From: a bacterium
GTDB lineage: Bacteria > Cyanobacteriota > Vampirovibrionia > Gastranaerophilales > JBAXKC01
Direction of reading: 5' to 3'
Assembly (NCBI GenBank): GCA_037137535.1
Contig: JBAXKC010000008.1
Span: 1 to 64,000 of the forward strand
Length of the DNA: 64,000 nt
In this document: positions 1 to 64,000 of the stretch, piece by piece
How positions within the stretch are numbered: position 1 is the first letter of the stretch
Layout of the letters: every line of letters begins with the position of its first letter
Position numbers and translations under genes: made by a program
The notes under the pieces: model-generated
What the model saw: the letters and a program-made list of their open reading frames with translations, nothing else
The model's database searches: none
What the model was told of the DNA's origin: nothing

Positions 1-190
1 CATTATAGACTCTATTTTACTGATTTTGTTTCATTTTTAACCAAACAGCTTCTTAAGGTTTACACAAAAGTTGTTACGGAATCTGATTTAGATAGAAATT
101 AAATTTACACAATAAGTGCTGATAGGAAGATTTCATTTTTGAAGTCTTCCTTCAAAGTATACGCTAAGTTGCTGAAAAATCAAAGACCAA

Positions 191-3100
191 TTATACAGAT
201 AAAATATTAAATAATAGAACACATATATTTTGCTTATATTTATATCCATCCATTAATATGGTTTCCAATTTTTTCACTCTATTAATATCGCTGGGGTATT
301 CATTATGAGATAACCTGATAATTTCTTTTAATAGCTCTCTTAACTTTTTATTATTAAAATTGTCATTAATTTTTGAATCTAAGATATAGCTTAATGCACT
401 TAGAATTTTTTCGCGGATTTGAAAAGCAACAGGTATTGTTTCAAAATTTTTATAAAGTAATAATTTTATTGTTTCACAACAATTTCTAAGTTCATATACA
501 TGTTTTTGTTTATCATCTTTGGATTTAGCACTGAAAAACTTTTCATAAAATAATTGTGCTTCGAGAAATTTTAATTTCAGTTCAAATGATGGACATTCAG
601 AAAGGAAAGGATATGCTCTTTTTATTTCTTCTATAATATTATTTATTGTTGCCAAATAATTATTATTATAATATCTACTTAGATATAATAAGGCATTATT
701 AATTAGAATATCAAATTTATGAATATCATCATGCTCAATATTTTTATTATGTTCATTTAAAATTTTAGAAGCAATTTCATAATTTAATTTAGCTTTGCCA
801 ATATATTCATTTATAGTTGAGTCCCTTCTATCCTTTTTGCAAAAATTTAACCTATCTTTCAAACTTAACTTTGAATTTTTTTCTTTTATTTTTTTTAAAG
901 CCATTAATCTAAAGCTATTTGCTAAGTGAAGTCTATATTTTATTTCATAATTGTTTTTAGTGTCGCCACTAAGTAATAACTCAGGAAAGTTTTCGGATTC
1001 ATTTAAAATATCTTTAATAGTTTCTTCACCTTCATTTTTAAATTCAAATTTGTAATTAGCTAAGGCAATATTACAACTTAAAATCCAAAAATTATATTTT
1101 TCTAAAAGCCCTTTTGTTGTTAGTGATTTAGCGACATCATTAATTTTATTGACTGCTATTATTAAATTTTCGTTAGAATCTTCAATTTCAGATTTGTCCG
1201 TATAAAGAGCTACTATATTTAAATTAATAAATATCCATTCTTTTAAATGCTTTTCTTTATTGTATTCATCTAATGCTTTTTGATAATAATCAAGAGCATT
1301 AGTAAAATCTTTGATCAACCAAGTCAACCTGAATAGTTTATTATAGGCATCACCTGAAGAATTACATATATTTGCATAATGATGAGACGAATTATCTTCG
1401 ATACCTTTTTCAAGGATTTTTTTATAATAATCTTTAGCCTCATTTAGATTACTTATAAATGCAATATAGGAAGAATATCGATGACTTATATAACCGAGAT
1501 AGTAATAATTTTCGTTAATATATTCATCAAGGTTAATATATGTATTAAAATAATTTAATGAAATAAATTGTTCATGGTCAGTATATTTTCTACTTAATTT
1601 ATCGTTAATTTGATTGGCATCGCTATAACATTGTTTTGCTTGATCTAAGTATTTACTTTCATTTTTTTGACTTAATTTATATTTTTTCAAATAGCAATAA
1701 CCTAGCTTTTGTTTTAAAGTTCCATATACAAAGAAAAATTCTTTATCAAACCAGTCAATTAGACATTTATAAATATCAATTGATTTATCTATCAAAGAAT
1801 TATTTAAAACTAAGTTATATTTAGAACATATTTTTGAGGTATAGTAGTAGGAATCTGCAATATTTGCCTGAATATTTCTAAAAATCCAGGTGTTTTGATA
1901 TTCAGGTTTATTAATTAATTCTAATGCTTCATAAAGTTGATTAAATCCCAGATTCAAATAATAATCATCAAGTATTCCTTCTGCTTTTATAATTATTTGA
2001 GCCATTGCAACATGTGCTTCTCCAATATAGTTTAATGTTTTAGAATGATCAAAAATATTATTATTGGATTTATAGTACTGCAAATTATCATCAAAAAATT
2101 GAATAGCTGAATAATATTTGTTTTTTAATACCTCAATCTCAAGAGTTGAAAGGTGTTCTTTTTTTAGTGATAATCTTATTTCAGTAAGAAAAGAATAACC
2201 TATTTGATTTGTAATTTCTGCAAATAGCTCAGGGAATTCACTTATAGTGAATTTTTTTAATATTTCACTATATTTTTCAATAGCCATTTTAATTAAATAA
2301 AGTTTAATACTGCAATCTAATGTAAATATTTTACTTTTTTGTATAAATAAATCAGCTTCAATCTTTTGAGATTGTAGATATAAAAAATTATTGTTATTAA
2401 TTAATTTTGATTTCATCTCATCCAGTAATGAATTAATTTCTCTCATTTTAGACTCATCGCATGTTATTTCTAATAGCAAAATCAAAGATTTAACGCGTAA
2501 AAATTTAATTTCACATAATTCATCAAAATTATCTTTGATGTTATTACAACTTTCTAAATTTTGAAGTGAATGATTAATGTCTTCAAAAAAATCTTTAAAA
2601 GCATTAATTCTGAAATTTTCTATATTAACATTAGTAATAGTGGATCTTTTAAAATTAGTAATGTCTATATTGTTTATTTCTTTTGAACAGTTTAAGTATG
2701 TAAGAATAATTGCCAGTTTTTCTTTTTCTATAATTGTAGATTTTTTATTATCTATTATTTTTTTACGATTCGAATTATTTATATTATTTTCTGTAATTTT
2801 ATTAAGTAAATTAGAGGCAGAATTAATTAAACTCATTGCATCAATATAATTCTTAACAGATTGACTTGATTCTAATAAAAATCGATTAGCTTTAGCCATG
2901 CCTATTAAGATTTCAATATAATCACTATCATTGTTTTTAATAAGTTGTTTTTTTAACATTATGTATATATTTAATGCTTTATTACAATTAATTTCTTTAT
3001 CCTTATAAGTAGCAAGTTTCAAGTAGGCTTTTGCCAACAAAAGGTTAATTTCTATATATTGAGATAAATTGCTATTCTGAATTTTATCATTATCTATAGT

Positions 3101-4720
3101 TATTTTTTCTATATCAATTTCTTCAAATTTCAAGGAGAATTTTTCTAATCCAACTGAATGAAGGTTTATTTTTTCGGCAAACGTGTTGTTTGAACTGCTT
3201 AACTTATCTCTACATTTTAAATAAATATTAATTGCTTTTAACATATACTCTACGCTACTGTTAATTTCAGCTCTTTTTTCACAAATTTGTCCATATTGAA
3301 TTTCGCATTGTTCAAGTTCTTTAAAAATTTTAATTGCTTCATCTAAATTGTTTTCTTTACTTGTCAATTTTGAAAGCTCAAGATAAGTATTTCCAATATT
3401 TTCATTAAGACTATCAATAGTTAACTTTTTTAGAAATCTATCACAAATAAGAGGAGCATTACTTTTACAATCACTTTTTATCTTGTTTTCACAACAAATT
3501 TTTGCTTCGTTATATGCTTTTAGTGCATTTGTATAATTTTTTTTAGGCTCATGGGTTGTTGCTAATAATTTATAATAATCACCAAATAATTTCCTTGTCA
3601 TTGCATATCCGCAGAAGTTTTCTTCTTTAACATATTCTTCTTCAGCCTTAATTAAATTTTCATTTATTGATTCAAATCTTCTGTCATTATCTTGGTAATT
3701 TTTATTTTCAGTTATAAATATTATTGAACTGTGAGCAAGCTTATTTCTAATTCTAGCAATTTTAATTTTTGAAAATTTTAAGCATTCAGTTTTTTTAATA
3801 AAATTTAGTTGACTTATTAAGTTAAATTTTAATTGGTCTATTAATAAAAAGTAATTTTTTAAAGCTTCATTATATTTACAAATGGTTAAATCCAAATTAA
3901 ATGCTTTGGTAACAAGCAAAAGATAGGCATCACCTTGTTTTTCAAATAAATCTGCTCTTTTTTCAATTATAGATGTATTGTTTTTATTATTTTTTAAACT
4001 GTTTTCTTGAATCTTTTTGATATCAAGTTCTTTATCATAGTACATTATTGCTAAATTTACGTTATATCTTAGTTTGCCTTTTAAGTGTTCTGATTCTTTT
4101 TTTGCTTCCGTATCGAATTTTGCTATTTCATAATAAGTGTCACCAATTTTCTCATATAAATTCAATTCTGTTAGTTCATTGAATTTTTCTTCTACTTCTA
4201 ATTGTTCTTCTGCTTTTTTTAAGTGACTTATAGCATTATCCAGATTAATTTTAGTTTCTTCGTTATTTTTCTTGGCTTTCTCCAAATACAATTCACCTAT
4301 ATGAAAATTTACTTTATAGGTGGGATAAAGATAAGAACTAATTATACCTGTTATAAATGCCAAATTCATTATTTTATCAAGCAAATTTTTAAAACTGGTA
4401 TTGAAAATTTTGTCATCTGTTTCTTCTTGGTTTTTTATTATCATTTTTAATGTTTTTATTTTTTCATCTATAGAATTGCTATTTTTAAATAACTTACGAT
4501 AATAAATATATTTTTTTATTACAAACCTAATTATTAGAAGGCTAAGTATTATAATGAAAACTGTTAAAATAGGATGTTCATTTGAGAGAATATGCCCTAT
4601 AAATCCCCTTACTGCACAAATAGCACTATTAATAATACATATAATAAAATTTAAACAACTCATAATTATAAAAACTATAAAATTTAAAATATAAATTATA
4701 AAATTCAAAAAAGATTCCAT
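191..4720 (-). CDS. Very large TPR-like helical repeat protein with N-terminal hydrophobic/transmembrane segments
   Basis: 1509-aa ORF with repeated TPR-like units (e.g. IGDTYYEIA, QGDAYLLL, IGNTYLELS, LGYCYLKKY, SGDAYNKL); hydrophobic residues ~1-67; RBS AGAGG upstream. Confidence 0.75.
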   Translation of the reverse strand: MESFLNFIIYILNFIVFIIMSCLNFIICIINSAICAVRGFIGHILSNEHPILTVFIIILSLLIIRFVIKKYIYYRKLFKNSNSIDEKIKTLKMIIKNQEETDDKIFNTSFKNLLDKIMNLAFITGIISSYLYPTYKVNFHIGELYLEKAKKNNEETKINLDNAISHLKKAEEQLEVEEKFNELTELNLYEKIGDTYYEIAKFDTEAKKESEHLKGKLRYNVNLAIMYYDKELDIKKIQENSLKNNKNNTSIIEKRADLFEKQGDAYLLLVTKAFNLDLTICKYNEALKNYFLLIDQLKFNLISQLNFIKKTECLKFSKIKIARIRNKLAHSSIIFITENKNYQDNDRRFESINENLIKAEEEYVKEENFCGYAMTRKLFGDYYKLLATTHEPKKNYTNALKAYNEAKICCENKIKSDCKSNAPLICDRFLKKLTIDSLNENIGNTYLELSKLTSKENNLDEAIKIFKELEQCEIQYGQICEKRAEINSSVEYMLKAINIYLKCRDKLSSSNNTFAEKINLHSVGLEKFSLKFEEIDIEKITIDNDKIQNSNLSQYIEINLLLAKAYLKLATYKDKEINCNKALNIYIMLKKQLIKNNDSDYIEILIGMAKANRFLLESSQSVKNYIDAMSLINSASNLLNKITENNINNSNRKKIIDNKKSTIIEKEKLAIILTYLNCSKEINNIDITNFKRSTITNVNIENFRINAFKDFFEDINHSLQNLESCNNIKDNFDELCEIKFLRVKSLILLLEITCDESKMREINSLLDEMKSKLINNNNFLYLQSQKIEADLFIQKSKIFTLDCSIKLYLIKMAIEKYSEILKKFTISEFPELFAEITNQIGYSFLTEIRLSLKKEHLSTLEIEVLKNKYYSAIQFFDDNLQYYKSNNNIFDHSKTLNYIGEAHVAMAQIIIKAEGILDDYYLNLGFNQLYEALELINKPEYQNTWIFRNIQANIADSYYYTSKICSKYNLVLNNSLIDKSIDIYKCLIDWFDKEFFFVYGTLKQKLGYCYLKKYKLSQKNESKYLDQAKQCYSDANQINDKLSRKYTDHEQFISLNYFNTYINLDEYINENYYYLGYISHRYSSYIAFISNLNEAKDYYKKILEKGIEDNSSHHYANICNSSGDAYNKLFRLTWLIKDFTNALDYYQKALDEYNKEKHLKEWIFINLNIVALYTDKSEIEDSNENLIIAVNKINDVAKSLTTKGLLEKYNFWILSCNIALANYKFEFKNEGEETIKDILNESENFPELLLSGDTKNNYEIKYRLHLANSFRLMALKKIKEKNSKLSLKDRLNFCKKDRRDSTINEYIGKAKLNYEIASKILNEHNKNIEHDDIHKFDILINNALLYLSRYYNNNYLATINNIIEEIKRAYPFLSECPSFELKLKFLEAQLFYEKFFSAKSKDDKQKHVYELRNCCETIKLLLYKNFETIPVAFQIREKILSALSYILDSKINDNFNNKKLRELLKEIIRLSHNEYPSDINRVKKLETILMDGYKYKQNICVLLFNILSV

Positions 4721-4860
4721 TTTAACCTCTATATTTTTTATATACCTTAAATAATTATTAATGAACTTAGGTATAAAATAATCATCATTTTTTCTTAGGA
4801 TAAATTAGTAATAATTTGTTGGTCAAAAATAGTAAGCTATGCAAAAAAATTAACAGACTT

Positions 4861-4944
4861 ACGCAACAAGCACAAAAACATCTAGATTAGAATATTTTCT
4901 CAAAAGAGCAAGCAAGAAAATTTCTTAAAGAAGGACATTTTAAA
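4861..4944 (+). pseudogene. Possible eroded fragment resembling the carbamate kinase C-terminus
   Basis: Frame reads TQQAQKHLD*NIFSKEQARKFLKEGHFK with an in-frame stop; recalls the 'Q..L.....EA..YL.EGHF' segment of carbamate kinases; short match only. Confidence 0.25.
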
Positions 4945-5132
4945 GATGCGGAAAGCAGAGGAACTGCAATAAAAGATGCATTGTTCATCATATTAGAAAT
5001 TTGCAAAATCTGTTTTATACAAGAAATTCGAGTATAATATTTAATTTTAACCCTATTAATATAGCCTTTTTCTCATTTATAAAAAAATTTTTTTGTATAA
5101 AATAATATTATGTTATTTATGATTGGTGAGTC

Positions 5133-6674
5133 TTGAAAAAATTACTTACTTCCTTTCAAATGAAAAGTATAGATTATGAAGCAATAACAAATAAAGGAAT
5201 TTCTTCGCTAATTTTAATGGAAAATGCTGGGCAATGTTTATCTGCTGAAATATTAACAATAACAAATGAAAATAATAATGTACTTTTTTTATGTGGAAAA
5301 GGTAATAATGGCGGTGATGGTTTTGTAGCGGCAAGACATTTAGTATTAAACAATATTAATACTAAAGTTATTTCTGTCTTCAGTAAAGAGTCACTTGCTG
5401 GCGATGCACTTATAAACTATAATAATCTACTTAATTTTAACGAAATAATTCATTTAGAAGATATTTCAAAAGAGCACCTCAATGATTTAATCAATAAACA
5501 TGATATTATTATTGATTCGCTTTTAGGAACTGGCTTGAAAGGTGCTGTAAAAGCTCCTTTAGATGACATAATAAAAATTATAAATAACAGCAATAAATTA
5601 GTTATTGCGGCAGATATTCCATCAGGTATTTGTGCTGATACAGGCAAAATATTAGGAACAGCTATAAAAGCAAAGAAAACAGTAACTTTTGCAACGTCAA
5701 AAGTTGGGATGTATTTATATCCTGCATACGAGTATTGTGGAGAAATTATTAATCGTGAAATTAGTATTCCTAAAACACTATTATATCGTAATGAACATAA
5801 TATAAATTTAGTTACCGAAAGTTATATTACACAAATTTTTCCTAAAAGAATTCAAGACTCTCATAAAAATTTATTTGGTAGGTGCATTGTTATAGCAGGA
5901 TCAAAATTTATGCCTGGAGCAGCTTTGTTAACAGCGAAACCGGTTCTAAAAACAGGTTGTGGATACTGTACTTTAATTACAGAAGAAACAAATATACAAA
6001 GTTTATATGCCTTTATCCCAGAATGCGTATTTAAACCGTTAAATTATCCAAATAACAATAATAATGAGCTGATCAAATCAATAAAACAACATAGCTCGAT
6101 TGTAATTGGTCCTGGTTTAACTACATCTAGAGAAGTTATTAACTTTGTGGAAAATTTATTACTAATTATTGAAAATACTAAAATTCCTCTAATTCTAGAT
6201 GCTGATGCTATAAATTGTCTTTCATTTATCAATAAATTTAAACTTCCAGAAAATTCTGTTATTACACCCCATCCTAAAGAGTTAGCTAATTTATTAGAAG
6301 TTAAAATTGAGGATATTCTTGAAAATAAGATATATTTTACAAGATTAGCATCAGAAAAATACAAGTGTACTACAGTACTTAAAGGGACAAATACAATTAT
6401 TTGTGACAAAGATTTGAACATTTACATCAATAACACAGGAAATTCAGCATTAGCAACAGCAGGAACAGGTGATGTGCTTTCTGGTATAATTGGTGGGTTT
6501 GCCGCTCAAAATTCTAATTTTGTCGATATGGTAATATTATCTGTCTATTTGCATGGAAAATCAGGAGAAATAGCTTCTCTCGAAAAAAATGAATACTCTG
6601 TAACTGCGGGTGATGTAATTAATTGCATTGATAAATCAATAAATTCTGTTTTGAGCAGGAGTAATTTTACCTAA
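5133..6674 (+). CDS. nnr: Bifunctional NAD(P)H-hydrate epimerase/dehydratase
   Basis: LMENAG, CGKGNNGGDG, DSLLGTG, DIPSG (YjeF_N) plus GPGL, DADA, TPHPKE, TAGTGDVLSG (YjeF_C). Confidence 0.95.
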   Translation: MKKLLTSFQMKSIDYEAITNKGISSLILMENAGQCLSAEILTITNENNNVLFLCGKGNNGGDGFVAARHLVLNNINTKVISVFSKESLAGDALINYNNLLNFNEIIHLEDISKEHLNDLINKHDIIIDSLLGTGLKGAVKAPLDDIIKIINNSNKLVIAADIPSGICADTGKILGTAIKAKKTVTFATSKVGMYLYPAYEYCGEIINREISIPKTLLYRNEHNINLVTESYITQIFPKRIQDSHKNLFGRCIVIAGSKFMPGAALLTAKPVLKTGCGYCTLITEETNIQSLYAFIPECVFKPLNYPNNNNNELIKSIKQHSSIVIGPGLTTSREVINFVENLLLIIENTKIPLILDADAINCLSFINKFKLPENSVITPHPKELANLLEVKIEDILENKIYFTRLASEKYKCTTVLKGTNTIICDKDLNIYINNTGNSALATAGTGDVLSGIIGGFAAQNSNFVDMVILSVYLHGKSGEIASLEKNEYSVTAGDVINCIDKSINSVLSRSNFT

Positions 6675-7796
6675 AATACATTTATATTTTGCACCTGTGC
6701 AACTTGGTACATTATTAGGAATCCTGAAATATGTGGTGTAAGCTAAAAGGGCAAAGGCCATGGCTTCTTTGTATTTATTAGAAATATTAAAATCATCATG
6801 AGTTAGAATTTTCATTTTTTCTCCAAAATACTTCTTTAAATATTTAATAATCTCCAAATTATATGCTCCTCCACCACCTAAAATGATTTCATCAATATAT
6901 GTTTTAGGGAAAACAAAATTATAATAAGCATCATATATTGTTTTAGAGGTTAACGCCGTTAATGTTGCAACTGCATTATAGGGATTGTCTGGTGAGTATT
7001 TATCAATTTCATCAAAATATTTATCATTAAAAAGCTCTCTACCAGTTGTTTTAGGAGGTTTAATCAAATAGTAACTATTATCTAATAGTTGTTTTAGCCA
7101 TTCTTCATCCACTTGACCATGACTGGATATAACACCACCTGCATCATATTTTTGATCAAAATATTTTTGGATATACATATCAAGCAGAACATTTCCAGGA
7201 CCTGTATCAAAACCGAATGTATCACAATGTCGGCTTAAAATTGTGACATTTCCAATACCTCCTATATTTTGTATTGCTCTATTAACTGAATTATTTTTAA
7301 AAAATATTTCATCCGCAAAACAAACTAAAGGAGCACCTTGTCCACCAGCTGCAATATCTGCTGTTCTGAAATCCGAAATAACTGTAATATTTGTTTTTTC
7401 TGCGATAATTGAAGACTCACCAACTTGTAAGGTACTTTTTTCTGAATAATTATCAAGTAAAGTATTATAAGGATAATGAAATATAGTTTGTCCATGTGAT
7501 CCTATTAAATCGATTTGATCAGACTTATAACCAGAGACAGAAATTAATTCATTTGTTGCTGAAGCAAAGACATCACCAATCAAGAAATTCAATTTACACA
7601 ACTCTTCAATATTTATATTTTGAGAAAATGCGTTAAAAATCATATTTCTAATTGCGGTTGGATATGGAAAAACAAGCCCATCAATAAATTCAACAGATAA
7701 ATCAGGAGTTATTCGGCATAAAGCAACATCAATTCCATCTGCGGATGTACCAGACATTAGTCCTATTACTAATTTATCTTTCATTTGAATTACCAT
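6636..7796 (-). CDS. anmK: Anhydro-N-acetylmuramic acid kinase
   Basis: GLMSGTSADGID, GSHGQT, DFRTADIAAGGQGAPL, NIGGIGN, FDTGPGN, KEAMAFA motifs; the start may be the ATG at 7784. Confidence 0.95.
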   Translation of the reverse strand: MVIQMKDKLVIGLMSGTSADGIDVALCRITPDLSVEFIDGLVFPYPTAIRNMIFNAFSQNINIEELCKLNFLIGDVFASATNELISVSGYKSDQIDLIGSHGQTIFHYPYNTLLDNYSEKSTLQVGESSIIAEKTNITVISDFRTADIAAGGQGAPLVCFADEIFFKNNSVNRAIQNIGGIGNVTILSRHCDTFGFDTGPGNVLLDMYIQKYFDQKYDAGGVISSHGQVDEEWLKQLLDNSYYLIKPPKTTGRELFNDKYFDEIDKYSPDNPYNAVATLTALTSKTIYDAYYNFVFPKTYIDEIILGGGGAYNLEIIKYLKKYFGEKMKILTHDDFNISNKYKEAMAFALLAYTTYFRIPNNVPSCTGAKYKCILGKITPAQNRIY

Positions 7797-7912
7797 TTGT
7801 ATATTACTTTAATATTCTACTTAATAATATTATTAAGTTATGTAACATATTATTGAATTATCACATAAAAACATTAAAGTTTAGAGTGATCTAGCCGATT
7901 TATATAATATAA

Positions 7913-7984
7913 GACCAAATAAATGGTCATACCCCAACCTCCTCCCCAAAGTCTGGTAGCCGCCCAAAAGGTGGCTTTTATTTT
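7913..7984 (+). ncRNA. Candidate small regulatory RNA (5' hairpin, C-rich single-stranded tract, terminator)
   Basis: TATAAT at 7903-7908; hairpin GACCA-AATAAA-TGGTC (7913-7928); ATACCCCAACCTCCTCCCC tract; terminator that pairs fully only on the + strand although both flanking genes are on -. Confidence 0.55.
7958..7984 (+). terminator. Rho-independent terminator (+ strand)
   Basis: AGCCGCC-CAAAA-GGTGGCT then TTTATTTT; the G:U pair works on +, would be a C:A mismatch on -. Confidence 0.75.
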
Positions 7985-7991
7985 GCTTATT

Positions 7992-8609
7992 TTAATTATC
8001 CCAGCCCAATAATGATTTAAACAAGCCAGAACCAATCGCTGATAAAATATTTTTCCTTACCAAATAATTAGCCCTAGAAGAAATTTCTTTTAATTCGACA
8101 TCTTCAAAACCTTTGCCACTTTGTGGTTGCTTTATATTATTTTCAATTAAATATGATTTAATTTGTTCTGTTGTTGCAATACCTGAATTTATTATTACAG
8201 CTTTATATATTTCATAGTTTAAATTATTTTTAGTGCGCAATAAATTTTTAACTTCAGAGATAGCTTTATCAGGATAGAAATAATTACGTTTAACGTCATT
8301 TGCTTCACTATAATTACGTGAAGATAAAGGACTTGAATTATCGTTTTCAGTCTCGGCAAAATTAACGCCACACTTAACTTCATTTTTTTTACTTATATCA
8401 ATTAAGTCTGAGTTTACTAATCGACTTAAACTTAAAATCAAAGTTTTTAATTTTGTTTCTTTTTCTCTTAATGTACTAAGCTTAGTTATACAATCTTCTA
8501 AATACTCTATTTCGGGTTGTAGTTCCTCAAGCTCTTTTTTAGCTTCAGTAACTAATTCTATCAGTCTTGTTTCACTTGAAAGTGAAGTCGATATCTCATT
8601 ATTATTCAT
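7992..8609 (-). CDS. Hypothetical protein: N-terminal coiled coil plus C-terminal winged-helix-like domain (putative DNA-binding)
   Basis: Heptad-rich residues ~15-65, polar linker, C-terminal helix-helix-helix-wing pattern (LNYEIYKAV...TTEQIKSYL...ISSRANYLVRKNILSAIGSGLFKS). Confidence 0.6.
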   Translation of the reverse strand: MNNNEISTSLSSETRLIELVTEAKKELEELQPEIEYLEDCITKLSTLREKETKLKTLILSLSRLVNSDLIDISKKNEVKCGVNFAETENDNSSPLSSRNYSEANDVKRNYFYPDKAISEVKNLLRTKNNLNYEIYKAVIINSGIATTEQIKSYLIENNIKQPQSGKGFEDVELKEISSRANYLVRKNILSAIGSGLFKSLLGWDN

Positions 8610-8779
8610 AACTTACGTCCATTTGTTGTAACATATTTAATTATACAAAATAATTTTCATAAAGCAATTAAAAGTTTTGCCTAACGTAAGTTTTATGAAT
8701 TCATTGATTTATGAATGATGTACATTTACGTCAAAAGTAACGTAAGTATAGCCCTAATGAATAATAATTTTCTTACGTT
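8610..8779. promoter_or_regulatory. Cluster of TTACGT/ACGTAA sites (putative operator array)
   Basis: ACTTACGT 8611-8618, ACGTAAGT 8684-8691, TTACGT-N8-ACGTAA 8726-8745, CTTACGTT 8772-8779 in a divergent intergenic region. Confidence 0.55.
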
Positions 8780-8862
8780 GAACTTAATTTGTTTTTTTTT
8801 ATTGCATTATTAATTAATATCTAATAAATTTAAAGATAAGGTAAATATAGGAAATATTCTAA

Positions 8863-9891
8863 ATGACAGATTTTTATCCAATTAAAACTGATGACGGAAG
8901 TTTAAGCTTATTTAACAACGAAGTCGGAGATGTCTATCATAGCAGCATTGGAGCGTATAAAGAGAGTTTGGAAAAATTTATTTTTCCGTCAAATATTTTA
9001 GATTTTGTACGTAATAACGATGAAGTTTATATTTTAGATGTCTGTTATGGAATGGGTTATAATTCATTTGCAGCAATTGAAGAAATTTTAAAAGTTAATC
9101 CTAACTGTAAAATTAATATTTACGCTTTAGAATATGATATTTCTGTTCTCGCTTTTTCTGTTTTAGTAGAATTTGAAAAAGTTAAGTCTAACTTTATTCA
9201 ATTTATAAAAAAAGGATTACTTAGCTTTGATAAAATTAATGCAGAAATGAATAATTTAACTTTAAAATATCAAATCTCCCCTAGTGTTTTATCATTGAAG
9301 GATAATTCAAGCACATTTGTACATAATATATATTATCGGACTATATCGAATAGAACTAGTTTATCAGAGGCACAAGTTAAAATTCCAGAAATTCATATAG
9401 AAATAAACAAAAATATAAATTTTCATTTATTTATAGCAGATGCTAGAGACTCCATTATGCTTATACACAATAAAATTGATTTTATATTCCAAGATCCATT
9501 TACCCCATCAAAATTACCAACTTTATGGAGTGTTGAGTTTTTCAAATGTTTATATAATTTATTGAAGCAGAATGGTAATTTAACTACATATAGTGCCGCA
9601 TCTCCAATTCGTTCTGGATTAATTGAAGCTGGATTTCTTATTGCAAAAACTGAACCTGTTGGAAGAAAGAATTGTGGAACAATAGCTTATAAAGATTCAG
9701 AAGCCACTTATAAACAGCTTACGGAAGAAGAGACAGGCCTACTAGAGACTAATGCCGGTATTCCATATTATGATATGAATTTATCAGCGACTGCAGAAGA
9801 TATTTTAAGTTTTCGTGAAGAAATGATTAGTTACTCAACTAGACAATCCACCAGTAGTTATTTTAAAAGCTTAAATAAAATAAAAGATTAA
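8863..9891 (+). CDS. MnmC-family (MnmD-like) SAM-dependent methyltransferase
   Basis: TDDGSLSL, YHSSIGA, ILDVCYGMGYN, ADAR, FQDPFTP...PTLWS, TTYSAA motifs; no FAD oxidase domain. Confidence 0.85.
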   Translation: MTDFYPIKTDDGSLSLFNNEVGDVYHSSIGAYKESLEKFIFPSNILDFVRNNDEVYILDVCYGMGYNSFAAIEEILKVNPNCKINIYALEYDISVLAFSVLVEFEKVKSNFIQFIKKGLLSFDKINAEMNNLTLKYQISPSVLSLKDNSSTFVHNIYYRTISNRTSLSEAQVKIPEIHIEINKNINFHLFIADARDSIMLIHNKIDFIFQDPFTPSKLPTLWSVEFFKCLYNLLKQNGNLTTYSAASPIRSGLIEAGFLIAKTEPVGRKNCGTIAYKDSEATYKQLTEEETGLLETNAGIPYYDMNLSATAEDILSFREEMISYSTRQSTSSYFKSLNKIKD

Positions 9892-9958
9892 CCTATATAA
9901 ATAAGGCTAATCTTAAAAGCAATTATAGCCAGCATCTATAAATAAATTAATATATAGT

Positions 9959-9988
9959 AAAAAGAGCACCAATTAAGGCACTCTTTTT
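9959..9988 (-). terminator. Rho-independent terminator after the Pro/Ala-rich HEAT gene
   Basis: AAAAAGAGTGCC-TTAATT-GGTGCTCTTTTT on the - strand (G:U pairs). Confidence 0.7.
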
Positions 9989-10024
9989 ATTTGTATCGGG
10001 GAAGATACTAATTTAAATGTCAGC

Positions 10025-11227
10025 TTATGCAGCTTTTGGTTGTGGCTGTTCAGCCGGTGGAGCTTCTTGTGCTGCTGGAGCTGCAGCTTGTTCTGCCGGA
10101 GGTGCTACTGGTGCTGCAGGAGTAGGAGCTGGAGGTAATGCAGCTAGAGCCGCTTGAGCTGCTGCTTTTACATTAGGATCAGGATCTCCAGGTTTTTGAG
10201 GGTCATTTGGTACACCCACAACAGCATTTAACAGATCACTTACTGTTGCATTATCTTCAGGCTGAGCTAGGAAGTTTAATGATTGTATCGCTGCTGATCT
10301 AACCTCAGGATTTGGTTCGTTATCAGGACTCATTTTCATAACTAACTCGTTAATACCTGGAAGCTCTGTAATTCCAACAGTTGGTATATTTTGACCTTGT
10401 GTTTTATTTAGATTTTGAATTTCGCCGTTCATAGCGTCTCTAAAATTCTTTTGCATAATTGCTGTTGTGAACATTGCTATTCTTTTATTATCATCAATTG
10501 CTTTAGCGTCTGGTCCTTCAGCTTTTTGATTAAATACTGACACTAATCCTTGTAATACTTCTGGACCAGCAGTCTTCAATAAAGCTGTAGTTTTTTGTGG
10601 ATTATTTTGACCAAGATCAGCTAATTTCTGAATACTTTCAGTTTGTTTTGCAACTGGTCCTTGTAATCCTGCTACCAATTCTTGTGCTTCTGCTTTTGCT
10701 GGATCAGCCGGTGGAGCAGCAGGTGCTGGAGCGGCTGCAACAGGTGCTTGTGCTACAGGAGCAGGAGGTTGTTGTACTGGTGCAGGAGCTTGTGGAGCTA
10801 CTGGAGTTTGAGCAACAGGAGCAGGAGGAGCCTCAACAACTGGCGGAGCTACTGGAGCTGGAGGTGTTGGTGCCACTGCGACAGGTGCTGGAGGTGTTTG
10901 CACAGGAGCCGGAGCCACTTGATCAATTTGTGGAGGTGGCACAGGAACAGGTGCAGGTTGCGTAACTTGAGGTGGAGCTGCTTTAACTTGATTATTTAAC
11001 ATTGGTGCTGCATATGCTGCATAAGCATTTGCTGTACCAGGCTGGTTGCCATAAACTGAATTTTGTTGAACATTATAATACGACTTATCAAGTTGTTGCT
11101 CTTGTTGAATATACGGAGACTGAGCTTGTGGAATATTAGCTGATCCTGCATTTACCGTCGGATTGTAAATGTGAATACCCACTGCCTCCAAATTCTGAGT
11201 AAATCCTGGATTCATTGTTGGTTGCAT
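10025..11227 (-). CDS. Pro/Ala/Gln-rich protein with C-terminal HEAT-like repeats
   Basis: Long PAPVA-type low-complexity linker; HEAT-like EPNPEVRSAAIQSL and DPDPNVKAAAQAAL; RBS AAGGGGA. Confidence 0.75.
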   Translation of the reverse strand: MQPTMNPGFTQNLEAVGIHIYNPTVNAGSANIPQAQSPYIQQEQQLDKSYYNVQQNSVYGNQPGTANAYAAYAAPMLNNQVKAAPPQVTQPAPVPVPPPQIDQVAPAPVQTPPAPVAVAPTPPAPVAPPVVEAPPAPVAQTPVAPQAPAPVQQPPAPVAQAPVAAAPAPAAPPADPAKAEAQELVAGLQGPVAKQTESIQKLADLGQNNPQKTTALLKTAGPEVLQGLVSVFNQKAEGPDAKAIDDNKRIAMFTTAIMQKNFRDAMNGEIQNLNKTQGQNIPTVGITELPGINELVMKMSPDNEPNPEVRSAAIQSLNFLAQPEDNATVSDLLNAVVGVPNDPQKPGDPDPNVKAAAQAALAALPPAPTPAAPVAPPAEQAAAPAAQEAPPAEQPQPKAA

Positions 11228-11398
11228 TTATCTTCCCCTTATTTATACTAGATTTACCAATTATTAATATTCTTTCTAATAAGTTAAAATCAACTAAGTG
11301 TAAAAAATTGCTATTTTAAATGTATTTTGTTAACGAATGTAAACTATATTTTTTAAATTGGCTAAACATTATAAGCCTCAAATTAAATAATAGCTTTA

Positions 11399-11827
11399 TT
11401 ATTTCTTACCAATGCCTACAACATCAGTTAAGAGTATTTTTGCTCCTCCTAAAATTAATCCGGCTGCGCATAAACCTCCAAATACACCGGGTAAAGCAAC
11501 AGCACCCACACAAAGACCTAATGGTAAAGAATAGCCAACCATTTGACTGGTTATACTTGTAGCTACATTTTTAATCCTTCTGAAATGCTCAACTAATCTG
11601 TCATCTAATAATTGAACACGTCTACTTGATTTTAAACTTTCTAGAGCTTCACTGTTAATAGAGGAACTTTGATGTTTGATAAAAACATCACATATTTCAT
11701 CAGCAGTTTGAACATCAGTATCACCATAGCCAAGTTTAGTTCCTGCTTTGAATGCTTCATGTGTTATTAAAGCTCCTGCAAGAATTCCTATAGCTTTTGG
11801 TACTCCGGTTCCTATACTTGATACCAT
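11399..11827 (-). CDS. Hypothetical membrane protein with Gly-rich hydrophobic C-terminal hairpin
   Basis: 142 aa; hydrophobic N-terminal segment and C-terminal GLCVGAVALPGVFGGLCAAGLILGG; RBS GGGGGA overlaps the upstream stop codon. Confidence 0.7.
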   Translation of the reverse strand: MVSSIGTGVPKAIGILAGALITHEAFKAGTKLGYGDTDVQTADEICDVFIKHQSSSINSEALESLKSSRRVQLLDDRLVEHFRRIKNVATSITSQMVGYSLPLGLCVGAVALPGVFGGLCAAGLILGGAKILLTDVVGIGKK

Positions 11828-11836
11828 GTTGTCCCC

Positions 11837-12886
11837 CTATCCTGCTAAGAAATTTAGCCTTTTACCTACTTCAGGCTCTTTCTCTTGTTTTTCTTGATTT
11901 TTTTGTTCAGCTGCCTTTTGTTCAGCTACTTTATTATCTTTATACTCCTTAAATTCTTTTGAATTTCTAGTATTCTTATAATCTTTAAACTCTGTAAAAT
12001 CCTTAGTATCTTTTAATTGTTTATATTCTCTTAAATCATTAACATCTTTATCTTTTTTAGATGCTTTATCATATTCAAGGTTATTATCACCTGCACGTTT
12101 CAAGAGAATTTGTGAAGCTGTCATAGCATCTTGATTAAAAACTTTATCTGATTTTTGCATTTTGGTTAATAATTCATAAGTAAAATCATCACCTTTGGCA
12201 TATCCTGCATCAAGAACCATTAACGAATATAATCTTATTTTTTGATTTTCATCTTGTAAAGCGTAATTCAATAAATTTGTTAATGCTTGATTGCTTTTTC
12301 TTGTGTCGTCTTCTTTAAACCTTTTTAAAAGTTCTTTAACCCCCATTAATCTAATATCAGGATTTTCATTTTTAATATAATTTTCTAAAGTCATAATGTA
12401 TTCTTTTGTAAGTGGAATTACAGGCTTTTTTTCTTTAGCTTCTGTTTTTTTGCTTTCTGTCTTTGTTTCATCTTTTTTTTCTTCAGTCTTTTTATCTTTA
12501 TCTGGAGATAAGTTTTGAGCCGCAATATTATTTTGAACAGGAGCAGGCTGTACAACAGGTGAAATTACCGGCGCTGTCGGTGCAACTGGCTGTTGTACTT
12601 GTGGCGCTGTTTTTGCAGTTGAAACAAATTGATCCTGAATAGGCTGTCCTGCAAGTGCATTACCAGCTTGTGGAGGTGGTAACTGTTGATTACTGTTTGC
12701 GCCTCCTGTTGATACTGTCGGATTATTAATAAAAATTTGAACAGCTCCAACACTTGCAGTTGGACCTTGAGGCGCTTGATTTGGAGCCGCGATATTAGCA
12801 GGAGTTTGAGCCACCTGTCTGCTAATTGGATTAGCTGTAGGCATATTTTGGGTATTTGAATTAATATTATTTATACTAGATACCAT
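11837..12886 (-). CDS. Low-complexity protein with HEAT-like repeats
   Basis: Q/P/A/N-rich N-half; HEAT-like NENPDIRLMGVKEL and DENQKIRLYSLMVL; charged C-tail; RBS GGGGGA. Confidence 0.75.
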   Translation of the reverse strand: MVSSINNINSNTQNMPTANPISRQVAQTPANIAAPNQAPQGPTASVGAVQIFINNPTVSTGGANSNQQLPPPQAGNALAGQPIQDQFVSTAKTAPQVQQPVAPTAPVISPVVQPAPVQNNIAAQNLSPDKDKKTEEKKDETKTESKKTEAKEKKPVIPLTKEYIMTLENYIKNENPDIRLMGVKELLKRFKEDDTRKSNQALTNLLNYALQDENQKIRLYSLMVLDAGYAKGDDFTYELLTKMQKSDKVFNQDAMTASQILLKRAGDNNLEYDKASKKDKDVNDLREYKQLKDTKDFTEFKDYKNTRNSKEFKEYKDNKVAEQKAAEQKNQEKQEKEPEVGKRLNFLAG

Positions 12887-12921
12887 ATTTCCCCCAAAAG
12901 TTGACTAAAATATCGCTTACT

Positions 12922-12983
12922 TATATAAACAATTATTATTTGAGATAGTTGCTTATTTATAAATTAATATTAATATTTCTTAA
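12922..12983 (-). promoter_or_regulatory. Putative promoter motif AGCAA-N15-ATTGTTTATATA with upstream TTAAGAAATATTA box
   Basis: The same boxes, with the same 15-nt spacer, recur at 58904-58977. Confidence 0.55.
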
Positions 12984-13001
12984 CATGTTTTATATTGCAT
13001 A

Positions 13002-13035
13002 AAAAAATACTTCTGTTTGACCAGAAGTATTTTTT
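13002..13035 (-). terminator. Rho-independent terminator of fba
   Basis: AAAAAATACTTCTG-TTTGAC-CAGAAGTATTTTTT perfect inverted repeat. Confidence 0.8.
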
Positions 13036-13061
13036 AAATTATTCAATATTTGAATAAAAAA

Positions 13062-14009
13062 CTATGCTTTACCTGATGTTCCAAGAACGTCCATTTTATG
13101 AAGAACTAATTCTTTAACAGCTTTTCTAGCAGGTGTTAAATATTGTCTTGGATCGAAGTGACCAGGATTTTCCATAAAGTATTTTCTGATAGCTCCGGTA
13201 AATGCAAGTCTTAAATCAGTATCAATGTTGATTTTAGCAACACCTAATTGTGTAGCTTGTGTAAACATTGGTTCAGGAACACCCTGAGTTCCAGGGATAT
13301 CAGCACCGAATTCATTACAGATGTCAACAAGATGCTTAGGAACGCTTGAAGCACCGTGAAGAACTAATGGAAATTCTTTTCCAACTGCTGCTTGAATTTC
13401 GCCAAGTCTTTCAAAGTCTAATTTAGCTTCGCCTTTGAATTTGAAAGCACCGTGGCTTGTTCCGATAGCAACCGCTAATGAATCACATCCTGTTCTTTCT
13501 ACGAATTCTTTAGCTTCTCTTGGGTTTGTATAAATAGCATCTTTTTCGCTAACTGAAATATCGTCTTCAACACCAGCTAATCTGCCAAGCTCAGCTTCAA
13601 CAGTTACGCCTCTTTCGTGAGCATAGTCAACAACTTTTTTAGTAATAGCAATATTTTCTTCAAAAGTATGTTTTGATCCGTCGATCATAACTGATGAGAA
13701 TCCACCATCGATACAAGCTTTACAAATTTCAAAATCTTCACCATGATCAAGGTGTAATGCTATAGGAACTGAAGTTGAGTTTAAAGCAGCTTCAACAAGT
13801 TTAATTAAATATTCTTGGCTAGCATATTTTCTAGCGCCTGCTGATACTTGAAGAATTAATGGAGCTCTTTTTTCATTAGCAGCTTCTGCTATTGCTTGAA
13901 GAATTTCCATATTGTTTACGTTGTATGCACCAACAGCATATTTACCTTCAAGAGCTTTTTTGAAAAGTTCTGATGTTGAAACCAATTGTCTTGAGCTACA
14001 AAGTGCCAT
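13062..14009 (-). CDS. fba: Class II fructose-1,6-bisphosphate aldolase
   Basis: AVGAYNVNNME, LHLDHG, SSVMIDGS, VEAELG, AIGTSHGA, LVLHGASS, KINIDTD. Confidence 0.97.
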   Translation of the reverse strand: MALCSSRQLVSTSELFKKALEGKYAVGAYNVNNMEILQAIAEAANEKRAPLILQVSAGARKYASQEYLIKLVEAALNSTSVPIALHLDHGEDFEICKACIDGGFSSVMIDGSKHTFEENIAITKKVVDYAHERGVTVEAELGRLAGVEDDISVSEKDAIYTNPREAKEFVERTGCDSLAVAIGTSHGAFKFKGEAKLDFERLGEIQAAVGKEFPLVLHGASSVPKHLVDICNEFGADIPGTQGVPEPMFTQATQLGVAKINIDTDLRLAFTGAIRKYFMENPGHFDPRQYLTPARKAVKELVLHKMDVLGTSGKA

Positions 14010-14214
14010 AATAATAAATCTCCTACTGTGTAACTAAACTATATCTACATAAATGAATATTTCTAATAATACGTTGAGTTTACAACGAAAAAAAATAACT
14101 GACAAGATATTTAAGTTTTATTAACTTTATTAACGTTATAACGATTATAATTGAAGTTTAGGTTTATTTCTTTTATACTCAATATTAACGCTACTTTTAG
14201 CTATTGAGGCAAGA

Positions 14215-14550
14215 ATGAAAAACCAACGATGGTACGAAGAAAACTCTCAATTAAAAATAATAATGGAGACACTAAGCTCTTTAAGCGAAGAAGTGCAAGT
14301 GGCTGTAGCTAATGATGTTATACAAATGATACTTGAACACAAAAGCAATTATACTGATGAATTTATTGAAAAAATTCACTTAATACATTATCCTGTCGGC
14401 AGAAGATGGTATGACAAGAATGAAACGGTTTTAGCTGCAATAGAAATGATAAAACATATTGAAAAAGAAAAACAACAGGATTTACTTTTAGAAATTTTAT
14501 ATTCCATTCTATATTTCAATCAAACTTCCCCTAGTATTGACAGCATTTAA
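14215..14550 (+). CDS. Hypothetical protein with two internal RWY repeats
   Basis: QRWYEENSQL... and RRWYDKNETV... halves; RBS GAGG; adjacent to acpS. Confidence 0.7.
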   Translation: MKNQRWYEENSQLKIIMETLSSLSEEVQVAVANDVIQMILEHKSNYTDEFIEKIHLIHYPVGRRWYDKNETVLAAIEMIKHIEKEKQQDLLLEILYSILYFNQTSPSIDSI

Positions 14551-14559
14551 AGGATATAT

Positions 14560-14955
14560 ATGAAATTATATTTAGGTACTGATATTTGCGAAGTAAATAG
14601 AATTAAAAAATTTCATATTAAATTTAACGATAAATTTCTTAATAAAATTTTCACTACATCAGAAATTAATTATTGCACAATGCAACCAAAAAAAATGTAT
14701 CAAAGTTTAACTGCAAGATTTGCAGTTAAAGAAGCGGTGTCAAAAGCATTAGGCGTTGGTATTAACGGTTTAGGCTGGAAAAACGGCATTGATTTTAAGG
14801 ATGTTGAAATAATAAGAAGCGAAAATGGCAGCATTTCCCTACTTCTATCTGGAAAAGCTCTGATTTTTCAAAACAAATTAAAGATAAACAATTGGTCAGT
14901 AAGTGTTTCACATTCAGAGAATTATGCAACAGCGACTGTTATAGGTTACCTATAA
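14560..14955 (+). CDS. acpS: Holo-[acyl-carrier-protein] synthase
   Basis: GTDICE, ARFAVKEAVSKALG, VSVSHS motifs. Confidence 0.95.
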   Translation: MKLYLGTDICEVNRIKKFHIKFNDKFLNKIFTTSEINYCTMQPKKMYQSLTARFAVKEAVSKALGVGINGLGWKNGIDFKDVEIIRSENGSISLLLSGKALIFQNKLKINNWSVSVSHSENYATATVIGYL

Positions 14956-14960
14956 CATAT

Positions 14961-15950
14961 TTAAAGAATAATACCTTCATGTTTAAGGTCAGCTTCAACC
15001 ATTAATTTTACAAGCTCTTTAAAGGAAGTTTTTGGTGTCCAATTTAATTGTTTTTTAGCTTTTGAAGCATCACCAATTAACAAATCAACTTCTGCAGGTC
15101 TGAAATATCTTGGGTCTATTTCAACATACTTTTCCCAATCAAGATTAACTATTGAAAAGGCTTCAGTTAAAAAATCTTTTACTGAATAGGTTTCGCCTGT
15201 TGCTATGACATAATCTTCTGGTTTATCTTGCTGAAGCATTAACCACATTGCCTCAACATAATCTTTTGCATAACCCCAATCTCTTTTGGAGTCTAAGTTT
15301 CCTAGATAAAGTTTGTTTTGTTTGCCGCTCACAATTTTTGCTAAAGCTTTTGTGATTTTTTTAGTAACAAAAGTTTCGCCTCTTCTTGGTGATTCGTGAT
15401 TAAATAAAATTCCGTTACAAGCAAACAAGTCATAACTTTCTCTATAGTTTACAGTTAGCCAATAAGCATAGACCTTCGCACAAGCATAAGGGCTTCTTGG
15501 GTAAAATGGAGTTGTTTCTTTTTGCGGAACTTCCAAAACTTTACCATACATTTCACTTGAAGATGCTTGATAAAACTTAGTTTTAATTTGACTCTCACGA
15601 ATCGCATCTAAAATTCTTAAGGTACCAAGTCCTGTCACATCAGCAGTATATTCGGGAATATCAAAACTAACTCTTACATGACTTTGTGCCCCAAGGTGAT
15701 AAATCTCATCGGGAGCAATTTTTTCTATTAATCGAGAAATATTTGAAGAGTCAGCTAAATCTCCAAAATGCAAGAGCATGTTTGCTTTTTCATCATGCGG
15801 ATCAACGTATAAGTCATCAATTCTTTCAGTATTAAAACTACTTGATCGTCTAATAATCCCATGAACCTCATAGCCCTTATCTAAAAGCAATTCAGCTAGA
15901 TATGAACCATCTTGTCCTGTAATACCGGTAATAAGAGCTTTTTTGGACAT
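14961..15950 (-). CDS. gmd: GDP-mannose 4,6-dehydratase
   Basis: [52 protein letters not shown]. Confidence 0.97.
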
Positions 15951-16047
15951 TAGAAAAACCTTTCAGCAGCTAAAACTAATTAAACAGATAATTTAGTTAT
16001 ATATTACAACTATTCACTTTGATTTTACAACTCTAAAAGGTTGAAAA

Positions 16048-16989
16048 TTACTTTCTTAAAGTATTATTTGTCAAAAAATCCCGATAAGCAATATTTATAC
16101 CATCATCAAGCGTTGTTTTAGCTTTCCAGCCTAAACTGTTTAATCTTGAAACATCCAGTAATTTTTTCATAGTTCCATCCGGTTTCGTTGTATTATGAAT
16201 AATTTTACCTTGATAACCAACAACATTTATGACTTTCTCAACTAATTCTGAGATGGTACAATCAGCACCTGTACCAATATTAATGAATTCACCAATATCC
16301 TTTGCATCAAAGTTTTCCATTAAGAAAAGACACGCATCGGCTAAATCATCGCTAAATAAAAATTCTCTTTTAGGTGTGCCTGTCCCCCAAACTTCAACTT
16401 CACTTAATCTATTAACTTTAGCTTCATGAAAACGTCTAAGCAGCATTGGGAGAACATGCGCATTTTCAGAATGATAATTATCATTAATTCCATATAAATT
16501 CGATGGCATTACAGATAAATAATTAGTATTATATTGTTTATTAAATGCATTACATAGCTTGATACCGGCTATTTTAGCTATTGCATAAGGTTCGTTAGTT
16601 TTTTCCAGCTCAGATGTAAGCAAATATTCTTCTTTCATGGGCTGTGATGTTAATTTTGGATAAATACAACTTGAACCCAAGAATAAAAGTTTTTTAACAT
16701 TAAATTTATAGGAAGCTTCAATAATATTATTTTGTATTTTTAAATTGTCTAATAAAAAGTCTACAGGGAAAGTGCTATTGGCATGTATGCCGCCTACTTT
16801 AGCCGCAGCAAGAAAAACCCAATCAGGCTTATTTTCTTCGACAAATTTTTCAACTGCTGAACAATTTGTCAAATCAAGCTCACTTCTGTCAGCTGTTAAT
16901 ATATTTTCATAACCTTTGCCCTTAAGACATCTATGTAAAGCACTTCCTACAAGTCCATTATGACCTGCCACAAAAACTTTCTTATTCAT
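16048..16989 (-). CDS. fcl: GDP-L-fucose synthase
   Basis: AGHNGLVGSA, AAKVGGI, LGSSCIYP, YAIAKIAG, WGTGTPKREFL. Confidence 0.96.
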   Translation of the reverse strand: MNKKVFVAGHNGLVGSALHRCLKGKGYENILTADRSELDLTNCSAVEKFVEENKPDWVFLAAAKVGGIHANSTFPVDFLLDNLKIQNNIIEASYKFNVKKLLFLGSSCIYPKLTSQPMKEEYLLTSELEKTNEPYAIAKIAGIKLCNAFNKQYNTNYLSVMPSNLYGINDNYHSENAHVLPMLLRRFHEAKVNRLSEVEVWGTGTPKREFLFSDDLADACLFLMENFDAKDIGEFINIGTGADCTISELVEKVINVVGYQGKIIHNTTKPDGTMKKLLDVSRLNSLGWKAKTTLDDGINIAYRDFLTNNTLRK

Positions 16990-17175
16990 TTAAACAACCA
17001 AAATATCTGATATTATTGTTCTATAATACATAATTCGCAGATATTTGCCAATTAATATAATTAATATGTTGTTTCTTTAAAAATATCAATTATTTCGACT
17101 AAGTAATAAAATTTCAGATATGTTATTATTTTTATATTATTAATTAATGTAAAAATAGCTTAATTGGATTAAATA

Positions 17176-18183
17176 ATGGATTTAAATGGATCAAGTGTAT
17201 TAATAACTGGCGGAACAGGCTCATTTGGCAAAAAGTTCATTGAAACTATTCTTACCAATCATCCTGAAATAGAAAGAATAGTTGTATTTTCACGTGATGA
17301 ATTAAAACAATTTGAAATGTCAAACATGCCACAATTTAAAAATAATAAAAAATTACGTTTTTTTATTGGTGATGTTAGAGATAAAGATAGACTATACAGA
17401 GCTTTTAACGGTATTGATATCGTCATTCATGCGGCGGCTCTGAAGCAAGTTCCAAGTTGCGAATATAATCCATTTGAGGCTATTAAAACAAATGTCATTG
17501 GAGCTCAAAACGTTATTGATGCAGCAATTGACAGAAATGTAAAAAAAGTTGTTGCATTAAGTACAGACAAAGCCTGCGCACCGATTAATCTATATGGAGC
17601 AACAAAGCTATGCTCGGATAAGTTGTTTATTGCAGGTAATTCTTATGCAGGTGATGGAGATACAAGATTCTCCGTAGTAAGATACGGCAATGTTGCAGGC
17701 AGCAGAGGCTCTGTAATTCCATTTTTTCAGAAATTAATTAATGAGGGAGCAACAGAATTACCTATAACTAATTTTGAAATGACAAGATTTTGGTTAAAAT
17801 TAGAGCAAGCCGTTGATATGGTATTAATCGCACTCGATAAAATGACAGGCGGAGAACTTTACGTTAAAAAAATTCCTTCAATGAGAATTATTGACCTTGC
17901 AAAAGCAATGGCTCCTCATTTAGCTCTTAAAGAAGTTGGAATAAGACCCGGTGAAAAAATTCATGAAGCTATGATAACAAAAGAGGACTCACGAAACACT
18001 ATTGAATTGAAAAATCATTACATTATTAAGCCTGACTTTGGTTGGTGGAAAAATGATTTCAATGACAAAATCGGAACTAAAGTCGATGAAAACTTTGAAT
18101 ACAGCAGTGAGACTAATACAGAGTGGTTATCAATCGAGCAAATACAAAAATTATTAATAGAATATGAACATGAAACAGTATAG
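17176..18183 (+). CDS. pseB: UDP-N-acetylglucosamine 4,6-dehydratase (inverting)
   Basis: TGGTGSFG, FSRDELKQ, HAAALKQVP.CEYNP, STDKA..PINLYGATK, RYGNVAGSRGSV. Confidence 0.93.
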   Translation: MDLNGSSVLITGGTGSFGKKFIETILTNHPEIERIVVFSRDELKQFEMSNMPQFKNNKKLRFFIGDVRDKDRLYRAFNGIDIVIHAAALKQVPSCEYNPFEAIKTNVIGAQNVIDAAIDRNVKKVVALSTDKACAPINLYGATKLCSDKLFIAGNSYAGDGDTRFSVVRYGNVAGSRGSVIPFFQKLINEGATELPITNFEMTRFWLKLEQAVDMVLIALDKMTGGELYVKKIPSMRIIDLAKAMAPHLALKEVGIRPGEKIHEAMITKEDSRNTIELKNHYIIKPDFGWWKNDFNDKIGTKVDENFEYSSETNTEWLSIEQIQKLLIEYEHETV

Positions 18184-19312
18184 CTACGGAAAACAATCTA
18201 TTACTTTGAGCGATATTTGGGAAGTAGTTAAAGTCCTAAAATCTCCATATTTAACTCAGGGCCCTAAAGTTCAAGAATTTGAAAAAGAACTTTGCGAATA
18301 TACAGGTGCAAAGTATGCTGTTGCTGTTTCTAACGGGACAGCAGCATTACATTTATGTATGTTAGCTCTAGGTATAACTAATGGCGATGAAGTCATTACA
18401 TCTCCAATAACTTTTTTAGCCTCGGCTAATTGCGTGCGTTATGTCGGAGCTGACGTTAAATTTGCCGATATCGAAGCAGAAACGGCGTTGATAGATGCAG
18501 AGTTAATTCAAGAAAATATAACTTCACAAACAAAATGCATTATTCCTGTCCACTTTGCAGGTCAATCTTGTGATATGGAAAAAATTTATAAAATTGCACA
18601 ACGAAATAATTTGTTTGTTATTGAAGATGCGGCACATGCAATTGGTAGTGAATATAAAGGGAATAAAGTCGGCTCTTGTAAATATTCTGATATGACTATT
18701 TTTTCTTTTCATCCTGTTAAAACACTAACAACAGGTGAAGGTGGAGCAATAACAACAAATAATAAAGAATTATATGAAAAACTGCTTTCATTAAGGTCGC
18801 ATGGAGTTGTACGAGATACATCACTCATGAAAGAAAATCATGGTGTTTGGTATCATGAAATGCACGAATTAGGTTTTAACTATAGATTGACTGACCTACA
18901 AGCAGCTTTAGGTATTTCTCAGCTCAAAAAACTTGATAATTTTGTTGAAAAAAGAAGAAAGATTGTCAGTATTTATTTAGAGGAATTTGGCATGGATGAA
19001 AGATTCTCATTTTTAGCCGAAAAAAATTATTCTAAAGCAGCATTTCACTTATTTCCGCTTTTAATAAATTTTGATATAGTAAAAACAGATAAACAAGAAA
19101 TTTTTACAGAATTAAAAAATAGGGGACTACATCTTCAAGTTCATTATATTCCTGTAAATACTCAGCCTTATTATAAAAATTTATATGGTAATATAATTTG
19201 TGAAAATGCACTCAATTATTATCAACGAACTATTTCCTTGCCGTTATATCCACAGCTAAACAAAAGTGATATTAAAGACATAGTTAAAATTATAAAGAAA
19301 GTAGTGAAATAA
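18164..19312 (+). CDS. pseC: UDP-4-amino-4,6-dideoxy-N-acetyl-L-altrosamine transaminase (DegT family)
   Basis: YGKQSI, LTQGPKV, IEDAAHA, FSFHPVK, SHG, GFNYRLTD; directly follows pseB. Confidence 0.9.
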   Translation: MNMKQYSYGKQSITLSDIWEVVKVLKSPYLTQGPKVQEFEKELCEYTGAKYAVAVSNGTAALHLCMLALGITNGDEVITSPITFLASANCVRYVGADVKFADIEAETALIDAELIQENITSQTKCIIPVHFAGQSCDMEKIYKIAQRNNLFVIEDAAHAIGSEYKGNKVGSCKYSDMTIFSFHPVKTLTTGEGGAITTNNKELYEKLLSLRSHGVVRDTSLMKENHGVWYHEMHELGFNYRLTDLQAALGISQLKKLDNFVEKRRKIVSIYLEEFGMDERFSFLAEKNYSKAAFHLFPLLINFDIVKTDKQEIFTELKNRGLHLQVHYIPVNTQPYYKNLYGNIICENALNYYQRTISLPLYPQLNKSDIKDIVKIIKKVVK

Positions 19313-20538
19313 TGATTAATTATGGCTTAAAACTCTGGTCAATTAACGAAAATTACATCGATGAAGCTCAAAGGTTATATAAAGAAAATATTTATTCATA
19401 TATTGAACTTTATGCAGTTCCTAATTCTATTGACTTAGCTGATAAATGGGCAAAATTAAATATACCCATAGTTATTCATGCTCCCCATTTTGAGCATGGG
19501 TTGAATTTAAGTATTGCAGAATGTTTTGAGAATAATATTAAATTATTAAATGAAACCTTTAAATTTGCTGATAAGGTAAATGCAGACACTATAATTCTTC
19601 ATTCAGGAATGAGCGGGAAAATTGAAGAATCAATTAACCAACTTAATAAAATAAATGATCCACGTCTTATCATTGAAAACAAACCTTTTAAAGTAAAATA
19701 TAATAACTTGAATTGCGTTGGTTACACTCCTGAGCAAATTAAATTAATTTTAGACAACACAGATAAAGGCTTTTGTTTTGATATTGGTCATGGAATTTGT
19801 TCTTCTAATCATAGAGAAGTTGATATTTATGAAGATATTAAACAATATTTAAAATTAAATCCTAAAATGTTTCATTTCACAGATGGCGAAAGTAATGGTA
19901 TTTACGATAAGCATCTCAATTTTGGTAATGGTGATTATGATATTAATAAAATTATCAGATTGTTACCTGAAAATATTGCTTTAACAATTGAAACAATCAA
20001 AAATTCCAAAGAAAATCTTGATGATTTTGCTGAAGATATTAAATATTTAATGAAAAAAACAGTACCAACAAATTTAGAATACAAACTTGCTGAAGAGGCT
20101 GATGTTGATAAAATATTCAGCATAGCAAATGATCCTGTTGTCAGACAAAATTCATTAAATCAAGACTATATTGACTATGATACTCATGTTTCCTGGTTTA
20201 AATCAAAGCTTGAAGATAAAAACAGTCCATTTTTTATTATTAATTATAAAAAAGAATTTGTCGGTTATGTAAGATTTGATAAAGAATCAAATACGAATAA
20301 TTATGTTGTTACAACCCATTTAATAAAAAAATACAGAGGCATAGGAATTGGCTCAAAGTCTACTGAATATTTATCTAATAAATTATTAACTTTCAACAAG
20401 AATGCAGTAATAACAGCTTATGTTAAAACAACTAATGATAAATCTATAAAGAGTTTTTTAAGTGCTGATTATAATTTCATTGAAAAATTAACAATTAATG
20501 ATAATTTATGCTTCAAGCTACAATTTAATTATAGATAA
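19312..20538 (+). CDS. Fusion of xylose-isomerase/AP-endonuclease-2-like TIM barrel and GNAT acetyltransferase (PseH-like)
   Basis: N-part: HAPH, ILHSG, IENKP, FDIGHG, HFTDG, DKHL.FGNG, TIET; C-part: NDPVVR..S, HVSWF, VGYVRFD, YRGIGIG. Confidence 0.8.
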   Translation: MINYGLKLWSINENYIDEAQRLYKENIYSYIELYAVPNSIDLADKWAKLNIPIVIHAPHFEHGLNLSIAECFENNIKLLNETFKFADKVNADTIILHSGMSGKIEESINQLNKINDPRLIIENKPFKVKYNNLNCVGYTPEQIKLILDNTDKGFCFDIGHGICSSNHREVDIYEDIKQYLKLNPKMFHFTDGESNGIYDKHLNFGNGDYDINKIIRLLPENIALTIETIKNSKENLDDFAEDIKYLMKKTVPTNLEYKLAEEADVDKIFSIANDPVVRQNSLNQDYIDYDTHVSWFKSKLEDKNSPFFIINYKKEFVGYVRFDKESNTNNYVVTTHLIKKYRGIGIGSKSTEYLSNKLLTFNKNAVITAYVKTTNDKSIKSFLSADYNFIEKLTINDNLCFKLQFNYR

Positions 20539-20555
20539 TAGGAATTGAAAATTAT

Positions 20556-21218
20556 ATGTCTAATGATATAGCCGCTCAGATTTTAGAGTTCATTAAAATT
20601 AATAGGGTAAGCACAACTGAAGTAGCTGATGCCTTTCATAAAACAGGTTTATTAGACGGTAAACTAAAAATTTTAAATCAAGGAACAAGAGCTGTTGGTT
20701 TCGTTCATTATGTGCCTGCCGTTAACGGTTCTAATTGGCATACGCACAAATATATAAGCAATACACCAAAGGATAGCATAGTTTTTGTTGATGCAGATAA
20801 TACATGCGAGCATAAAGCAATTTTCGGATCATTAGTTGCTAAATATATAATGTTATATTGCCAGTCTAATGGCATTATTGTTAGTGGAAAGTTAAGAGAT
20901 GTTCATACACTTGTAAAAGAAAAATATCCAATTTGGTGTTATGGCTCAACGCCTATCGGTTGTACAAATGATGAAGTAGAATTTGATGAAAAAAGTTTTG
21001 AAGAAAAACGGAAAACATATGAAGGAGCAATAATTGTAGCAGATGATAGCGGTGTAGTTATTATTAAAAAAGAACAAATGACCTTAGAAACTTTAGAAAG
21101 ACTTAAATTTATTGAAAATCAGGAAGATATATGGTTAGATTGTATCGATAGGCTTAAGTGGAACACTTTTGAAACAGTTTGTCTTAAAAAATATAAGACT
21201 GAAAGGCAAGAGCTTTAA
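20556..21218 (+). CDS. RraA/HMG-CHA aldolase family protein
   Basis: STTEVADA, AIFGSL, GKLRDV, IVADDSGVV motifs. Confidence 0.8.
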   Translation: MSNDIAAQILEFIKINRVSTTEVADAFHKTGLLDGKLKILNQGTRAVGFVHYVPAVNGSNWHTHKYISNTPKDSIVFVDADNTCEHKAIFGSLVAKYIMLYCQSNGIIVSGKLRDVHTLVKEKYPIWCYGSTPIGCTNDEVEFDEKSFEEKRKTYEGAIIVADDSGVVIIKKEQMTLETLERLKFIENQEDIWLDCIDRLKWNTFETVCLKKYKTERQEL

Positions 21219-22340
21219 ATGTCAAATTTACTGGATGAGATAAAATTAAGAATAAATTTTTTACAGGGAAAATCTACTGATATTAAAGGTATTTATATTG
21301 ATACAATGGGAACATGTACAAATAAATGCTATATGTGTCCTGCAAGAGCAGGAAAAAAGAAAAATAAATATATGAGTGATGAACTTTTTAATAAAGTTAT
21401 TCAAGGGCTTAAAAATTACAATTATAAAAAGCCAATTAATTTATATGGACAGGATGAACCATTTCTCGATCCGAAAATATTTGACAGATTACTCCATGCA
21501 AAAAAAGAACTACCAACATCAGAAATGATTTTAATATCAAATTTTTCTGTATTGAATGATGAAAAAATTGATAAATTATTAGAAATGCCTTTAAATAGAC
21601 TGACAAATAGCATTTTTGCGCTCGATGCAGAAACCTATGAAAAAGTTTGCGGTTCTAAAAACTTTGAAAGAGCCTTTATAAATCTAATAAAATTTTGTAA
21701 AAAGTGGAGTAAAACTTCACCATTTTATTTTAGTTTGCACTATATAAAAACTCCATATAACAAACATGATATGAAGTTTATAAAATATTTTTTAACGTTA
21801 ATGCCTGTTTCTACTACTGTAGAGACAAAATTAATTAATTTAAGAGGAATTTTACATAAAAACGGATCACCATGGAAGTTTGATACATGTTTATTTAACG
21901 GCCCGTTAAAAGTAACTGCAAATGGTGAATTATCGCAATGTATGTGTGATCACGATTCTGATTATACAATTGGTAATATCAACGATTCTGACCTTACAGA
22001 CATAATAAACAGCAAAAGAGCCAGAAAAACACGCTTAGATTTATTATTTGGTAAAGATAAAAAAATGAATGAGTTTTGCAGTGTCTGCGACTTTGCTGTT
22101 GAAAATAAATTTTTATACTTTTTAATTCCTAATTACAGATTAAGACACTTTATTGCGAATAGACTCGGTTTAGAAAAAGGCATGACTTATTATATGGATA
22201 CAGATGTAATATTACCTAATTCAAAAGAAGAAATTCAAGCAAAACTAGAGATATTTAATACAATATTTAAAGATGGTGATGAAGCTAACTGGTTAAATTC
22301 TCTTGCAACGTTAAGAAATGATTTTTCACAAAAGCGATAA
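21219..22340 (+). CDS. Radical SAM protein with SPASM/twitch domain
   Basis: CTNKCYMC (CxxxCxxC), EPFLD, C-terminal C...QCMCD...IGNI...CSVC. Confidence 0.85.
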   Translation: MSNLLDEIKLRINFLQGKSTDIKGIYIDTMGTCTNKCYMCPARAGKKKNKYMSDELFNKVIQGLKNYNYKKPINLYGQDEPFLDPKIFDRLLHAKKELPTSEMILISNFSVLNDEKIDKLLEMPLNRLTNSIFALDAETYEKVCGSKNFERAFINLIKFCKKWSKTSPFYFSLHYIKTPYNKHDMKFIKYFLTLMPVSTTVETKLINLRGILHKNGSPWKFDTCLFNGPLKVTANGELSQCMCDHDSDYTIGNINDSDLTDIINSKRARKTRLDLLFGKDKKMNEFCSVCDFAVENKFLYFLIPNYRLRHFIANRLGLEKGMTYYMDTDVILPNSKEEIQAKLEIFNTIFKDGDEANWLNSLATLRNDFSQKR

Positions 22341-22384
22341 ACTCTAACAAATCGAAGTTATAATTATGATAAAGGAACTATTAT

Positions 22385-23098
22385 ATGAAAAACACAAACT
22401 TTGAGGGTTTAGGGAAATATAAAGAAATCGATAAAAAATATTTTAATTATTTAGATGAATTATCTAAGATGGAAATTCCAGAAAGAGATTTTATTTTTCA
22501 ATTTCCTGTATTTGTCGGACAAGTGAATCTAGCAAGATATTTGTTTTTCTATGACCTATACAAGCAAATCATTGAATTAAATGGTCATATTGCTGATGTG
22601 GGAACATTTAAAGGTTCGTCATTTCTTTTTATGGCCAAAATGATTAAATTATTTGAACCATATAACACAACTCAAGTTTATGGTTTTGACTGGTTTGAAG
22701 GCATGGCTCCTTCCAGTCAAGACGACAAAAACCAAGAAGGCAAATATAAAGCTGATTTTGCAACACTATCTAAACTTATTGAGCTACAAGAACTAAAAGA
22801 TGTTGCTATACTCAATAAAATGGATATTACTAAAGAATTAGCCGCATTTATGAAAGAGCGACCACAATTAAGATTTAAAATGGTATTTATAGATTGTGGA
22901 ATAAAGGAAGTAATGGAATCTTCATTAGAATATTTTTGGCCAAGACTTGTTAAGGGCGGAATATTGATAATGGATCATTACAATATGGAAGTTTCACCAT
23001 CTGAAAGTTTAATATTAGAGAAGCATGTAGGTGATAATTTAATAAAACAGATGCCTTTTGTCAGACAGCCGACCTGTTATGTTATAAAAGAAAAATAA
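22385..23098 (+). CDS. TylF/MycF-family methyltransferase-like protein
   Basis: GHIADVGTFKG, YGFDWFEG, FIDC, LVKGGILIMDHY. Confidence 0.8.
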   Translation: MKNTNFEGLGKYKEIDKKYFNYLDELSKMEIPERDFIFQFPVFVGQVNLARYLFFYDLYKQIIELNGHIADVGTFKGSSFLFMAKMIKLFEPYNTTQVYGFDWFEGMAPSSQDDKNQEGKYKADFATLSKLIELQELKDVAILNKMDITKELAAFMKERPQLRFKMVFIDCGIKEVMESSLEYFWPRLVKGGILIMDHYNMEVSPSESLILEKHVGDNLIKQMPFVRQPTCYVIKEK

Positions 23099-23102
23099 CT
23101 CT

Positions 23103-24131
23103 ATGAATAAAGAAATTAAATTAAATCAAACTATAATAAATCAAAGTAGTGAGCCATATTTTATAGCAGAAATTGGCTCTAATCACAATCAAGATTTAGG
23201 TATTGCTAAAGAATTAATACATATTTCTGCGGATTGCGGTGCAAATGCAGTAAAATTTCAATCTTTAAATTTAGAAAGACAATACTCTCAATCTGCTCAA
23301 ACTGAAGATTTAAAAAAACTTTTTCAAAAAATTAAACTGGATGAAAACTGGTATACTGAACTGGCAGAAGAAGCTAAAAAAGCTAAAGTAGATTTTTGTT
23401 CAGCTCCGACATATATTGAATCTATTGAGTTGCTGGAACAAGTCAATATTCCTTTTTACAAGCTAGCTTCACCTCAAATTAGAACATTTCCCACATTAAT
23501 AAATAAGGTATCTGCATTACAAAAGCCGATTTTACTATCTGTTGGATATTGCAATTATTCATTAATCGAGCGAGCGATAGAAATATGTAAAGCTCAAGGC
23601 AATGAAAATATTATTCTTTTGCATTGTGTTTCAGAATATCCTACTAAGTTTGAGAAAGTGAATTTAAAAGTATTAAATACACTATCAAATATGTTTGATT
23701 CATTAGTTGGAATAAGTGATCATTCAGAAGGAATAGAAGTTCCCGTTGCAAGTGTAGCTTTAGGTGCAAAAGTTATTGAAAAACACATAACATTAAGTCG
23801 AACAATGGATGGTCCTGACCATTACTTTGCTTTAGAACCTCAAGAATTTAAAGCAATGGTATCAGCCTCTAAAAATGTTTTTAAATCGATTGGAGCGCCT
23901 AATAAACAAGTTACAGCCCAAGAAAAAACATTTGCTAATGAAATACTTGTTAGGTGGTATGCAAAAGAAAATATACATAAAGGCGAGCTTATTACTGACG
24001 AAAAAATAAGTTTTTTAAGAGGAACTAATGCTATTAGTGATGAACATTTTGATCTGTTAGGAAATATAAGAGCTAAATCAGATATCAAAAAATCAGCCCC
24101 TATACTCTGGCAAAATATTGTAAAGGATTAA
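23103..24131 (+). CDS. Nonulosonic acid synthase (NeuB/PseI family) with SAF domain
   Basis: FIAEIGSNHN, AVKFQ, LHCVSEYP, GISDHS, IEKHITL, GPDH. Confidence 0.92.
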   Translation: MNKEIKLNQTIINQSSEPYFIAEIGSNHNQDLGIAKELIHISADCGANAVKFQSLNLERQYSQSAQTEDLKKLFQKIKLDENWYTELAEEAKKAKVDFCSAPTYIESIELLEQVNIPFYKLASPQIRTFPTLINKVSALQKPILLSVGYCNYSLIERAIEICKAQGNENIILLHCVSEYPTKFEKVNLKVLNTLSNMFDSLVGISDHSEGIEVPVASVALGAKVIEKHITLSRTMDGPDHYFALEPQEFKAMVSASKNVFKSIGAPNKQVTAQEKTFANEILVRWYAKENIHKGELITDEKISFLRGTNAISDEHFDLLGNIRAKSDIKKSAPILWQNIVKD

Positions 24132-24134
24132 ATT

Positions 24135-25331
24135 ATGACAGCAAAAAAAATCTTAATTATAAATGCCGGCTGGGAACAGGAAGATCTTATCAGAACAGCT
24201 AAATCTATGGGTTTATATGTTATCGCAATTGATGCGAATATACACGCTCCTGCTCTAAAACTTGCTGATGAAATAGCTATTTTTGAACCACGAGATATAA
24301 TGGGCATTTTAAACTTTGCCAAAAGCAAAAATGTATCTGGTGTAATTGCAGATCAGTGCGATTATTCACATTATACTGCTACATTAATTGCTGATGTATT
24401 AAATTTACCCTCAACAGGTCTTGAGGCTGTTCAAAATGCTACTAATAAAAAATGGTTAAGGCAGGCATGTCAACAAGAAAATATTTTACAACCAGAATTT
24501 TATCCTTGTAAGTCCTATGCAGAAGCAGTAAAAGCTTCCACTAATATTAGTTTTCCTGTAATTGTAAAACCTGTTGATAATAGAGGAAATTTTGGAATTA
24601 CGAGAGTTGACTCAATTAATGAATTAAAACAAGCATTTTATCTTGCAATTGCAAATTCTCACTCAAGAGAATGTTTAGTTGAAAAATTCATTGAAGGAAC
24701 AATGATTACCGTTGATGGCTTTACTTATTCTGATGGTATTCATAAATCTTTAGCAGTAGCATCAAAGAAAATGCTAGAGGAAAAAAACACAGTAGCAATG
24801 GAAATTTATTATCCTGCTAAATGTTCAGAGGATATTATTATTAAATTAAAAGAAAATCACGATAAAGTTGTAAAAGCACTTGGTGTAAAAATGGGTTGTA
24901 CTCATGGAGAGTATAAATTAACTGAAGAGAATGAAATTTATCTTATTGAATGTGCAAATAGAGGTGGTGGAGTTTATACAAGCTCTAGAATTGTTACTTC
25001 TGTGTCGGGTGAAGATATTTCCAAACTTCTGATTCTATCTGCTATCGGTGAAAAAACTACTCCAATATTAAATACAAATAAATCAGCCTGTGTCTTAAGT
25101 TTCTTTAAATTCAGATCAGGAACAATTGAAAAGATACATAATAAAAATGAAATAATTAATGATAAAGATGTTCTTGCTTTCAGATTAAGCGTAGCAGAAG
25201 GTGATATTGTTAAACAAATTGAGGGCGATGCTTCAAGACATGGATTTATTATTGTTAAAGGAAATGATTTAGAGTCAGTTTTATTAAAAATTGAAGATTT
25301 AAAATATAAATTGGTAGTTGAATATGACTAA
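24135..25331 (+). CDS. ATP-grasp domain ligase
   Basis: NKKWLR, PVIVKPVD.RG..GI, LVEKFIEG, HGEY, IECANRGGG. Confidence 0.85.
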   Translation: MTAKKILIINAGWEQEDLIRTAKSMGLYVIAIDANIHAPALKLADEIAIFEPRDIMGILNFAKSKNVSGVIADQCDYSHYTATLIADVLNLPSTGLEAVQNATNKKWLRQACQQENILQPEFYPCKSYAEAVKASTNISFPVIVKPVDNRGNFGITRVDSINELKQAFYLAIANSHSRECLVEKFIEGTMITVDGFTYSDGIHKSLAVASKKMLEEKNTVAMEIYYPAKCSEDIIIKLKENHDKVVKALGVKMGCTHGEYKLTEENEIYLIECANRGGGVYTSSRIVTSVSGEDISKLLILSAIGEKTTPILNTNKSACVLSFFKFRSGTIEKIHNKNEIINDKDVLAFRLSVAEGDIVKQIEGDASRHGFIIVKGNDLESVLLKIEDLKYKLVVEYD

Positions 25332-26157
25332 AGTTTTTACAATTGATTTTCATATGCATCCAGGTATACCTGATTTAAGAATTGAAAGAAAACTTCATCT
25401 TGGGGATATAGAACAAAATTTACAATTATTAATGGAGAAAATAAATGTTTCTGAAATTAATAAAGCAGTTGTAATGTTGCTTGATGAGGAATGGTTTGCA
25501 GATAAAGCATATGAAAAATTAATTAGTATTTATAAAAAAAATAATTGGTCTGAAAAACTTATTTTTTGTGCAATGTTTGATTATTTTAGATTATTTGAAG
25601 AAGAAGAAATCACTAAACAAATAGAAAAAGCATCAAGTTATGGTGTTAAAGGTATAAAAATTCATCCTGTTATTCAACGAATAACAAAAAATGATTTTAA
25701 CAAGTTGATACCAATAGCCAAAAAAGTTGAAGAGCTAAATATGTTTACGATTATACATTGTTACGGTGATAATTTAAACAGCTCAGAAAATATAGGATTA
25801 GATATTGTTTCTTTACTTGCACAAGAAATAAAAACACCTATTATAATTGCTCATGCAGGTGGTTATGACTTTTCTCGTGCTTTATTTATTGCAAAAGAAT
25901 ATTCTAATGTCTTTATTGATTTTTCATATATTATGAAAGATCTCGATATAGAAAGCCTAATAATGGCGGCTATACGATCAATAGGTGATGAAAAATTACT
26001 ATATGCATCAGATCATCCAAGTTGTGATGCTGTAAATTATAAAAATGAGTTTTTGGCTATTTTAAATAAATTAAAATTAACAGAAACACAAATTAAAAAT
26101 ATTATGGGCTTAAATGCACTGAAAATAATAGAAAACACAGGAAAATATCATGAATAA
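25324..26157 (+). CDS. Amidohydrolase family protein (Amidohydro_2)
   Basis: IDFHMH, GIKIHP, IHCYG, IAHAGG, LYASDHP; ATG at 25324 overlaps the upstream stop. Confidence 0.85.
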   Translation: MTKVFTIDFHMHPGIPDLRIERKLHLGDIEQNLQLLMEKINVSEINKAVVMLLDEEWFADKAYEKLISIYKKNNWSEKLIFCAMFDYFRLFEEEEITKQIEKASSYGVKGIKIHPVIQRITKNDFNKLIPIAKKVEELNMFTIIHCYGDNLNSSENIGLDIVSLLAQEIKTPIIIAHAGGYDFSRALFIAKEYSNVFIDFSYIMKDLDIESLIMAAIRSIGDEKLLYASDHPSCDAVNYKNEFLAILNKLKLTETQIKNIMGLNALKIIENTGKYHE

Positions 26158-26836
26158 AAAAATTTTAATAGTTGCAGCACATCCTGATGATGAGGTTTTA
26201 GGCTGTGGAGGAACAGTAGCAAAACTTGTTAAACAAGGATATGAGGCATATACCTTAATTCTTGGAGAAGGTAAAACTTCAAGAGGCATTGTAACAGATG
26301 AAACAAAAAAAGAAATTGAAGAATTAAATGAGGAAATGCAACAAGCTAATGAAATATTAGGAATAAAAAAAGTATTCAGCCTTAATTTCCCCGATAATAG
26401 TTTTGATGCTGTTAGTTTACTGAGTATTGTAAAAGAAATTGAAACAATTAAAAATCAGATTAAACCAGAGATAATTTTTACACATCATATTGGGGATATG
26501 AATATTGATCATCAAATAACACATAAAGCTGTTTTAACTGCCACAAGACCAATGCAGGATGAATGTGTTAAGGAAATTTATTCATTTGAAATTCCATCTT
26601 CTACAGAGTGGAATTCATTTTCAGCTTTAACAGCGTTTATTCCTAATGTATTTTATGACATAACTGAAACAATTGATTTAAAAATATCCGCCATGGCTAA
26701 ATACAATTCAGAATTAAGAGATTACCCTCACCCTAGGTCATTGCAGCATATTAATGAGTTATCTAAAGTAAATGGAACTAAAGTCGGCTTAAAATACAGC
26801 GAAAATTTCATGTTGGTTAGAGCTATAAAAAATTAA
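26150..26836 (+). CDS. PIG-L/LmbE family N-deacetylase
   Basis: AAHPDDEVLGCGG, THH.GD.NIDH, SSTEW, YPHPRS. Confidence 0.9.
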   Translation: MNKKILIVAAHPDDEVLGCGGTVAKLVKQGYEAYTLILGEGKTSRGIVTDETKKEIEELNEEMQQANEILGIKKVFSLNFPDNSFDAVSLLSIVKEIETIKNQIKPEIIFTHHIGDMNIDHQITHKAVLTATRPMQDECVKEIYSFEIPSSTEWNSFSALTAFIPNVFYDITETIDLKISAMAKYNSELRDYPHPRSLQHINELSKVNGTKVGLKYSENFMLVRAIKN

Positions 26837-27726
26837 TTTTTTCCAAGTTCCAATATCTTAATAGACTTTAAAATCAAGTTCTTATCTGGTGGATTTTCTG
26901 TTTTTCTGATTACATTCACAAAATGCTGTAAAGCAGATTTAAAAGCAGAAAAAGTATCTTTAAAAATGAGTTTTTTAGTGTGATTAAGACCACATACTTT
27001 TATTTTAATTGGAGTTGAGACATTACCAAGAGTGAAAAATCTTGTTTTTAATCCACTTTGCCATACAACAGTAACAACTACTTTATCATTAAGATATTTT
27101 TTCTTTATATCAATAATATCGCCTTGATTTCCCATTAATTTAAGAACTGGTTCAATAATATGAATTGCATATTTAGACCAATCTTTTGAAATATATGCAT
27201 TTATATATTTTATTTTACCTAATTGAGCATAATCTTGGTCAGTTAGCATTAATTCTTTTGCGTAACTTATTGCCGAACAAGTAAAAATCTGACCATCATA
27301 TTGTTCTAAATTATATATCTTTTTTGCCTCATTAAAATCTAACGCAAGAGGTTTATCAATATATATTGGAATACCTGCTTTTAAAAAGGGTAAACTCATT
27401 TCATAATGGTTCTCTGCATCATCTCTTGCAAGTAAAATTCCATCAACCAGAGAGATTAAATCACCAATATCATCAACAATATTAGGAATATTTGCTGATT
27501 TTGCTACATTTTCAGAAATAGTTTTATCTTGAGTCCAAATATGTGTAACTCTAACATTTTTTATGCAATCATCTGGAAATTTTTGTTTAGATAAATAATC
27601 AGGAATAACTGGAAAAGGGCAATCTTGTATGTGTTCTTGATTATAGCCGTTAAAAATCGCTGACCAAGAATAAGGATGACCATTACCATCACTTAATCCA
27701 ATAATACCAAGTTTTAGTTCTTCCAT
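26833..27726 (-). CDS. Gfo/Idh/MocA-like oxidoreductase
   Basis: LGIIGLS.GNGHPYSWS, LLARDD, YIDKPLA; start moved to the ATG at 27726, just after the upstream stop. Confidence 0.75.
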   Translation of the reverse strand: MEELKLGIIGLSDGNGHPYSWSAIFNGYNQEHIQDCPFPVIPDYLSKQKFPDDCIKNVRVTHIWTQDKTISENVAKSANIPNIVDDIGDLISLVDGILLARDDAENHYEMSLPFLKAGIPIYIDKPLALDFNEAKKIYNLEQYDGQIFTCSAISYAKELMLTDQDYAQLGKIKYINAYISKDWSKYAIHIIEPVLKLMGNQGDIIDIKKKYLNDKVVVTVVWQSGLKTRFFTLGNVSTPIKIKVCGLNHTKKLIFKDTFSAFKSALQHFVNVIRKTENPPDKNLILKSIKILELGKN

Positions 27727-27730
27727 TTGA

Positions 27731-29062
27731 TTACTCTTTATAAAATAACAATATTGTACGATTTTCAGAGCTTGATGGGTACTCTTCACATCTTACAAAA
27801 TACTTGGATAAAGCATTTTTAAAATTTTCAATATTATAAAAAGAAAATTCGTCAGTCAATCTTTCTTTTACAAAGATATCATTTTTATCAATAAATTCTG
27901 TAATTAAATATTTATCAGTTAATTCTGAAAAAACTTCTGCAATTTTCTCAAAATTATACTTAGATGAAAAAACCAAATGATGAATAACAGCTAATGACAA
28001 TACCATTTCTGACTTAAATTTTGACTTATTATCATGTCTGAATAAATCATAATGGATGGTATTAAGTAGGAGGTCTTGAACTTTTGCGCCATTATAAACT
28101 TCATTGACAATATAGTCATCAATATCAGAAGCTGTTACATTACAGCCTTTTTTAGCGCATAAATATGAATAATAACCCGTTGCACATCCAAAATCTAATA
28201 CGGTTTCAGGTTTTAAAGTATCAATAAGATTAATGATACTTTTTTGCTTATCATGCATCTCTTGAATATTTTTTTTCTTATTTTCATCTGCATGATAATT
28301 TTGCCAAACACTTTGAGAATTATTACATTTTTTTTCAAGAATTAGTGATTTTATTAACTCTAGTGATTTAATAAAGTCTTTTTCAGCCATTTTTTTAATA
28401 TTTTTAATTTTTATTTTAAAAGCATAAGCTTTAATTAAATTTACTATATCTAAAAAAGGGGATTTCTCTAATGAGCCAAGCTGATAGCCGCTTATATCCT
28501 CAATGGTTAAACAAGGTATAGAAGCCGATAAATATTTTTTAGCTTTGTCCCAATGTCCAAATTGTATTAAAACAATAGGAAATAAAACAAAATTCAAATA
28601 TTCATTAATTAGTTGAATTTTTTTAGCTTTTGAAGTGTTTTTACTTATAGATGCAAAATCTAAATATAAAGGATTTCCCTTTTTAAAGGTTAAATTCCAT
28701 AAATGAGCATCTTCAAGATTATAGCCTGCTTTGTATAGCTCTATGTTTATGTCAATGTGCTTTAATGCAGCACTTATGAACATATCAGATGACCATTCAT
28801 TAGGATATGTTATATTTTCAAGATATTCATGCTCTAACACTGTTTTAAAACTTTCAACTTCAATATTTGAGATTTTAGTATTAACAATATATTGATTTAA
28901 GACTTTATTCTTTTCAATAAAATCAATTAATTGTGAATAATATTCTTTATTTTTAGACCACATACCTCTGAAAATACTATTGTTATATAGAAATAACCTA
29001 CCTCTTTTATCAGTAGTTGCATTCATCAAAAATTTAATACTTTGTTTGCTGATAATTCCCAC
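27731..29062 (-). CDS. SAM-dependent methyltransferase (NoeA-like: kinase-like N-domain plus MTase)
   Basis: TYPNEWS, LEDAHLWN...YLDFAS; VLDFGCATG, LAVIHHL, TEFIDKND. Confidence 0.75.
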   Translation of the reverse strand: MGIISKQSIKFLMNATTDKRGRLFLYNNSIFRGMWSKNKEYYSQLIDFIEKNKVLNQYIVNTKISNIEVESFKTVLEHEYLENITYPNEWSSDMFISAALKHIDINIELYKAGYNLEDAHLWNLTFKKGNPLYLDFASISKNTSKAKKIQLINEYLNFVLFPIVLIQFGHWDKAKKYLSASIPCLTIEDISGYQLGSLEKSPFLDIVNLIKAYAFKIKIKNIKKMAEKDFIKSLELIKSLILEKKCNNSQSVWQNYHADENKKKNIQEMHDKQKSIINLIDTLKPETVLDFGCATGYYSYLCAKKGCNVTASDIDDYIVNEVYNGAKVQDLLLNTIHYDLFRHDNKSKFKSEMVLSLAVIHHLVFSSKYNFEKIAEVFSELTDKYLITEFIDKNDIFVKERLTDEFSFYNIENFKNALSKYFVRCEEYPSSSENRTILLFYKE

Positions 29063-29179
29063 TATTGCTTTCTCTCTTTCAATAAAACTCTTATGTATAT
29101 ATTACTATTATTAAGTAAAAATTGCACATTGTTAATATAATTGTCATATTAAATTAACTAATATAAAATTAGAATACAA

Positions 29180-30091
29180 ATGAAGGAGCAGAGATTGAAA
29201 CTAGGAATCGGTACAACTCAATTTGGACTTGATTACGGAATTACTAATAAACAAGGACAAACTCAAGTAGAAGAAGTTTCAAAGATATTCAAAACGGCAG
29301 AATTAAACTGTATTGAAGTAATCGATACTGCACATTTATATGGTAACAGCGAAGCAATAATCGGAAGTGTTTTGTCTAAAGACAATAAATTTAAAATTAT
29401 TACTAAAACTATTACTTTTAATAAAGAAGAAATAACTTTAGAGGATGTTAATCTTTTTGAAAAAACTTTTATTAGCAGTTTAGAAAAATTACAAACTAAT
29501 TCAATTTACGGATTAATGTTACATCGACAACAAGATTTATTTTCCCAAAATGGAGATTTACTTTTTAAAAAGTTAATTGAATTAAAAAACTGTAATAAAG
29601 TTAATAAAATTGGGGTTTCAGTTTATAATTCCGAAGAAATTACTCAAATTATTAATAATTTTGATATTGATATAATACAAATTCCTTTTAATATTTTCGA
29701 TCAGCGTTTAAAAAATGATGAAACATTAAAAAAGCTTAAAAGTAAAAATATAGAAGTACATGCTCGATCAATATTTTTACAAGGTGTTATTTTAATGCAA
29801 AGCGAATTAGTAAATAAAACCTTTAATGATTCTCAATTCGATTTACATTTTAGTAAATTTCAAGCGTTCTTGCAAGATAAAAATATAAATGCTCAAGACT
29901 TAGCTATTAATTTTGTTAAAAACATTGAAGAAATTGACCATTTTGTACTTGGTCTAAATAATGAAGAACAACTAAGCTCAAATATAAATTCGTATAATCA
30001 AAATATTGATATAGACCTCGATGAACTTAAAATATTTCATTATAACGATATAAATATTATTGACCCTAGAAAATGGACATCAAAAAAATAA
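29180..30091 (+). CDS. Aldo/keto reductase
   Basis: GIGTTQFGLDYG, IDTAHLYGNSE, KIGVSVY, QIPFNIFDQR, HARSIFLQG. Confidence 0.9.
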   Translation: MKEQRLKLGIGTTQFGLDYGITNKQGQTQVEEVSKIFKTAELNCIEVIDTAHLYGNSEAIIGSVLSKDNKFKIITKTITFNKEEITLEDVNLFEKTFISSLEKLQTNSIYGLMLHRQQDLFSQNGDLLFKKLIELKNCNKVNKIGVSVYNSEEITQIINNFDIDIIQIPFNIFDQRLKNDETLKKLKSKNIEVHARSIFLQGVILMQSELVNKTFNDSQFDLHFSKFQAFLQDKNINAQDLAINFVKNIEEIDHFVLGLNNEEQLSSNINSYNQNIDIDLDELKIFHYNDINIIDPRKWTSKK

Positions 30092-30138
30092 AGTTAATAT
30101 ATAATATAAAAAGATAGTTTTAGCGAGGTATATTTATC

Positions 30139-30906
30139 ATGAATTATAAAACTGTTCTGATAACAGGAGGAACAGGGCTAATAGGATTTGAGATGATTAG
30201 TCATTTTCTAAAGTTGCCAAATTATAAAGTGGTATTTATTTCTCGTTCACAAACTAAAATCAGTACTGTTATTGATAATATTCCTGCTGATAAAAAGATT
30301 TTTCTTCATGGAATATGCATAGATTTAGAAAAAGAAAATTCTAGTGCTGAATTAGTTGAATATTTAGAAAAAAATGAGATTTTTCCTGATATTCTTATTA
30401 ACAATGCAAGAAACGCAAATTATTTAAAGCTTGATGAAAACGGTAAAGCTAAAAGAGACGACTTCCAAAACGAATTTTTAATGAATGTTGTTGTTCCCTA
30501 TGAAATATCTATAGCTTTATCTGCAATGAAAAACTCTAAACTCTGCAATATAATAAATATTTCTTCAATTTACGGTATTGTCGCCCCAAACCCAAATTTA
30601 TATGACGGTTCTTTAAAAAGGTCACCAATTCAATATGGTGTTACAAAATCAGCTTTAATTCATTTAACAAAAGAATTAGCTGTTAGATTTGCAGATAAAA
30701 AAATAAGGGTAAATGCTTTATCACTTGGAGGCGTTGAAGGTAGAGTCAATGATGAATTTATAAAAAAATACGCTAAGCTTTGTCCGCAAGAAAAAATGCT
30801 GAAATCTGAAGACATAATTGGTGCTGTGGAATTTCTAGCATCTGATTCATCATCTGGAATGACAGGGCATAATTTAGTCGTGGACGGAGGCTGGACAGCT
30901 TGGTGA
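30139..30906 (+). CDS. SDR oxidoreductase (PtmA-like)
   Basis: TGGTGLIG, NNAR, SSIYG, YGVTK, GHNLVVDGG. Confidence 0.9.
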   Translation: MNYKTVLITGGTGLIGFEMISHFLKLPNYKVVFISRSQTKISTVIDNIPADKKIFLHGICIDLEKENSSAELVEYLEKNEIFPDILINNARNANYLKLDENGKAKRDDFQNEFLMNVVVPYEISIALSAMKNSKLCNIINISSIYGIVAPNPNLYDGSLKRSPIQYGVTKSALIHLTKELAVRFADKKIRVNALSLGGVEGRVNDEFIKKYAKLCPQEKMLKSEDIIGAVEFLASDSSSGMTGHNLVVDGGWTAW

Positions 30907-31604
30907 GAGAATTTCAAAATATAGCTATAATTCCTGCTCGTGGGGGATCAAAAAGGATTCCCGATAAAAATATTGTTGATTTTTTCGGCAAACCGTTGAT
31001 TGCATATACAATTGAAGCTGCAAAAAATAGCTGCTTATTCGATAAAATAATAGTTAGTACAGATTGTGAAAAAATTAAAAAAATATCAGAAAACTATGGA
31101 GCAGAAGTTCCCTTTTTAAGAGATAAATATAGCGATGATTTAAGTTCAGTTGCACAGGCAACTTTAAGAACCTTGACTCAATGTAACGAAATACTTGAAG
31201 AAAGCTACACAAATGTAGTTCAATTAATGCCAAATTGTCCTTTGAGAAACGAAAAAGACATAATTAAAGCCTATGAGTTTTATCAAGAAAATAATGCTGA
31301 TTTATTAGTCAGTTGTTTTGAATATAATTGGATGAATCCATGGTGGGCATTAAAAGTTGAGAATAACAAAGGTCAATTTATTTTCAAAGAAGAACTAAAG
31401 AAAAGATCCCAGGACTTAGATAAATTATATTGTCCAACAGGTTCTATTTGGATGGGAAAGAGTGAAATACTAAAAAAAACACAATCATTTTATTCCGATG
31501 AAACTCTGTTTTATCAGCTTAATTGGAAATCATCTATTGATATTGATAATTATGATGACTTAGAAATGGCTAAAGCTTTTTATTTATTGAAAAATCATAA
31601 TTAG
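30900..31604 (+). CDS. Acylneuraminate cytidylyltransferase (NeuA/PseF family)
   Basis: IIPARGGSKRIPDKN, VSTD, RSQDL, SIDID. Confidence 0.92.
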   Translation: MVREFQNIAIIPARGGSKRIPDKNIVDFFGKPLIAYTIEAAKNSCLFDKIIVSTDCEKIKKISENYGAEVPFLRDKYSDDLSSVAQATLRTLTQCNEILEESYTNVVQLMPNCPLRNEKDIIKAYEFYQENNADLLVSCFEYNWMNPWWALKVENNKGQFIFKEELKKRSQDLDKLYCPTGSIWMGKSEILKKTQSFYSDETLFYQLNWKSSIDIDNYDDLEMAKAFYLLKNHN

Positions 31605-31715
31605 AAAAATTTTTCTCCTCAATATACTCGATGAATAGCGGTTTTTTATATGAAATAATAACATAGGAATGTTTTAACTGTTTTGTCTGTTGGAAAAGAA
31701 GTAAGGGAGTTTATA

Positions 31716-33308
31716 ATGCTAAAAAAAATAATAAAAAAATTTTTTAAGCAGAAAACAAACTGGATTTCGAAGATAAAACAAACTGAATCTAAGCTTAAAT
31801 ACACAATTATATCTACTGACAAACCTAAAAAAGTTTTGTTTTATTCTGTAATCCCATGGGATAGCGGTTGCGTAGAACATTTTTTAGCTAAAGCTCTTCA
31901 TCTTCGTGGACATGACGTTACAAGCATTTATTGCGATTATAAATTACCTGTATGCGGAATGGAAAACAATAATATCAAAAGGTGCAGTTGCATAGAATGT
32001 AAACAAAAAGCTAAAACTTTTTTTGATGCCTTTAACATCAAAGTTGACGGTTTATCAAAATTAGCAGATGAACATGAAATAAACAAAATAATTAAAGATA
32101 TTAAGGTTTTAGCCATAAACGAAATGTTCAAATATGAATATAAATCAATACCTGTAGGCAAATTGACTGAAACAGATTTACCACAATACTTTCTGGGTAT
32201 TATTAATCCTGCTGAAAATGAAAGTAAATGCAGACAAATATTAATTTCCGGAGCTATATTAGCTTATTTTGCAGATAAATTAATAGAAAAATATAAACCT
32301 GATACAATTGTTCTATCAAATGGAAAATCACTTGCTTATTCTTATTTGTACCATTTAGCAAAAAGTATGAATATTAAAGTAGTAACTTGGGAAGAAACAG
32401 GTTTTATTCCCGGAGGATATGTTTTTAATACAAATAATTATGCTAATGAATTTCACTTAGAAGAAATTTGGGCAGATATTTCAAACGAAGTAGTAAAAGA
32501 AGAAGAACGCAATTTTGTTGCAAATTATTTCAAAAACTGGGAAACAGGCAAGACAATGCCGTTTAAGTATTATACAACTCCAATAAGCGATATAAATGAA
32601 ATAAAAACGGCATTGAACATAGACAGTAATAAAAAAATTATAACAATAATGACAAATTTAACATGGGATACGTCAGCATTAGGTAGAGATATTGCTTTTA
32701 CAAGCATGCTGGATTGGATTTACAGCACAATTGACTATGTTTTAGAAAATAAAGAAACTTTACAGCTAATAATAAGAGTGCATCCTGCAGAGAAAAAAAT
32801 ACCCATGATTTATCAGGGCGGTAAAACAACTAATCAATTTATAACAGAACATTATGGTACTATACCTGAAGGGGTATATTTAATTGAAGGTGATTCAGAA
32901 ATTAGCTCTTATACTTTAATCGAAAATTCTAATATTTCTGTAGTTTATACAAGCACGCTTGGGCTTGAAATGGCATTAAAAGGCAAAAATATTCTCGTTG
33001 CAGGCGATGTTCATTACAGAGATAAAGGATTTACCACCGATATTTTGTCAAAAGAGCAAATGCTTGATATATTTAATAATATGAATACTTTTAATAAAAC
33101 TATTTCAAAAGAACAACAAGACTTAGCTATAAAATATGCTTATGCTTTACTAAAAAGACATTTAGTAAAATTTCCTTATTTGAATGTTAAAGATAAAACT
33201 TTTGAAATAAAATCATTTAACGACTTATTACCTAACAAAAATCCAGCTATTGAAAAATTATGCCAATGTATAATCTATGACAACTTTTTTATTGATATTA
33301 CACCGTAA
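31716..33308 (+). CDS. Capsule polysaccharide biosynthesis/KpsS-like GT-B protein
   Basis: TWD, IRVHPAE, YTSTLGLEMAL.GK, HYRDKGFT; start at ATG 31716 after AAGGGAG. Confidence 0.7.
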   Translation: MLKKIIKKFFKQKTNWISKIKQTESKLKYTIISTDKPKKVLFYSVIPWDSGCVEHFLAKALHLRGHDVTSIYCDYKLPVCGMENNNIKRCSCIECKQKAKTFFDAFNIKVDGLSKLADEHEINKIIKDIKVLAINEMFKYEYKSIPVGKLTETDLPQYFLGIINPAENESKCRQILISGAILAYFADKLIEKYKPDTIVLSNGKSLAYSYLYHLAKSMNIKVVTWEETGFIPGGYVFNTNNYANEFHLEEIWADISNEVVKEEERNFVANYFKNWETGKTMPFKYYTTPISDINEIKTALNIDSNKKIITIMTNLTWDTSALGRDIAFTSMLDWIYSTIDYVLENKETLQLIIRVHPAEKKIPMIYQGGKTTNQFITEHYGTIPEGVYLIEGDSEISSYTLIENSNISVVYTSTLGLEMALKGKNILVAGDVHYRDKGFTTDILSKEQMLDIFNNMNTFNKTISKEQQDLAIKYAYALLKRHLVKFPYLNVKDKTFEIKSFNDLLPNKNPAIEKLCQCIIYDNFFIDITP

Positions 33309-33319
33309 AAGGTAAAGAA

Positions 33320-34081
33320 ATGATAAAACTATTTAGAAAAAATAATATCTTTGATAAACTCAAAAAAATGCCTCGATATACTCAAGGTACATTCAAATTT
33401 GATGGATTTACGGTAAAATATACTGATGCATTATCCTTTTATTATGAGTATAAAGATATTTTTCAAAATAAAATTTATCATATAAATACGATGAATAAGA
33501 CTCCTTACATTATTGATGCAGGTGGTTGCATCGGAATGTCAACTTTATATTTTAAACAACAATATCCAGATGCTGAAATTATCGTTTTTGAACCTGACCC
33601 ACATGTTTTTAAAATATTAGACGAAAATATAACTGTTAATAGTTTGAATAACATAACCACTATAAATAAAGGTCTTGGCAAAGGTACAGGCATAATAAAT
33701 TTTTATGCTGATGGTGCTGATGGTGGAAGTGTTACTTCAACCAAATCTGATAATACAACCATTGCAGTTGAAATTACCAAACTTAGCGAGTATCTAAATA
33801 AAAGAGTTGATTTATTAAAAATGAATATTGAAGGTATGGAATTTGAAGTATTTGAAGAAATATCCGACAAACTGCACAATGTACATGAAATTATCTTTGA
33901 ATACCATGCATTCCACAACTTACCGCAAACATTAGGAAAAATACTGGAAATATTAGACACTAAAGGATTTAGATATTTAGTAACTGATGGAACTAGTTCA
34001 AAAATAGCTACACCCTTTATAATGCCTAAAAAATATCAATGTTTTAATCTTGTTTACGCAAAAAATCTAACTAGGTCATAG
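33320..34081 (+). CDS. FkbM family methyltransferase
   Basis: IIDAGGCIG, FEPDP, LLKMNIEGME. Confidence 0.9.
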   Translation: MIKLFRKNNIFDKLKKMPRYTQGTFKFDGFTVKYTDALSFYYEYKDIFQNKIYHINTMNKTPYIIDAGGCIGMSTLYFKQQYPDAEIIVFEPDPHVFKILDENITVNSLNNITTINKGLGKGTGIINFYADGADGGSVTSTKSDNTTIAVEITKLSEYLNKRVDLLKMNIEGMEFEVFEEISDKLHNVHEIIFEYHAFHNLPQTLGKILEILDTKGFRYLVTDGTSSKIATPFIMPKKYQCFNLVYAKNLTRS

Positions 34082-34084
34082 TTT

Positions 34085-34735
34085 ATGATTAAAAGTTTTG
34101 TATTTAAGTATTTGTTTAAAAATAAACCATTAAATAGGACTTTTGGCTACGATAGAGGAACTCCTATTGATCGTTATTATATTGAAAATTTTTTGAATAC
34201 AAATAATAATTTAATAAAAGGAAATGTTATTGAAGTAGCTGAAAATACATATACAAAAAATTTTGGCAGAAATAAGGTTCTCAAATCGTTAATTTTACAT
34301 GCGAATAATACCGATGTTAAAGCCGATATTATAGGTAATTTAGAAACAGGTGAAAATTTACCTGAAGCGATTGCAGATTGTTTTATAATGACTCAAACCT
34401 TACCATTTATGTTAAATCCTAAAGAGGGGATTAAAAACGCATTAAAATTATTAAAAGCTGATGGTGTATTATTAATTACAGTACCGGGAATAGTTCAGAT
34501 AAGCAGATATGATATGGATAGATGGGGACATTACTGGAGTTTTACTGATTTATCTTTACAAAAACTCTTAGAAGAATTTGTTCATAAAGAAAAAATAGAA
34601 ATAAAAACTTATGGAAATGTTAAATCGGCATGTGGCTTATTATACGGTTATTCACAGGAAGAATTTACAAAAAGTGATTTAGACCACTACGATAAAGATT
34701 ATCAAGTAACAATAGCAGCTGTTGTAAGAAAGTAA
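34085..34735 (+). CDS. Class I SAM-dependent methyltransferase
   Basis: FGYDRGTPIDRYYIE, DCFIMTQTL, LKADGVLLITVPG, YWSFT. Confidence 0.8.
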   Translation: MIKSFVFKYLFKNKPLNRTFGYDRGTPIDRYYIENFLNTNNNLIKGNVIEVAENTYTKNFGRNKVLKSLILHANNTDVKADIIGNLETGENLPEAIADCFIMTQTLPFMLNPKEGIKNALKLLKADGVLLITVPGIVQISRYDMDRWGHYWSFTDLSLQKLLEEFVHKEKIEIKTYGNVKSACGLLYGYSQEEFTKSDLDHYDKDYQVTIAAVVRK

Positions 34736-34739
34736 GATT

Positions 34740-37046
34740 ATGAGTTCATTAATAAAAATAATAAATAATGAATATCGCAAGTTATTACCTAAAGCACTTG
34801 TTTTAATCTATCATCGTGTTGGTGATTTAGAAAATGACCCACAAAATTTATCTATTTCAGCTGAAAAGTTTGAAGCACAAATGAAATATTTAAAAGAAAA
34901 TTATAAAGTAATAAGTTTAAAAGAATTAACTAAGGACTTAAAGAAGAAAAAAATCAAACATAATTCTGTTGTTATTACTTTTGATGATGGTTACGCAGAT
35001 AATTTATATAATGCCAAGCCGATTCTCGAAAAATATAATATTCCTGCAACAGTTTTTATTACAGGCGAAATGATTAACAGCAATAAAGAATATTGGTGGG
35101 ATGAATTAGAAAAAATATTTGTATCTGACAAAACAAGTATTTTTAAACCTTTATCCGTAGAAATTAACAATAAAATTTATCATTGGAACATCAATAATAA
35201 ACTTGATGCAATTTCGGTATATAATCAGCTTCATCCATTAATTAAATATACATCTAATGAAGAAAGAAAAAATATTTTGAATTTTCTCCTTAATTGGGCT
35301 GATACACAAATTGAAGGTAGAGCTTCTCATAGGGCAATGACAGATAATGAAATAATAGACCTCTCTTTAGGAGGACTTATTGAAATAGGCGCACATACAG
35401 TAAGTCATTGTGTTCTGACTCAAGAAACTGAAGAAAGACAACTATTTGAAATTATAGAATCAAAAAAAATACTAGAGAAAATATTAAATAAAAATATTGA
35501 AAGTTTTTCTTATCCATTTGGAACTTCTGAAGATGCAAATGATAAAACAGCAAATCTAGTTAAAAATTGTGGGTTTGAAAATGGCATAGCAAACGAACAG
35601 GATTTTGTAACAAATATAGATAATCCATATCTAATTCCCAGACGATTAATAAGAAATTGGGATTTAAATGAGTTTAAAACAAACCTTGATAAATACTTTT
35701 TAAAAGATAGGTTAAATATTATTGAAAATTATGTAATTTCACCCATTTTAGGCAGTTATATAAACCATAAATTAAATAAAAAAATAAATAAAAAATATAA
35801 AATTAATAAACAAATTAAAGAACTCAACTCTGTTTTACAAATAAACACGCAAGATTGTCGTGGTGGGGCTGCTAAAGTTGCTTTTGATATTCATAATAAA
35901 TTGAATAATACTGGCATTAATTCCTGTATGCTTGTAGATAAAAAAGAATCAAAATGCGAAAATATTGATCTGATTAACAGAAATAATTCTTATCTTCAAT
36001 TATTATTAAATCAACATCAAAATTACAGTTCTAAATTAGACTCACTGCATTTATCAACTTTTGAAATAATGAAACATGATTATTTCAAAAAAGCTGATAT
36101 TATTCATTTGCATAATTTACATGGTAATTATTTTAACCTTGCGGCATTACCCGAAATATCAGCCCAAAAACATACAATATGGACGTTACATGACATGCAA
36201 GCAATAACTGGACATTGTGCTCATTCCTTTGAATGTGATAAATGGTCAATTGAATGTAAAGGTTGTATTAAATTAAATATATATCCAGCAATAAAAAAAG
36301 ATCAAACAAAATATTTATGGAATAAGAAAAAAAGAATTTATCAGAATTTGGACAATATTACAATTGTTTGTCCTTCGAACTGGCTAAAAAATAAAGTCGA
36401 AAAAAGTATATTAAAAAACTCTGATATACGACTAATCTATAATGGAATAGATGAGAATTTATTTTTCAATTATCCCAAAAAAGAAGCTAGGGAAAAGTTA
36501 AATTTACCTTTAAATAAAAAAATATTACTATTTAGTGCTGATTATGGACTTATAAACCCATGGAAAGGCGGAAAATATATTTATAAAGCATATAATCAAC
36601 TAAAAGAGGACCCCAATATTTTATTTATTAATATAGGTTCTTCTGCAACATTGCAAGTAAATGAAAATTGGATAAATGTGCCTTATATTGATAATCAAAA
36701 AGAACTGGCATTATATTATTCTGCTGCTGATTTACTTTTGTATCCGACTTTAGCAGATAATTGCCCCTTAACGGTATTAGAATCTTTATCATGCGGAACT
36801 CCCGTTGTTAGTTTTAAAACAGGCGGTGTTCCTGAGCTTATAGAACATTTTAAAAACGGTTATATCTGCAAATATAAAGATAATAATGATTTTATAAAGG
36901 CGATTAAAACATTAATTTATGATGATAATCTTCTACATCAATTATCTATAAATGCCAGAAAAACTGTTATAGATAAATTCACGTTAGATGAAATGATAAA
37001 TAATTATAAAAATTTGTATAATGAAGTTATAATTGCCAATCAATAA
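34740..37046 (+). CDS. Polysaccharide deacetylase (CE4) fused to GT4 (WcaC-like) glycosyltransferase
   Basis: YHRV, TFDDGY, GAHTVSH, SYPFG; then GGAA, LHNLHG, WTLHD, GHCAH, DNCPLTVLESLSCGTP. Confidence 0.88.
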   Translation: MSSLIKIINNEYRKLLPKALVLIYHRVGDLENDPQNLSISAEKFEAQMKYLKENYKVISLKELTKDLKKKKIKHNSVVITFDDGYADNLYNAKPILEKYNIPATVFITGEMINSNKEYWWDELEKIFVSDKTSIFKPLSVEINNKIYHWNINNKLDAISVYNQLHPLIKYTSNEERKNILNFLLNWADTQIEGRASHRAMTDNEIIDLSLGGLIEIGAHTVSHCVLTQETEERQLFEIIESKKILEKILNKNIESFSYPFGTSEDANDKTANLVKNCGFENGIANEQDFVTNIDNPYLIPRRLIRNWDLNEFKTNLDKYFLKDRLNIIENYVISPILGSYINHKLNKKINKKYKINKQIKELNSVLQINTQDCRGGAAKVAFDIHNKLNNTGINSCMLVDKKESKCENIDLINRNNSYLQLLLNQHQNYSSKLDSLHLSTFEIMKHDYFKKADIIHLHNLHGNYFNLAALPEISAQKHTIWTLHDMQAITGHCAHSFECDKWSIECKGCIKLNIYPAIKKDQTKYLWNKKKRIYQNLDNITIVCPSNWLKNKVEKSILKNSDIRLIYNGIDENLFFNYPKKEAREKLNLPLNKKILLFSADYGLINPWKGGKYIYKAYNQLKEDPNILFINIGSSATLQVNENWINVPYIDNQKELALYYSAADLLLYPTLADNCPLTVLESLSCGTPVVSFKTGGVPELIEHFKNGYICKYKDNNDFIKAIKTLIYDDNLLHQLSINARKTVIDKFTLDEMINNYKNLYNEVIIANQ

Positions 37047-37075
37047 TTGTAAATAGAAAGCATGTTAGGTTTGAA

Positions 37076-37816
37076 ATGTTAAAAAAACTCTTAAATAGAA
37101 CAAAAAATAAAAATACTAAGAAAGATTTTAACCAAGAAGTTTATGATAGTTATTTAAATAATGACTCACTTAAATCTTCATTAAGCAGATTAAAACGCTT
37201 AGGAGTTGAGGTTAGCACAGTGATTGATGTTGGTGCCTCAAACGGTTGTTGGAGCGCTGTTGCTCAAACTTATTATTCAAAAGCTAAGTATTTGCTGTTA
37301 GAAGCTCAATCAGAACATGAAAAACAATTACAAGAGTTTAGTCAAAAAAATGACAATGTTAACTATGTGATAGCAGCTGCCAGCAATAGTGATGGAACTA
37401 TAGAGTTTGATTGTACCGATTTATGGGGTGGGCTTGCTATTACTAACGAAAAAGATTCTAATAGTTTATGCAAACAGGTAAAAAGTACACGAATTGATAC
37501 ATGTGTAAAAAATCTAAATTTGAATGGACCTTATTTGATTAAATTAGATACTCACGGACATGAGTTAAAAATTCTTGAAGGAGCAGGAGAATTATTAAGA
37601 GATTGCAATTTAATAATTATTGAAACATATAACTATAAAATAAATAATGAAGCCTTAAAATTTCACGAAACCTGTTATGAAATGGAAAAACTAGGGTTTC
37701 ATTGCGTTGATATTTCAGATATTACTTATAGAAAAAAAGATGATACGTTATGGCAAATGGATTTGTATTTTGTTCCAAATCGTCTTGGCTTTTCTAAATA
37801 TAACGAGTTTGAATAA
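37076..37816 (+). CDS. FkbM family methyltransferase
   Basis: VIDVGASNG, IKLDTHGHE..ILEG, LWQMDLYF. Confidence 0.88.
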   Translation: MLKKLLNRTKNKNTKKDFNQEVYDSYLNNDSLKSSLSRLKRLGVEVSTVIDVGASNGCWSAVAQTYYSKAKYLLLEAQSEHEKQLQEFSQKNDNVNYVIAAASNSDGTIEFDCTDLWGGLAITNEKDSNSLCKQVKSTRIDTCVKNLNLNGPYLIKLDTHGHELKILEGAGELLRDCNLIIIETYNYKINNEALKFHETCYEMEKLGFHCVDISDITYRKKDDTLWQMDLYFVPNRLGFSKYNEFE

Positions 37817-37818
37817 CT

Positions 37819-38691
37819 ATGAAGATAAGTATTATAACTCCCTGTTTTAATGCGGAGCAATATATTGAAGAAACTATTGAAAGCGTAATATTTCAACGTG
37901 GGGACTTCGATATTGAATATATAATCATCGATAATTTATCAGCAGATAACACAGAAAAGATTGTAAATTATTATATTAATTTGCATAAAGAGAACAAACT
38001 TAAAATTAATTGTAATAACTTAGAAATTAAATATATTCGTGAAACAGACAATGGACTTTATGATGCATTAGCAAAAGGCTTTGAAATCATTACAGGCGAT
38101 ATAATTGCTTATATTAATGCAGATGATTATTATTTACCAAACTCATTTAAAACTATAACAAATATATTCAAATCTAATAAAAAATTAAAATGGTTAAACG
38201 GATTAAGCGTTAGTTATAATGAAGATGGAAGTATTATTGGAATTTGGCCATTACCGACTATTAAAAGAAAACATATTCAGTATGGATTTTTTGGTAATAT
38301 TTATTATCATATTCAACAAGAGTCCTGTTTTTGGAGAAAAGAATTATTAAATAAAATAGACATGAACATATTTAGAAAATATAAATATGCAGGAGATTAT
38401 TATTTATGGAAATCTTTTGCGGAAGAAAATAATATTTATACGGTTCATTCAGCATTATCTGGCTTTAGACACAGAGAAAATCAACTTTCATCAGTATGTT
38501 TTGATAAATATAAAGAAGAATTTAACCAAATTAAAGAGAATTCATCATTTTTTGATAAAATAGAAGCAGTAATTTTAAATTTTTATTGGAAAATATCTGA
38601 AGGAAAGCACTATATTACAAAAAAACGCTTTTCTCACATATATTATGATATGCACAATAAAATTTGGAAAATGTATAAAAAACCTAAATAA
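37819..38691 (+). CDS. Glycosyltransferase family 2
   Basis: ISIITPCFN, EYIIID..S.D, GLYDA, YINADD, QESCFWR. Confidence 0.92.
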   Translation: MKISIITPCFNAEQYIEETIESVIFQRGDFDIEYIIIDNLSADNTEKIVNYYINLHKENKLKINCNNLEIKYIRETDNGLYDALAKGFEIITGDIIAYINADDYYLPNSFKTITNIFKSNKKLKWLNGLSVSYNEDGSIIGIWPLPTIKRKHIQYGFFGNIYYHIQQESCFWRKELLNKIDMNIFRKYKYAGDYYLWKSFAEENNIYTVHSALSGFRHRENQLSSVCFDKYKEEFNQIKENSSFFDKIEAVILNFYWKISEGKHYITKKRFSHIYYDMHNKIWKMYKKPK

Positions 38692-38703
38692 GGGCATCTT
38701 AAA

Positions 38704-39600
38704 ATGGCAATACCAATATTTTTTATACATAAAGGACTACATCCTTACTTGCTTTTTACAATAATGCAAGCAAAATTTTCTAATCCAAATAGTGAAATAA
38801 TACTCATTGGCGATGATGAAAATAAGGTTCTAGGAAAATATATTACTCATTATAATTACAATGAATTAATAAATAATAATATTTTAGAACTTAGAAAAAT
38901 TTATAAACACAAGAGTAACAACAAGAAAGATTATGAACTTTTTTGCATTGAAAGATGGTTTTTACTCAATGAATATTCTAAAAAGTTTAAGTTAAAAAAT
39001 TTATTCTATATAGATTCAGATGTTATGTTGTATGAAAATATAACTCAAATTTTTGATAAATTATCAAGCGTTGATGTTCTATGCTTTGATTACGAAAAAA
39101 TATCAAGCGGACATTATTGTTATATAAATAATTTAACCAAACTTGACAACTTAAACAACTATATACTTGATTTATATAATGATAATAATAAATTTAATGA
39201 ATTATGTGAAAGTTATTTAACTACTGAAAATAGTGCTTATGTCAAATCAATCAGTGATATGGTACTTCTACATTCATTTTTAAGAAATAATGACATTACT
39301 TATGCAAATATAACAAATTATTTTGAAGGTAAAATATTTACCAATACTTTTAATTTCAATAAAGTGAAAAATATCGTTAACTCAGAAAAAACTAATTTAA
39401 TCAGCTTTACCAATAATAAGTTTCTTGTTAAATTTAAAGATAATAATGAAATTTTAACAGCTTCAGCCATTCACTTTCATGGAGAAGCAAAACACCTGAT
39501 TTCAAGTTATGCAACAGTAAAATTACCTATTAGATTAAAATTTATTAACTTATCATTTTTATTAAATAAACTTTATAAAAAAATCAAAAAGTATTTATAA
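38704..39600 (+). CDS. Putative GT-A-fold glycosyltransferase-like protein
   Basis: CIERWF, YIDSDV (DxD), SDM, IHFHG; inside the glycan locus. Confidence 0.55.
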   Translation: MAIPIFFIHKGLHPYLLFTIMQAKFSNPNSEIILIGDDENKVLGKYITHYNYNELINNNILELRKIYKHKSNNKKDYELFCIERWFLLNEYSKKFKLKNLFYIDSDVMLYENITQIFDKLSSVDVLCFDYEKISSGHYCYINNLTKLDNLNNYILDLYNDNNKFNELCESYLTTENSAYVKSISDMVLLHSFLRNNDITYANITNYFEGKIFTNTFNFNKVKNIVNSEKTNLISFTNNKFLVKFKDNNEILTASAIHFHGEAKHLISSYATVKLPIRLKFINLSFLLNKLYKKIKKYL

Positions 39601-40713
39601 AGCTGTTTCAAAATCAACAATTTCACATTTTAAATAAGGTAATTTTATTAAATCTGCTTTAGGATTATCGCCAATCATTGAAGAATTACGCATATCAATT
39701 TTGAAATCCTGACATGCTTTTAAAAGCATACCGGGTTCTGGCTTTCTAGTTAATGTTTCTTTTTTATACTCGATTATTGTAGCTTTTTCAAAATAATATG
39801 GTGAATGATAAAAAGCGTCAATTTTTAAATTTTTTGAATTATAAGTTTCTTGAATGTATTCATGCGTTAAATGCACGTCGTTATCGGTATAATAACCTCT
39901 AGCAACTCCTGATTGATTTGTTACAACAATAAGATGCTGATTATTTTCATTAGCTCTTTTTACAATAGCAAAGGCCTGTTCTAATAATTCCAAATCAGTT
40001 CCAAAAGCATAGCCTGTATTTTTATTGATAACACCATCTCTATCCATAAACTGAGCTGATTTACGCTCCGTTTTTAGCCAATTATTAATTAAATCTTCTG
40101 ACTTGTGAGTGTTTTGAATAAATTTGCCACCTAAAGGTAAACCCAGTAATTGTTTATTTTCAAGTAAAAGATCAATAAAATCTTGCTCATTAATAAATTT
40201 ATTTTTATTAAGTAAATCAATTATTAGTGACTTTTTAAGAAAATATCTTCCAGAACTTACATATCCATCTAAATAAGAATTTTCATCAATATTTTTTAAA
40301 AGTTTTATATTATAGTCATTATCTATTTTATAAAAATCTAATGATGAGTCATAATCCGCCATTCTAAGACCTAAAACGTTATTTTTATTAGCAGAAAAAT
40401 CTTTCATCAAAGTTATATCAGCATCAAAGAAAAAATTACCGTCAATTAAGTAGAACTCTTCATCTACATAATCTAATACCGACTTTATTACATTATAAAA
40501 GTTATAAGTATCAGCCAAATTCAAGATTTTTATATCTAAATTACTATATTGTTCTAATAATTTATTATAATTTATTAATTCGTTATTAGAAATAAATGAT
40601 AATGAATCAATTCCAAATTCAATTATACTTTCAGCAACACTTTGAATAAAATGTATAGAGTTTACGTCAGACGTAACTTTATTAATATTATCTAAAAAAA
40701 TAACTGCTTTCAT
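39595..40713 (-). CDS. Degenerate nucleotidyltransferase-like domain fused to GmhB-type heptose bisphosphate phosphatase
   Basis: C-part FMDRDGVIN, VVTNQSGVARG, RKPEPGML, MIGD; N-part resembles HddC-type NTP transferases but has no GGxGxR. Confidence 0.75.
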   Translation of the reverse strand: MKAVIFLDNINKVTSDVNSIHFIQSVAESIIEFGIDSLSFISNNELINYNKLLEQYSNLDIKILNLADTYNFYNVIKSVLDYVDEEFYLIDGNFFFDADITLMKDFSANKNNVLGLRMADYDSSLDFYKIDNDYNIKLLKNIDENSYLDGYVSSGRYFLKKSLIIDLLNKNKFINEQDFIDLLLENKQLLGLPLGGKFIQNTHKSEDLINNWLKTERKSAQFMDRDGVINKNTGYAFGTDLELLEQAFAIVKRANENNQHLIVVTNQSGVARGYYTDNDVHLTHEYIQETYNSKNLKIDAFYHSPYYFEKATIIEYKKETLTRKPEPGMLLKACQDFKIDMRNSSMIGDNPKADLIKLPYLKCEIVDFETAL

Positions 40714-40718
40714 TTAAA

Positions 40719-42527
40719 TTAGACCTTTTCGCTAAGCTCTTGTTCATTAACTTTAAATTGAGCCATATAAAGATTTTTATAACGTCCATGTTCTCTTGTC
40801 ATAAGATCATCATGACTACCAATTTCTACAATTTGCCCATCATCAATAACAGCAATTCTAGTTGCATTTTTAACAGTTGAAAGTCTATGAGCAATTACAA
40901 ATACTGTTCTATTTTCCATAAGTTTTTCAATGGCACATTGAACAACAGCTTCAGATTTATTATCTAAAGCACTTGTAGCCTCATCTAAAACAATAATTGG
41001 AGCATTTTTAATTAAAGCTCTGGCAATAGCAACCCTTTGCTTTTGTCCGCCTGATAATAAAACACCACGTTCACCAACTTTAGTGTCTAAACCAAATTCA
41101 AGTGAGTTTATAAAATCTTCAAGATAAGCATTTTTAACAACTTCTAATAGTTGCTCATCTGTAGCAGAAGGATTTCCTAATAGAATATTTTCTCTGATTG
41201 TACCGTCAAATAAGAAATTATCTTGAAAGACTACTGCGATTTGATCTCTAAGAGAGTTAATTTTAATATCTCTAATATCAATGCCATCTATTTTAATTGA
41301 ACCCGCTAAAACATCATAAAATCTAGGAATTAAGTTTACTAATGTAGACTTTCCGCCACCTGAGTTTCCAACTAAAGCAAGTGTTTCGCCGACTTTAACA
41401 TTAAGATTGATATTATTTAAAACAATTTTATCTTTAATATATTCAAAGGTTACATTTTCAAATGTAATTGAATTTTTCACATCATTAATTTCAACTGAGT
41501 TTTTATTTTCTTTAATGGATGATTCTGAATCTAATAAACCAAGAATTCTACCCATCGCAAAAAAAGCATTTTGAGCTTGAGAAGCTGTATTTCCAAGTGT
41601 CTTAATTGGCTGATATAAGAGGATTAAGGCAATAATGAAAGAAGCTAAACTTCCTGTTGTTAATTGATGTGTTTTAATTAAATAACTGCTAAAACCAACT
41701 ACTATAGCTAAGCCGCAAGCGCTGATAAATTGAACTGACGGACCAATTAAAGCTGTTGCTTGAATACTCTTTATACTTAGATAAAAACCACGTTGTAAAG
41801 AATTTTTAAATTTGTTAGTTTGTGTTCCTTGAAGATTATAAGAAGCAACTGTTCTATTACCTGAACATGTTTCGTTATAAACTGTATAAATTTCTCCACC
41901 TAACTTAATGTTTTCATCAGATATAAATTTCAATTTTTTTCTTAATTGCTTTAACGGTAAAAATGCACATCCAAGTACAACTATAGCAATAATTGCAAGC
42001 TGCCATGAGTTATAAAGTAATACGCTTATTAATGAAATTGAGGAAAATAATCTTGATAAAAATAATCTTAAGTTTGAAACAAGTCCGCTAGATGCTTGAT
42101 CCACATCGGAATTAAATCTTGAAACAATCAAACCTGTCGGATTTTTGTCATAAAATGCAGATTCGTAGGTTAAAAGTTTTTTAAACATAACATCTTTAAT
42201 ATCTTGAGTTATTTTAGTAGCGACCCAAGTATTGTAGTATGCGGATAAGTAGTTTAATACACCTTGAACAGTTGCAAATAATACAATTAACAAAGGGACA
42301 CCAACTACAAACATCATGTTTAAATTTTTGTTCAATTGATCAATAAACTTCTGAACAAATACAGGTGTAGCACCATCTAATGCTCCTATCGGAATTGATA
42401 AAAGCATTGCGAAAATAGTTCTGCCCAGATAAGGTTTAATATACGGAAATAACCTTTTCAGACAATAAAAATAATCATTTTTACTATCGTTTTTATCTCT
42501 ATTGAAATCTGCTAAATTCATTACCAT
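40719..42527 (-). CDS. msbA: MsbA-like ABC exporter (permease plus ATPase)
   Basis: Six-TM N-half; GNSGGGKST, LSGGQKQR, LDEATSALD, IAHRLST. Confidence 0.85.
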   Translation of the reverse strand: MVMNLADFNRDKNDSKNDYFYCLKRLFPYIKPYLGRTIFAMLLSIPIGALDGATPVFVQKFIDQLNKNLNMMFVVGVPLLIVLFATVQGVLNYLSAYYNTWVATKITQDIKDVMFKKLLTYESAFYDKNPTGLIVSRFNSDVDQASSGLVSNLRLFLSRLFSSISLISVLLYNSWQLAIIAIVVLGCAFLPLKQLRKKLKFISDENIKLGGEIYTVYNETCSGNRTVASYNLQGTQTNKFKNSLQRGFYLSIKSIQATALIGPSVQFISACGLAIVVGFSSYLIKTHQLTTGSLASFIIALILLYQPIKTLGNTASQAQNAFFAMGRILGLLDSESSIKENKNSVEINDVKNSITFENVTFEYIKDKIVLNNINLNVKVGETLALVGNSGGGKSTLVNLIPRFYDVLAGSIKIDGIDIRDIKINSLRDQIAVVFQDNFLFDGTIRENILLGNPSATDEQLLEVVKNAYLEDFINSLEFGLDTKVGERGVLLSGGQKQRVAIARALIKNAPIIVLDEATSALDNKSEAVVQCAIEKLMENRTVFVIAHRLSTVKNATRIAVIDDGQIVEIGSHDDLMTREHGRYKNLYMAQFKVNEQELSEKV

Positions 42528-42558
42528 AATATATTAAATCTCCCCAGTCCTGCTTAAG

Positions 42559-43428
42559 TTAATATTCAGTTATTAATTTCATTAAATGTTTAGAATATTC
42601 TGAATTCTTATATTTTAATGCTAATTGTTCTACTTGTTGTTTATTTATAAATCCTTTAGATAAAGCTATTTCCTCTATACAGGCAACTTTTATCCCTTGA
42701 TTTATTTCTATAGCTTCAATATATTGCGACGCTCTCATTAAGGAATCATTTGTTCCTGTGTCAAGCCAAGCAAAGCCTCTACCAAATAATTCAACCTTTA
42801 AATTACCTTTTTCAAGATAAATTCTGTTCAAATCGGTTATTTCAAGTTCGCCTCTAGCGGAAGGTTTTAAATTTTTTGCATATTCAATTACTTTATTGTC
42901 ATAAAAATACAAACCTGTTACAGCATAATCCGACTTTGGATTTACAGGTTTCTCTTCAATAGATAATGCATTACCGAATTCATCAAAATCTACAACGCCG
43001 AAACGCTCAGGGTCTCTTACTTTATAGCCAAATACAGTTGCACCATTTTCTCTATTTACTGCATTATTGAGCATTGCAGTAAATCCTGAGCCATAAAAAA
43101 TATTATCACCTAAAACTAAGGCAACATTATCATCACCGATGAAAGACTCGCCAATAATAAAAGCTTGCGCTAAACCGTCAGGCGATGGTTGAATTGCGTA
43201 TTGAATATTTAATCCGTAATCAGAGCCGTCATTGAATAATGCTTCAAACCTAGAAGTATCTTCAGGAGTAGAAATAATTAGAATATCTTTAATACCTGCA
43301 AGCATTAATACAGATAAAGGATAATAAATCATAGGTTTATCATAAACAGGCAAAAGCTGTTTACAAACTACTTTTGTCAAAGGATAAAGCCTAGTGCCGG
43401 AACCGCCTGCTAAAATAATTCCCTTCAT
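42559..43428 (-). CDS. rfbA: Glucose-1-phosphate thymidylyltransferase (RmlA)
   Basis: [53 protein letters not shown]. Confidence 0.97.
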
Positions 43429-44255
43429 AAACTCTTTTTAATCTCCAAATATTCTTCCAATGATTTTTCCCAATTATCAAGCAAACCATTATTATTCATA
43501 GCTGAAAACTTAGGTCTTTTAGCGGCTCGGGGAAATTCATCCGTTGTTACCGGGATAACGTTAATATCAATATCAGATAATTCAAAAATTTTCTCGGCAA
43601 ATCCATGCCAGCTGGTATATCCTGTGCCACACATATGATAAACACCATATCGTTTTTTATAAAATATTAAATCCAGTAATGCATTAGATAACGCAACAGT
43701 CCATGTTGGGCAACCAATCTGATCTGCAACTACTTTCAATTCACTATTTTTTTGAGAAAGTGAAATCATAGTATCTACAAAGTTTTTGCCGTATTGACCA
43801 TAAAGCCAGCTTGTTCTGGCAATATAACTTTGTGGATTATGTTGTTGTACAACAACTTCACCTGCTAATTTTGACGCTCCATAAACATTTATGGGGTTTG
43901 TTTTATCCGTTATTTCGTAAGAACTACCCTTTTCACCATCAAAAACATAATCTGTACTTATATAAATAAGCGGGATATTTTCTTTAGCAGTAGCTAGAGC
44001 AATATACTCTGCACCTGTTGCATTAATTAAATATGCAGTATATTTATCATCTTCAGCCGCATCAACATTAGTATAAGCAGCACAATGTATGACATAATCA
44101 GGTTTCTTTGCTGAAATTGTTTCATTTACTGAGTTTAAATCGGTAATATCCATATCTTTGACATCTGTTAGTATAGGCTCAATGTCATTTTCAATTAAAA
44201 CTTGAGTTAAATCTTTGCCTAACATTCCGTTAGCACCTGTTAATAATATTTTCAT
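43425..44255 (-). CDS. rfbD: dTDP-4-dehydrorhamnose reductase (RmlD)
   Basis: [42 protein letters not shown]. Confidence 0.96.
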
Positions 44256-45232
44256 GCTTGAGCCACTTTTTTATTTACTAAACTTTCAACCCAATCTTTA
44301 TTGTTTAAATACCAATCGATAGTAATTTGAATACCTTCATCAAAGCAAACTTTCGGTTCCCATCCAAGTTCTTTCTGTATTTTTGAACTATCAATGGCAT
44401 ATCTTCTATCATGACCAAGTCTATCTTCAACATATTTAATTAAAGAATCAGGTTTACCTAATTTATCAAGAATAATACGGGTAATTTCCATGTTTGTTTT
44501 TTCGTTATTACCGCCAATATTGTAGACTTCACCATCTTTGCCTTTATGCAATACAGCATCTATAGCGCTGCAATGATCATAAACGTATAACCAGTCTCTA
44601 ACATTTAATCCATCACCATATACAGGGATTTGCTTATCATTTAACAAATTATTTATGAAAAGTGGAATAAGTTTTTCAGGGTATTGATAAGGCCCATAAT
44701 TATTTGAACAACGGGTAATTAATACAGGCATTTTATATGTTTCAAAATAAGCTCTTACAATCATATCAGCACTGGCTTTTGTTGCTGAATACGGACTATT
44801 TGGAGCTAATGGGGTTAATTCGGTAAAGTAACCTGTTTTACCAAGACTTCCATAAACTTCGTCAGTAGAAACCTGTAAATACTTATCAATTTTGGCTTCT
44901 TTTGCAGCGTGTATAAGAGTTTGAGTACCCATTACATTTGTTTGAACAAAAACTTCAGGACCTGTGATACTTCTATCAACATGTGATTCTGCCGCAAAAT
45001 TCAAACAACAGTCAACTTCATTCATTAACTGTGTTACAAGTTTTTTATCACAGATATCGCCATGAACAAAAGTATAATTTTTATTAGAGGTTAAATCCTT
45101 TAAGTTATCGACATTTCCTGCATAAGTTAATAAATCTAAGTTAATAACTTTATAATCAGGATACTTTGCTAAAATATGTCTGATAAAACAACTTCCTATA
45201 AAACCGGCTCCGCCTGTAACAAGTAATTTCAT
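44252..45232 (-). CDS. rfbB: dTDP-glucose 4,6-dehydratase (RmlB)
   Basis: TGGAGFIGS, LTYAGN, AESHVDRSI, STDEVYG, YSATKA, SNNYGP, DRLGHDRRYA. Confidence 0.97.
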   Translation of the reverse strand: MKLLVTGGAGFIGSCFIRHILAKYPDYKVINLDLLTYAGNVDNLKDLTSNKNYTFVHGDICDKKLVTQLMNEVDCCLNFAAESHVDRSITGPEVFVQTNVMGTQTLIHAAKEAKIDKYLQVSTDEVYGSLGKTGYFTELTPLAPNSPYSATKASADMIVRAYFETYKMPVLITRCSNNYGPYQYPEKLIPLFINNLLNDKQIPVYGDGLNVRDWLYVYDHCSAIDAVLHKGKDGEVYNIGGNNEKTNMEITRIILDKLGKPDSLIKYVEDRLGHDRRYAIDSSKIQKELGWEPKVCFDEGIQITIDWYLNNKDWVESLVNKKVAQA

Positions 45233-45235
45233 TTG

Positions 45236-45811
45236 TTATTCCTTATCATAGATAAAATTATTAATAGCATTTTCAATAGTAGGCAATATTGCATCTTTCT
45301 CTGAGATTATCGGATTAGTTATACCCCATTTTACACCAATTTCGGGATCAGACCAGAGTATTCCGGCGTCATTTTCAGGGGAATATTCGTCTGATGCTTT
45401 ATAACAAACTTCAGCCGAATTGGATAATACAGAAAAACCATGTGCAAATCCAGCAGGTATGTACAACATTGCTTTATTTTCTTCGTTTAAAACTGCTCCA
45501 ACCCATTTTTTATAGGTAGGTGAATTTTTTCTAATATCAACTGCAACATCAAAGATTTCACCATGTACACAACGAACAAGTTTAGCTTGAGCTTTAGGAT
45601 TAGTCTGATAATGTAAACCTCTGATAACATTCTTTTTCGATCTTGACTGATTATCTTGCATAAAAAGATCTGTAATACCAAACGCTACAAAATCAGAGCG
45701 TTTATATGATTCATAAAAATAACCTCTATCATCTGAGAATGATCTTGGTTCTATTAATACAACTTCTTCTATTTCTAATGGTTTAAAATTAAATGGCATT
45801 TTACATTCCAC
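45236..45811 (-). CDS. rfbC: dTDP-4-dehydrorhamnose 3,5-epimerase (RmlC)
   Basis: DDRGYF, QDNQSRS, RGLHYQ, DVAVDIR..SPT, GFAHGF. Confidence 0.96.
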   Translation of the reverse strand: MECKMPFNFKPLEIEEVVLIEPRSFSDDRGYFYESYKRSDFVAFGITDLFMQDNQSRSKKNVIRGLHYQTNPKAQAKLVRCVHGEIFDVAVDIRKNSPTYKKWVGAVLNEENKAMLYIPAGFAHGFSVLSNSAEVCYKASDEYSPENDAGILWSDPEIGVKWGITNPIISEKDAILPTIENAINNFIYDKE

Positions 45812-45890
45812 GCTATTTTCTCTCTTCTAGAATATCGCAAAAGTAACTTAATTAAAAACGAATATAATTATTGATTAATAGTAATTTACA

Positions 45891-45923
45891 AAAAATTCAG
45901 GCGACTATATTAGCCGCCTGAAT
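45891..45923 (-). terminator. Rho-independent terminator after tmk
   Basis: ATTCAGGCGGCTA-ATA-TAGTCGCCTGAAT-TTTT on the - strand. Confidence 0.75.
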
Positions 45924-45943
45924 AAAATAAACATATTTTAAAG

Positions 45944-46570
45944 TTAAATAACTTGCTTTTCTTTTAAAACTGATATTAATTGAGTAAAAATATCTTCTAT
46001 CGACTGATTTGCATTAATAATTACGAATCTGGAAGGATCAGACTTTGCTACTTCAAGATAACCCTGTCTTACTTTTTTATGAAACTCTTGAGCTTCAGAC
46101 TCAAAGCGATCTTTTTCTCTTGCAATTCGATTTGCTGCTGTATCGGTATCAATATCCAGTAATATTGTCAAATCCGGGATTAATCCTCTAGTTGCGATTT
46201 TATTTAATTCTATTATTTGATTAAGGTCAATACCTCGTCCATAACCTTGATAAGCAAGACTTGAATCAATAAATCTATCGCAAAGTACGATATTCCCCTC
46301 TTTTAGAGCAGGTAATATTTTTTCATCAACATGTTGAGATCTGTCTGCAAGATATAAGAATAACTCACAATTTGGTGAAATATAATTCGGGTAATGAAGT
46401 AAAATTTGACGCAAAGAAGACCCGAGTTCTGTGCCCCCCGGGTCTCTTGTTTGAATGTTTTTGGTATTATTGTTAGTTAAATAATTTGAAAGTTTTGAAA
46501 TCTGTGTTGTTTTACCTGAGCCATCAGCCCCTTCAAATGTTATAAAGTAACCTTTTTGTTTATCCGACAT
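45944..46570 (-). CDS. tmk: Thymidylate kinase
   Basis: FITFEGADGSGKTTQ, RDPGGT, CDRFIDSSLAYQG. Confidence 0.96.
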   Translation of the reverse strand: MSDKQKGYFITFEGADGSGKTTQISKLSNYLTNNNTKNIQTRDPGGTELGSSLRQILLHYPNYISPNCELFLYLADRSQHVDEKILPALKEGNIVLCDRFIDSSLAYQGYGRGIDLNQIIELNKIATRGLIPDLTILLDIDTDTAANRIAREKDRFESEAQEFHKKVRQGYLEVAKSDPSRFVIINANQSIEDIFTQLISVLKEKQVI

Positions 46571-48194
46571 TTTTTAATCCTTGTCCGCATGATAAGACTT
46601 TTAGTCTTCTATTCGGTTCATCTCCGATACTTTTACTAGTCAAATTATGTTGTTCTACAAGCTCATGCTGTAATCTTCTTATGTGTTGCTTTCTTGGCAA
46701 GAGTTCAATTTCAGGAACACCTGCAAGAACTTTATTAACAGCAGTTTTTGCTTCTTCCAGGGCTTCATCAGTTTCATTAAAGAAAGATTCTTCCATCATA
46801 TCACCTGCATCGCATTTAATATTAAGAGCTTCTTTAATAGTTTTTTGAATATTGCCCATAGTATTTGACTTAACAAAGTATATCGGAATCTGATAGTTCT
46901 TGGCAACATTTAGTATTTTAGCACCAGCTTTTTCATAGCTTTTATGAGAAATAACAATATCGGCTTCATCAATATTTCTTGTTACTTCTGCATTTATATC
47001 AAGACGTTCAATTAATTTATCTATTAGTGAGCGACTAACTGCATATATATAAATTTTCTTATTTGGTTGAAAATCTTTCATATATTTATCTATGTCAAAA
47101 TCATCATAAGATTGAGGAGTTGCATTAAATAACTTTGGTTTTTCTCTGGTTTCTACTGGCTGTAATGACGGGTGCACCTGTTCTTTTTTAACTACTTCAA
47201 CAGAACAGGAAGTATAAGTTTCATCTACATTCCTAATTTCAGGTTGAATTGGCCAACCTCTAAGAATGAAATCAACAGCTTCAGTCGTATTTTTATAAAC
47301 AGCAAGAGTATTTCTATCAACGATTTCAACGACCATGTCAAATGTTGGTTGTTTTTCTCTTTCTAGGATGGTTTTTTGACATGATCTTTTTCTTGCTTCA
47401 TCATCGCCAAGAGTAACAGAGCTGATACCACCTACTAAATCTGATAAAAGAGGGTTTTTAATTAAATTTTCAAGGACATTACCATGTGCTGTTGCAACAA
47501 GCATAACTCCTCGTTCTGCGATGGTTCTTGCAGCTAATGCTTCAGCTTCTGTTCCTATTTCATCAACAACTATGACTTCGGGGGTATGGTTTTCAACTGC
47601 TTCAATCATAACATCTTTTTGTTTTTCAGGCGATTCCACCTGCATTCTTCTTGCTCTTCCAATTGCAGCATGCGGAACATCTCCATCACCTGCAATTTCA
47701 TTTGACGTATCAATTACAATTACCCTTTTCCCTAATTCATCTGCAATTAATCTCGCTATTTCTCTCAACTTTGTAGTTTTTCCAACTCCGGGACGTCCCA
47801 AGAACAAAATACTTTTACCTGTAATGACTAAATCTCTTATACATGAAATAGTCCCGGTCACAACTCTACCTACCCTACATGTTAAGCCTATTACATGCCC
47901 CTTACGGTTTCTAATAGCACTTATACGGTGGAGTGTTCCGGGAATACCAGATCGGTTATCCGATGTAAAACTTTCAATTTTTTTCGTGACAGATTCAAGG
48001 TCTTCGAGCGTAACAATTTCCTCGCCAAGATACTCTATTTTTCCGTCAGAGTGTCTTATTTCAGGCGGTCGCCCATAGTCTAGGACAATTTCTGTCAAGT
48101 CATCAAGACATTTGTCCCTCAAGTTCAAGCCAACTTTTCGAGGTAAAACGGATATCATCTTTTCAAGGTCGCTGTAGAAATTTAACTTATCCAT
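46560..48194 (-). CDS. Ycf45/SpoIIIAA-like AAA ATPase with C-terminal R3H domain
   Basis: GRPGVGKTT, DTSNEIAGDG, IEAVENH.PE..VVDEIG, ATAHG; C-terminal R..RRLQHELV; start ATG 48194 after AAGGGAG. Confidence 0.9.
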   Translation of the reverse strand: MDKLNFYSDLEKMISVLPRKVGLNLRDKCLDDLTEIVLDYGRPPEIRHSDGKIEYLGEEIVTLEDLESVTKKIESFTSDNRSGIPGTLHRISAIRNRKGHVIGLTCRVGRVVTGTISCIRDLVITGKSILFLGRPGVGKTTKLREIARLIADELGKRVIVIDTSNEIAGDGDVPHAAIGRARRMQVESPEKQKDVMIEAVENHTPEVIVVDEIGTEAEALAARTIAERGVMLVATAHGNVLENLIKNPLLSDLVGGISSVTLGDDEARKRSCQKTILEREKQPTFDMVVEIVDRNTLAVYKNTTEAVDFILRGWPIQPEIRNVDETYTSCSVEVVKKEQVHPSLQPVETREKPKLFNATPQSYDDFDIDKYMKDFQPNKKIYIYAVSRSLIDKLIERLDINAEVTRNIDEADIVISHKSYEKAGAKILNVAKNYQIPIYFVKSNTMGNIQKTIKEALNIKCDAGDMMEESFFNETDEALEEAKTAVNKVLAGVPEIELLPRKQHIRRLQHELVEQHNLTSKSIGDEPNRRLKVLSCGQGLKNVG

Positions 48195-48591
48195 ATCTCC
48201 CTTTCTATATAAGTGAACTGAATTACTCTCAATATATTCATGGCTTTTCATCTTATATTGCAATTCTCCCAAGTCAGTTAATATATCTTTTAGTGGACTG
48301 GATTAGACTCTTAATTTATTGACCTTGATACCCTTTACATTAATATTATAGCTTATTTTGTTTTAGTTGTCATGCATAACTGCTAAATATGTAGTAATAT
48401 CTAAACATTTGTTAAAATTAAAATACAACCGCTGGTTTATTGTTATTTTAATTAAAAATTACCAACTTGAAATGAAATTAATTTATAAAAAGAATTATCT
48501 TATGTGAATACATTGATAACATCAAAGCATAATTTTAAAAAATAAAAAAGTGTTAAAATCTAAAATAAGTGGTAAATAATATTAAGTTAAC

Positions 48592-49713
48592 ATGAGGTTT
48601 AAACTAATGAAAAAAATAGTATTAGTTACAACATTAGCAATTTTTATTACGGTGCATTCTGCAAATGCACAGCAAGCTACTAATTTTAATATGAATACGT
48701 CAATAAATTCTCAAATTCAATTATCAGATGAAAGTAATAAATTTAATATTCTTAAAAATACTCAACCTCAACTTGCAGATTTAGGTTATAAATCACTCTC
48801 AATACCTTATTTATATAAATCAAACTATTCTGATACTCCATACTTAATTTGGGACGATAATATAAATAATTTTTATTTCATCTCCCCAAGAATACCTGTT
48901 GAGTCAATACTTAAATACAATAAAATAAATAATTACGTTCCCACGGCAAATATATTAAATCAAATGTGCCAAAATTGGGAAGCTATCGATAGCAAAAAAC
49001 TTTTAGAAGCGACTATAATCTCATCTACAGTTAAAAAATATAAATCTGATCCTAATTTCAAAAAAATTGATAAACTAAGTAATATGACTTTATCAGATAT
49101 TGCTTTATCTTCTGATAAATTTAAAGCACGTTATCTATATGAACAATCTTATAGAAATCAAGTTAACGAGGCATTATTAAAACTTCAAAACGAATATACA
49201 AAATCTAAAAACATTACAATTGCAAATACAATAAATAATTTAAGAACAAAAAGTATTGCTTTAGAAACACTTAAAGCTACTCCTATCATTCAAAATATAC
49301 AGCAATTTACATCGCCTCAAAACATAACAAATACTGCGCCTATAAATAATTATTCTCAAAATATTAATCAAGGTTTAAATAATTTTATTCAGCAATCTAC
49401 AATTCCACAAGCAACAACTGGAATAATGAATAATTTAATACCGCAGTCCTATGATACACAAACTCAAACACAAGTTACTGAGCCTAACGTATTTCAACAA
49501 TCGTTAGATATGCTAAACACTATTAATAATGTAAAACAGCAAATTAAGAGTCAAGTAGGCGTTAATGGAGCAGTTATAGTTCCTAAAGCTGATAAATTAG
49601 ATAAAGTTATGAATATTTTGAATATGTTTAATCAAAATACAACTAATAACAGCATGTATTTACCTAACAATCCCTATATGTATAACAATACAAATGGAAT
49701 AATCAATAGGTAA
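48592..49713 (+). CDS. Hypothetical exported protein, N/Q-rich
   Basis: Signal-peptide-like MKKIVLVTTLAIFITVHSANA; low-complexity C-half. Confidence 0.65.
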   Translation: MRFKLMKKIVLVTTLAIFITVHSANAQQATNFNMNTSINSQIQLSDESNKFNILKNTQPQLADLGYKSLSIPYLYKSNYSDTPYLIWDDNINNFYFISPRIPVESILKYNKINNYVPTANILNQMCQNWEAIDSKKLLEATIISSTVKKYKSDPNFKKIDKLSNMTLSDIALSSDKFKARYLYEQSYRNQVNEALLKLQNEYTKSKNITIANTINNLRTKSIALETLKATPIIQNIQQFTSPQNITNTAPINNYSQNINQGLNNFIQQSTIPQATTGIMNNLIPQSYDTQTQTQVTEPNVFQQSLDMLNTINNVKQQIKSQVGVNGAVIVPKADKLDKVMNILNMFNQNTTNNSMYLPNNPYMYNNTNGIINR

Positions 49714-49721
49714 CAGCATAT

Positions 49722-51305
49722 TTACTTATGATACATAATCAAATAAATATCGCCGGGTTTAAGATTAGCAATAAGTCTGCTATTGTCTGGAAATAAAGAC
49801 ATGGAATTAGCACTTACTAGAGGGTAGGTTGTGAAATAGTTATTTATTAAGTCTTTACCTAATTCCAGTTCAACATTTTGGCTCTTCTTAAAATCGCTAT
49901 TAGCAATCACTAATAGTTTTTCCTGGCCATATTCTCTTATATAAGCAATTACTTGATCTGAATTATTATTTAATGGAGTAATTTGTTTAAAACTACCCTT
50001 AATTATTAAATTTTCATGTTGTACTCTAAAGGCAAGAGCCTTCTTTATTTCTTGTTGAAGCTCGGGATTTGCCCCATGGGGTTTATCAGATAAATTAAAT
50101 ATATCCAATTTTGCATTATGAACAAAATAAGTATTGCAATCGGTACGGCTAGAATCAGCAGCTTTATTTGCATAAGGATATAAATAGTTATCACCTGTTT
50201 CAAATCCTGAAATGAAATATGGATTAATTTCGGGTAAGGTTGAATTGAATATAATTATTTGTTTTGAAAGTTTTACGCCAAGTGTATAGATGGGGCTTTC
50301 TTCATCATGTGTCGCAAATGAACCGATAGCTGCTTTCTTTGTTTTAAAAGAATTCAACATTTTTTTATTATAACTAATTTGGTTAAAGAACTCTGAGGCC
50401 GTTTTCCATTCATCCACTTTAAAATAACTGCCATAATAAGCATCAAAACCGGAGCTTAATAACTTTTCAGGAGGCGTAGAATGTAATTCGGGTGAAATAT
50501 CACCTAACCAAGAATCAGAACTTTCTGCAAGAAATCCAAACTGTGGATCTTTTTGTCTTGCGTAAGATATAATTTCACTCCAGAATGCAGGTGGCTTTAA
50601 TGCTGCAACATCAGCTCTTATTCCATCAATTCCAAGTTTTAGACACATATCAACAAAATCTTTATGAAGTTTAATTAGATCATAATTAAGTTTTTTAGTA
50701 CTTTCATCAGAATAAACTTTGAATAATCGGACATCTTTCCAATCTAAAGGAATTAGAGGGTTATTATTTTTATCTTTTAAAAAGAGTTGCGGCTGTTGTG
50801 AAAAAAGCTCAATATTTGCACAGCTTGGTAAATCAAGCATTACTTTGATATTTCTTTTATGACATTCTTTTACAAATAATTTTGCTTCTTCTTCAACACT
50901 CATCGGATTAGTTTTATCATCTAATGAAGGTTCGATTTCATTAAAACTAACAGGCGAATAAACTGAACCTGCTGTACCTAATGCTTGTGTCTTTCCTAAT
51001 TTATTAATAGGAAGCATGTGTATTGTATTAATATTTAAACTTTTTAATTCGTCTAATCGCTTAATGGCGTTTAAAAAATTACCTGTGACTTCACCTTTTT
51101 CAGGTTCTATTAACCTGTCTCCATTTTTATCACTAGCATTAAAAGTTCTTATGATTAATGCGTATATAACAGCTTTTCTATTTGATAGCATGGAAGAAAG
51201 ATTATTTTTATATATTTCCGCCGAAGAAACATTTTGAGAAAACATCGAAAAACCTAGTAATATTGAACTTATACAAGCTATTGAGCAAGCATTTTTTACT
51301 TTCAT
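49722..51305 (-). CDS. Exported GH13 alpha-amylase family glycosidase
   Basis: Signal peptide; VMLD, GIRADVA, FLAESS, ATHDE (Asp/Glu/Asp triad); C-terminal beta domain. Confidence 0.85.
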   Translation of the reverse strand: MKVKNACSIACISSILLGFSMFSQNVSSAEIYKNNLSSMLSNRKAVIYALIIRTFNASDKNGDRLIEPEKGEVTGNFLNAIKRLDELKSLNINTIHMLPINKLGKTQALGTAGSVYSPVSFNEIEPSLDDKTNPMSVEEEAKLFVKECHKRNIKVMLDLPSCANIELFSQQPQLFLKDKNNNPLIPLDWKDVRLFKVYSDESTKKLNYDLIKLHKDFVDMCLKLGIDGIRADVAALKPPAFWSEIISYARQKDPQFGFLAESSDSWLGDISPELHSTPPEKLLSSGFDAYYGSYFKVDEWKTASEFFNQISYNKKMLNSFKTKKAAIGSFATHDEESPIYTLGVKLSKQIIIFNSTLPEINPYFISGFETGDNYLYPYANKAADSSRTDCNTYFVHNAKLDIFNLSDKPHGANPELQQEIKKALAFRVQHENLIIKGSFKQITPLNNNSDQVIAYIREYGQEKLLVIANSDFKKSQNVELELGKDLINNYFTTYPLVSANSMSLFPDNSRLIANLKPGDIYLIMYHK

Positions 51306-51350
51306 CTGATAGATTCCTCTTAATAAAACTTCACATAGTATATACTATCA

Positions 51351-51382
51351 CGCAATTTTTATATACTGAATGTTTTTATATA
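51351..51382 (+). promoter_or_regulatory. Putative promoter, variant of the GCAA-N15-TTTATATA motif
   Basis: CGCAA-TTTTTATATACTGAA-TGTTTTTATATA, ~40 nt upstream of the ATG at 51422. Confidence 0.4.
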
Positions 51383-51421
51383 TATAAGCAGTATATATTT
51401 AGTTTGAAGGAGATAAGTATT

Positions 51422-52729
51422 ATGGCAATAAATAACGTTTCAGGATCATTTGATGCTCTTCAAAAGTTATATTATCAAAAATACGGCACTCAAGCTAATG
51501 CAGACGAATTAACAAACTATGCTAAAATGCAAAATGAAAATATATTTGGTGTTTGGGATAAATTAGCTGGTGGCGACGGAGTTAATGGAAATGTAATATC
51601 CTCAGACAGATATTATGCTAATAACAATGATTTATTATTTCAAGCAAAAGACGGCAAAATAGCTAACTTCGATATGAAAAACGGAACAGTTAATCAAGCT
51701 ACAAATACAGATTTAGCAAAAAAATTAGATATGCTCGACGATAATGTATATAATTACTCAATGACTCCAGACGTTGTTGCAAAAAGCAATATCGTTATGG
51801 GTAGAGATACTATGGATGTATTCGAAGCAGATAACAAAAAAACACCGGGAATTGAAACTCAAGACTACAACACAAATATAATTACAGTTTCTTCAGAAGA
51901 CACTTCAAAATTACTTAAAGATTCTGCTAAAAATGCAGGTTTTAAAACTGTAACTGAATTTGTGAATGCACAACAGACCAATAAAGATTTATCTAATCAA
52001 TATAAAGCTTCTGTTTCAGATTATTTAGTTAATACATTTGGCGGAAATAAAGAAGCGGTTCTTAGAAATTTAGCAGACGTTCAACAACTACCTACAAGCC
52101 AAACAATGATAGATAACATTTATGGGCAAGTTATTGACAAAGTCAGCTCAGGAATTACAAATACCTATAAAGATAAAAGTACTTCAAACAATGATATTAA
52201 CTTCTTTAAAGCTGATTACTATCCGACTGCTATACACTTCGGCGACTTAAAAACAGCTATTGGCAACGCAATAGGCCTAGAACAACAAGCAGCAGGAAGA
52301 AAAGACCCAATAGGATTTGAAACTAAAGATTCATTCTATAATTTTGTCGAAGACAAAAACAATGACAAGAAATTCAATAATGCAAATGAATTTGTTGGTG
52401 CAAATGGCGGCTGGGCTGATCTTTTAAAATATGATACTGATAAAAGCGGAACAATCAAAGGAAACGAATTAGATAAATTAAAAGTATTAGTAACTGACAA
52501 AAACACAGGCGCATCAAAAACTCTTTCGGCAAAAGATGCAGGAATCAATGAATTAAACTTAGCTTCATACCAAGCTATAAATCAAACAAAAAAAGATGGA
52601 AACTTCTTAGCAGGTTTATTTGATATGATTTTCAAAGGCAACCATGTTCAAGGTCAACAAACTTACGATAATGAAGAATACTTAAAAAATATGTTTTCAA
52701 ACGCATACGGAATTGACATAGCAGCTTAA
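51422..52729 (+). CDS. Hypothetical protein with a C-terminal EF-hand/RTX-associated-like Ca-binding region
   Basis: AAGGAG RBS before ATG 51422 (MAINNVSGS); DPIGF...DKNNDKKFNN.NEFVG...GWADLLKYDTDKSGTI...AGINELNL. Confidence 0.7.
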   Translation: MAINNVSGSFDALQKLYYQKYGTQANADELTNYAKMQNENIFGVWDKLAGGDGVNGNVISSDRYYANNNDLLFQAKDGKIANFDMKNGTVNQATNTDLAKKLDMLDDNVYNYSMTPDVVAKSNIVMGRDTMDVFEADNKKTPGIETQDYNTNIITVSSEDTSKLLKDSAKNAGFKTVTEFVNAQQTNKDLSNQYKASVSDYLVNTFGGNKEAVLRNLADVQQLPTSQTMIDNIYGQVIDKVSSGITNTYKDKSTSNNDINFFKADYYPTAIHFGDLKTAIGNAIGLEQQAAGRKDPIGFETKDSFYNFVEDKNNDKKFNNANEFVGANGGWADLLKYDTDKSGTIKGNELDKLKVLVTDKNTGASKTLSAKDAGINELNLASYQAINQTKKDGNFLAGLFDMIFKGNHVQGQQTYDNEEYLKNMFSNAYGIDIAA

Positions 52730-52756
52730 TATATTTCATATAAACAACTCAAAAAC

Positions 52757-54079
52757 TTATTGGCGGGGAATATCCTCGCCATTTTTATTTTTTAAAACTA
52801 AATTTAAAGCATTAAAAATATTTTCAATGGAAGAAGAAACATCAGTTTTACATGTTATGTTGTCTTTAACCATTTTAGCAAAAGAAGCTTTAGAAAATTC
52901 GCCATAACCTTTTATTTTCCACAATGAATTTAAAACATTTACCATACATGCTTCGCTTCTTAATTCATTAATTTCAACATTATTATTAACAATCGAAAAA
53001 CTATTATTAATTGATTTTAAAATCAACTGATATGTCAAGATATCTTCAAATTCACCTTCATTGATAATATATACGCTATCTATTTCTCTTTTGATTTTTA
53101 TAATTTCTTTTCCAATTGATTCAGCATCAAAATCAAATAATATAAAAATAGGAATACATAACTTATCTTTATAATCTTTATACATTTTTAAAACTTGGTT
53201 CTTACCACCCGCAGAAACTAAATATATGCCATTTTTTGCAAAATCAAAGCCATGTACACAAGAAAACATAGGAAGAAGTTTTTCTTCCGTAATTCCTTCA
53301 ACAATAAGAAATATTTCGGGGGAAACAGGAAAATTTAAACTTTTTCGTAATTCTAGCGAATAACAATAAACCTCATTAAAATTTTGATTTAGTAAAAGAT
53401 ATTTCCAGATATAAAAAGCTCTTTTAACCCATAGCGACGTTTTGGTAAGCAAATCAGCTTTATCAAAATAGTCAAATAAACTCTCAAAATTAATACTAAA
53501 AGTATTTGAATAGGAAATATAAATATTGTCATATCCAGAAAGTTCTGGATGTTTTTTAATTTTGGTTTTATAGCCTGCACTTGAAAACAGCTCATTTATT
53601 TCATAGACAGACAAGTTTTCAATATTAGAAAGTTTATCTAAAGTAATTCCAGGCTGTTGATTAAAGAAGAAATTTTCAGAATTAATTATTTCTTCAATAA
53701 GTTTAGTGGAAGAAAAAAACTTTGTATTTTCAAAAGAAAGATAATTAATTAATTTATTATCAAATTTATTTTCAAATGTAGAATTTAATTCCTTAATAGA
53801 AGCATTAAATATTTCGGTAGCAATACATTCAAGTGAATATAAATCTAAGGACTTGATTGTATTTGAATTAAAACGAGGAATTACACAATTTTTTAGTATT
53901 ACTTCTCTATAAATTTTTAATTTATTTAAAAAAGGATCTCTAAACCTAAGAAGTTTATCAGAATATTTAATCAAATTCTCAACACTTAAAGGCTTAATTG
54001 TAATGAATTCCTGATTAATCTCAGATAAACATGAATTAATAGTTATAGTTTTGCCTTTTTTAGTGAAAGGATGAGAAAT
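52757..54079 (-). CDS. OLD-type TOPRIM domain protein without an ATPase domain (probable ATT start)
   Basis: LIVEGITE, SAGGK, LFDFD, GEFED motifs; frame stays open upstream of TTG 53974 to an ATT at 54079, 7 nt after AAGGAG. Confidence 0.7.
   Translation of the reverse strand: MSHPFTKKGKTITINSCLSEINQEFITIKPLSVENLIKYSDKLLRFRDPFLNKLKIYREVILKNCVIPRFNSNTIKSLDLYSLECIATEIFNASIKELNSTFENKFDNKLINYLSFENTKFFSSTKLIEEIINSENFFFNQQPGITLDKLSNIENLSVYEINELFSSAGYKTKIKKHPELSGYDNIYISYSNTFSINFESLFDYFDKADLLTKTSLWVKRAFYIWKYLLLNQNFNEVYCYSLELRKSLNFPVSPEIFLIVEGITEEKLLPMFSCVHGFDFAKNGIYLVSAGGKNQVLKMYKDYKDKLCIPIFILFDFDAESIGKEIIKIKREIDSVYIINEGEFEDILTYQLILKSINNSFSIVNNNVEINELRSEACMVNVLNSLWKIKGYGEFSKASFAKMVKDNITCKTDVSSSIENIFNALNLVLKNKNGEDIPRQ
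52761..52793 (+). terminator. Rho-independent terminator (+ strand), overlapping the 3' end of the convergent gene
   Basis: TGGCGGGGA-ATA-TCCTCGCCA followed by a T-run. Confidence 0.75.
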
Positions 54080-54428
54080 TGCTATACTCCTTTAAAGATT
54101 AATTTATTTATAACATTTTAATAGATTTAGTTAAGATTTGCAAAGTTTTTTAAATTTTAAAGAATTTTAGGAAATTTTTACGTCTCAAATGATTTTATTA
54201 ATGTACGAAAAATAATCGAAGATAATACACTTAATTTCTCTATTGTTATTCGATTTTATGTATGTTAATTTATTAGCTCATTAGCATTGCTATTTTCTCT
54301 AAATATAGTAGAATGTAATCAATTGTTAATGTAGTACGCAGATAACATAAGGTTAAATATGAAAGTCAACTTTAAATCGTCCTTTGGTTAGCGTTAGTAT
54401 CGTAGTTTGGAAGATAGGAAGAAAAAAA

Positions 54429-54872
54429 TTGAACACACAAGTAAAAGAATTAGAAATTAAAGAAGAAATGACAGCTAATTACCTTGGAAGACACATTTTA
54501 GTAGAATTTTTTGGTTGCTGTCCAAATGTATTAAACAACACAGCTATGATTGAAGAAATGATGGTTGGAGCTGCTAAAAAATGCGGAGCAACTGTTGTAA
54601 CACAAAATTTTCACACATTCAGCCCATACGGAGTTAGCGGTGTAGTAATTATCGCTGAATCTCATTTAACAATCCACACTTGGCCGGAAATGGGTTATGC
54701 GGCAGTAGATTTATTTACTTGTGGCGAAACTTGCGATCCTTGGATTGCTTATGAAGTTATGAAAGAAGGATTATGCGCAGGAAATGCATCATATTCTGAA
54801 CTCAAAAGAGGAATGATGAGCCCTTCTAATGAAGTTATGAATACACCATTTGAAGTTAAAACTCAAATTTAA
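54429..54872 (+). CDS. speD: S-adenosylmethionine decarboxylase proenzyme
   Basis: [40 protein letters not shown]; start uncertain (TTG 54429 or ATG 54468). Confidence 0.93.
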
Positions 54873-54889
54873 TAATATAAAATAATTTT

Positions 54890-54922
54890 AAAAAGAAGAT
54901 TTCATTGTGAAATCTTCTTTTT
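54890..54922. terminator. Bidirectional terminator between speD and birA
   Basis: AAAAAGAAGATTTCA-TTG-TGAAATCTTCTTTTT. Confidence 0.8.
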
Positions 54923-54956
54923 TGTATTCGATAATAGAAGTTTAGTAAATAATTAC

Positions 54957-55736
54957 TTATAGATAAACGATATTAGATGATTTAGTACATTTAATTATCT
55001 TTGTTTCAGAATTAAATGTATCAACAATTAAAAAACCATTTTCATCAACATCAATAGCTTTACCGTTTTGTGTTATTAAATTTTCACTGAACAAAAATTC
55101 TTTCCCTAAAGTAAAGGAATTTTTTTTCCATAAATATATCAAACTTTGCGGACTGTTATGATAAAGATTAATATAATTCTCAAAATTCTCAATTAACTCT
55201 GCAACGACTTCATTAATTGAAATATCTTTATCCAAGATTTCAGCTAAAGAAATGGGACTAAAAAGGGGATTGTTCAAATTTACAACTTTATGATTTAAAT
55301 TTAAGCCTATTCCTGTAATCACAGACGAAATCGAACCATTTGTTCTAACTTCTGTCAAGATTCCACCAAGTTTTTTAAAGTCAAAAACAATATCATTTAC
55401 CCATTTTAGCTGAACATTAATGCCATATAATGATTTTAATGCTGAAACAACAGCCATGCCAGCCACAAATGTTAATAAATGAGTATATTGAGTAGATTTA
55501 GTTACAGAAATGATACTTATATATAGATTTCCTTTGGGAGAAATCCAGCTATTTTGCCCCTGACCTTTTCCGTTTGATTGAGATTTTGCAAGAATAATAT
55601 CACCCGAAGAGGCGTTGCCTGCCTCTATAAGCCTAAAGGCCTCAAGATTTGTAGAGTCAATTTCATCGTATAAATGAATTTTTTTCCCTATAAACTTTGC
55701 GTTTGTTTTCAGCTTAATTTCATCAATACTTAACAT
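54957..55736 (-). CDS. birA: Biotin--[acetyl-CoA-carboxylase] ligase (no HTH)
   Basis: DSTN, Q..GKGQ....W.SP.G, LKWVND, KKLGGILTE, GIGLN. Confidence 0.9.
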   Translation of the reverse strand: MLSIDEIKLKTNAKFIGKKIHLYDEIDSTNLEAFRLIEAGNASSGDIILAKSQSNGKGQGQNSWISPKGNLYISIISVTKSTQYTHLLTFVAGMAVVSALKSLYGINVQLKWVNDIVFDFKKLGGILTEVRTNGSISSVITGIGLNLNHKVVNLNNPLFSPISLAEILDKDISINEVVAELIENFENYINLYHNSPQSLIYLWKKNSFTLGKEFLFSENLITQNGKAIDVDENGFLIVDTFNSETKIIKCTKSSNIVYL

Positions 55737-56449
55737 AAACCGAGCATTTCAGCTAATTCAGCATTATAAGTAAATTCATCGTTAAATTTACTTTCAAAAC
55801 CTTTTTTTAAGAAACATGGCAAGTTTTTATAATAGTCAATATTCGGATTAATTTCTGTAAGAGAAGTTATTGTGTTTTTATCGTAATAATCTTCAAAAAT
55901 TGCTTTATGCAATAAATCATCAATATCAATCAAAATAGAGCCATGCTGCAAAATATAGTTATTTTTTCGATACTGTGCACTACCTATAATTTTTTTACCG
56001 TTGTAATTCAAGTCAGAACCTGTTGACAAAGCCATACAAAAGCCCTTATCAACGCTTACTTTTTTATACTCAGGAAATGATAATTTTATACCTAATAAAT
56101 CTAAACCTACAATTAATGCTTCTGAAATTTCTTTATAAGAACTAATAACAGTAGAGCCTTTTTCTAAAAAATCAGCTTTACATACAAAACTGTAAGTTAT
56201 TTCTAAATGATGTAAAACTGCTCGACCACCAGTAATTCTTCGTAGGACATCAATATTATTATTTTGACAATATTCGACACCAACGCTATCTAAGGGTTGA
56301 TTTCGTCCAAGAGTTAAAGTAGGTTTGTCCCATCCGTAAAGCCTTAAAATTGGAGCAGATTCACTTTCGATAGAATAATCTAAAATATTTGCATCAATTT
56401 CCATATTTTTTTTGCCATCTAATATTTGATAAGGCAAAAGATTATACAT
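55730..56449 (-). CDS. Lipoate-protein ligase/octanoyltransferase family (LplA/LipM-like)
   Basis: NMEID, LRLYGW, TLGRNQ, RRITGGRAVLH, KIIGSAQ, LQHGSI. Confidence 0.9.
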   Translation of the reverse strand: MYNLLPYQILDGKKNMEIDANILDYSIESESAPILRLYGWDKPTLTLGRNQPLDSVGVEYCQNNNIDVLRRITGGRAVLHHLEITYSFVCKADFLEKGSTVISSYKEISEALIVGLDLLGIKLSFPEYKKVSVDKGFCMALSTGSDLNYNGKKIIGSAQYRKNNYILQHGSILIDIDDLLHKAIFEDYYDKNTITSLTEINPNIDYYKNLPCFLKKGFESKFNDEFTYNAELAEMLGLC

Positions 56450-56451
56450 GA

Positions 56452-56754
56452 TTAATGTTTATCCTCATGATGAAACGGATATGGCGCAGGAGGCTGAGAA
56501 TAAGAAGATTTATACTTAAAAGAAAAATGGAAAGGATAAGAATTTTTTTCCAAAGTATATTTTACTAAATATAAATCTTCTAGTGCTTTAGCAAATTTTT
56601 CACCAAGCTCTTCAGAAAAATGTTCGCCGCAAACCATGCAATTAACAGTTTCTTTATCTCTTAATCTTAATACATTTAAATTGAACTCATTTCCACATTT
56701 ACATTTTAATGTAATTCTCGGGAAATCTTTTTCATTAGCTTTAATATTAGTCAT
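56452..56754 (-). CDS. Small hypothetical Zn-ribbon-like protein
   Basis: CKCG...CMVCG; RBS AAGGTG; first gene of the lipoate ligase-birA run. Confidence 0.65.
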   Translation of the reverse strand: MTNIKANEKDFPRITLKCKCGNEFNLNVLRLRDKETVNCMVCGEHFSEELGEKFAKALEDLYLVKYTLEKNSYPFHFSFKYKSSYSQPPAPYPFHHEDKH

Positions 56755-56831
56755 AAATACACCTTATCTTATTTTTCAGGTTTTTATTATAATAATTTAA
56801 TGATACTCCAATAATAGAAAGATATAAATAT

Positions 56832-57608
56832 ATGAAAAAGTCATGTTTTATCGAATGTTATTCAGGTGCTGCCGGAGATATGCTTATAGCTGGTTTTTTA
56901 GGTGCATTAAATGACAAGGATTATTTTATAAATGAATTAAGTAAACTTTCAATAAAAAATGAATTTGAAATTGAAATCAAGCCAACCGTAAAAAAAGGGA
57001 TTGCATCAACTAATTTTAACGTAATTATCAAAGAACATGATCATTGTCATTCTCATGAGCATAAACATCATCACCATAGAGGTTTAAATGAAATAACTGA
57101 AATAATTAATAATTCAGATATTTCTACTGAAGCCAAAGAATTAGCTATAAAAATATTTATTAATCTTGGAGAAGCAGAAGCAAAAGTACATGGCACTACC
57201 TTAGATAAAGTTCATTTTCACGAAGTAGGAGCAATTGACTCAATTGTAGATATAGTAGGCTTTGCAATTCTATTTACAAAATTAAAAATTGAAGAAGTGA
57301 CAGTCTCTAATATAAATGTCGGAAGTGGTTTGATAAAGTGCGAACATGGTTTTATTCCTGTTCCTGCACCAGCAACGCTAGAGCTTATAAAACTATTTAA
57401 AATGCCTGTATCTTCAATAGTTAATATTAAAGGTGAAACGCTAACACCAACAGGTGCCGCAATTTTGGGAACTATCGCAACTGCATTTAATAACATTCCA
57501 AATTATGATGAAATTCAGACAATATCTTATGGTGCAGGAACTAAGGATTTTGAGGAAATTTCTAATACTCTAAGAGTTACGGTCGGAGTAGAAAAAAAAA
57601 ACACTTAA
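56832..57608 (+). CDS. larC: Nickel pincer cofactor biosynthesis protein LarC, N-terminal part
   Basis: SGAAGDM, His-rich HDHCHSHEHKHHHHR, HFHEVGAIDSIVD, HG..PVPAPAT, TPTGAA, YGAG; ends at an A10 run. Confidence 0.92.
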   Translation: MKKSCFIECYSGAAGDMLIAGFLGALNDKDYFINELSKLSIKNEFEIEIKPTVKKGIASTNFNVIIKEHDHCHSHEHKHHHHRGLNEITEIINNSDISTEAKELAIKIFINLGEAEAKVHGTTLDKVHFHEVGAIDSIVDIVGFAILFTKLKIEEVTVSNINVGSGLIKCEHGFIPVPAPATLELIKLFKMPVSSIVNIKGETLTPTGAAILGTIATAFNNIPNYDEIQTISYGAGTKDFEEISNTLRVTVGVEKKNT

Positions 57609-58051
57609 TTAATTCAGTATTTGTTATTGAAACAAATTTAGACGATATTTCTTCTGAAATTATTCCTTATGTGATAGAAAAATTAATGGAGAGTGGTGCG
57701 CTCGATGCGTTTATCACTCCTATTATTATGAAAAAAGGAAGACCTGCAAACAAATTAACTGTTTTATCCTATGAAAATACCTGCTCAATCTTAGAAGATA
57801 TAATATTTAATGAAACAAAAACTCTTGGTCTAAGAAAATATAAAACTGATCGAATAATTCAAAATAGAAAAACAGAAATAATAAATATACCAGATCTTGG
57901 CGAAGTACGAATTAAATATAACCTCAATAAAAATGGAGAAATATTGTCTGCTAAACCAGAATATGAAGATTGCAAAAAATTAGCAGTTGAAACAAATCAA
58001 CCCCTAATTAATATCATGACTAAAATCTCAAAAGTTATACAGAAAACATAA
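57599..58051 (+). CDS. larC: LarC C-terminal part (-1 frame, reached by frameshift)
   Basis: The -1 frame is open from the A-run: KHLINSVFVIETNLDDISSE...GALD...MKKGRP...ETKTLGLR...KPEYED. Confidence 0.88.
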   Translation, partial: KHLINSVFVIETNLDDISSEIIPYVIEKLMESGALDAFITPIIMKKGRPANKLTVLSYENTCSILEDIIFNETKTLGLRKYKTDRIIQNRKTEIINIPDLGEVRIKYNLNKNGEILSAKPEYEDCKKLAVETNQPLINIMTKISKVIQKT

Positions 58052-58112
58052 CATAAACTACGTTAAGTTTGTTGTATATCCATAAAGATAATCATACTTT
58101 TTACTTTGGGAG

Positions 58113-58149
58113 ATAAACGCTCATTACGTTATTGTAATTGAGCGTTTAT
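58113..58149. terminator. Hairpin at the 3' end of the 95-aa gene, between convergent genes
   Basis: ATAAACGCTCA...TGAGCGTTTAT inverted repeat overlapping the stop codon. Confidence 0.55.
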
Positions 58150-58433
58150 GCAAAGTACTTGAATGAAGACTCAATATTTTTATCTACAACCTTTTTGGCT
58201 GATTCCAATTCAGTTTCAATCATTTTATGTTGAGCTTCAATTTGCTTTTGTTGTAGCTCTAATTGTTTATTCAATTCAAAAACTTGTTTCTGAATATTAT
58301 CATCATTCATAAAATTCTGTGCTTGAGCACTCAAATTCATCTCTTTTTGACAAATTCTTTGCATTTGAAACTCTAAAGTACTCTTTTGATCCGTTAACAA
58401 TAGTACACGGGCCTGACCTGCTACTAAACCCAT
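58146..58433 (-). CDS. Small coiled-coil hypothetical protein (MGL.A.QAR...IESSFKYF type)
   Basis: 95 aa, all-helical Q/E/K-rich; RBS AGGGGGA; resembles a family I recall as expanded in Gastranaerophilales (not verified here). Confidence 0.75.
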   Translation of the reverse strand: MGLVAGQARVLLLTDQKSTLEFQMQRICQKEMNLSAQAQNFMNDDNIQKQVFELNKQLELQQKQIEAQHKMIETELESAKKVVDKNIESSFKYFA

Positions 58434-58593
58434 AATTAGTTCCCCCTAAGACTCCCACGTCTTTAAAAACTATATTCCCCAAGATAATAATTATAATTTT
58501 TTATATATATTGATAAATACCCCAATCCCCTAGACTTCTTTAAGTCATTTCAGATAATATTGTTTGGATTAATTCCTCCTTTCATCAAAAGAT

Positions 58594-58780
58594 CCAAACA
58601 AATTGTCATACCCCTTATCTCCTAAATATCCCCTAAATCCCAAATTCTTTAAATTTCTATAAAAAGTTAACCAAATAAATGTCCATACCCCTAAACTTCC
58701 TTTTGTAAACCATCCCCTAATTTTTTATAACATATTAAATATTTTTATAAAAAAATGTTTCAAACAAATGGTCATACCCC
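58594..58780. repeat. Three degenerate 21-bp direct repeats, also present at 7915-7935
   Basis: CCAAACAAATTGTCATACCCC 58594-58614; CCAAATAAATGTCCATACCCC 58671-58691; TCAAACAAATGGTCATACCCC 58760-58780; CCAAATAAATGGTCATACCCC 7915-7935. Confidence 0.9.
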
Positions 58781-58903
58781 AGAACCTGCCTTTTATCCCT
58801 CCTAACTCTTAAAATAATCTAAATTTAAATATCATTATAATTTTCTAATTCACTAAGGCTTTATTTTCTCTATCCTTCTTGTTTCTGATTTATACCTTAC
58901 ATA

Positions 58904-58977
58904 TATATAAACAATATATCGGATTAAAAATTGCTAAACATGTATATAATCTCTCCATGTATTGTAATATTTCTTAA
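58904..58977 (-). promoter_or_regulatory. Putative promoter AGCAA-N15-ATTGTTTATATA with upstream TTAAGAAATATTA box
   Basis: Same boxes as 12922-12983; would give the 95-aa gene a ~460-nt leader. Confidence 0.55.
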
Positions 58978-58980
58978 TAT

Positions 58981-59009
58981 TTGCAAAAAACAATAATTCA
59001 ACTTAAAAT
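58981..59009 (+). promoter_or_regulatory. Sigma70-like promoter for the 59037 gene
   Basis: TTGCAA-17nt-TAAAAT. Confidence 0.55.
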
Positions 59010-59036
59010 GTTGTTGTAGCTAACTTTTGGGGATTT

Positions 59037-59777
59037 TTGAATATGACTGCAAAGAAAATACTAAGTACATTAATATTACTTACGGCACTAACAACAGCCT
59101 CTCAATCCTATGCGGGTGATAATACATATATACAAAATATGTACAGCAAACCCTTAAATCTTATTGAAAGTAGCATACAGACTCAAAGAATCCCAGCAGG
59201 TACTCTAATAAATTTAAGACTTGAAACTCCTATAAATTCCTTAACATCACGCTCTGGCAGCGAATTCAACGCAACAGTTATAGAAAATGTAAAAATTGGA
59301 AAAAAAGTTGTATTACCTATTGGGTCGCTAGTAAGAGGAATTGTCTGTGTATCGAAAAAAAATACATTTGTATCTCAACCTGGTTATTTAAGTTTAACTT
59401 TTGATCATGTAGTTACACCATTAGGTAAACAACTACCAATAGTTGTAAGAACAAACAATTTAAATGCAAATAAAGACGATATTATCAAAGGTGAAGGCGG
59501 CTATTTCAGAGCAGTAAATAATCATTTTGAAAAGAGCATTGATATCCTTGATAATACAACCGTGTGGGGGTATAAAAAAGGGAAATCATTTGCTAAAGGG
59601 ATACCTGCTATAATAACTACTCCTATATGTGCTTTAGGTGGTTCTGTATATGGAAGTTCTTATTTTGCATACAACACGTTTATGTCTTTCTTTAGAAAAG
59701 GTGACAATGTAATATTGAATCCAGGTCAAAACATTCAAATAATCTCAAAAGAAGATATAGATTTAGTATTAAATTAG
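59037..59777 (+). CDS. Exported protein with a TrbI/VirB10-like beta domain
   Basis: Signal peptide; IPAGT.I.LRLETPINS...G..F.A.V...V......LP.GS.V.G; C-terminal KGDNVILNPG. Confidence 0.7.
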   Translation: MNMTAKKILSTLILLTALTTASQSYAGDNTYIQNMYSKPLNLIESSIQTQRIPAGTLINLRLETPINSLTSRSGSEFNATVIENVKIGKKVVLPIGSLVRGIVCVSKKNTFVSQPGYLSLTFDHVVTPLGKQLPIVVRTNNLNANKDDIIKGEGGYFRAVNNHFEKSIDILDNTTVWGYKKGKSFAKGIPAIITTPICALGGSVYGSSYFAYNTFMSFFRKGDNVILNPGQNIQIISKEDIDLVLN

Positions 59778-59786
59778 GTATTAAAA

Positions 59787-61064
59787 GTGATTGTAGAAAT
59801 TTTATGTATCGGAGAAGAATTACTCTCTGGTAAAACAATTAATTCAAATTCAGCCTATCTTTCTGAAAAAATGGAAAATATAGGACATGAAGTTTTATAT
59901 CATTCTGTAGTTGGTGATAATCCGAAGCGTATATTTGAATGTTTGGATATAGCTTTAGAAAGAGCTGATATAATTCTCATAACAGGTGGTCTAGGTCCTA
60001 CTGATGATGATTTGACAATAGAAACATTGGCTGAATATTTAGGACTTACGTTAATTTTTCATCAATCTATCTTAGATAAAATTGAATTAATATATAAAAA
60101 TACAGGTAGAACTGCAACAGAAATGTGCAAAAAACAAGCCTTAATCCCACAAAATGCTACAATTATATCTAATAATATCGGTACAGCAGCAGGTGTTTTA
60201 TTAGAGTTTAAAGAAAATAAAAGACTGAATAAAAAATATAATTCCACAAAAATTATTGCGGCTTATCCAGGAGTTCCATATGAAATGAAGGATATGTGGG
60301 AAACTCAATCGGAGCAGTTCTTTAAAAATAAAGCTACTAACATAACAATAGTCAAAGACTTAAAGTTTATAGGTATTCCGGAAGCAAAACTAGCTGAAAA
60401 AGTCAAAGATATACTTCAACAAGAAAATCCGACTGTAGCTCCTTATGTTTCAGCAGGAGAAGTAACGTTAAGGATAAAATCTAAAGCTATTTATGAGAGT
60501 GAAGCTCAATTATTATTAAATCAAACAGAAGAAAAAATATTAAATAAAGCAAATGAATTTTATTATGGATTTAATGATAATTCTTTAGAAGAAATTATTG
60601 GAAACCTGTTAAGTAAAAATAATTTAACTTTATCAATTGCAGAGTCTTGTACAGGCGGATTATTAAGTTCTAAACTTACTGATGTAAGCGGTAGTTCGAA
60701 ATATATTTTTTTAAATTTAGTAAGCTATTCAAATGAAGCAAAAAAACAAATGCTTGGAGTAAAAAATGAAACACTTGAAAAATATGGAGCGGTCAGCAAA
60801 GAAACAGTAACTGAAATGGCTCAAGGTATAAGAAAACTTGCCAATACTGATATAGGAGTTGCAATTAGCGGTATAGCAGGCCCTACTGGTGGCACAGAAA
60901 ATAAACAGGTAGGTCTTATTTATTTAGCTATAGAGATTAATAACAAAATTGAAACCTATGAAATCAAGATTTCCAATAAATTTAATCGAATTCAAATAAA
61001 AGAAAGAGCCGCAAAACAAGCCTTGAATTTCTTGAGAAAATCAATTTTAAATTATTTAGGTTAA
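59787..61064 (+). CDS. cinA: Competence/damage-inducible protein A (MoCF-like plus PncC domains)
   Basis: IGEELLSG, TGGLGPT.DD.T, PGVP.EM, AESCTGG, GAVS.E....MA.G, SGIAGP.GG. Confidence 0.95.
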   Translation: MIVEILCIGEELLSGKTINSNSAYLSEKMENIGHEVLYHSVVGDNPKRIFECLDIALERADIILITGGLGPTDDDLTIETLAEYLGLTLIFHQSILDKIELIYKNTGRTATEMCKKQALIPQNATIISNNIGTAAGVLLEFKENKRLNKKYNSTKIIAAYPGVPYEMKDMWETQSEQFFKNKATNITIVKDLKFIGIPEAKLAEKVKDILQQENPTVAPYVSAGEVTLRIKSKAIYESEAQLLLNQTEEKILNKANEFYYGFNDNSLEEIIGNLLSKNNLTLSIAESCTGGLLSSKLTDVSGSSKYIFLNLVSYSNEAKKQMLGVKNETLEKYGAVSKETVTEMAQGIRKLANTDIGVAISGIAGPTGGTENKQVGLIYLAIEINNKIETYEIKISNKFNRIQIKERAAKQALNFLRKSILNYLG

Positions 61065-61108
61065 ATCTATATTTTGCCCCCTTTTATTTATTTAATCAAT
61101 AAGTTAAT

Positions 61109-62185
61109 ATGAATAAAGATAATAAAGTTGAGGCTTTAATGAACAAATTGAATCCATTTAGCAACATTAAAAAAGTAAAAGCTAATATTACTATGAGCAT
61201 GCTTGCTGTGTCAGTAGTAGTTGCTTGTGTTGTGGGAACTGTATGTATTCTGAAAAGCAATGAAATCATAATTAGAGAGTCAAAAAAATTAATTGTAATA
61301 AATGCACAAAATGAATCAGGTAAAATTTATAAAGACTTTTTAAAAGTTGAAAAATCAGTAGATAATCTTTCAAATGTAGTAACAGGCTCTATTGAATCTA
61401 AAAATCTTACTAATTCTTCCTATATGAAAAATTACGATAAATTACTCGTTGTAATTACTCAAGAATTTGCTAAAAATACTGATTGGAACATGAGCTCATA
61501 TATTTATTTTGTTCCAGATGTTACTAAAGGAATATACGGAGCTTGGGTTGTTTATGATCCTAAAACTGATAGTTTTAAAAATATACCTGATATTGCGATG
61601 AAAAATGAATTTAAAGCAAGTAATAAAAATTTTGTTTGGTATTACAATGCAATCAATGCTAAGAAAGGTGTATGGACAAACCTTTATCTTGATAATGATT
61701 TAAAAACACCAATGATTTCCTATTCAAAACCTATAAAAATAAAGAATAAAATATCAGCTGTTATTGGAATGGATATATCTGTTGAAAATTTAAACAGAAT
61801 GGTTAAAAATATCAAACTTTACAAAGAAAATGAGTGTTTACTAATTGATAATAATTATAATATTATTGCAAACAATGAAAATTACACAAATAAAGACAAC
61901 TTGAAAGAAATAGAAAATGGCAAATATAAATATTTAATAGAACAATCTAAAAATAAAAAGACGGGGTTAGCTACATATAAAGATGATGGCGTAGAAAAAT
62001 TTGCATCCTATTCAACTTTACCTAATGGTTATAAATTATTCTTATCAGTACCTGTTTCCGAAGTATTAAAAGCAATGATTGAATTAAGAATATTGCTTAT
62101 TTTAATAATTATCCTAGTAATTATTATAGTTGATGTTTTCGCCATTGGATTTGTTAATAGTTTATTAGAAACAGACGAAGATTAA
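61109..62185 (+). CDS. Stand-alone dCache sensor-domain membrane protein
   Basis: TM1, WYYNA....G.WT..Y.D, MISYSKPI, VIGMDI, LID....IIA, TM2; ends ~8 aa after TM2. Confidence 0.8.
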   Translation: MNKDNKVEALMNKLNPFSNIKKVKANITMSMLAVSVVVACVVGTVCILKSNEIIIRESKKLIVINAQNESGKIYKDFLKVEKSVDNLSNVVTGSIESKNLTNSSYMKNYDKLLVVITQEFAKNTDWNMSSYIYFVPDVTKGIYGAWVVYDPKTDSFKNIPDIAMKNEFKASNKNFVWYYNAINAKKGVWTNLYLDNDLKTPMISYSKPIKIKNKISAVIGMDISVENLNRMVKNIKLYKENECLLIDNNYNIIANNENYTNKDNLKEIENGKYKYLIEQSKNKKTGLATYKDDGVEKFASYSTLPNGYKLFLSVPVSEVLKAMIELRILLILIIILVIIIVDVFAIGFVNSLLETDED

Positions 62186-62208
62186 ATTTTTTCAATAAAG
62201 ACTTATAT

Positions 62209-62261
62209 AAAATAAAAAGCATCCTGAAATTATTGAATAAATACAGGATGCTTTTTATTTT
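62209..62261. terminator. Bidirectional terminator
   Basis: AAAATAAAAAGCATCCTG...CAGGATGCTTTTTATTTT between convergent genes. Confidence 0.8.
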
Positions 62262-62288
62262 GCTACTAAATATTTAGTTCTTTACATG

Positions 62289-62552
62289 CTAAATATTTAA
62301 AAATTTTTGCCCTTTAAATTTCTCTGCCAATCCACACTCTGAAAGAATAAATAATTTTTGATAATTATAAAGACCGCTATAAGTCTCTTTAACCAGAACA
62401 TTTCCTGAGTAGGGGTCAGTTCCTATTACCAATAATTTCCTCTCAAATTTCCCACCTGAATCTAAATTCACTTCATAATTACTACTCTGCAGATACTTTT
62501 GTTGAGCCTTTGATAACTTAAGTGGGTTGGTGCATCTCCTGGTATTTTGCAT
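62289..62552 (-). CDS. Hypothetical protein
   Basis: 87-aa ORF, RBS GAAAGGT, terminator downstream. Confidence 0.6.
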   Translation of the reverse strand: MQNTRRCTNPLKLSKAQQKYLQSSNYEVNLDSGGKFERKLLVIGTDPYSGNVLVKETYSGLYNYQKLFILSECGLAEKFKGQKFLNI

Positions 62553-62664
62553 TGCGCTACCCTTTCTTTAATTTATCCTTAAATATTCTATTTTTATCAC
62601 ACTAAAACTAAACTCACATTTTAATACTACACTATCCTTCCTGTTGCTTAAAAAATTAGTTTCT

Positions 62665-62708
62665 AAAAAATTAACACTTCTGTAAACAAAACGATACAAA
62701 AGTGTTAA
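62665..62708 (-). terminator. Probable terminator hairpin after the 83-aa gene
   Basis: TTAACACTTTTGTA...TACAGAAGTGTTAA then a T-run on the - strand. Confidence 0.5.
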
Positions 62709-62762
62709 CTTTCTGTAATATTAAAACTCTAGCAAAATTTACATGATAAAGTTAAGGATTGA

Positions 62763-63014
62763 TTATTTACTGGGGAAATAATCGCAAATCCTTTTTTCTT
62801 GCTTACTAAATTTAATGTTACGAAATAAATTAAGTAACTTTCCTTTAGTTTGTGAATCACTAAGTTTTTTTCTCAGGCATGCTCTCTGAATAATTAATCT
62901 ATTGTACATCTTGGATGATTCTTCTGAAGAATCGACCTTACTTTTTAATAAATTAATTTGATATGTCAGATGCTTAATTGAGGCTTTAATTTCTTCTGTT
63001 GTTTTTTTGCTCAT
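62763..63014 (-). CDS. Small basic coiled-coil hypothetical protein
   Basis: 83-aa ORF with a helical-hairpin pattern. Confidence 0.55.
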   Translation of the reverse strand: MSKKTTEEIKASIKHLTYQINLLKSKVDSSEESSKMYNRLIIQRACLRKKLSDSQTKGKLLNLFRNIKFSKQEKRICDYFPSK

Positions 63015-63247
63015 AAACAGACGTAATAACCCCTTAAACGTTAATAGTACAACCAGAATTTTTGAGAATTGAATCTAACCTATGTTAAAATATTTATAGT
63101 ATATTAAAATAATAGAATAGCAAGCAGCTTATTTGTTCCCCTAAATGGGCGATAGAATAGAAATTTACACTAAAAAAATTAATTTTTACATGTAAATCGT
63201 TTATTATATCTAAATAGACAATATAATTCAAAGAAAGTGATGATGAA

Positions 63248-64000
63248 TTGAAAATTTTAATTATACGATTAAGTGCAATAGGCGATGTAGTCCACTCCTT
63301 GCCCATACTTCATTCATTAAGACGCAAATTTGCTGATGCACAGATAGATTGGATAGTTGAAGATAAATCATGTGACTTACTTGTCAACAATCCATTGATT
63401 GATAACGTAATTATTGTGCCAAAGAGCCAATGGAAAAAACGTGGTTATTCATTAAAAAACATTTCAGAATACTTTGATGTAATAAAAAGAATTAGACACG
63501 AAAAATATGACATTGCCATAGATTTACAAGAACTTTATAAAAGTGCCTCTCTTGCTTTTTTTAGCGGTGCAAAAAGAAGAATTGGACACAAAGGAACAAG
63601 AGAGTTTGCAGATTGGTTTGTAAACGAAAAACTTCCATATCTTGATACATTTGATCCAAATAAAAAAATTATAGAAAGATATTTAGAACCTGCTGCATAT
63701 TTAGGCGCTCCTATCGATGAAGTAAAATTTTCACTACCGCCTATAGATGAGGAAACAGTAAAGTATGTCGATACTTTGCTTGCTAATATTGATAAATCTA
63801 AACCATTAACAATAATTTCACCTGCAACAATTTGGGAAACAAAACATTGGATTGAAGACCATTGGGCTGAATTTATCAACCTTGCTGATGAAAAAACAAA
63901 TATAATTTTTTCTGGAATCGAAAAAGATAATGAATTAATCAATAGAATTATCAGCAAAACAAATAGAAGAAACTATTTATCAATTGCTGGTAAAACTGAT
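63248..64000 (+). CDS. LPS heptosyltransferase (GT9, WaaC/WaaF family), truncated by the window end
   Basis: TTG start; KILIIRLSAIGDVVHSLP, IDWIVE, YDIAIDLQ, ISPATIWETKHW, AGKT; absent from the ORF track because it has no stop in the window. Confidence 0.9.
   Translation, partial: MKILIIRLSAIGDVVHSLPILHSLRRKFADAQIDWIVEDKSCDLLVNNPLIDNVIIVPKSQWKKRGYSLKNISEYFDVIKRIRHEKYDIAIDLQELYKSASLAFFSGAKRRIGHKGTREFADWFVNEKLPYLDTFDPNKKIIERYLEPAAYLGAPIDEVKFSLPPIDEETVKYVDTLLANIDKSKPLTIISPATIWETKHWIEDHWAEFINLADEKTNIIFSGIEKDNELINRIISKTNRRNYLSIAGKTD

Follow-up and report, generated by a model that had tools for sequence, protein, structure and literature searches.

The question raised by this locus is what is encoded between two minus-strand genes, one of them for AnmK, where a C-rich stretch (CATACCCCAACCTCCTCCCC, 7928–7947) lies within DNA of about 24–34% G+C. 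From the letters alone, the interval had been read as a plus-strand orphan small RNA (sRNA) gene of about 70 nt with a TATAAT promoter, a layout resembling cyanobacterial Yfr1, and a C-rich tract able to mask Shine-Dalgarno sequences together with the AUG. The sequence features named in this sequence-only reading, including the TATAAT hexamer at 7903–7908, are all present in the window (i.e., the whole stretch of 64 kb that was analysed). The coordinates of the features are collected in Table 1.

Table 1. Features of the element and its surroundings in the window, and start regions of the two best-scoring candidate targets elsewhere in the genome
Feature	Position	Strand	Details
AnmK gene	6636–7796	−	flanks the element
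−35-like element TAAAGTTT, sigma-28/FliA type	7875–7882	+	identical in 8 of 9 copies; N11 to the second element
−10-like element GCCGATTT	7894–7901	+	GCCGATAA in six other copies
Predicted sRNA transcript, ~75 nt	7910–7984	+	5′ end inferred from promoter spacing, 3′ end from the U-tail
5′ hairpin	7913–7928	+	GACCA (7913–7917) with TGGTC (7924–7928), 6-nt loop; fold
Unpaired C-rich tract AUACCCCAACCUCCUCCCCAAAGUCUGGU, predicted seed	7929–7957	+	unpaired in the centroid structure
Intrinsic terminator	7958–7984	+	7-bp stem of AGCCGCC (7958–7964) and GGTGGCT (7970–7976) with one G:U pair, 5-nt loop, TTTATTTT tail (7977–7984); terminator scan and fold
205-aa ORF	7992–8609	−	flanks the element; no Pfam or NCBIfam match
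Candidate target, 417 aa	C27:7547		start region ...AGACUAUUGGGGAGGAUUUAUG
Candidate target, 189 aa	C1:112581		start region ...UUUGGGGAGGCAGGUUUAUG

The terminator scan called this site on the plus strand only, and gene strands likewise agreed with the observation that a plus-strand terminator stands here between two minus-strand neighbours. Within 2 kb, three terminator-like sites were counted, compared with 0.6 ± 0.7 in shuffles. Folding of the plus strand (7912–7984) gave −18.9 kcal/mol with z = −3.06 (0 of 200 shuffles as good), and the minus strand gave z = −2.10 (4 of 200 shuffles as good). The fold bore out the layout proposed beforehand, in which a C-rich tract is left unpaired between a 5′ hairpin and an intrinsic terminator; a plus-strand sRNA of about 70–75 nt is what the sequence predicts, and relatives agree. 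The covariance model built for the whole family (R2) matched the window at 7900–7989 (+) with 55.6 bits. The element stands above chance mainly because other copies and relatives keep the same features.

These copies and relatives mean that the element is no orphan, as had been supposed, but one of nine copies in its genome and a member of a family found across the order and the class. BLAST of the region against its own genome (2.95 Mb, 81 contigs) returned the nine copies, a number also obtained with R2, and three of them stand in tandem on a single contig (C4) with a period of 161 bp. When the nine copies are aligned, they are nearly identical (about 100%) from the 5′ hairpin through to the U-tail, and the upstream DNA has diverged, with only two blocks, TAAAGTTT and GCCGATAA, retained at a distance of 11 nt; similarity stops just beyond promoter and terminator. 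The genes flanking the copies are mutually unrelated. One copy lies directly 3′ of flgE on the same strand, one adjoins a chemoreceptor gene, and another sits just 5′ of an HD-GYP-type gene.

When the 73-nt core was searched with BLAST, 33 of 41 genomes of the order were matched (this genome counted); the order-level relatives comprise nine further families, often with two to six copies and sometimes with copies in tandem. With the exact core pattern and one genome per species, at least 119 public stretches were matched, and among the 80 matches listed, 45 were titled Gastranaerophilales, Melainabacteria, Vampirovibrio, or cyanobacteria, three bore other Candidatus names, 23 were without label, and nine had other labels. 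R2 matched 49 of the 50 genomes of one taxonomic family (f3), whose genomes mostly hold a single copy and in which prs adjoins the RNA in three of the four loci inspected. On 100 other genomes of a phylum-wide sample, R2 gave one borderline match only; this match, in the photosynthetic cyanobacterium G146 (28 bits, E 0.009), lies off the Yfr1 locus and is without the core tract, and it was rejected. The core was found in 12 of 118 genomes from other orders of the class, where AACCTCCTCCCCAAGTC recurs and the match is weaker than within the order. In these out-of-order homologues, the core CCCCAACCUCCUCCCCAAGUC is preceded by a 5′ hairpin, the terminator after it is a different one, and three to five of the six that were inspected have a recognisable TAAAG...CGAT motif upstream.

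For tallies of structure and promoter, 148 unique family loci were gathered from the matches. In an alignment-free comparison, the 37 nt that precede the C tract folded better than the shuffle mean in 146 of 148 loci, and the mean energy of the 5′ hairpin was −9.0 kcal/mol, compared with −1.9 kcal/mol in shuffles. Among these loci, 103 distinct 5′ hairpin sequences occur, including the stem variants GACC/GGUC, GGGC/GCCC, AGGAC/GUCC, CAGGGG/CCCCUG, and UAUGAAAAAC/GUUUUUCAUA, with double changes at all ten modelled pairs of the hairpin. RNAalifold also recovered the terminator when 146 sequences were aligned simply with MAFFT, and exchanges between UA and CG at the inner pairs of its stem were seen in 40 and 47 of these sequences. 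A covariance model (R1) made from 28 sequences of one hairpin class (alignment A3) was used to align 85 matches (alignment A4), yielding 87.6% paired cells compared with 73.7 ± 0.7 in shuffles (0 of 500 reached this value) and both-side changes at 17 of 17 pairs (slid controls 24–52%); A4 leans towards structure because it was fitted to the model, and the alignment-free and MAFFT results are without that bias.

The segment separating the two helices reads CCUCCUCCCC(A)AGUCUrGUAGCCG with little or no variation, CCTCCTCCCC..AGTCT.GT.GCCG is invariant or almost so over the 146 aligned loci, and the core of the unpaired tract, ACCUCCUCCCCAAGUC, is nearly invariant across the family. The RNAs are predicted to be about 73–80 nt in size, with an unpaired stretch of 21–30 nt and 5′ stems of 4–13 bp. 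Conservation of the hairpins and the C tract in relatives was the test by which the sequence-only reading had proposed to stand or fall, and they are conserved. The family consists of real, conserved, structured sRNA genes with a predicted transcript, and it is new to Rfam and to the literature searched. Among the RNA data surveyed, no run contained 6600–9900, and contigs of three metatranscriptome runs from one sample, which have next to no words in common with the stretch, gave no match at 7700–8100, a result that speaks neither for nor against expression. Those searches returned no work on sRNAs of Melainabacteria or Vampirovibrionia and none joining “Melainabacteria” and “Yfr1”; when melainabacterial names were combined with sRNA terms, the sole one among the matches listed to contain a melainabacterial term concerned rumen microRNAs.

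The same tallies bear on the reading that no RNA gene is present at all and that the element is either a dispersed repeat (MITE- or REP-like) or a small ORF on the minus strand that has a strong GGAGG ribosome-binding site and may code for a type I toxin. The element is, after all, repeated nine times, on the minus strand GGGGAGGAGG-N8-ATG leads into an ORF of 18 codons (7930–7874), and the short minus-strand peptides look hydrophobic. The small ORF or toxin was nevertheless rejected, since ATGs are missing (36 of 148 loci have none within 12 nt of GGAGGAG), spacing and length vary (ATG offsets of 2, 3, 6, 8, or 9 nt; 1–36 codons), and the N-termini fall into 95 distinct sequences; moreover, stem changes are compensatory even where the ATG is destroyed. 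As to the repeat, the copies have plus-strand promoter and terminator in common, with their similarity ending just outside, and most f3 genomes carry one copy that is conserved all the same; a dispersed repeat alone is inadequate because single, conserved, covarying copies span an order. An element other than an RNA gene is accordingly regarded as highly improbable, and the reading as an sRNA gene is retained.

For its promoter, the TATAAT hexamer had been put forward, which turned out not to be kept in the other eight copies; the conserved elements are TAAAGTTT and GCCGATTT. Perfect matches to TAAAGTTT-N10-12-GCCGATAA occur six times in the genome, and six of six are in front of element copies. 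The other three copies have one or two mismatches, the window copy (TAAAGTTT-N11-GCCGATTT) having two. With up to 4 of 16 mismatches allowed, the motif was present at 98 of 148 family loci compared with 18 of 740 shuffles. The conserved letters are TAAAG and CCGA with a spacer of 11 or 12 nt, and over 128 tallied loci, the CCGA core holds C in 122, G in 121, and A in 105. In f3, the promoter motif is degenerate (at most four mismatches at 13 of 32 loci compared with 3 of 160 shuffles), but it is still fixed in position, in the form of AAAGTTT and CCGTATA or CCGATAT.

Motifs of the same form are given for FliA of Escherichia coli from ChIP-seq, e.g., upstream of tar (TAAAGTTT-N11-GCCGATAA), tsr, and flgMN (PMC4183435, Table 2), and the family promoters agree with the TAAAGTTT-N11-GCCGATAA pattern when set against the E. 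coli motifs of that source. The genome under study encodes a FliA/WhiG equivalog (C23:27701–28375; 247 bits; cut-off 189.6) and also seven flagellin-like genes, flgE, flgD, fliK, flhA, and others. One flagellin gene carries TAAAGTTT-N11-ACCGATAG upstream, and within 260 nt of flagellin genes the promoter motif was found for only one of the seven. Other genes behind the motif amount to 13 candidates, comprising one flagellin gene, a Tad-pilus operon, genes for an HD-GYP protein and an MgtE_N-domain protein, and, for the rest, unknown or unrelated genes; so heterogeneous a list does not suffice to confirm a flagellar regulon.

The distribution of sRNA, sigma factor, and flagellin was tallied for 150 other genomes sampled across the class, in which the sRNA was called by R2 or the core pattern and FliA/WhiG by a score over the cut-off (Table 2). 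FliA/WhiG-type sigma factors were seen to occur in melainabacterial families where no flagellin was found.

Table 2. Genomes with the sRNA, a FliA/WhiG-type sigma factor, and flagellin in the class-wide sample, by family
Family	sRNA	FliA/WhiG	Flagellin
f3	31/32	32/32	0/32
f39	2/2	2/2	2/2
f42	2/17	17/17	17/17
f45	7/14	14/14	14/14
f47	1/1	1/1	1/1
f40	0/30	0/30	0/30
f41	0/30	28/30	30/30
f43	0/9	7/9	0/9
f11	0/12	12/12	0/12
f44	0/2	0/2	0/2
f46	0/1	1/1	1/1

All 43 RNA carriers in this sample belong to families with FliA in every genome, and among the 36 genomes in which FliA was not matched, 0 had the RNA; by family, therefore, 43 of 43 RNA-bearing genomes have the sigma factor, counts that are not independent because the sampled genomes are interrelated. 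The RNA is not tied to flagella, since f3 has RNA and sigma factor without flagellin, and f41 has flagellin without detected RNA. Five of five multi-copy relatives tested were flagellin-positive.

Against this background, it was considered whether the sRNA could be as described but transcribed from an ordinary sigma-70 promoter, with TAAAG...CCGAT being something else, e.g., the site of a regulator. The promoter scan gives TTTAGA-17-TATAAT at 7880–7908 (10/12), and TAnnnT hexamers lie at the same place, just 5′ of the hairpin, in several other copies, for which reason sigma-70 is kept as a competing promoter class; the RNA persists in f3, where no flagellin was found, and most other genomic matches to the motif precede unknown or non-flagellar genes. 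However, besides the lack of conservation of TATAAT among the nine copies and the presence of FliA in every RNA-bearing genome of the sample, promoter-like matches in this AT-rich DNA are at chance (14 compared with 13.3 ± 3.5 in shuffles), and TAAAG and CCGA keep their G and C letters at a fixed spacing of 11–12 nt class-wide. A sigma-70 promoter is considered unlikely; the RNA is most likely driven by a FliA/WhiG-type sigma factor and amplified in flagellated lineages.

According to the reading preferred here, 7910–7984 (+) would encode one of nine sibling sRNA copies of about 75 nt, each probably read from its own FliA/sigma-28-type promoter of the form TAAAGTTT-N11-GCCGATAA. The free C-rich tract would pair with the G-rich Shine-Dalgarno sequences of certain mRNAs and block ribosome binding, a putative mode of silencing that is likened to that of other sRNAs with C-rich seeds. 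Masking of the AUG as well, as the sequence-only reading had it, is not supported, CAU being placed inside the 5′ stem or missing in most relatives. In lineages with flagella, this genome among them, the gene is amplified and would extend the FliA regulon by a post-transcriptional arm, and the best predicted targets would be two unrelated genes of unknown function beside sugar or glycan genes, followed by flgN, flgI, flgL, fliK, and flgE. For this reading as a whole (nine-copy sRNA, FliA-type promoter, anti-Shine-Dalgarno seed, and glycan and flagellar targets), which was derived from sequence comparison, a probability of roughly 0.6 is estimated.

For target prediction, 2002 start regions with a Shine-Dalgarno-like motif were scored against the unpaired core, with the reversed core as control. 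The two best duplexes reached −34.5 and −31.3 kcal/mol compared with −22.7 kcal/mol for the best of the control, each spanning the Shine-Dalgarno sequence with 15 bp and a single bulge. The proteins of the two genes concerned (C27:7547 and C1:112581) are unrelated to each other and belong to no Pfam family; both genes lie among sugar-nucleotide and glycosyltransferase genes, and C1:112581 is also near fliJ and the flgE cluster. The predicted top 30 includes FlgN, FlgI, FlgL, and FliK, as well as two GT4 glycosyltransferases, an HtrA-like protease, and two LuxR-type response regulators, and a match of 10 nt was seen at the ribosome-binding site of flgE; G-rich ribosome-binding sites may simply be common to the flagellar genes of a single cluster. 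In orthologues of the best target, the G-rich Shine-Dalgarno sequence is kept and the extended pairing is not. A 14-nt perfect complement at C45:3576–3590 is intergenic with no clear gene start. Partial complements beside fliA in three of five f3 genomes were found inside the coding region, at conserved KRLxE(D/E)E codons, and were dropped as targets. Complements of 9 nt to the tract were not enriched genome-wide (203 compared with 222 for the reversed control), the control being weak because CCUCC and CCCC runs are common to both. In a separate observation, an Hfq-like ORF scored below threshold (17.8 bits), and the gene for CsrA is clearly present.

The missing enrichment of 9-mers would also suit a real RNA that acts by binding protein; the invariant C-rich tract would then be bound by an RNA-binding protein, for which the RNA would serve as decoy or sponge, and would not be a pairing seed. 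The tract is invariant over ~24 nt in the order, including AGUCUrGUAGCCG past the anti-Shine-Dalgarno part, which exceeds the need of a short seed, and the dosage of nine copies suits titration. On the other hand, two start regions show 15-bp complementarity far beyond the control distribution, and no candidate protein is known; CsrA, though present, binds GGA motifs and not C runs. A protein-binding alternative was proposed for the Yfr1 motif by its authors, too (PMC2190773, section 6). For the present family, the protein sponge is regarded as quite unlikely, and the anti-Shine-Dalgarno seed remains the preferred reading.

With a near-invariant seed, covariation in both stems, a FliA-type promoter, a defined range, and a short list of candidate targets, the family offers handles for experiments. 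It provides a first entry to post-transcriptional control in the uncultured sister group of cyanobacteria from gut and water, and it is a concrete case for asking if Yfr1, near-universal in cyanobacteria, has a non-photosynthetic relative.

When the whole 64-kb window was searched with Rfam 15, no family was found at gathering score. Matches around the element at E ≤ 10 (HPnc0260, AaHKsRNA82, and others) had 8–22 bits (E 1.4–9.7) compared with gathering scores of 40–100 and were treated as chance. The Yfr1 model (RF01116) gave no match at E ≤ 10 on the nine copies or in the window at 7700–8100; its best match in the genome lies elsewhere (C16:38147–38167) with 14 bits, the gathering score being 38. 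As a control, RF01116 scored the Yfr1 loci of three photosynthetic cyanobacterial genomes with 55–62 bits, and R2 had no match on those loci.

Yfr1 is an sRNA of nearly all photosynthetic cyanobacteria and is described as two stem-loops around an unpaired stretch of 16–20 nt that holds ACUCCUCACAC, with a 5′ stem of 6–10 bp, a GC-rich 3′ stem of 6–9 bp plus U-tail, and a total of 54–69 nt (PMC2190773). As far as this description goes, the new family is alike in that it is of the same phylum and has a 5′ stem-loop, an ultraconserved unpaired pyrimidine-rich tract, and a GC-rich terminator with U-tail (PMC2190773); the hexamer CUCCUC, as seen in a true Yfr1 locus, is common to both. It differs in its motif (ACCUCCUCCCCAAGUC and not ACUCCUCACAC), in its multiple copies and FliA-type promoter, and in its unpaired stretch of 21–30 nt compared with 16–20 nt. 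Of the likeness to Yfr1 that had been noted from the letters, the layout stands in outline and membership is not supported: 0 of 9 copies were matched at gathering score, and ACUCCUCACAC was not found in the element. A bolder proposal would be that the family is the melainabacterial counterpart of Yfr1, i.e., the same ancestral hairpin/CUCCUC/terminator RNA, put under a FliA/WhiG-type sigma factor in the non-photosynthetic sister class and amplified to up to nine copies in flagellated lineages, where it could form a dosage-dependent anti-Shine-Dalgarno link between that sigma factor and the translation of surface-glycan and flagellar mRNAs, and the tandem look-alike repeats at 58584–58793 could offer the RNA, on the opposite strand, a target with several sites or a sponge; this proposal is speculative and held to be doubtful.

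In its mechanism, the family would be of a known kind, that of trans-acting RNAs with a C-rich anti-Shine-Dalgarno seed. Such sRNAs are known from Firmicutes, where RsaE/RoxS, the UCCC-motif sRNAs of Staphylococcus, and LhrC of Listeria pair with Shine-Dalgarno sequences through unpaired C-rich motifs, and the LhrC family is multi-copy with some copies in tandem. They are of another phylum, and, as stated, the window holds no Rfam family at gathering score by which the element could be joined to them.

Among sRNAs under FliA control in the flagellar cascade, UhpU, MotR, FliX, and FlgO of E. coli are described as sigma-28-dependent and UTR-derived (PMC10578931); compared by this description, the new family shares the predicted type of control and differs in being free-standing, with its own promoter and terminator and with many copies. 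CJnc170/FlmR and CJnc10 of Campylobacter jejuni are paralogues in which a terminator stem-loop comes after a conserved interaction region, with sigma-28 promoters and with predicted pairing to the ribosome-binding sites of flagellar mRNAs, e.g., that of flgE (PMC4626219; PMC11187230). They belong to another phylum, are shorter than 50 nt, and are without the 5′ hairpin, and the new family extends to f3, where no flagellin was found. Compared by their published descriptions, these small paralogues with sigma-28-type promoters and predicted ribosome-binding-site pairing are nonetheless the nearest to the new family in function.

In three families of the class-wide genome sample, most or all members yielded a sigma factor that exceeded the FliA/WhiG equivalog cut-off (f3, 32/32; f11, 12/12; f43, 7/9), whereas flagellin was found in none of them (0/32, 0/12, and 0/9, respectively). 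The FliA/WhiG-type sigma factor of these melainabacteria must control something other than flagella.

About 40–50 nt upstream of TAAAGTTT, the -35-like element of the predicted FliA/sigma-28-type promoter, a TTGTTAAG / TGTAAC / TTGTAAA-like motif recurred in the nine copies of the window's own genome (G000; window 7839-7860) as well as in several relatives, and could represent an UP-element or the binding site of a regulator. At f3 loci (e.g., L053, L059, and L126), a small hairpin followed by AGATTTT recurred upstream of the sRNA promoter, at a distance of ~75–100 nt from the sRNA; its stems covary and read CUCCUCC/GGAGGAG in some genomes. Since prs was the neighbouring gene in three of the four f3 loci checked, this hairpin may be the terminator of prs. 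Coordinates of features in the window and in contigs of G000 are compiled in the following table.

Features in the window and in contigs C1, C4, C6, and C44 of G000
Feature	Location	Strand	Remarks
205-aa ORF	window 7992-8609	-	converges on sRNA terminator; no Pfam or NCBIfam match
Three tandem degenerate sRNA-like units, 44 nt each	window 58584-58793 (wider region 58440-58830)		likeness to sRNA 5' half
95-aa gene	window 58433-58146	-	no Pfam match; G-rich start region
265-aa gene	C4:101458	-	no Pfam match; G-rich start region
CsrA gene	C1:47184-47339		
Flagellin gene, GGA-loop leader hairpin	C6:76647-77060		hairpin in upstream region
Flagellin gene, GGA-loop leader hairpin	C44:15161-15577		hairpin in upstream region

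The tandem units, spaced by 77 and 89 nt, are similar to the sRNA in its 5' half (…CAAAyAAATGGTCATACCCC…), with one stretch of 21 nt (window 58761-58781) being identical to eight of the nine sRNA copies, and carry neither the C-rich core CCUCCUCCCC nor a promoter motif or terminator. The ~400-nt leader of the 95-aa ORF contains these units on the minus strand, where they would be complementary to the sRNA. They could either be sRNA copies that have decayed or act as a sponge or a target with multiple sites. The start region of the 95-aa gene is near-identical to that of the 265-aa gene (UUAGGGGGAACUAAwUAUGGG), and many of the best predicted sRNA targets begin with AUG GGN (Met-Gly). A perfect 14-nt complement to the genome's own seed version with an extra A, CAGACTTTGGGGAG, was located at C45:3576-3590 of G000, in an intergenic region following a 102-aa ORF; no clear gene start was found near this site.

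Short hairpins whose loops present GGA (GCGUAAGGAUACGC and GGCGUAAGGAAAGCGCC) occur in the leaders of two flagellin genes in G000, a genome that also encodes CsrA. Translational control of flagellin by CsrA is known from Bacillus and Campylobacter, and the combination of GGA-loop leader hairpins and an encoded CsrA resembles these systems.

Follow-up and report, generated by a model that had tools for sequence, protein, structure and literature searches.

The small RNA (sRNA) RoxS uses its C-rich regions to target ribosome-binding sites that are rich in G. In Bacillus subtilis it has an RNA sponge, RosA, which affects the level, processing and activity of RoxS and is itself regulated by CcpA (PMC8216469). 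In Escherichia coli, the sigma-28-dependent small RNAs UhpU, MotR, FliX and FlgO overlay post-transcriptional control on flagellar synthesis (PMC10578931). For Campylobacter jejuni, the FliA-dependent CJnc170 (FlmR) and the RpoN-dependent CJnc230 (FlmE) were described as having opposing effects on filament length, with repression of the flgM and Cj1387c mRNAs (PMC11187230).

The locus that we compare with these systems lies in a stretch of 64,000 nucleotides (contig JBAXKC010000008.1 of assembly GCA_037137535.1), hereafter the window. A literature search of limited scope returned no report on small RNAs in Melainabacteria, and to our knowledge sigma-28-dependent sRNA control of flagella is understood for no more than a few proteobacteria. 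An earlier note on the window had proposed that a leader RNA of the minus strand carries three complements of an sRNA encoded some 50 kb away. The 20-mer CAAAYAAATKKYCATACCCC, common to the sRNA and the putative leader, matched the window four times, at 7916, 58595, 58672 and 58761, always on the plus strand, and had no match in 100 shuffles. The 21-mers described in the earlier note, at 7915, 58594, 58671 and 58760 with gaps of 56 and 68 nt within the group of three, were thus confirmed by sequence match, except that the copy at 58760 begins with T and not with C. In the whole genome (2.95 Mb, 31% G+C), the 20-mer occurs in 12 copies, which are nine full sRNA genes and three array units; nothing else lies within two mismatches, and the matches with three to four mismatches were unrelated. 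Since every one of the 12 copies belongs to an sRNA gene or to the array, the motif does not show the scatter of a REP or MITE element, which would have spoken against the earlier proposal.

The partner RNA is encoded by a gene of about 75 nt, which is complete in nine copies. All of them have a FliA/sigma-28 promoter and a terminator, and their RNA has a 5' hairpin and a C-rich anti-Shine-Dalgarno core. The copy in the window comprises the following features.

7875..7901, plus strand: promoter of the sigma-28 (FliA) type of the window's sRNA copy, TAAAGTTT-N11-GCCGATTT, from the alignment of nine copies
7910..7984, plus strand: the window's copy of the sRNA gene, one of nine, start approximate, from the fold, the terminator pairs and the hairpin

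In the predicted fold, the RNA consists of a 5' hairpin GACCA-AACAAA-UGGUC, a single-stranded segment AUACCCCAACCUCCUCCCCAAAGUCUGGUA, a GC hairpin and a U-run. The window copy has the 5' hairpin GACCA-AAUAAA-UGGUC, followed by the same single-stranded core, the GC hairpin and the U-run terminator. The boxes TAAAGTTT-N11-GCCGATAA, exact or with a one- or two-base variant at GCCGATAA, precede all nine full copies and agree with the FliA consensus as given in PMC7286023. Sigma-28 boxes were also kept at 18 of the 22 sRNA loci of relatives. The genome encodes FliA, detected above the NCBIfam cut-off, together with seven flagellin-N genes and CsrA, and one flagellin gene bears the same type of promoter as the sRNA.

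The structure of the sRNA was conserved among the relatives. The 5' hairpin forms in 21 of 24 distinct sRNA 5' ends, with energies of -3.6 to -9.1 kcal/mol in per-sequence folds, and its stems differ in sequence (GACC/GGUC, GGUC/GACC, AGCCU/AGGCU, GACCC/GGGUC); the base pairs of the terminator are retained across 23 sRNA sequences. Folds of single sequences were taken instead of the RNAalifold result, which missed the 5' hairpin owing to misalignment of the variable loops by MAFFT. BLAST matched the family in 32 of 41 genomes of the order, and the core pattern was found, as one copy each, in 23 of the 24 sampled genomes of the largest family and in none of 96 genomes from other orders of the class. 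When the covariance models of Rfam 15 were applied, no family reached the gathering score in the window, and none reached E<=1 for the sRNA. The sRNA family is therefore order-wide and absent from Rfam. Among the nine genes, variation is seen in the loop of the terminator, in the spacer of the promoter and between the -10 box and the start, while the loop of the 5' hairpin is identical in eight of them, the copy at 7916 being the one that departs. The invariance of this loop, while other parts of the sRNA vary, suggests that the segment matched by the array is constrained at the level of sequence. The sRNA is a genuine, constrained multi-copy RNA.

The array is composed of three units and several weaker elements around them.

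About 58517..58536, plus strand: "copy 0", a degenerate relic of the sRNA core, ATACCCCAATCCCCTAGACT, without the 20-mer (nhmmer, E 0.094)
58560-58569 with 58592-58601, either strand: perfect 10-nt inverted repeat TTGTTTGGAT / ATCCAAACAA, 22 nt apart (repeat search)
58594..58641, plus strand: unit 1, the 21-mer CCAAACAAATTGTCATACCCC and the tail TTATCTCC..ATCCCC..TCCC (repeat search, profile)
58671..58717, plus strand: unit 2, CCAAATAAATGTCCATACCCC and the tail TAAACTTCC..ATCCCC (repeat search, profile)
58760..58802, plus strand: unit 3, TCAAACAAATGGTCATACCCC and the tail AGAACCTGCC..TCCCTCC (repeat search, profile E 0.0013)
About 58857..58868, plus strand: possible relic of the 3' half of the sRNA terminator, GGCTTTATTTT, stemless and weak (nhmmer, E 2.3, not significant)

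The units follow one another at start-to-start distances of 77 and 89 nt and were recovered as one direct-repeat family in the repeat search. Their 20-mer corresponds to the hairpin loop, the 3' arm and the ATACCCC of this lineage's sRNA. Compared with the consensus of eight of the nine sRNA genes, it is identical at 19/20 positions in unit 1, 17/20 in unit 2 and 20/20 in unit 3 (56/60 in total, or 93%), and each of the four differences is private to a single unit. Between units, the 20-mers share 80-85% identity and the flanks inside the 44-nt repeat about 46-58%. Of the three minus-strand complements GGGGUAUGACCAUUUGUUUG reported previously, that of unit 3 is exact, and those of units 1 and 2 differ by one and three bases, respectively. 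The C-rich tails had been described as echoing AACCTCC; the likeness to AACCTCC...TCCCC is real but loose, since a 6-12-nt AT-rich insert separates the echo after each 20-mer from the following TCCCC or TCCCTCC. The invariant core of the sRNA, AAYCUCYUCCCC(A)AGUCURGUA, is thus present in the units in a loose form broken by inserts. The combination of ATACCCC with a C-rich, G-poor tail was seen solely at the array locus.

A profile of the order-wide sRNA family (nhmmer, 2.4-kb search) yielded five collinear partial matches on the plus strand, namely the core relic, the three units and the insignificant relic of the terminator tail. On either strand, the 10-nt inverted repeat would fold over the beginning of unit 1. 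No ORF of at least 40 aa lies inside the array, and the ORFs of 20-24 aa look random; the best Rfam match to the array was sbrA, with E 0.18 and 20 bits against a cut-off of 45 bits. Of the 467 nt of the leader region (58434-58900), 105 are C and 25 are G, and no other 400-nt window of the genome is as strongly skewed towards C over G. The spacers share the depletion of G with the units. The array is a real and unusual feature.

An alternative already offered in the earlier note, a tandem series of paralogous sRNAs on the plus strand, did not withstand the comparison with the nine genes. No sigma-28 box occurs upstream of any of the three units, their plus-strand folds give 0.0 kcal/mol for the family hairpin in all three cases, and no terminator-like site was found within 58100-59100. 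Lacking promoter, hairpin and terminator, the units are not ordinary plus-strand sRNA paralogs; as their core is also broken, we reject their membership in the functional sRNA family.

The array might, however, be the decaying relic of a former tandem sRNA cluster on the plus strand that lost its promoters and terminators, in which case its pairing with the sRNA would be accidental and inconsequential, and the likeness of the 20-mers would reflect recent origin or short gene-conversion tracts off the nine live copies. Tandem sRNA clusters are usual in the family: three copies stand in tandem on contig C4 of this genome, 161 nt apart, and pairs of sRNA genes occur in the relatives G003, G018, G019 and G029. 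The collinearity of the five partial profile matches on the plus strand and the occurrence of the array in one genome only also fit such an origin. Yet decay should be even, whereas the 20-mer has kept its high identity to the consensus while the flanks are near saturation. All three units moreover share one architecture, including the insert between CCTCC and TCCCC, which suggests that a truncated module was amplified rather than that three genes were shortened in the same way. At a spacing of 77-89 nt, the units leave no room for a promoter plus a gene, and a relic would not account for the depletion of G over the whole 467 nt, spacers too, at the extreme of the genome's skew. The nine sRNA genes differ at unconstrained positions, which is evidence against pervasive gene conversion, although short tracts from them could preserve the likeness of the 20-mers without selection. 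On balance, a relic of this kind seems unlikely to us.

The position of the array relative to the neighboring genes was assessed with the following features.

58146..58433, minus strand: 95-aa gene downstream of the leader, member of a Melainabacteria-restricted helical-hairpin paralog family (homolog searches)
58442..58446, minus strand: GGGGG, ribosome-binding site of the 95-aa gene (UUAGGGGGAAC), also kept in the orthologs; G013 and G005 carry TTAGGGGGTAC
58898..58936, minus strand: bipartite promoter-like element GCAATTTT-N13-TGTTTATATATAT, conserved in orthologs, the inferred start of a leader of ~460 nt
58981..59009, plus strand: sigma-70-like promoter TTGCAA-17-TAAAAT of the 246-aa gene, beyond the array (9/12 matches)
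From 59037/59043, plus strand: 246-aa TrbI-like gene, divergent from the 95-aa gene

The 95-aa protein had no Pfam family at E<=0.01 and coiled-coil noise alone at E<=10. In the Atlas it falls only into "hypothetical" clusters of Melainabacteria, with Flagellin_C at 0.76 as a weak lead, and a 68%-identical homolog of the protein (P0002) is located on a 70-kb contig. The 95-aa gene and the TrbI-like gene are arranged divergently, and synteny of the two extends to seven relatives, which belong to several families. Both promoter-like motifs that had been proposed at this locus were confirmed in the sequence: the minus-strand motif at 58904-58935 is part of the conserved bipartite element, and the gene on the plus strand has its own sigma-70-like promoter downstream of the repeats, the -35 region of which is conserved, by eye, in the intergenic regions of the relatives.

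The distance from the end of the bipartite element to the ATG is 70-80 nt in the orthologs of 6/9 relatives (a seventh row, at 124 nt, falls on a different stretch and was left out of this number) versus 464 nt in the genome studied here (G000). The ancestral UTR start GAGAAAATAAAGCC and the ribosome-binding site UUAGGGGG are recognizable by eye at the two ends of the leader. Since the element lies 464 nt from the ATG and both ends of the UTR have been kept, the array is an insert of ~390 nt in the ancestral 5' UTR. This insert is lineage-specific. Among 400 other genomes of the order, no real array was found, and the array is known from G000 alone, which is the sole member of its family among the genomes compared. 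The pattern CATACCCC-N55-85-CATACCCC occurred in 4 of the 400 other genomes, always in unrelated sequence, against 6 for the reversed control. In five relatives, GGTCATACCC was present in sRNA genes and coding sequence only, at the control frequency, and a metagenome scan for the 20-mer returned 33 loci, all of them chance matches in unrelated sequence.

The bipartite element represents a promoter class, GCAATTTT-N11-14-TGTTTTTATATATA, with 23 copies in the genome versus none in the reversed control at no more than one mismatch per box; its usual distance to the start codon is 13-118 nt (43 genes). Two other paralogs of the 95-aa family carry this class, and two further paralogs have sigma-28 boxes. 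A sigma-28 reading of the minus-strand promoter itself was considered and dropped, as CCGATATA is present in G000 and missing in the orthologs; the element was placed in the different, bipartite class instead. The promoter class and the homology of the UTR speak for transcription of the minus strand across the array. For 56000-62000, three RNA runs of a single freshwater sample provided five contigs of 161-244 nt at a depth of 2-4, which carry information on neither strand nor ends and may stem from carried-over DNA. One of them covers 58477-58637 at a depth of about 2, as at the neighboring genes.

Transcription in the opposite direction would give a C-rich RNA, which might be either an sRNA-like RNA with multiple seeds or a long alternative leader of the 246-aa gene, with C-rich boxes pairing with G-rich ribosome-binding sites, its own (UUUUGGGGAUU) or those of other genes. 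The units are oriented like the sRNA genes and keep their C-rich boxes. TATAAA stands upstream of units 2 and 3, as had been noted before, at a distance of 8-9 rather than 7-8 nt. The plus-strand RNA also folds with an energy below that of mononucleotide shuffles (z -4.2), while the minus-strand RNA is no more structured than shuffles (z +0.5). In addition, an AT-rich box at 58498-58509 on the plus strand, just upstream of copy 0, resembles the second half of the promoter class and matches the second promoter box of the G005 ortholog exactly over 15 nt, so that some transcription of the plus strand may take place. Missing from this look-alike, however, are the GCAATTTT box upstream and the TG found ahead of the second box in members of the class. 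Neither a sigma-28 box nor a GCAATTTT box serves the plus strand of the array, the number of sigma-70-like matches (6) does not exceed that expected from shuffles (6.4), and there is no terminator before the 246-aa gene, whose conserved promoter is downstream of the array. A C-rich plus-strand RNA would also leave unexplained why the 5' hairpin was destroyed in all units and the loop and 3' arm were nevertheless kept. We therefore consider a functional product of the plus strand very unlikely.

Owing to the extreme C-over-G skew, the RNA of the minus strand would be G-rich. It contains 16 GGA and 10 GGGG motifs in 467 nt, compared with a single GGA on the plus strand. Every unit, read in this direction, contains an AUG as the start of a short upstream ORF (uORF), with an SD-like box 8-9 nt ahead of it.

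58550-58609, minus strand: uORF of unit 1, 19 aa, with an SD-like AGGAGA box
58657-58686, minus strand: uORF of unit 2, 9 aa
58725-58775, minus strand: uORF of unit 3, 16 aa

These properties could also belong to a G-rich leader whose partners are CsrA or ribosomes, with GGA/GGGG boxes and decoy starts opening uORFs, the likeness to the sRNA being a by-product, since both would have been shaped around Shine-Dalgarno sequences. Such a leader would be consistent with the CsrA gene of this organism and with the C. jejuni flagellar mRNAs, for which control by CsrA through GGA motifs was described (PMC4894983). About 9 GGA are expected from composition, however, so that the enrichment is less than 2-fold, and the uORF peptides show no conservation between units. 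Likeness to a Shine-Dalgarno sequence also leaves unexplained why the 20-mers match an AU-rich, lineage-specific loop and arm at 20, 19 and 17 of 20 positions. Binding of CsrA or ribosomes as the whole explanation is in our view distinctly unlikely; it is compatible with a role of the leader as an sRNA target, and the two are not mutually exclusive.

The role as an sRNA target is supported by the predicted pairing. When read on the minus strand, the units are among the strongest predicted partners of the sRNA in the genome, with duplex energies of -52.7, -51.7 and -40.1, the next best partner having -42.9 (scan filtered by 8-mer seeds, the antisense of the sRNA genes themselves being set aside). 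The net cofold energy with the sRNA was -38.2 for unit 1, -37.8 for unit 3 and -24.8 for unit 2, the last improving to -29.5 with the sRNA variant at 7916, whereas shuffled sites had a mean of -9.0 and a minimum of -22.5 (n=90). Pairing of unit 2 is thus predicted to be much weaker than that of units 1 and 3. On the same strand, the net value was -19.0 for copy 0, and -12.5 was obtained for the ribosome-binding site proper of the 95-aa gene. An antisense copy is complementary by construction, and for this reason the energies cannot tell which strand is used. The units match the universally conserved seed of the sRNA, CCUCCUCCCC, less well than the variable hairpin part. At the start sites of genes of the leader's promoter class, pairing with the sRNA was not enriched (median -14.0 vs -14.0, p 0.45; 43 promoter-class genes against 600 control start sites).

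The orientation had previously been argued from G:U wobbles, three of the base differences being taken as tolerated only in a minus-strand RNA. Only one of the four differences from the consensus is wobble-compatible, and two of the three claimed wobbles fall on a single position, where it is the 7916 copy that differs from the eight other sRNA genes; thus, the wobble argument fails. The proposal of a leader or sponge keeps its other foundations, which are a real sRNA partner, the position in an ancestral 5' UTR and the strong predicted pairing of the minus strand. The interpretation as an sRNA target or sponge is therefore plausible and partly supported by sequence comparison.

Based on these data, we propose that the leader of the minus strand has three to four high-affinity pairing sites for the sRNA and acts as both target and sponge, a reading to which we would assign a probability of roughly 0.5. 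The array would have been built from tandem, truncated copies of the organism's own FliA-dependent sRNA gene in antisense orientation. Transcription from the element at 58898-58936 would produce a G-rich, C-poor leader with three sites of 20-27 bp and a weaker fourth, complementary to the loop of the sRNA 5' hairpin, its 3' arm, the ATACCCC and, in part, the anti-SD core. Once FliA activates the nine sRNA genes, their product would bind these sites by base pairing. Cleavage or silencing of the leader would be the most likely outcome, since an SD-like box and the AUG of a short uORF lie within each site; the leader would also absorb sRNA by mass action. The uneven conservation within the units, their private, star-like differences and the invariance of the 5' loop argue that the 20-mers are constrained to match the sRNA. 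The sequence itself establishes the repeats and their anatomy, the place of the insert, the promoter class and the complementarity; from these we infer that the minus strand is transcribed through the array, that leader and sRNA are expressed together and pair inside the cell, and which way the effect goes.

The conserved part of the 20-mer is the lineage's own loop sequence, which is variable between genomes. In a further reading, possible though doubtful, the array would be a naturally evolved multi-site decoy derived from the gene of the very sRNA that it binds. A truncated antisense copy would have landed in the 5' UTR of a gene of the regulon and would then have been amplified to three or four units. 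Selection would keep the match to the lineage-specific hairpin loop rather than to the promiscuous anti-SD seed, and the resulting sponge or sensor would read FliA activity through the abundance of the sRNA without competing with ribosomes. Each unit would at the same time be a decoy start site (SD, AUG and uORF) masked by the sRNA.

The locus offers a testable pair. One member is an anti-SD sRNA that depends on FliA, occurs across the order and has no annotation; the other is a leader in which three long sites match it. If the two do pair, the locus would show how antisense copies of an sRNA gene can turn straight into a sponge or multi-site target, and a large, uncharacterized, Melainabacteria-specific gene family and its promoter class would be tied to the motility program. 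If they do not, the array is still a clear case of sRNA gene decay within a 5' UTR.

Comparison with the described systems revealed partial parallels. CsrB/RsmZ RNAs and CsrA-bound flagellin leaders, as described in PMC4894983, likewise concern AU-rich RNA with many GGA boxes, and CsrA is encoded in this genome; however, those RNAs bind protein, whereas the boxes of the array, which has no terminator of its own, are attached to a 20-mer matching the sRNA. CJnc170 and CJnc230 of C. jejuni are similar in being sRNAs linked to tiers of the flagellar cascade that tune late genes, but their available description (PMC11187230) is without a multi-site leader or a sponge made from sRNA copies. With UhpU, MotR, FliX and FlgO, the sRNA family shares the control of small RNAs by the flagellar sigma factor. 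The E. coli RNAs are described as UTR-derived, single-copy and Hfq-associated (PMC10578931), whereas the sRNA reported here, to which they have no sequence relation (no Rfam match), comes from a stand-alone gene that has a promoter and a terminator of its own and exists in nine copies, and it has a C-rich anti-SD core and belongs to a non-photosynthetic relative of cyanobacteria. The closest parallel to the leader is RosA with RoxS, in which a separate RNA pairs with a regulatory sRNA, as is predicted for the array leader. RosA is free-standing and was demonstrated experimentally, in contrast to the array, where three to four predicted sites of 20-27 bp are located in a 5' UTR and seem to descend from copies of the very sRNA gene in antisense orientation.

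The leader of the 95-aa gene (positions 58434–58900 of the window) probably starts at an element that belongs to a bipartite promoter class, GCAATTTT-N11-14-TGTTTTTATATATA, which is represented twice in the window:

58898–58936, − strand: one member of the class, at the inferred start of the leader
51352–51385, + strand: the second member of the class in the window

Besides these two sites, about 20–40 further ones were found in the whole genome (assembly GCA_037137535.1). A genome-wide search permitting at most one mismatch per box returned 23 copies, compared with 0 in the reversed control, and with limits of ≤1/≤2 mismatches the corresponding numbers were 35 and 0. Start codons are usually located 13–118 nt downstream of these sites, and the encoded products have an N-terminus of the type MG.., MS.., or MI.. 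together with a high content of S, N, T, and Q. The FliA_WhiG model gave 11 matches in the same genome, with 8 distinct loci at E ≤ 1e-12. The promoter class is probably the regulon of one among several FliA-like sigma factors of this genome.

Within the leader, a perfect 10-nt inverted repeat, TTGTTTGGAT / ATCCAAACAA, was detected at 58560–58569 and 58592–58601, its arms separated by 22 nt. Here an sRNA-like mimic would pair with the start of unit 1, the first of the three sRNA-matching units (58594–58641), and the loop on the − strand contains AAAGGAGGAA. The repeat could represent a cis switch that is displaced by the sRNA.

The sRNA loci themselves share a further feature. Most of the nine copies in the genome carry an additional TTAAGTTTTGTTAA-like block upstream of the sigma-28 boxes, about 60–75 nt upstream of the sRNA hairpin (e.g., at ~7838–7850 in the window), followed by AAATAAA(A/G)NNC immediately 5′ of TAAAGTTT; this block may serve as an UP element or as the site of a regulator. 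Copy number of the sRNA differed strongly across the order: this genome has nine copies, 23 genomes from the largest family have a single copy each, and some other families yielded 2–6 BLAST matches. The best natural sRNA partners predicted at start sites of the genome were located at C1:112534, C27:7504, C45:3547, C15:18445, and C1:333975 (contig:position). Two of these loci encode proteins rich in S, N, and T and have TTGGGGAGG as ribosome-binding site. Also among them are a putative gene for the hook-associated protein FlgK and one for a putative MotA-type stator, both judged from the appearance of their N-termini.

A nickel-insertion protein (Pfam Ni_insertion, LarC-like) is split between two + strand ORFs, 56832–57608 and 57671–58051, covering profile positions 2–236 and 264–374. 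Cases of a split or frameshifted LarC are known in lactobacilli.

The 95-aa protein (58146–58433, − strand) is a member of a Melainabacteria-restricted paralog family, listed in this genome also at C9:24182, C15:44822–47090, and C62:8061, and sigma-28 boxes occur at two of the paralogs. A Pfam search with the 95-aa protein matched no family. The family was represented in 201/201 genomes from the order, and a single genome gave as many as 25 matches. The helices at both termini are conserved, and the middle part varies in length, giving proteins of 95 to about 700 aa. This layout of conserved N- and C-terminal helices and a variable middle recalls that of flagellins.
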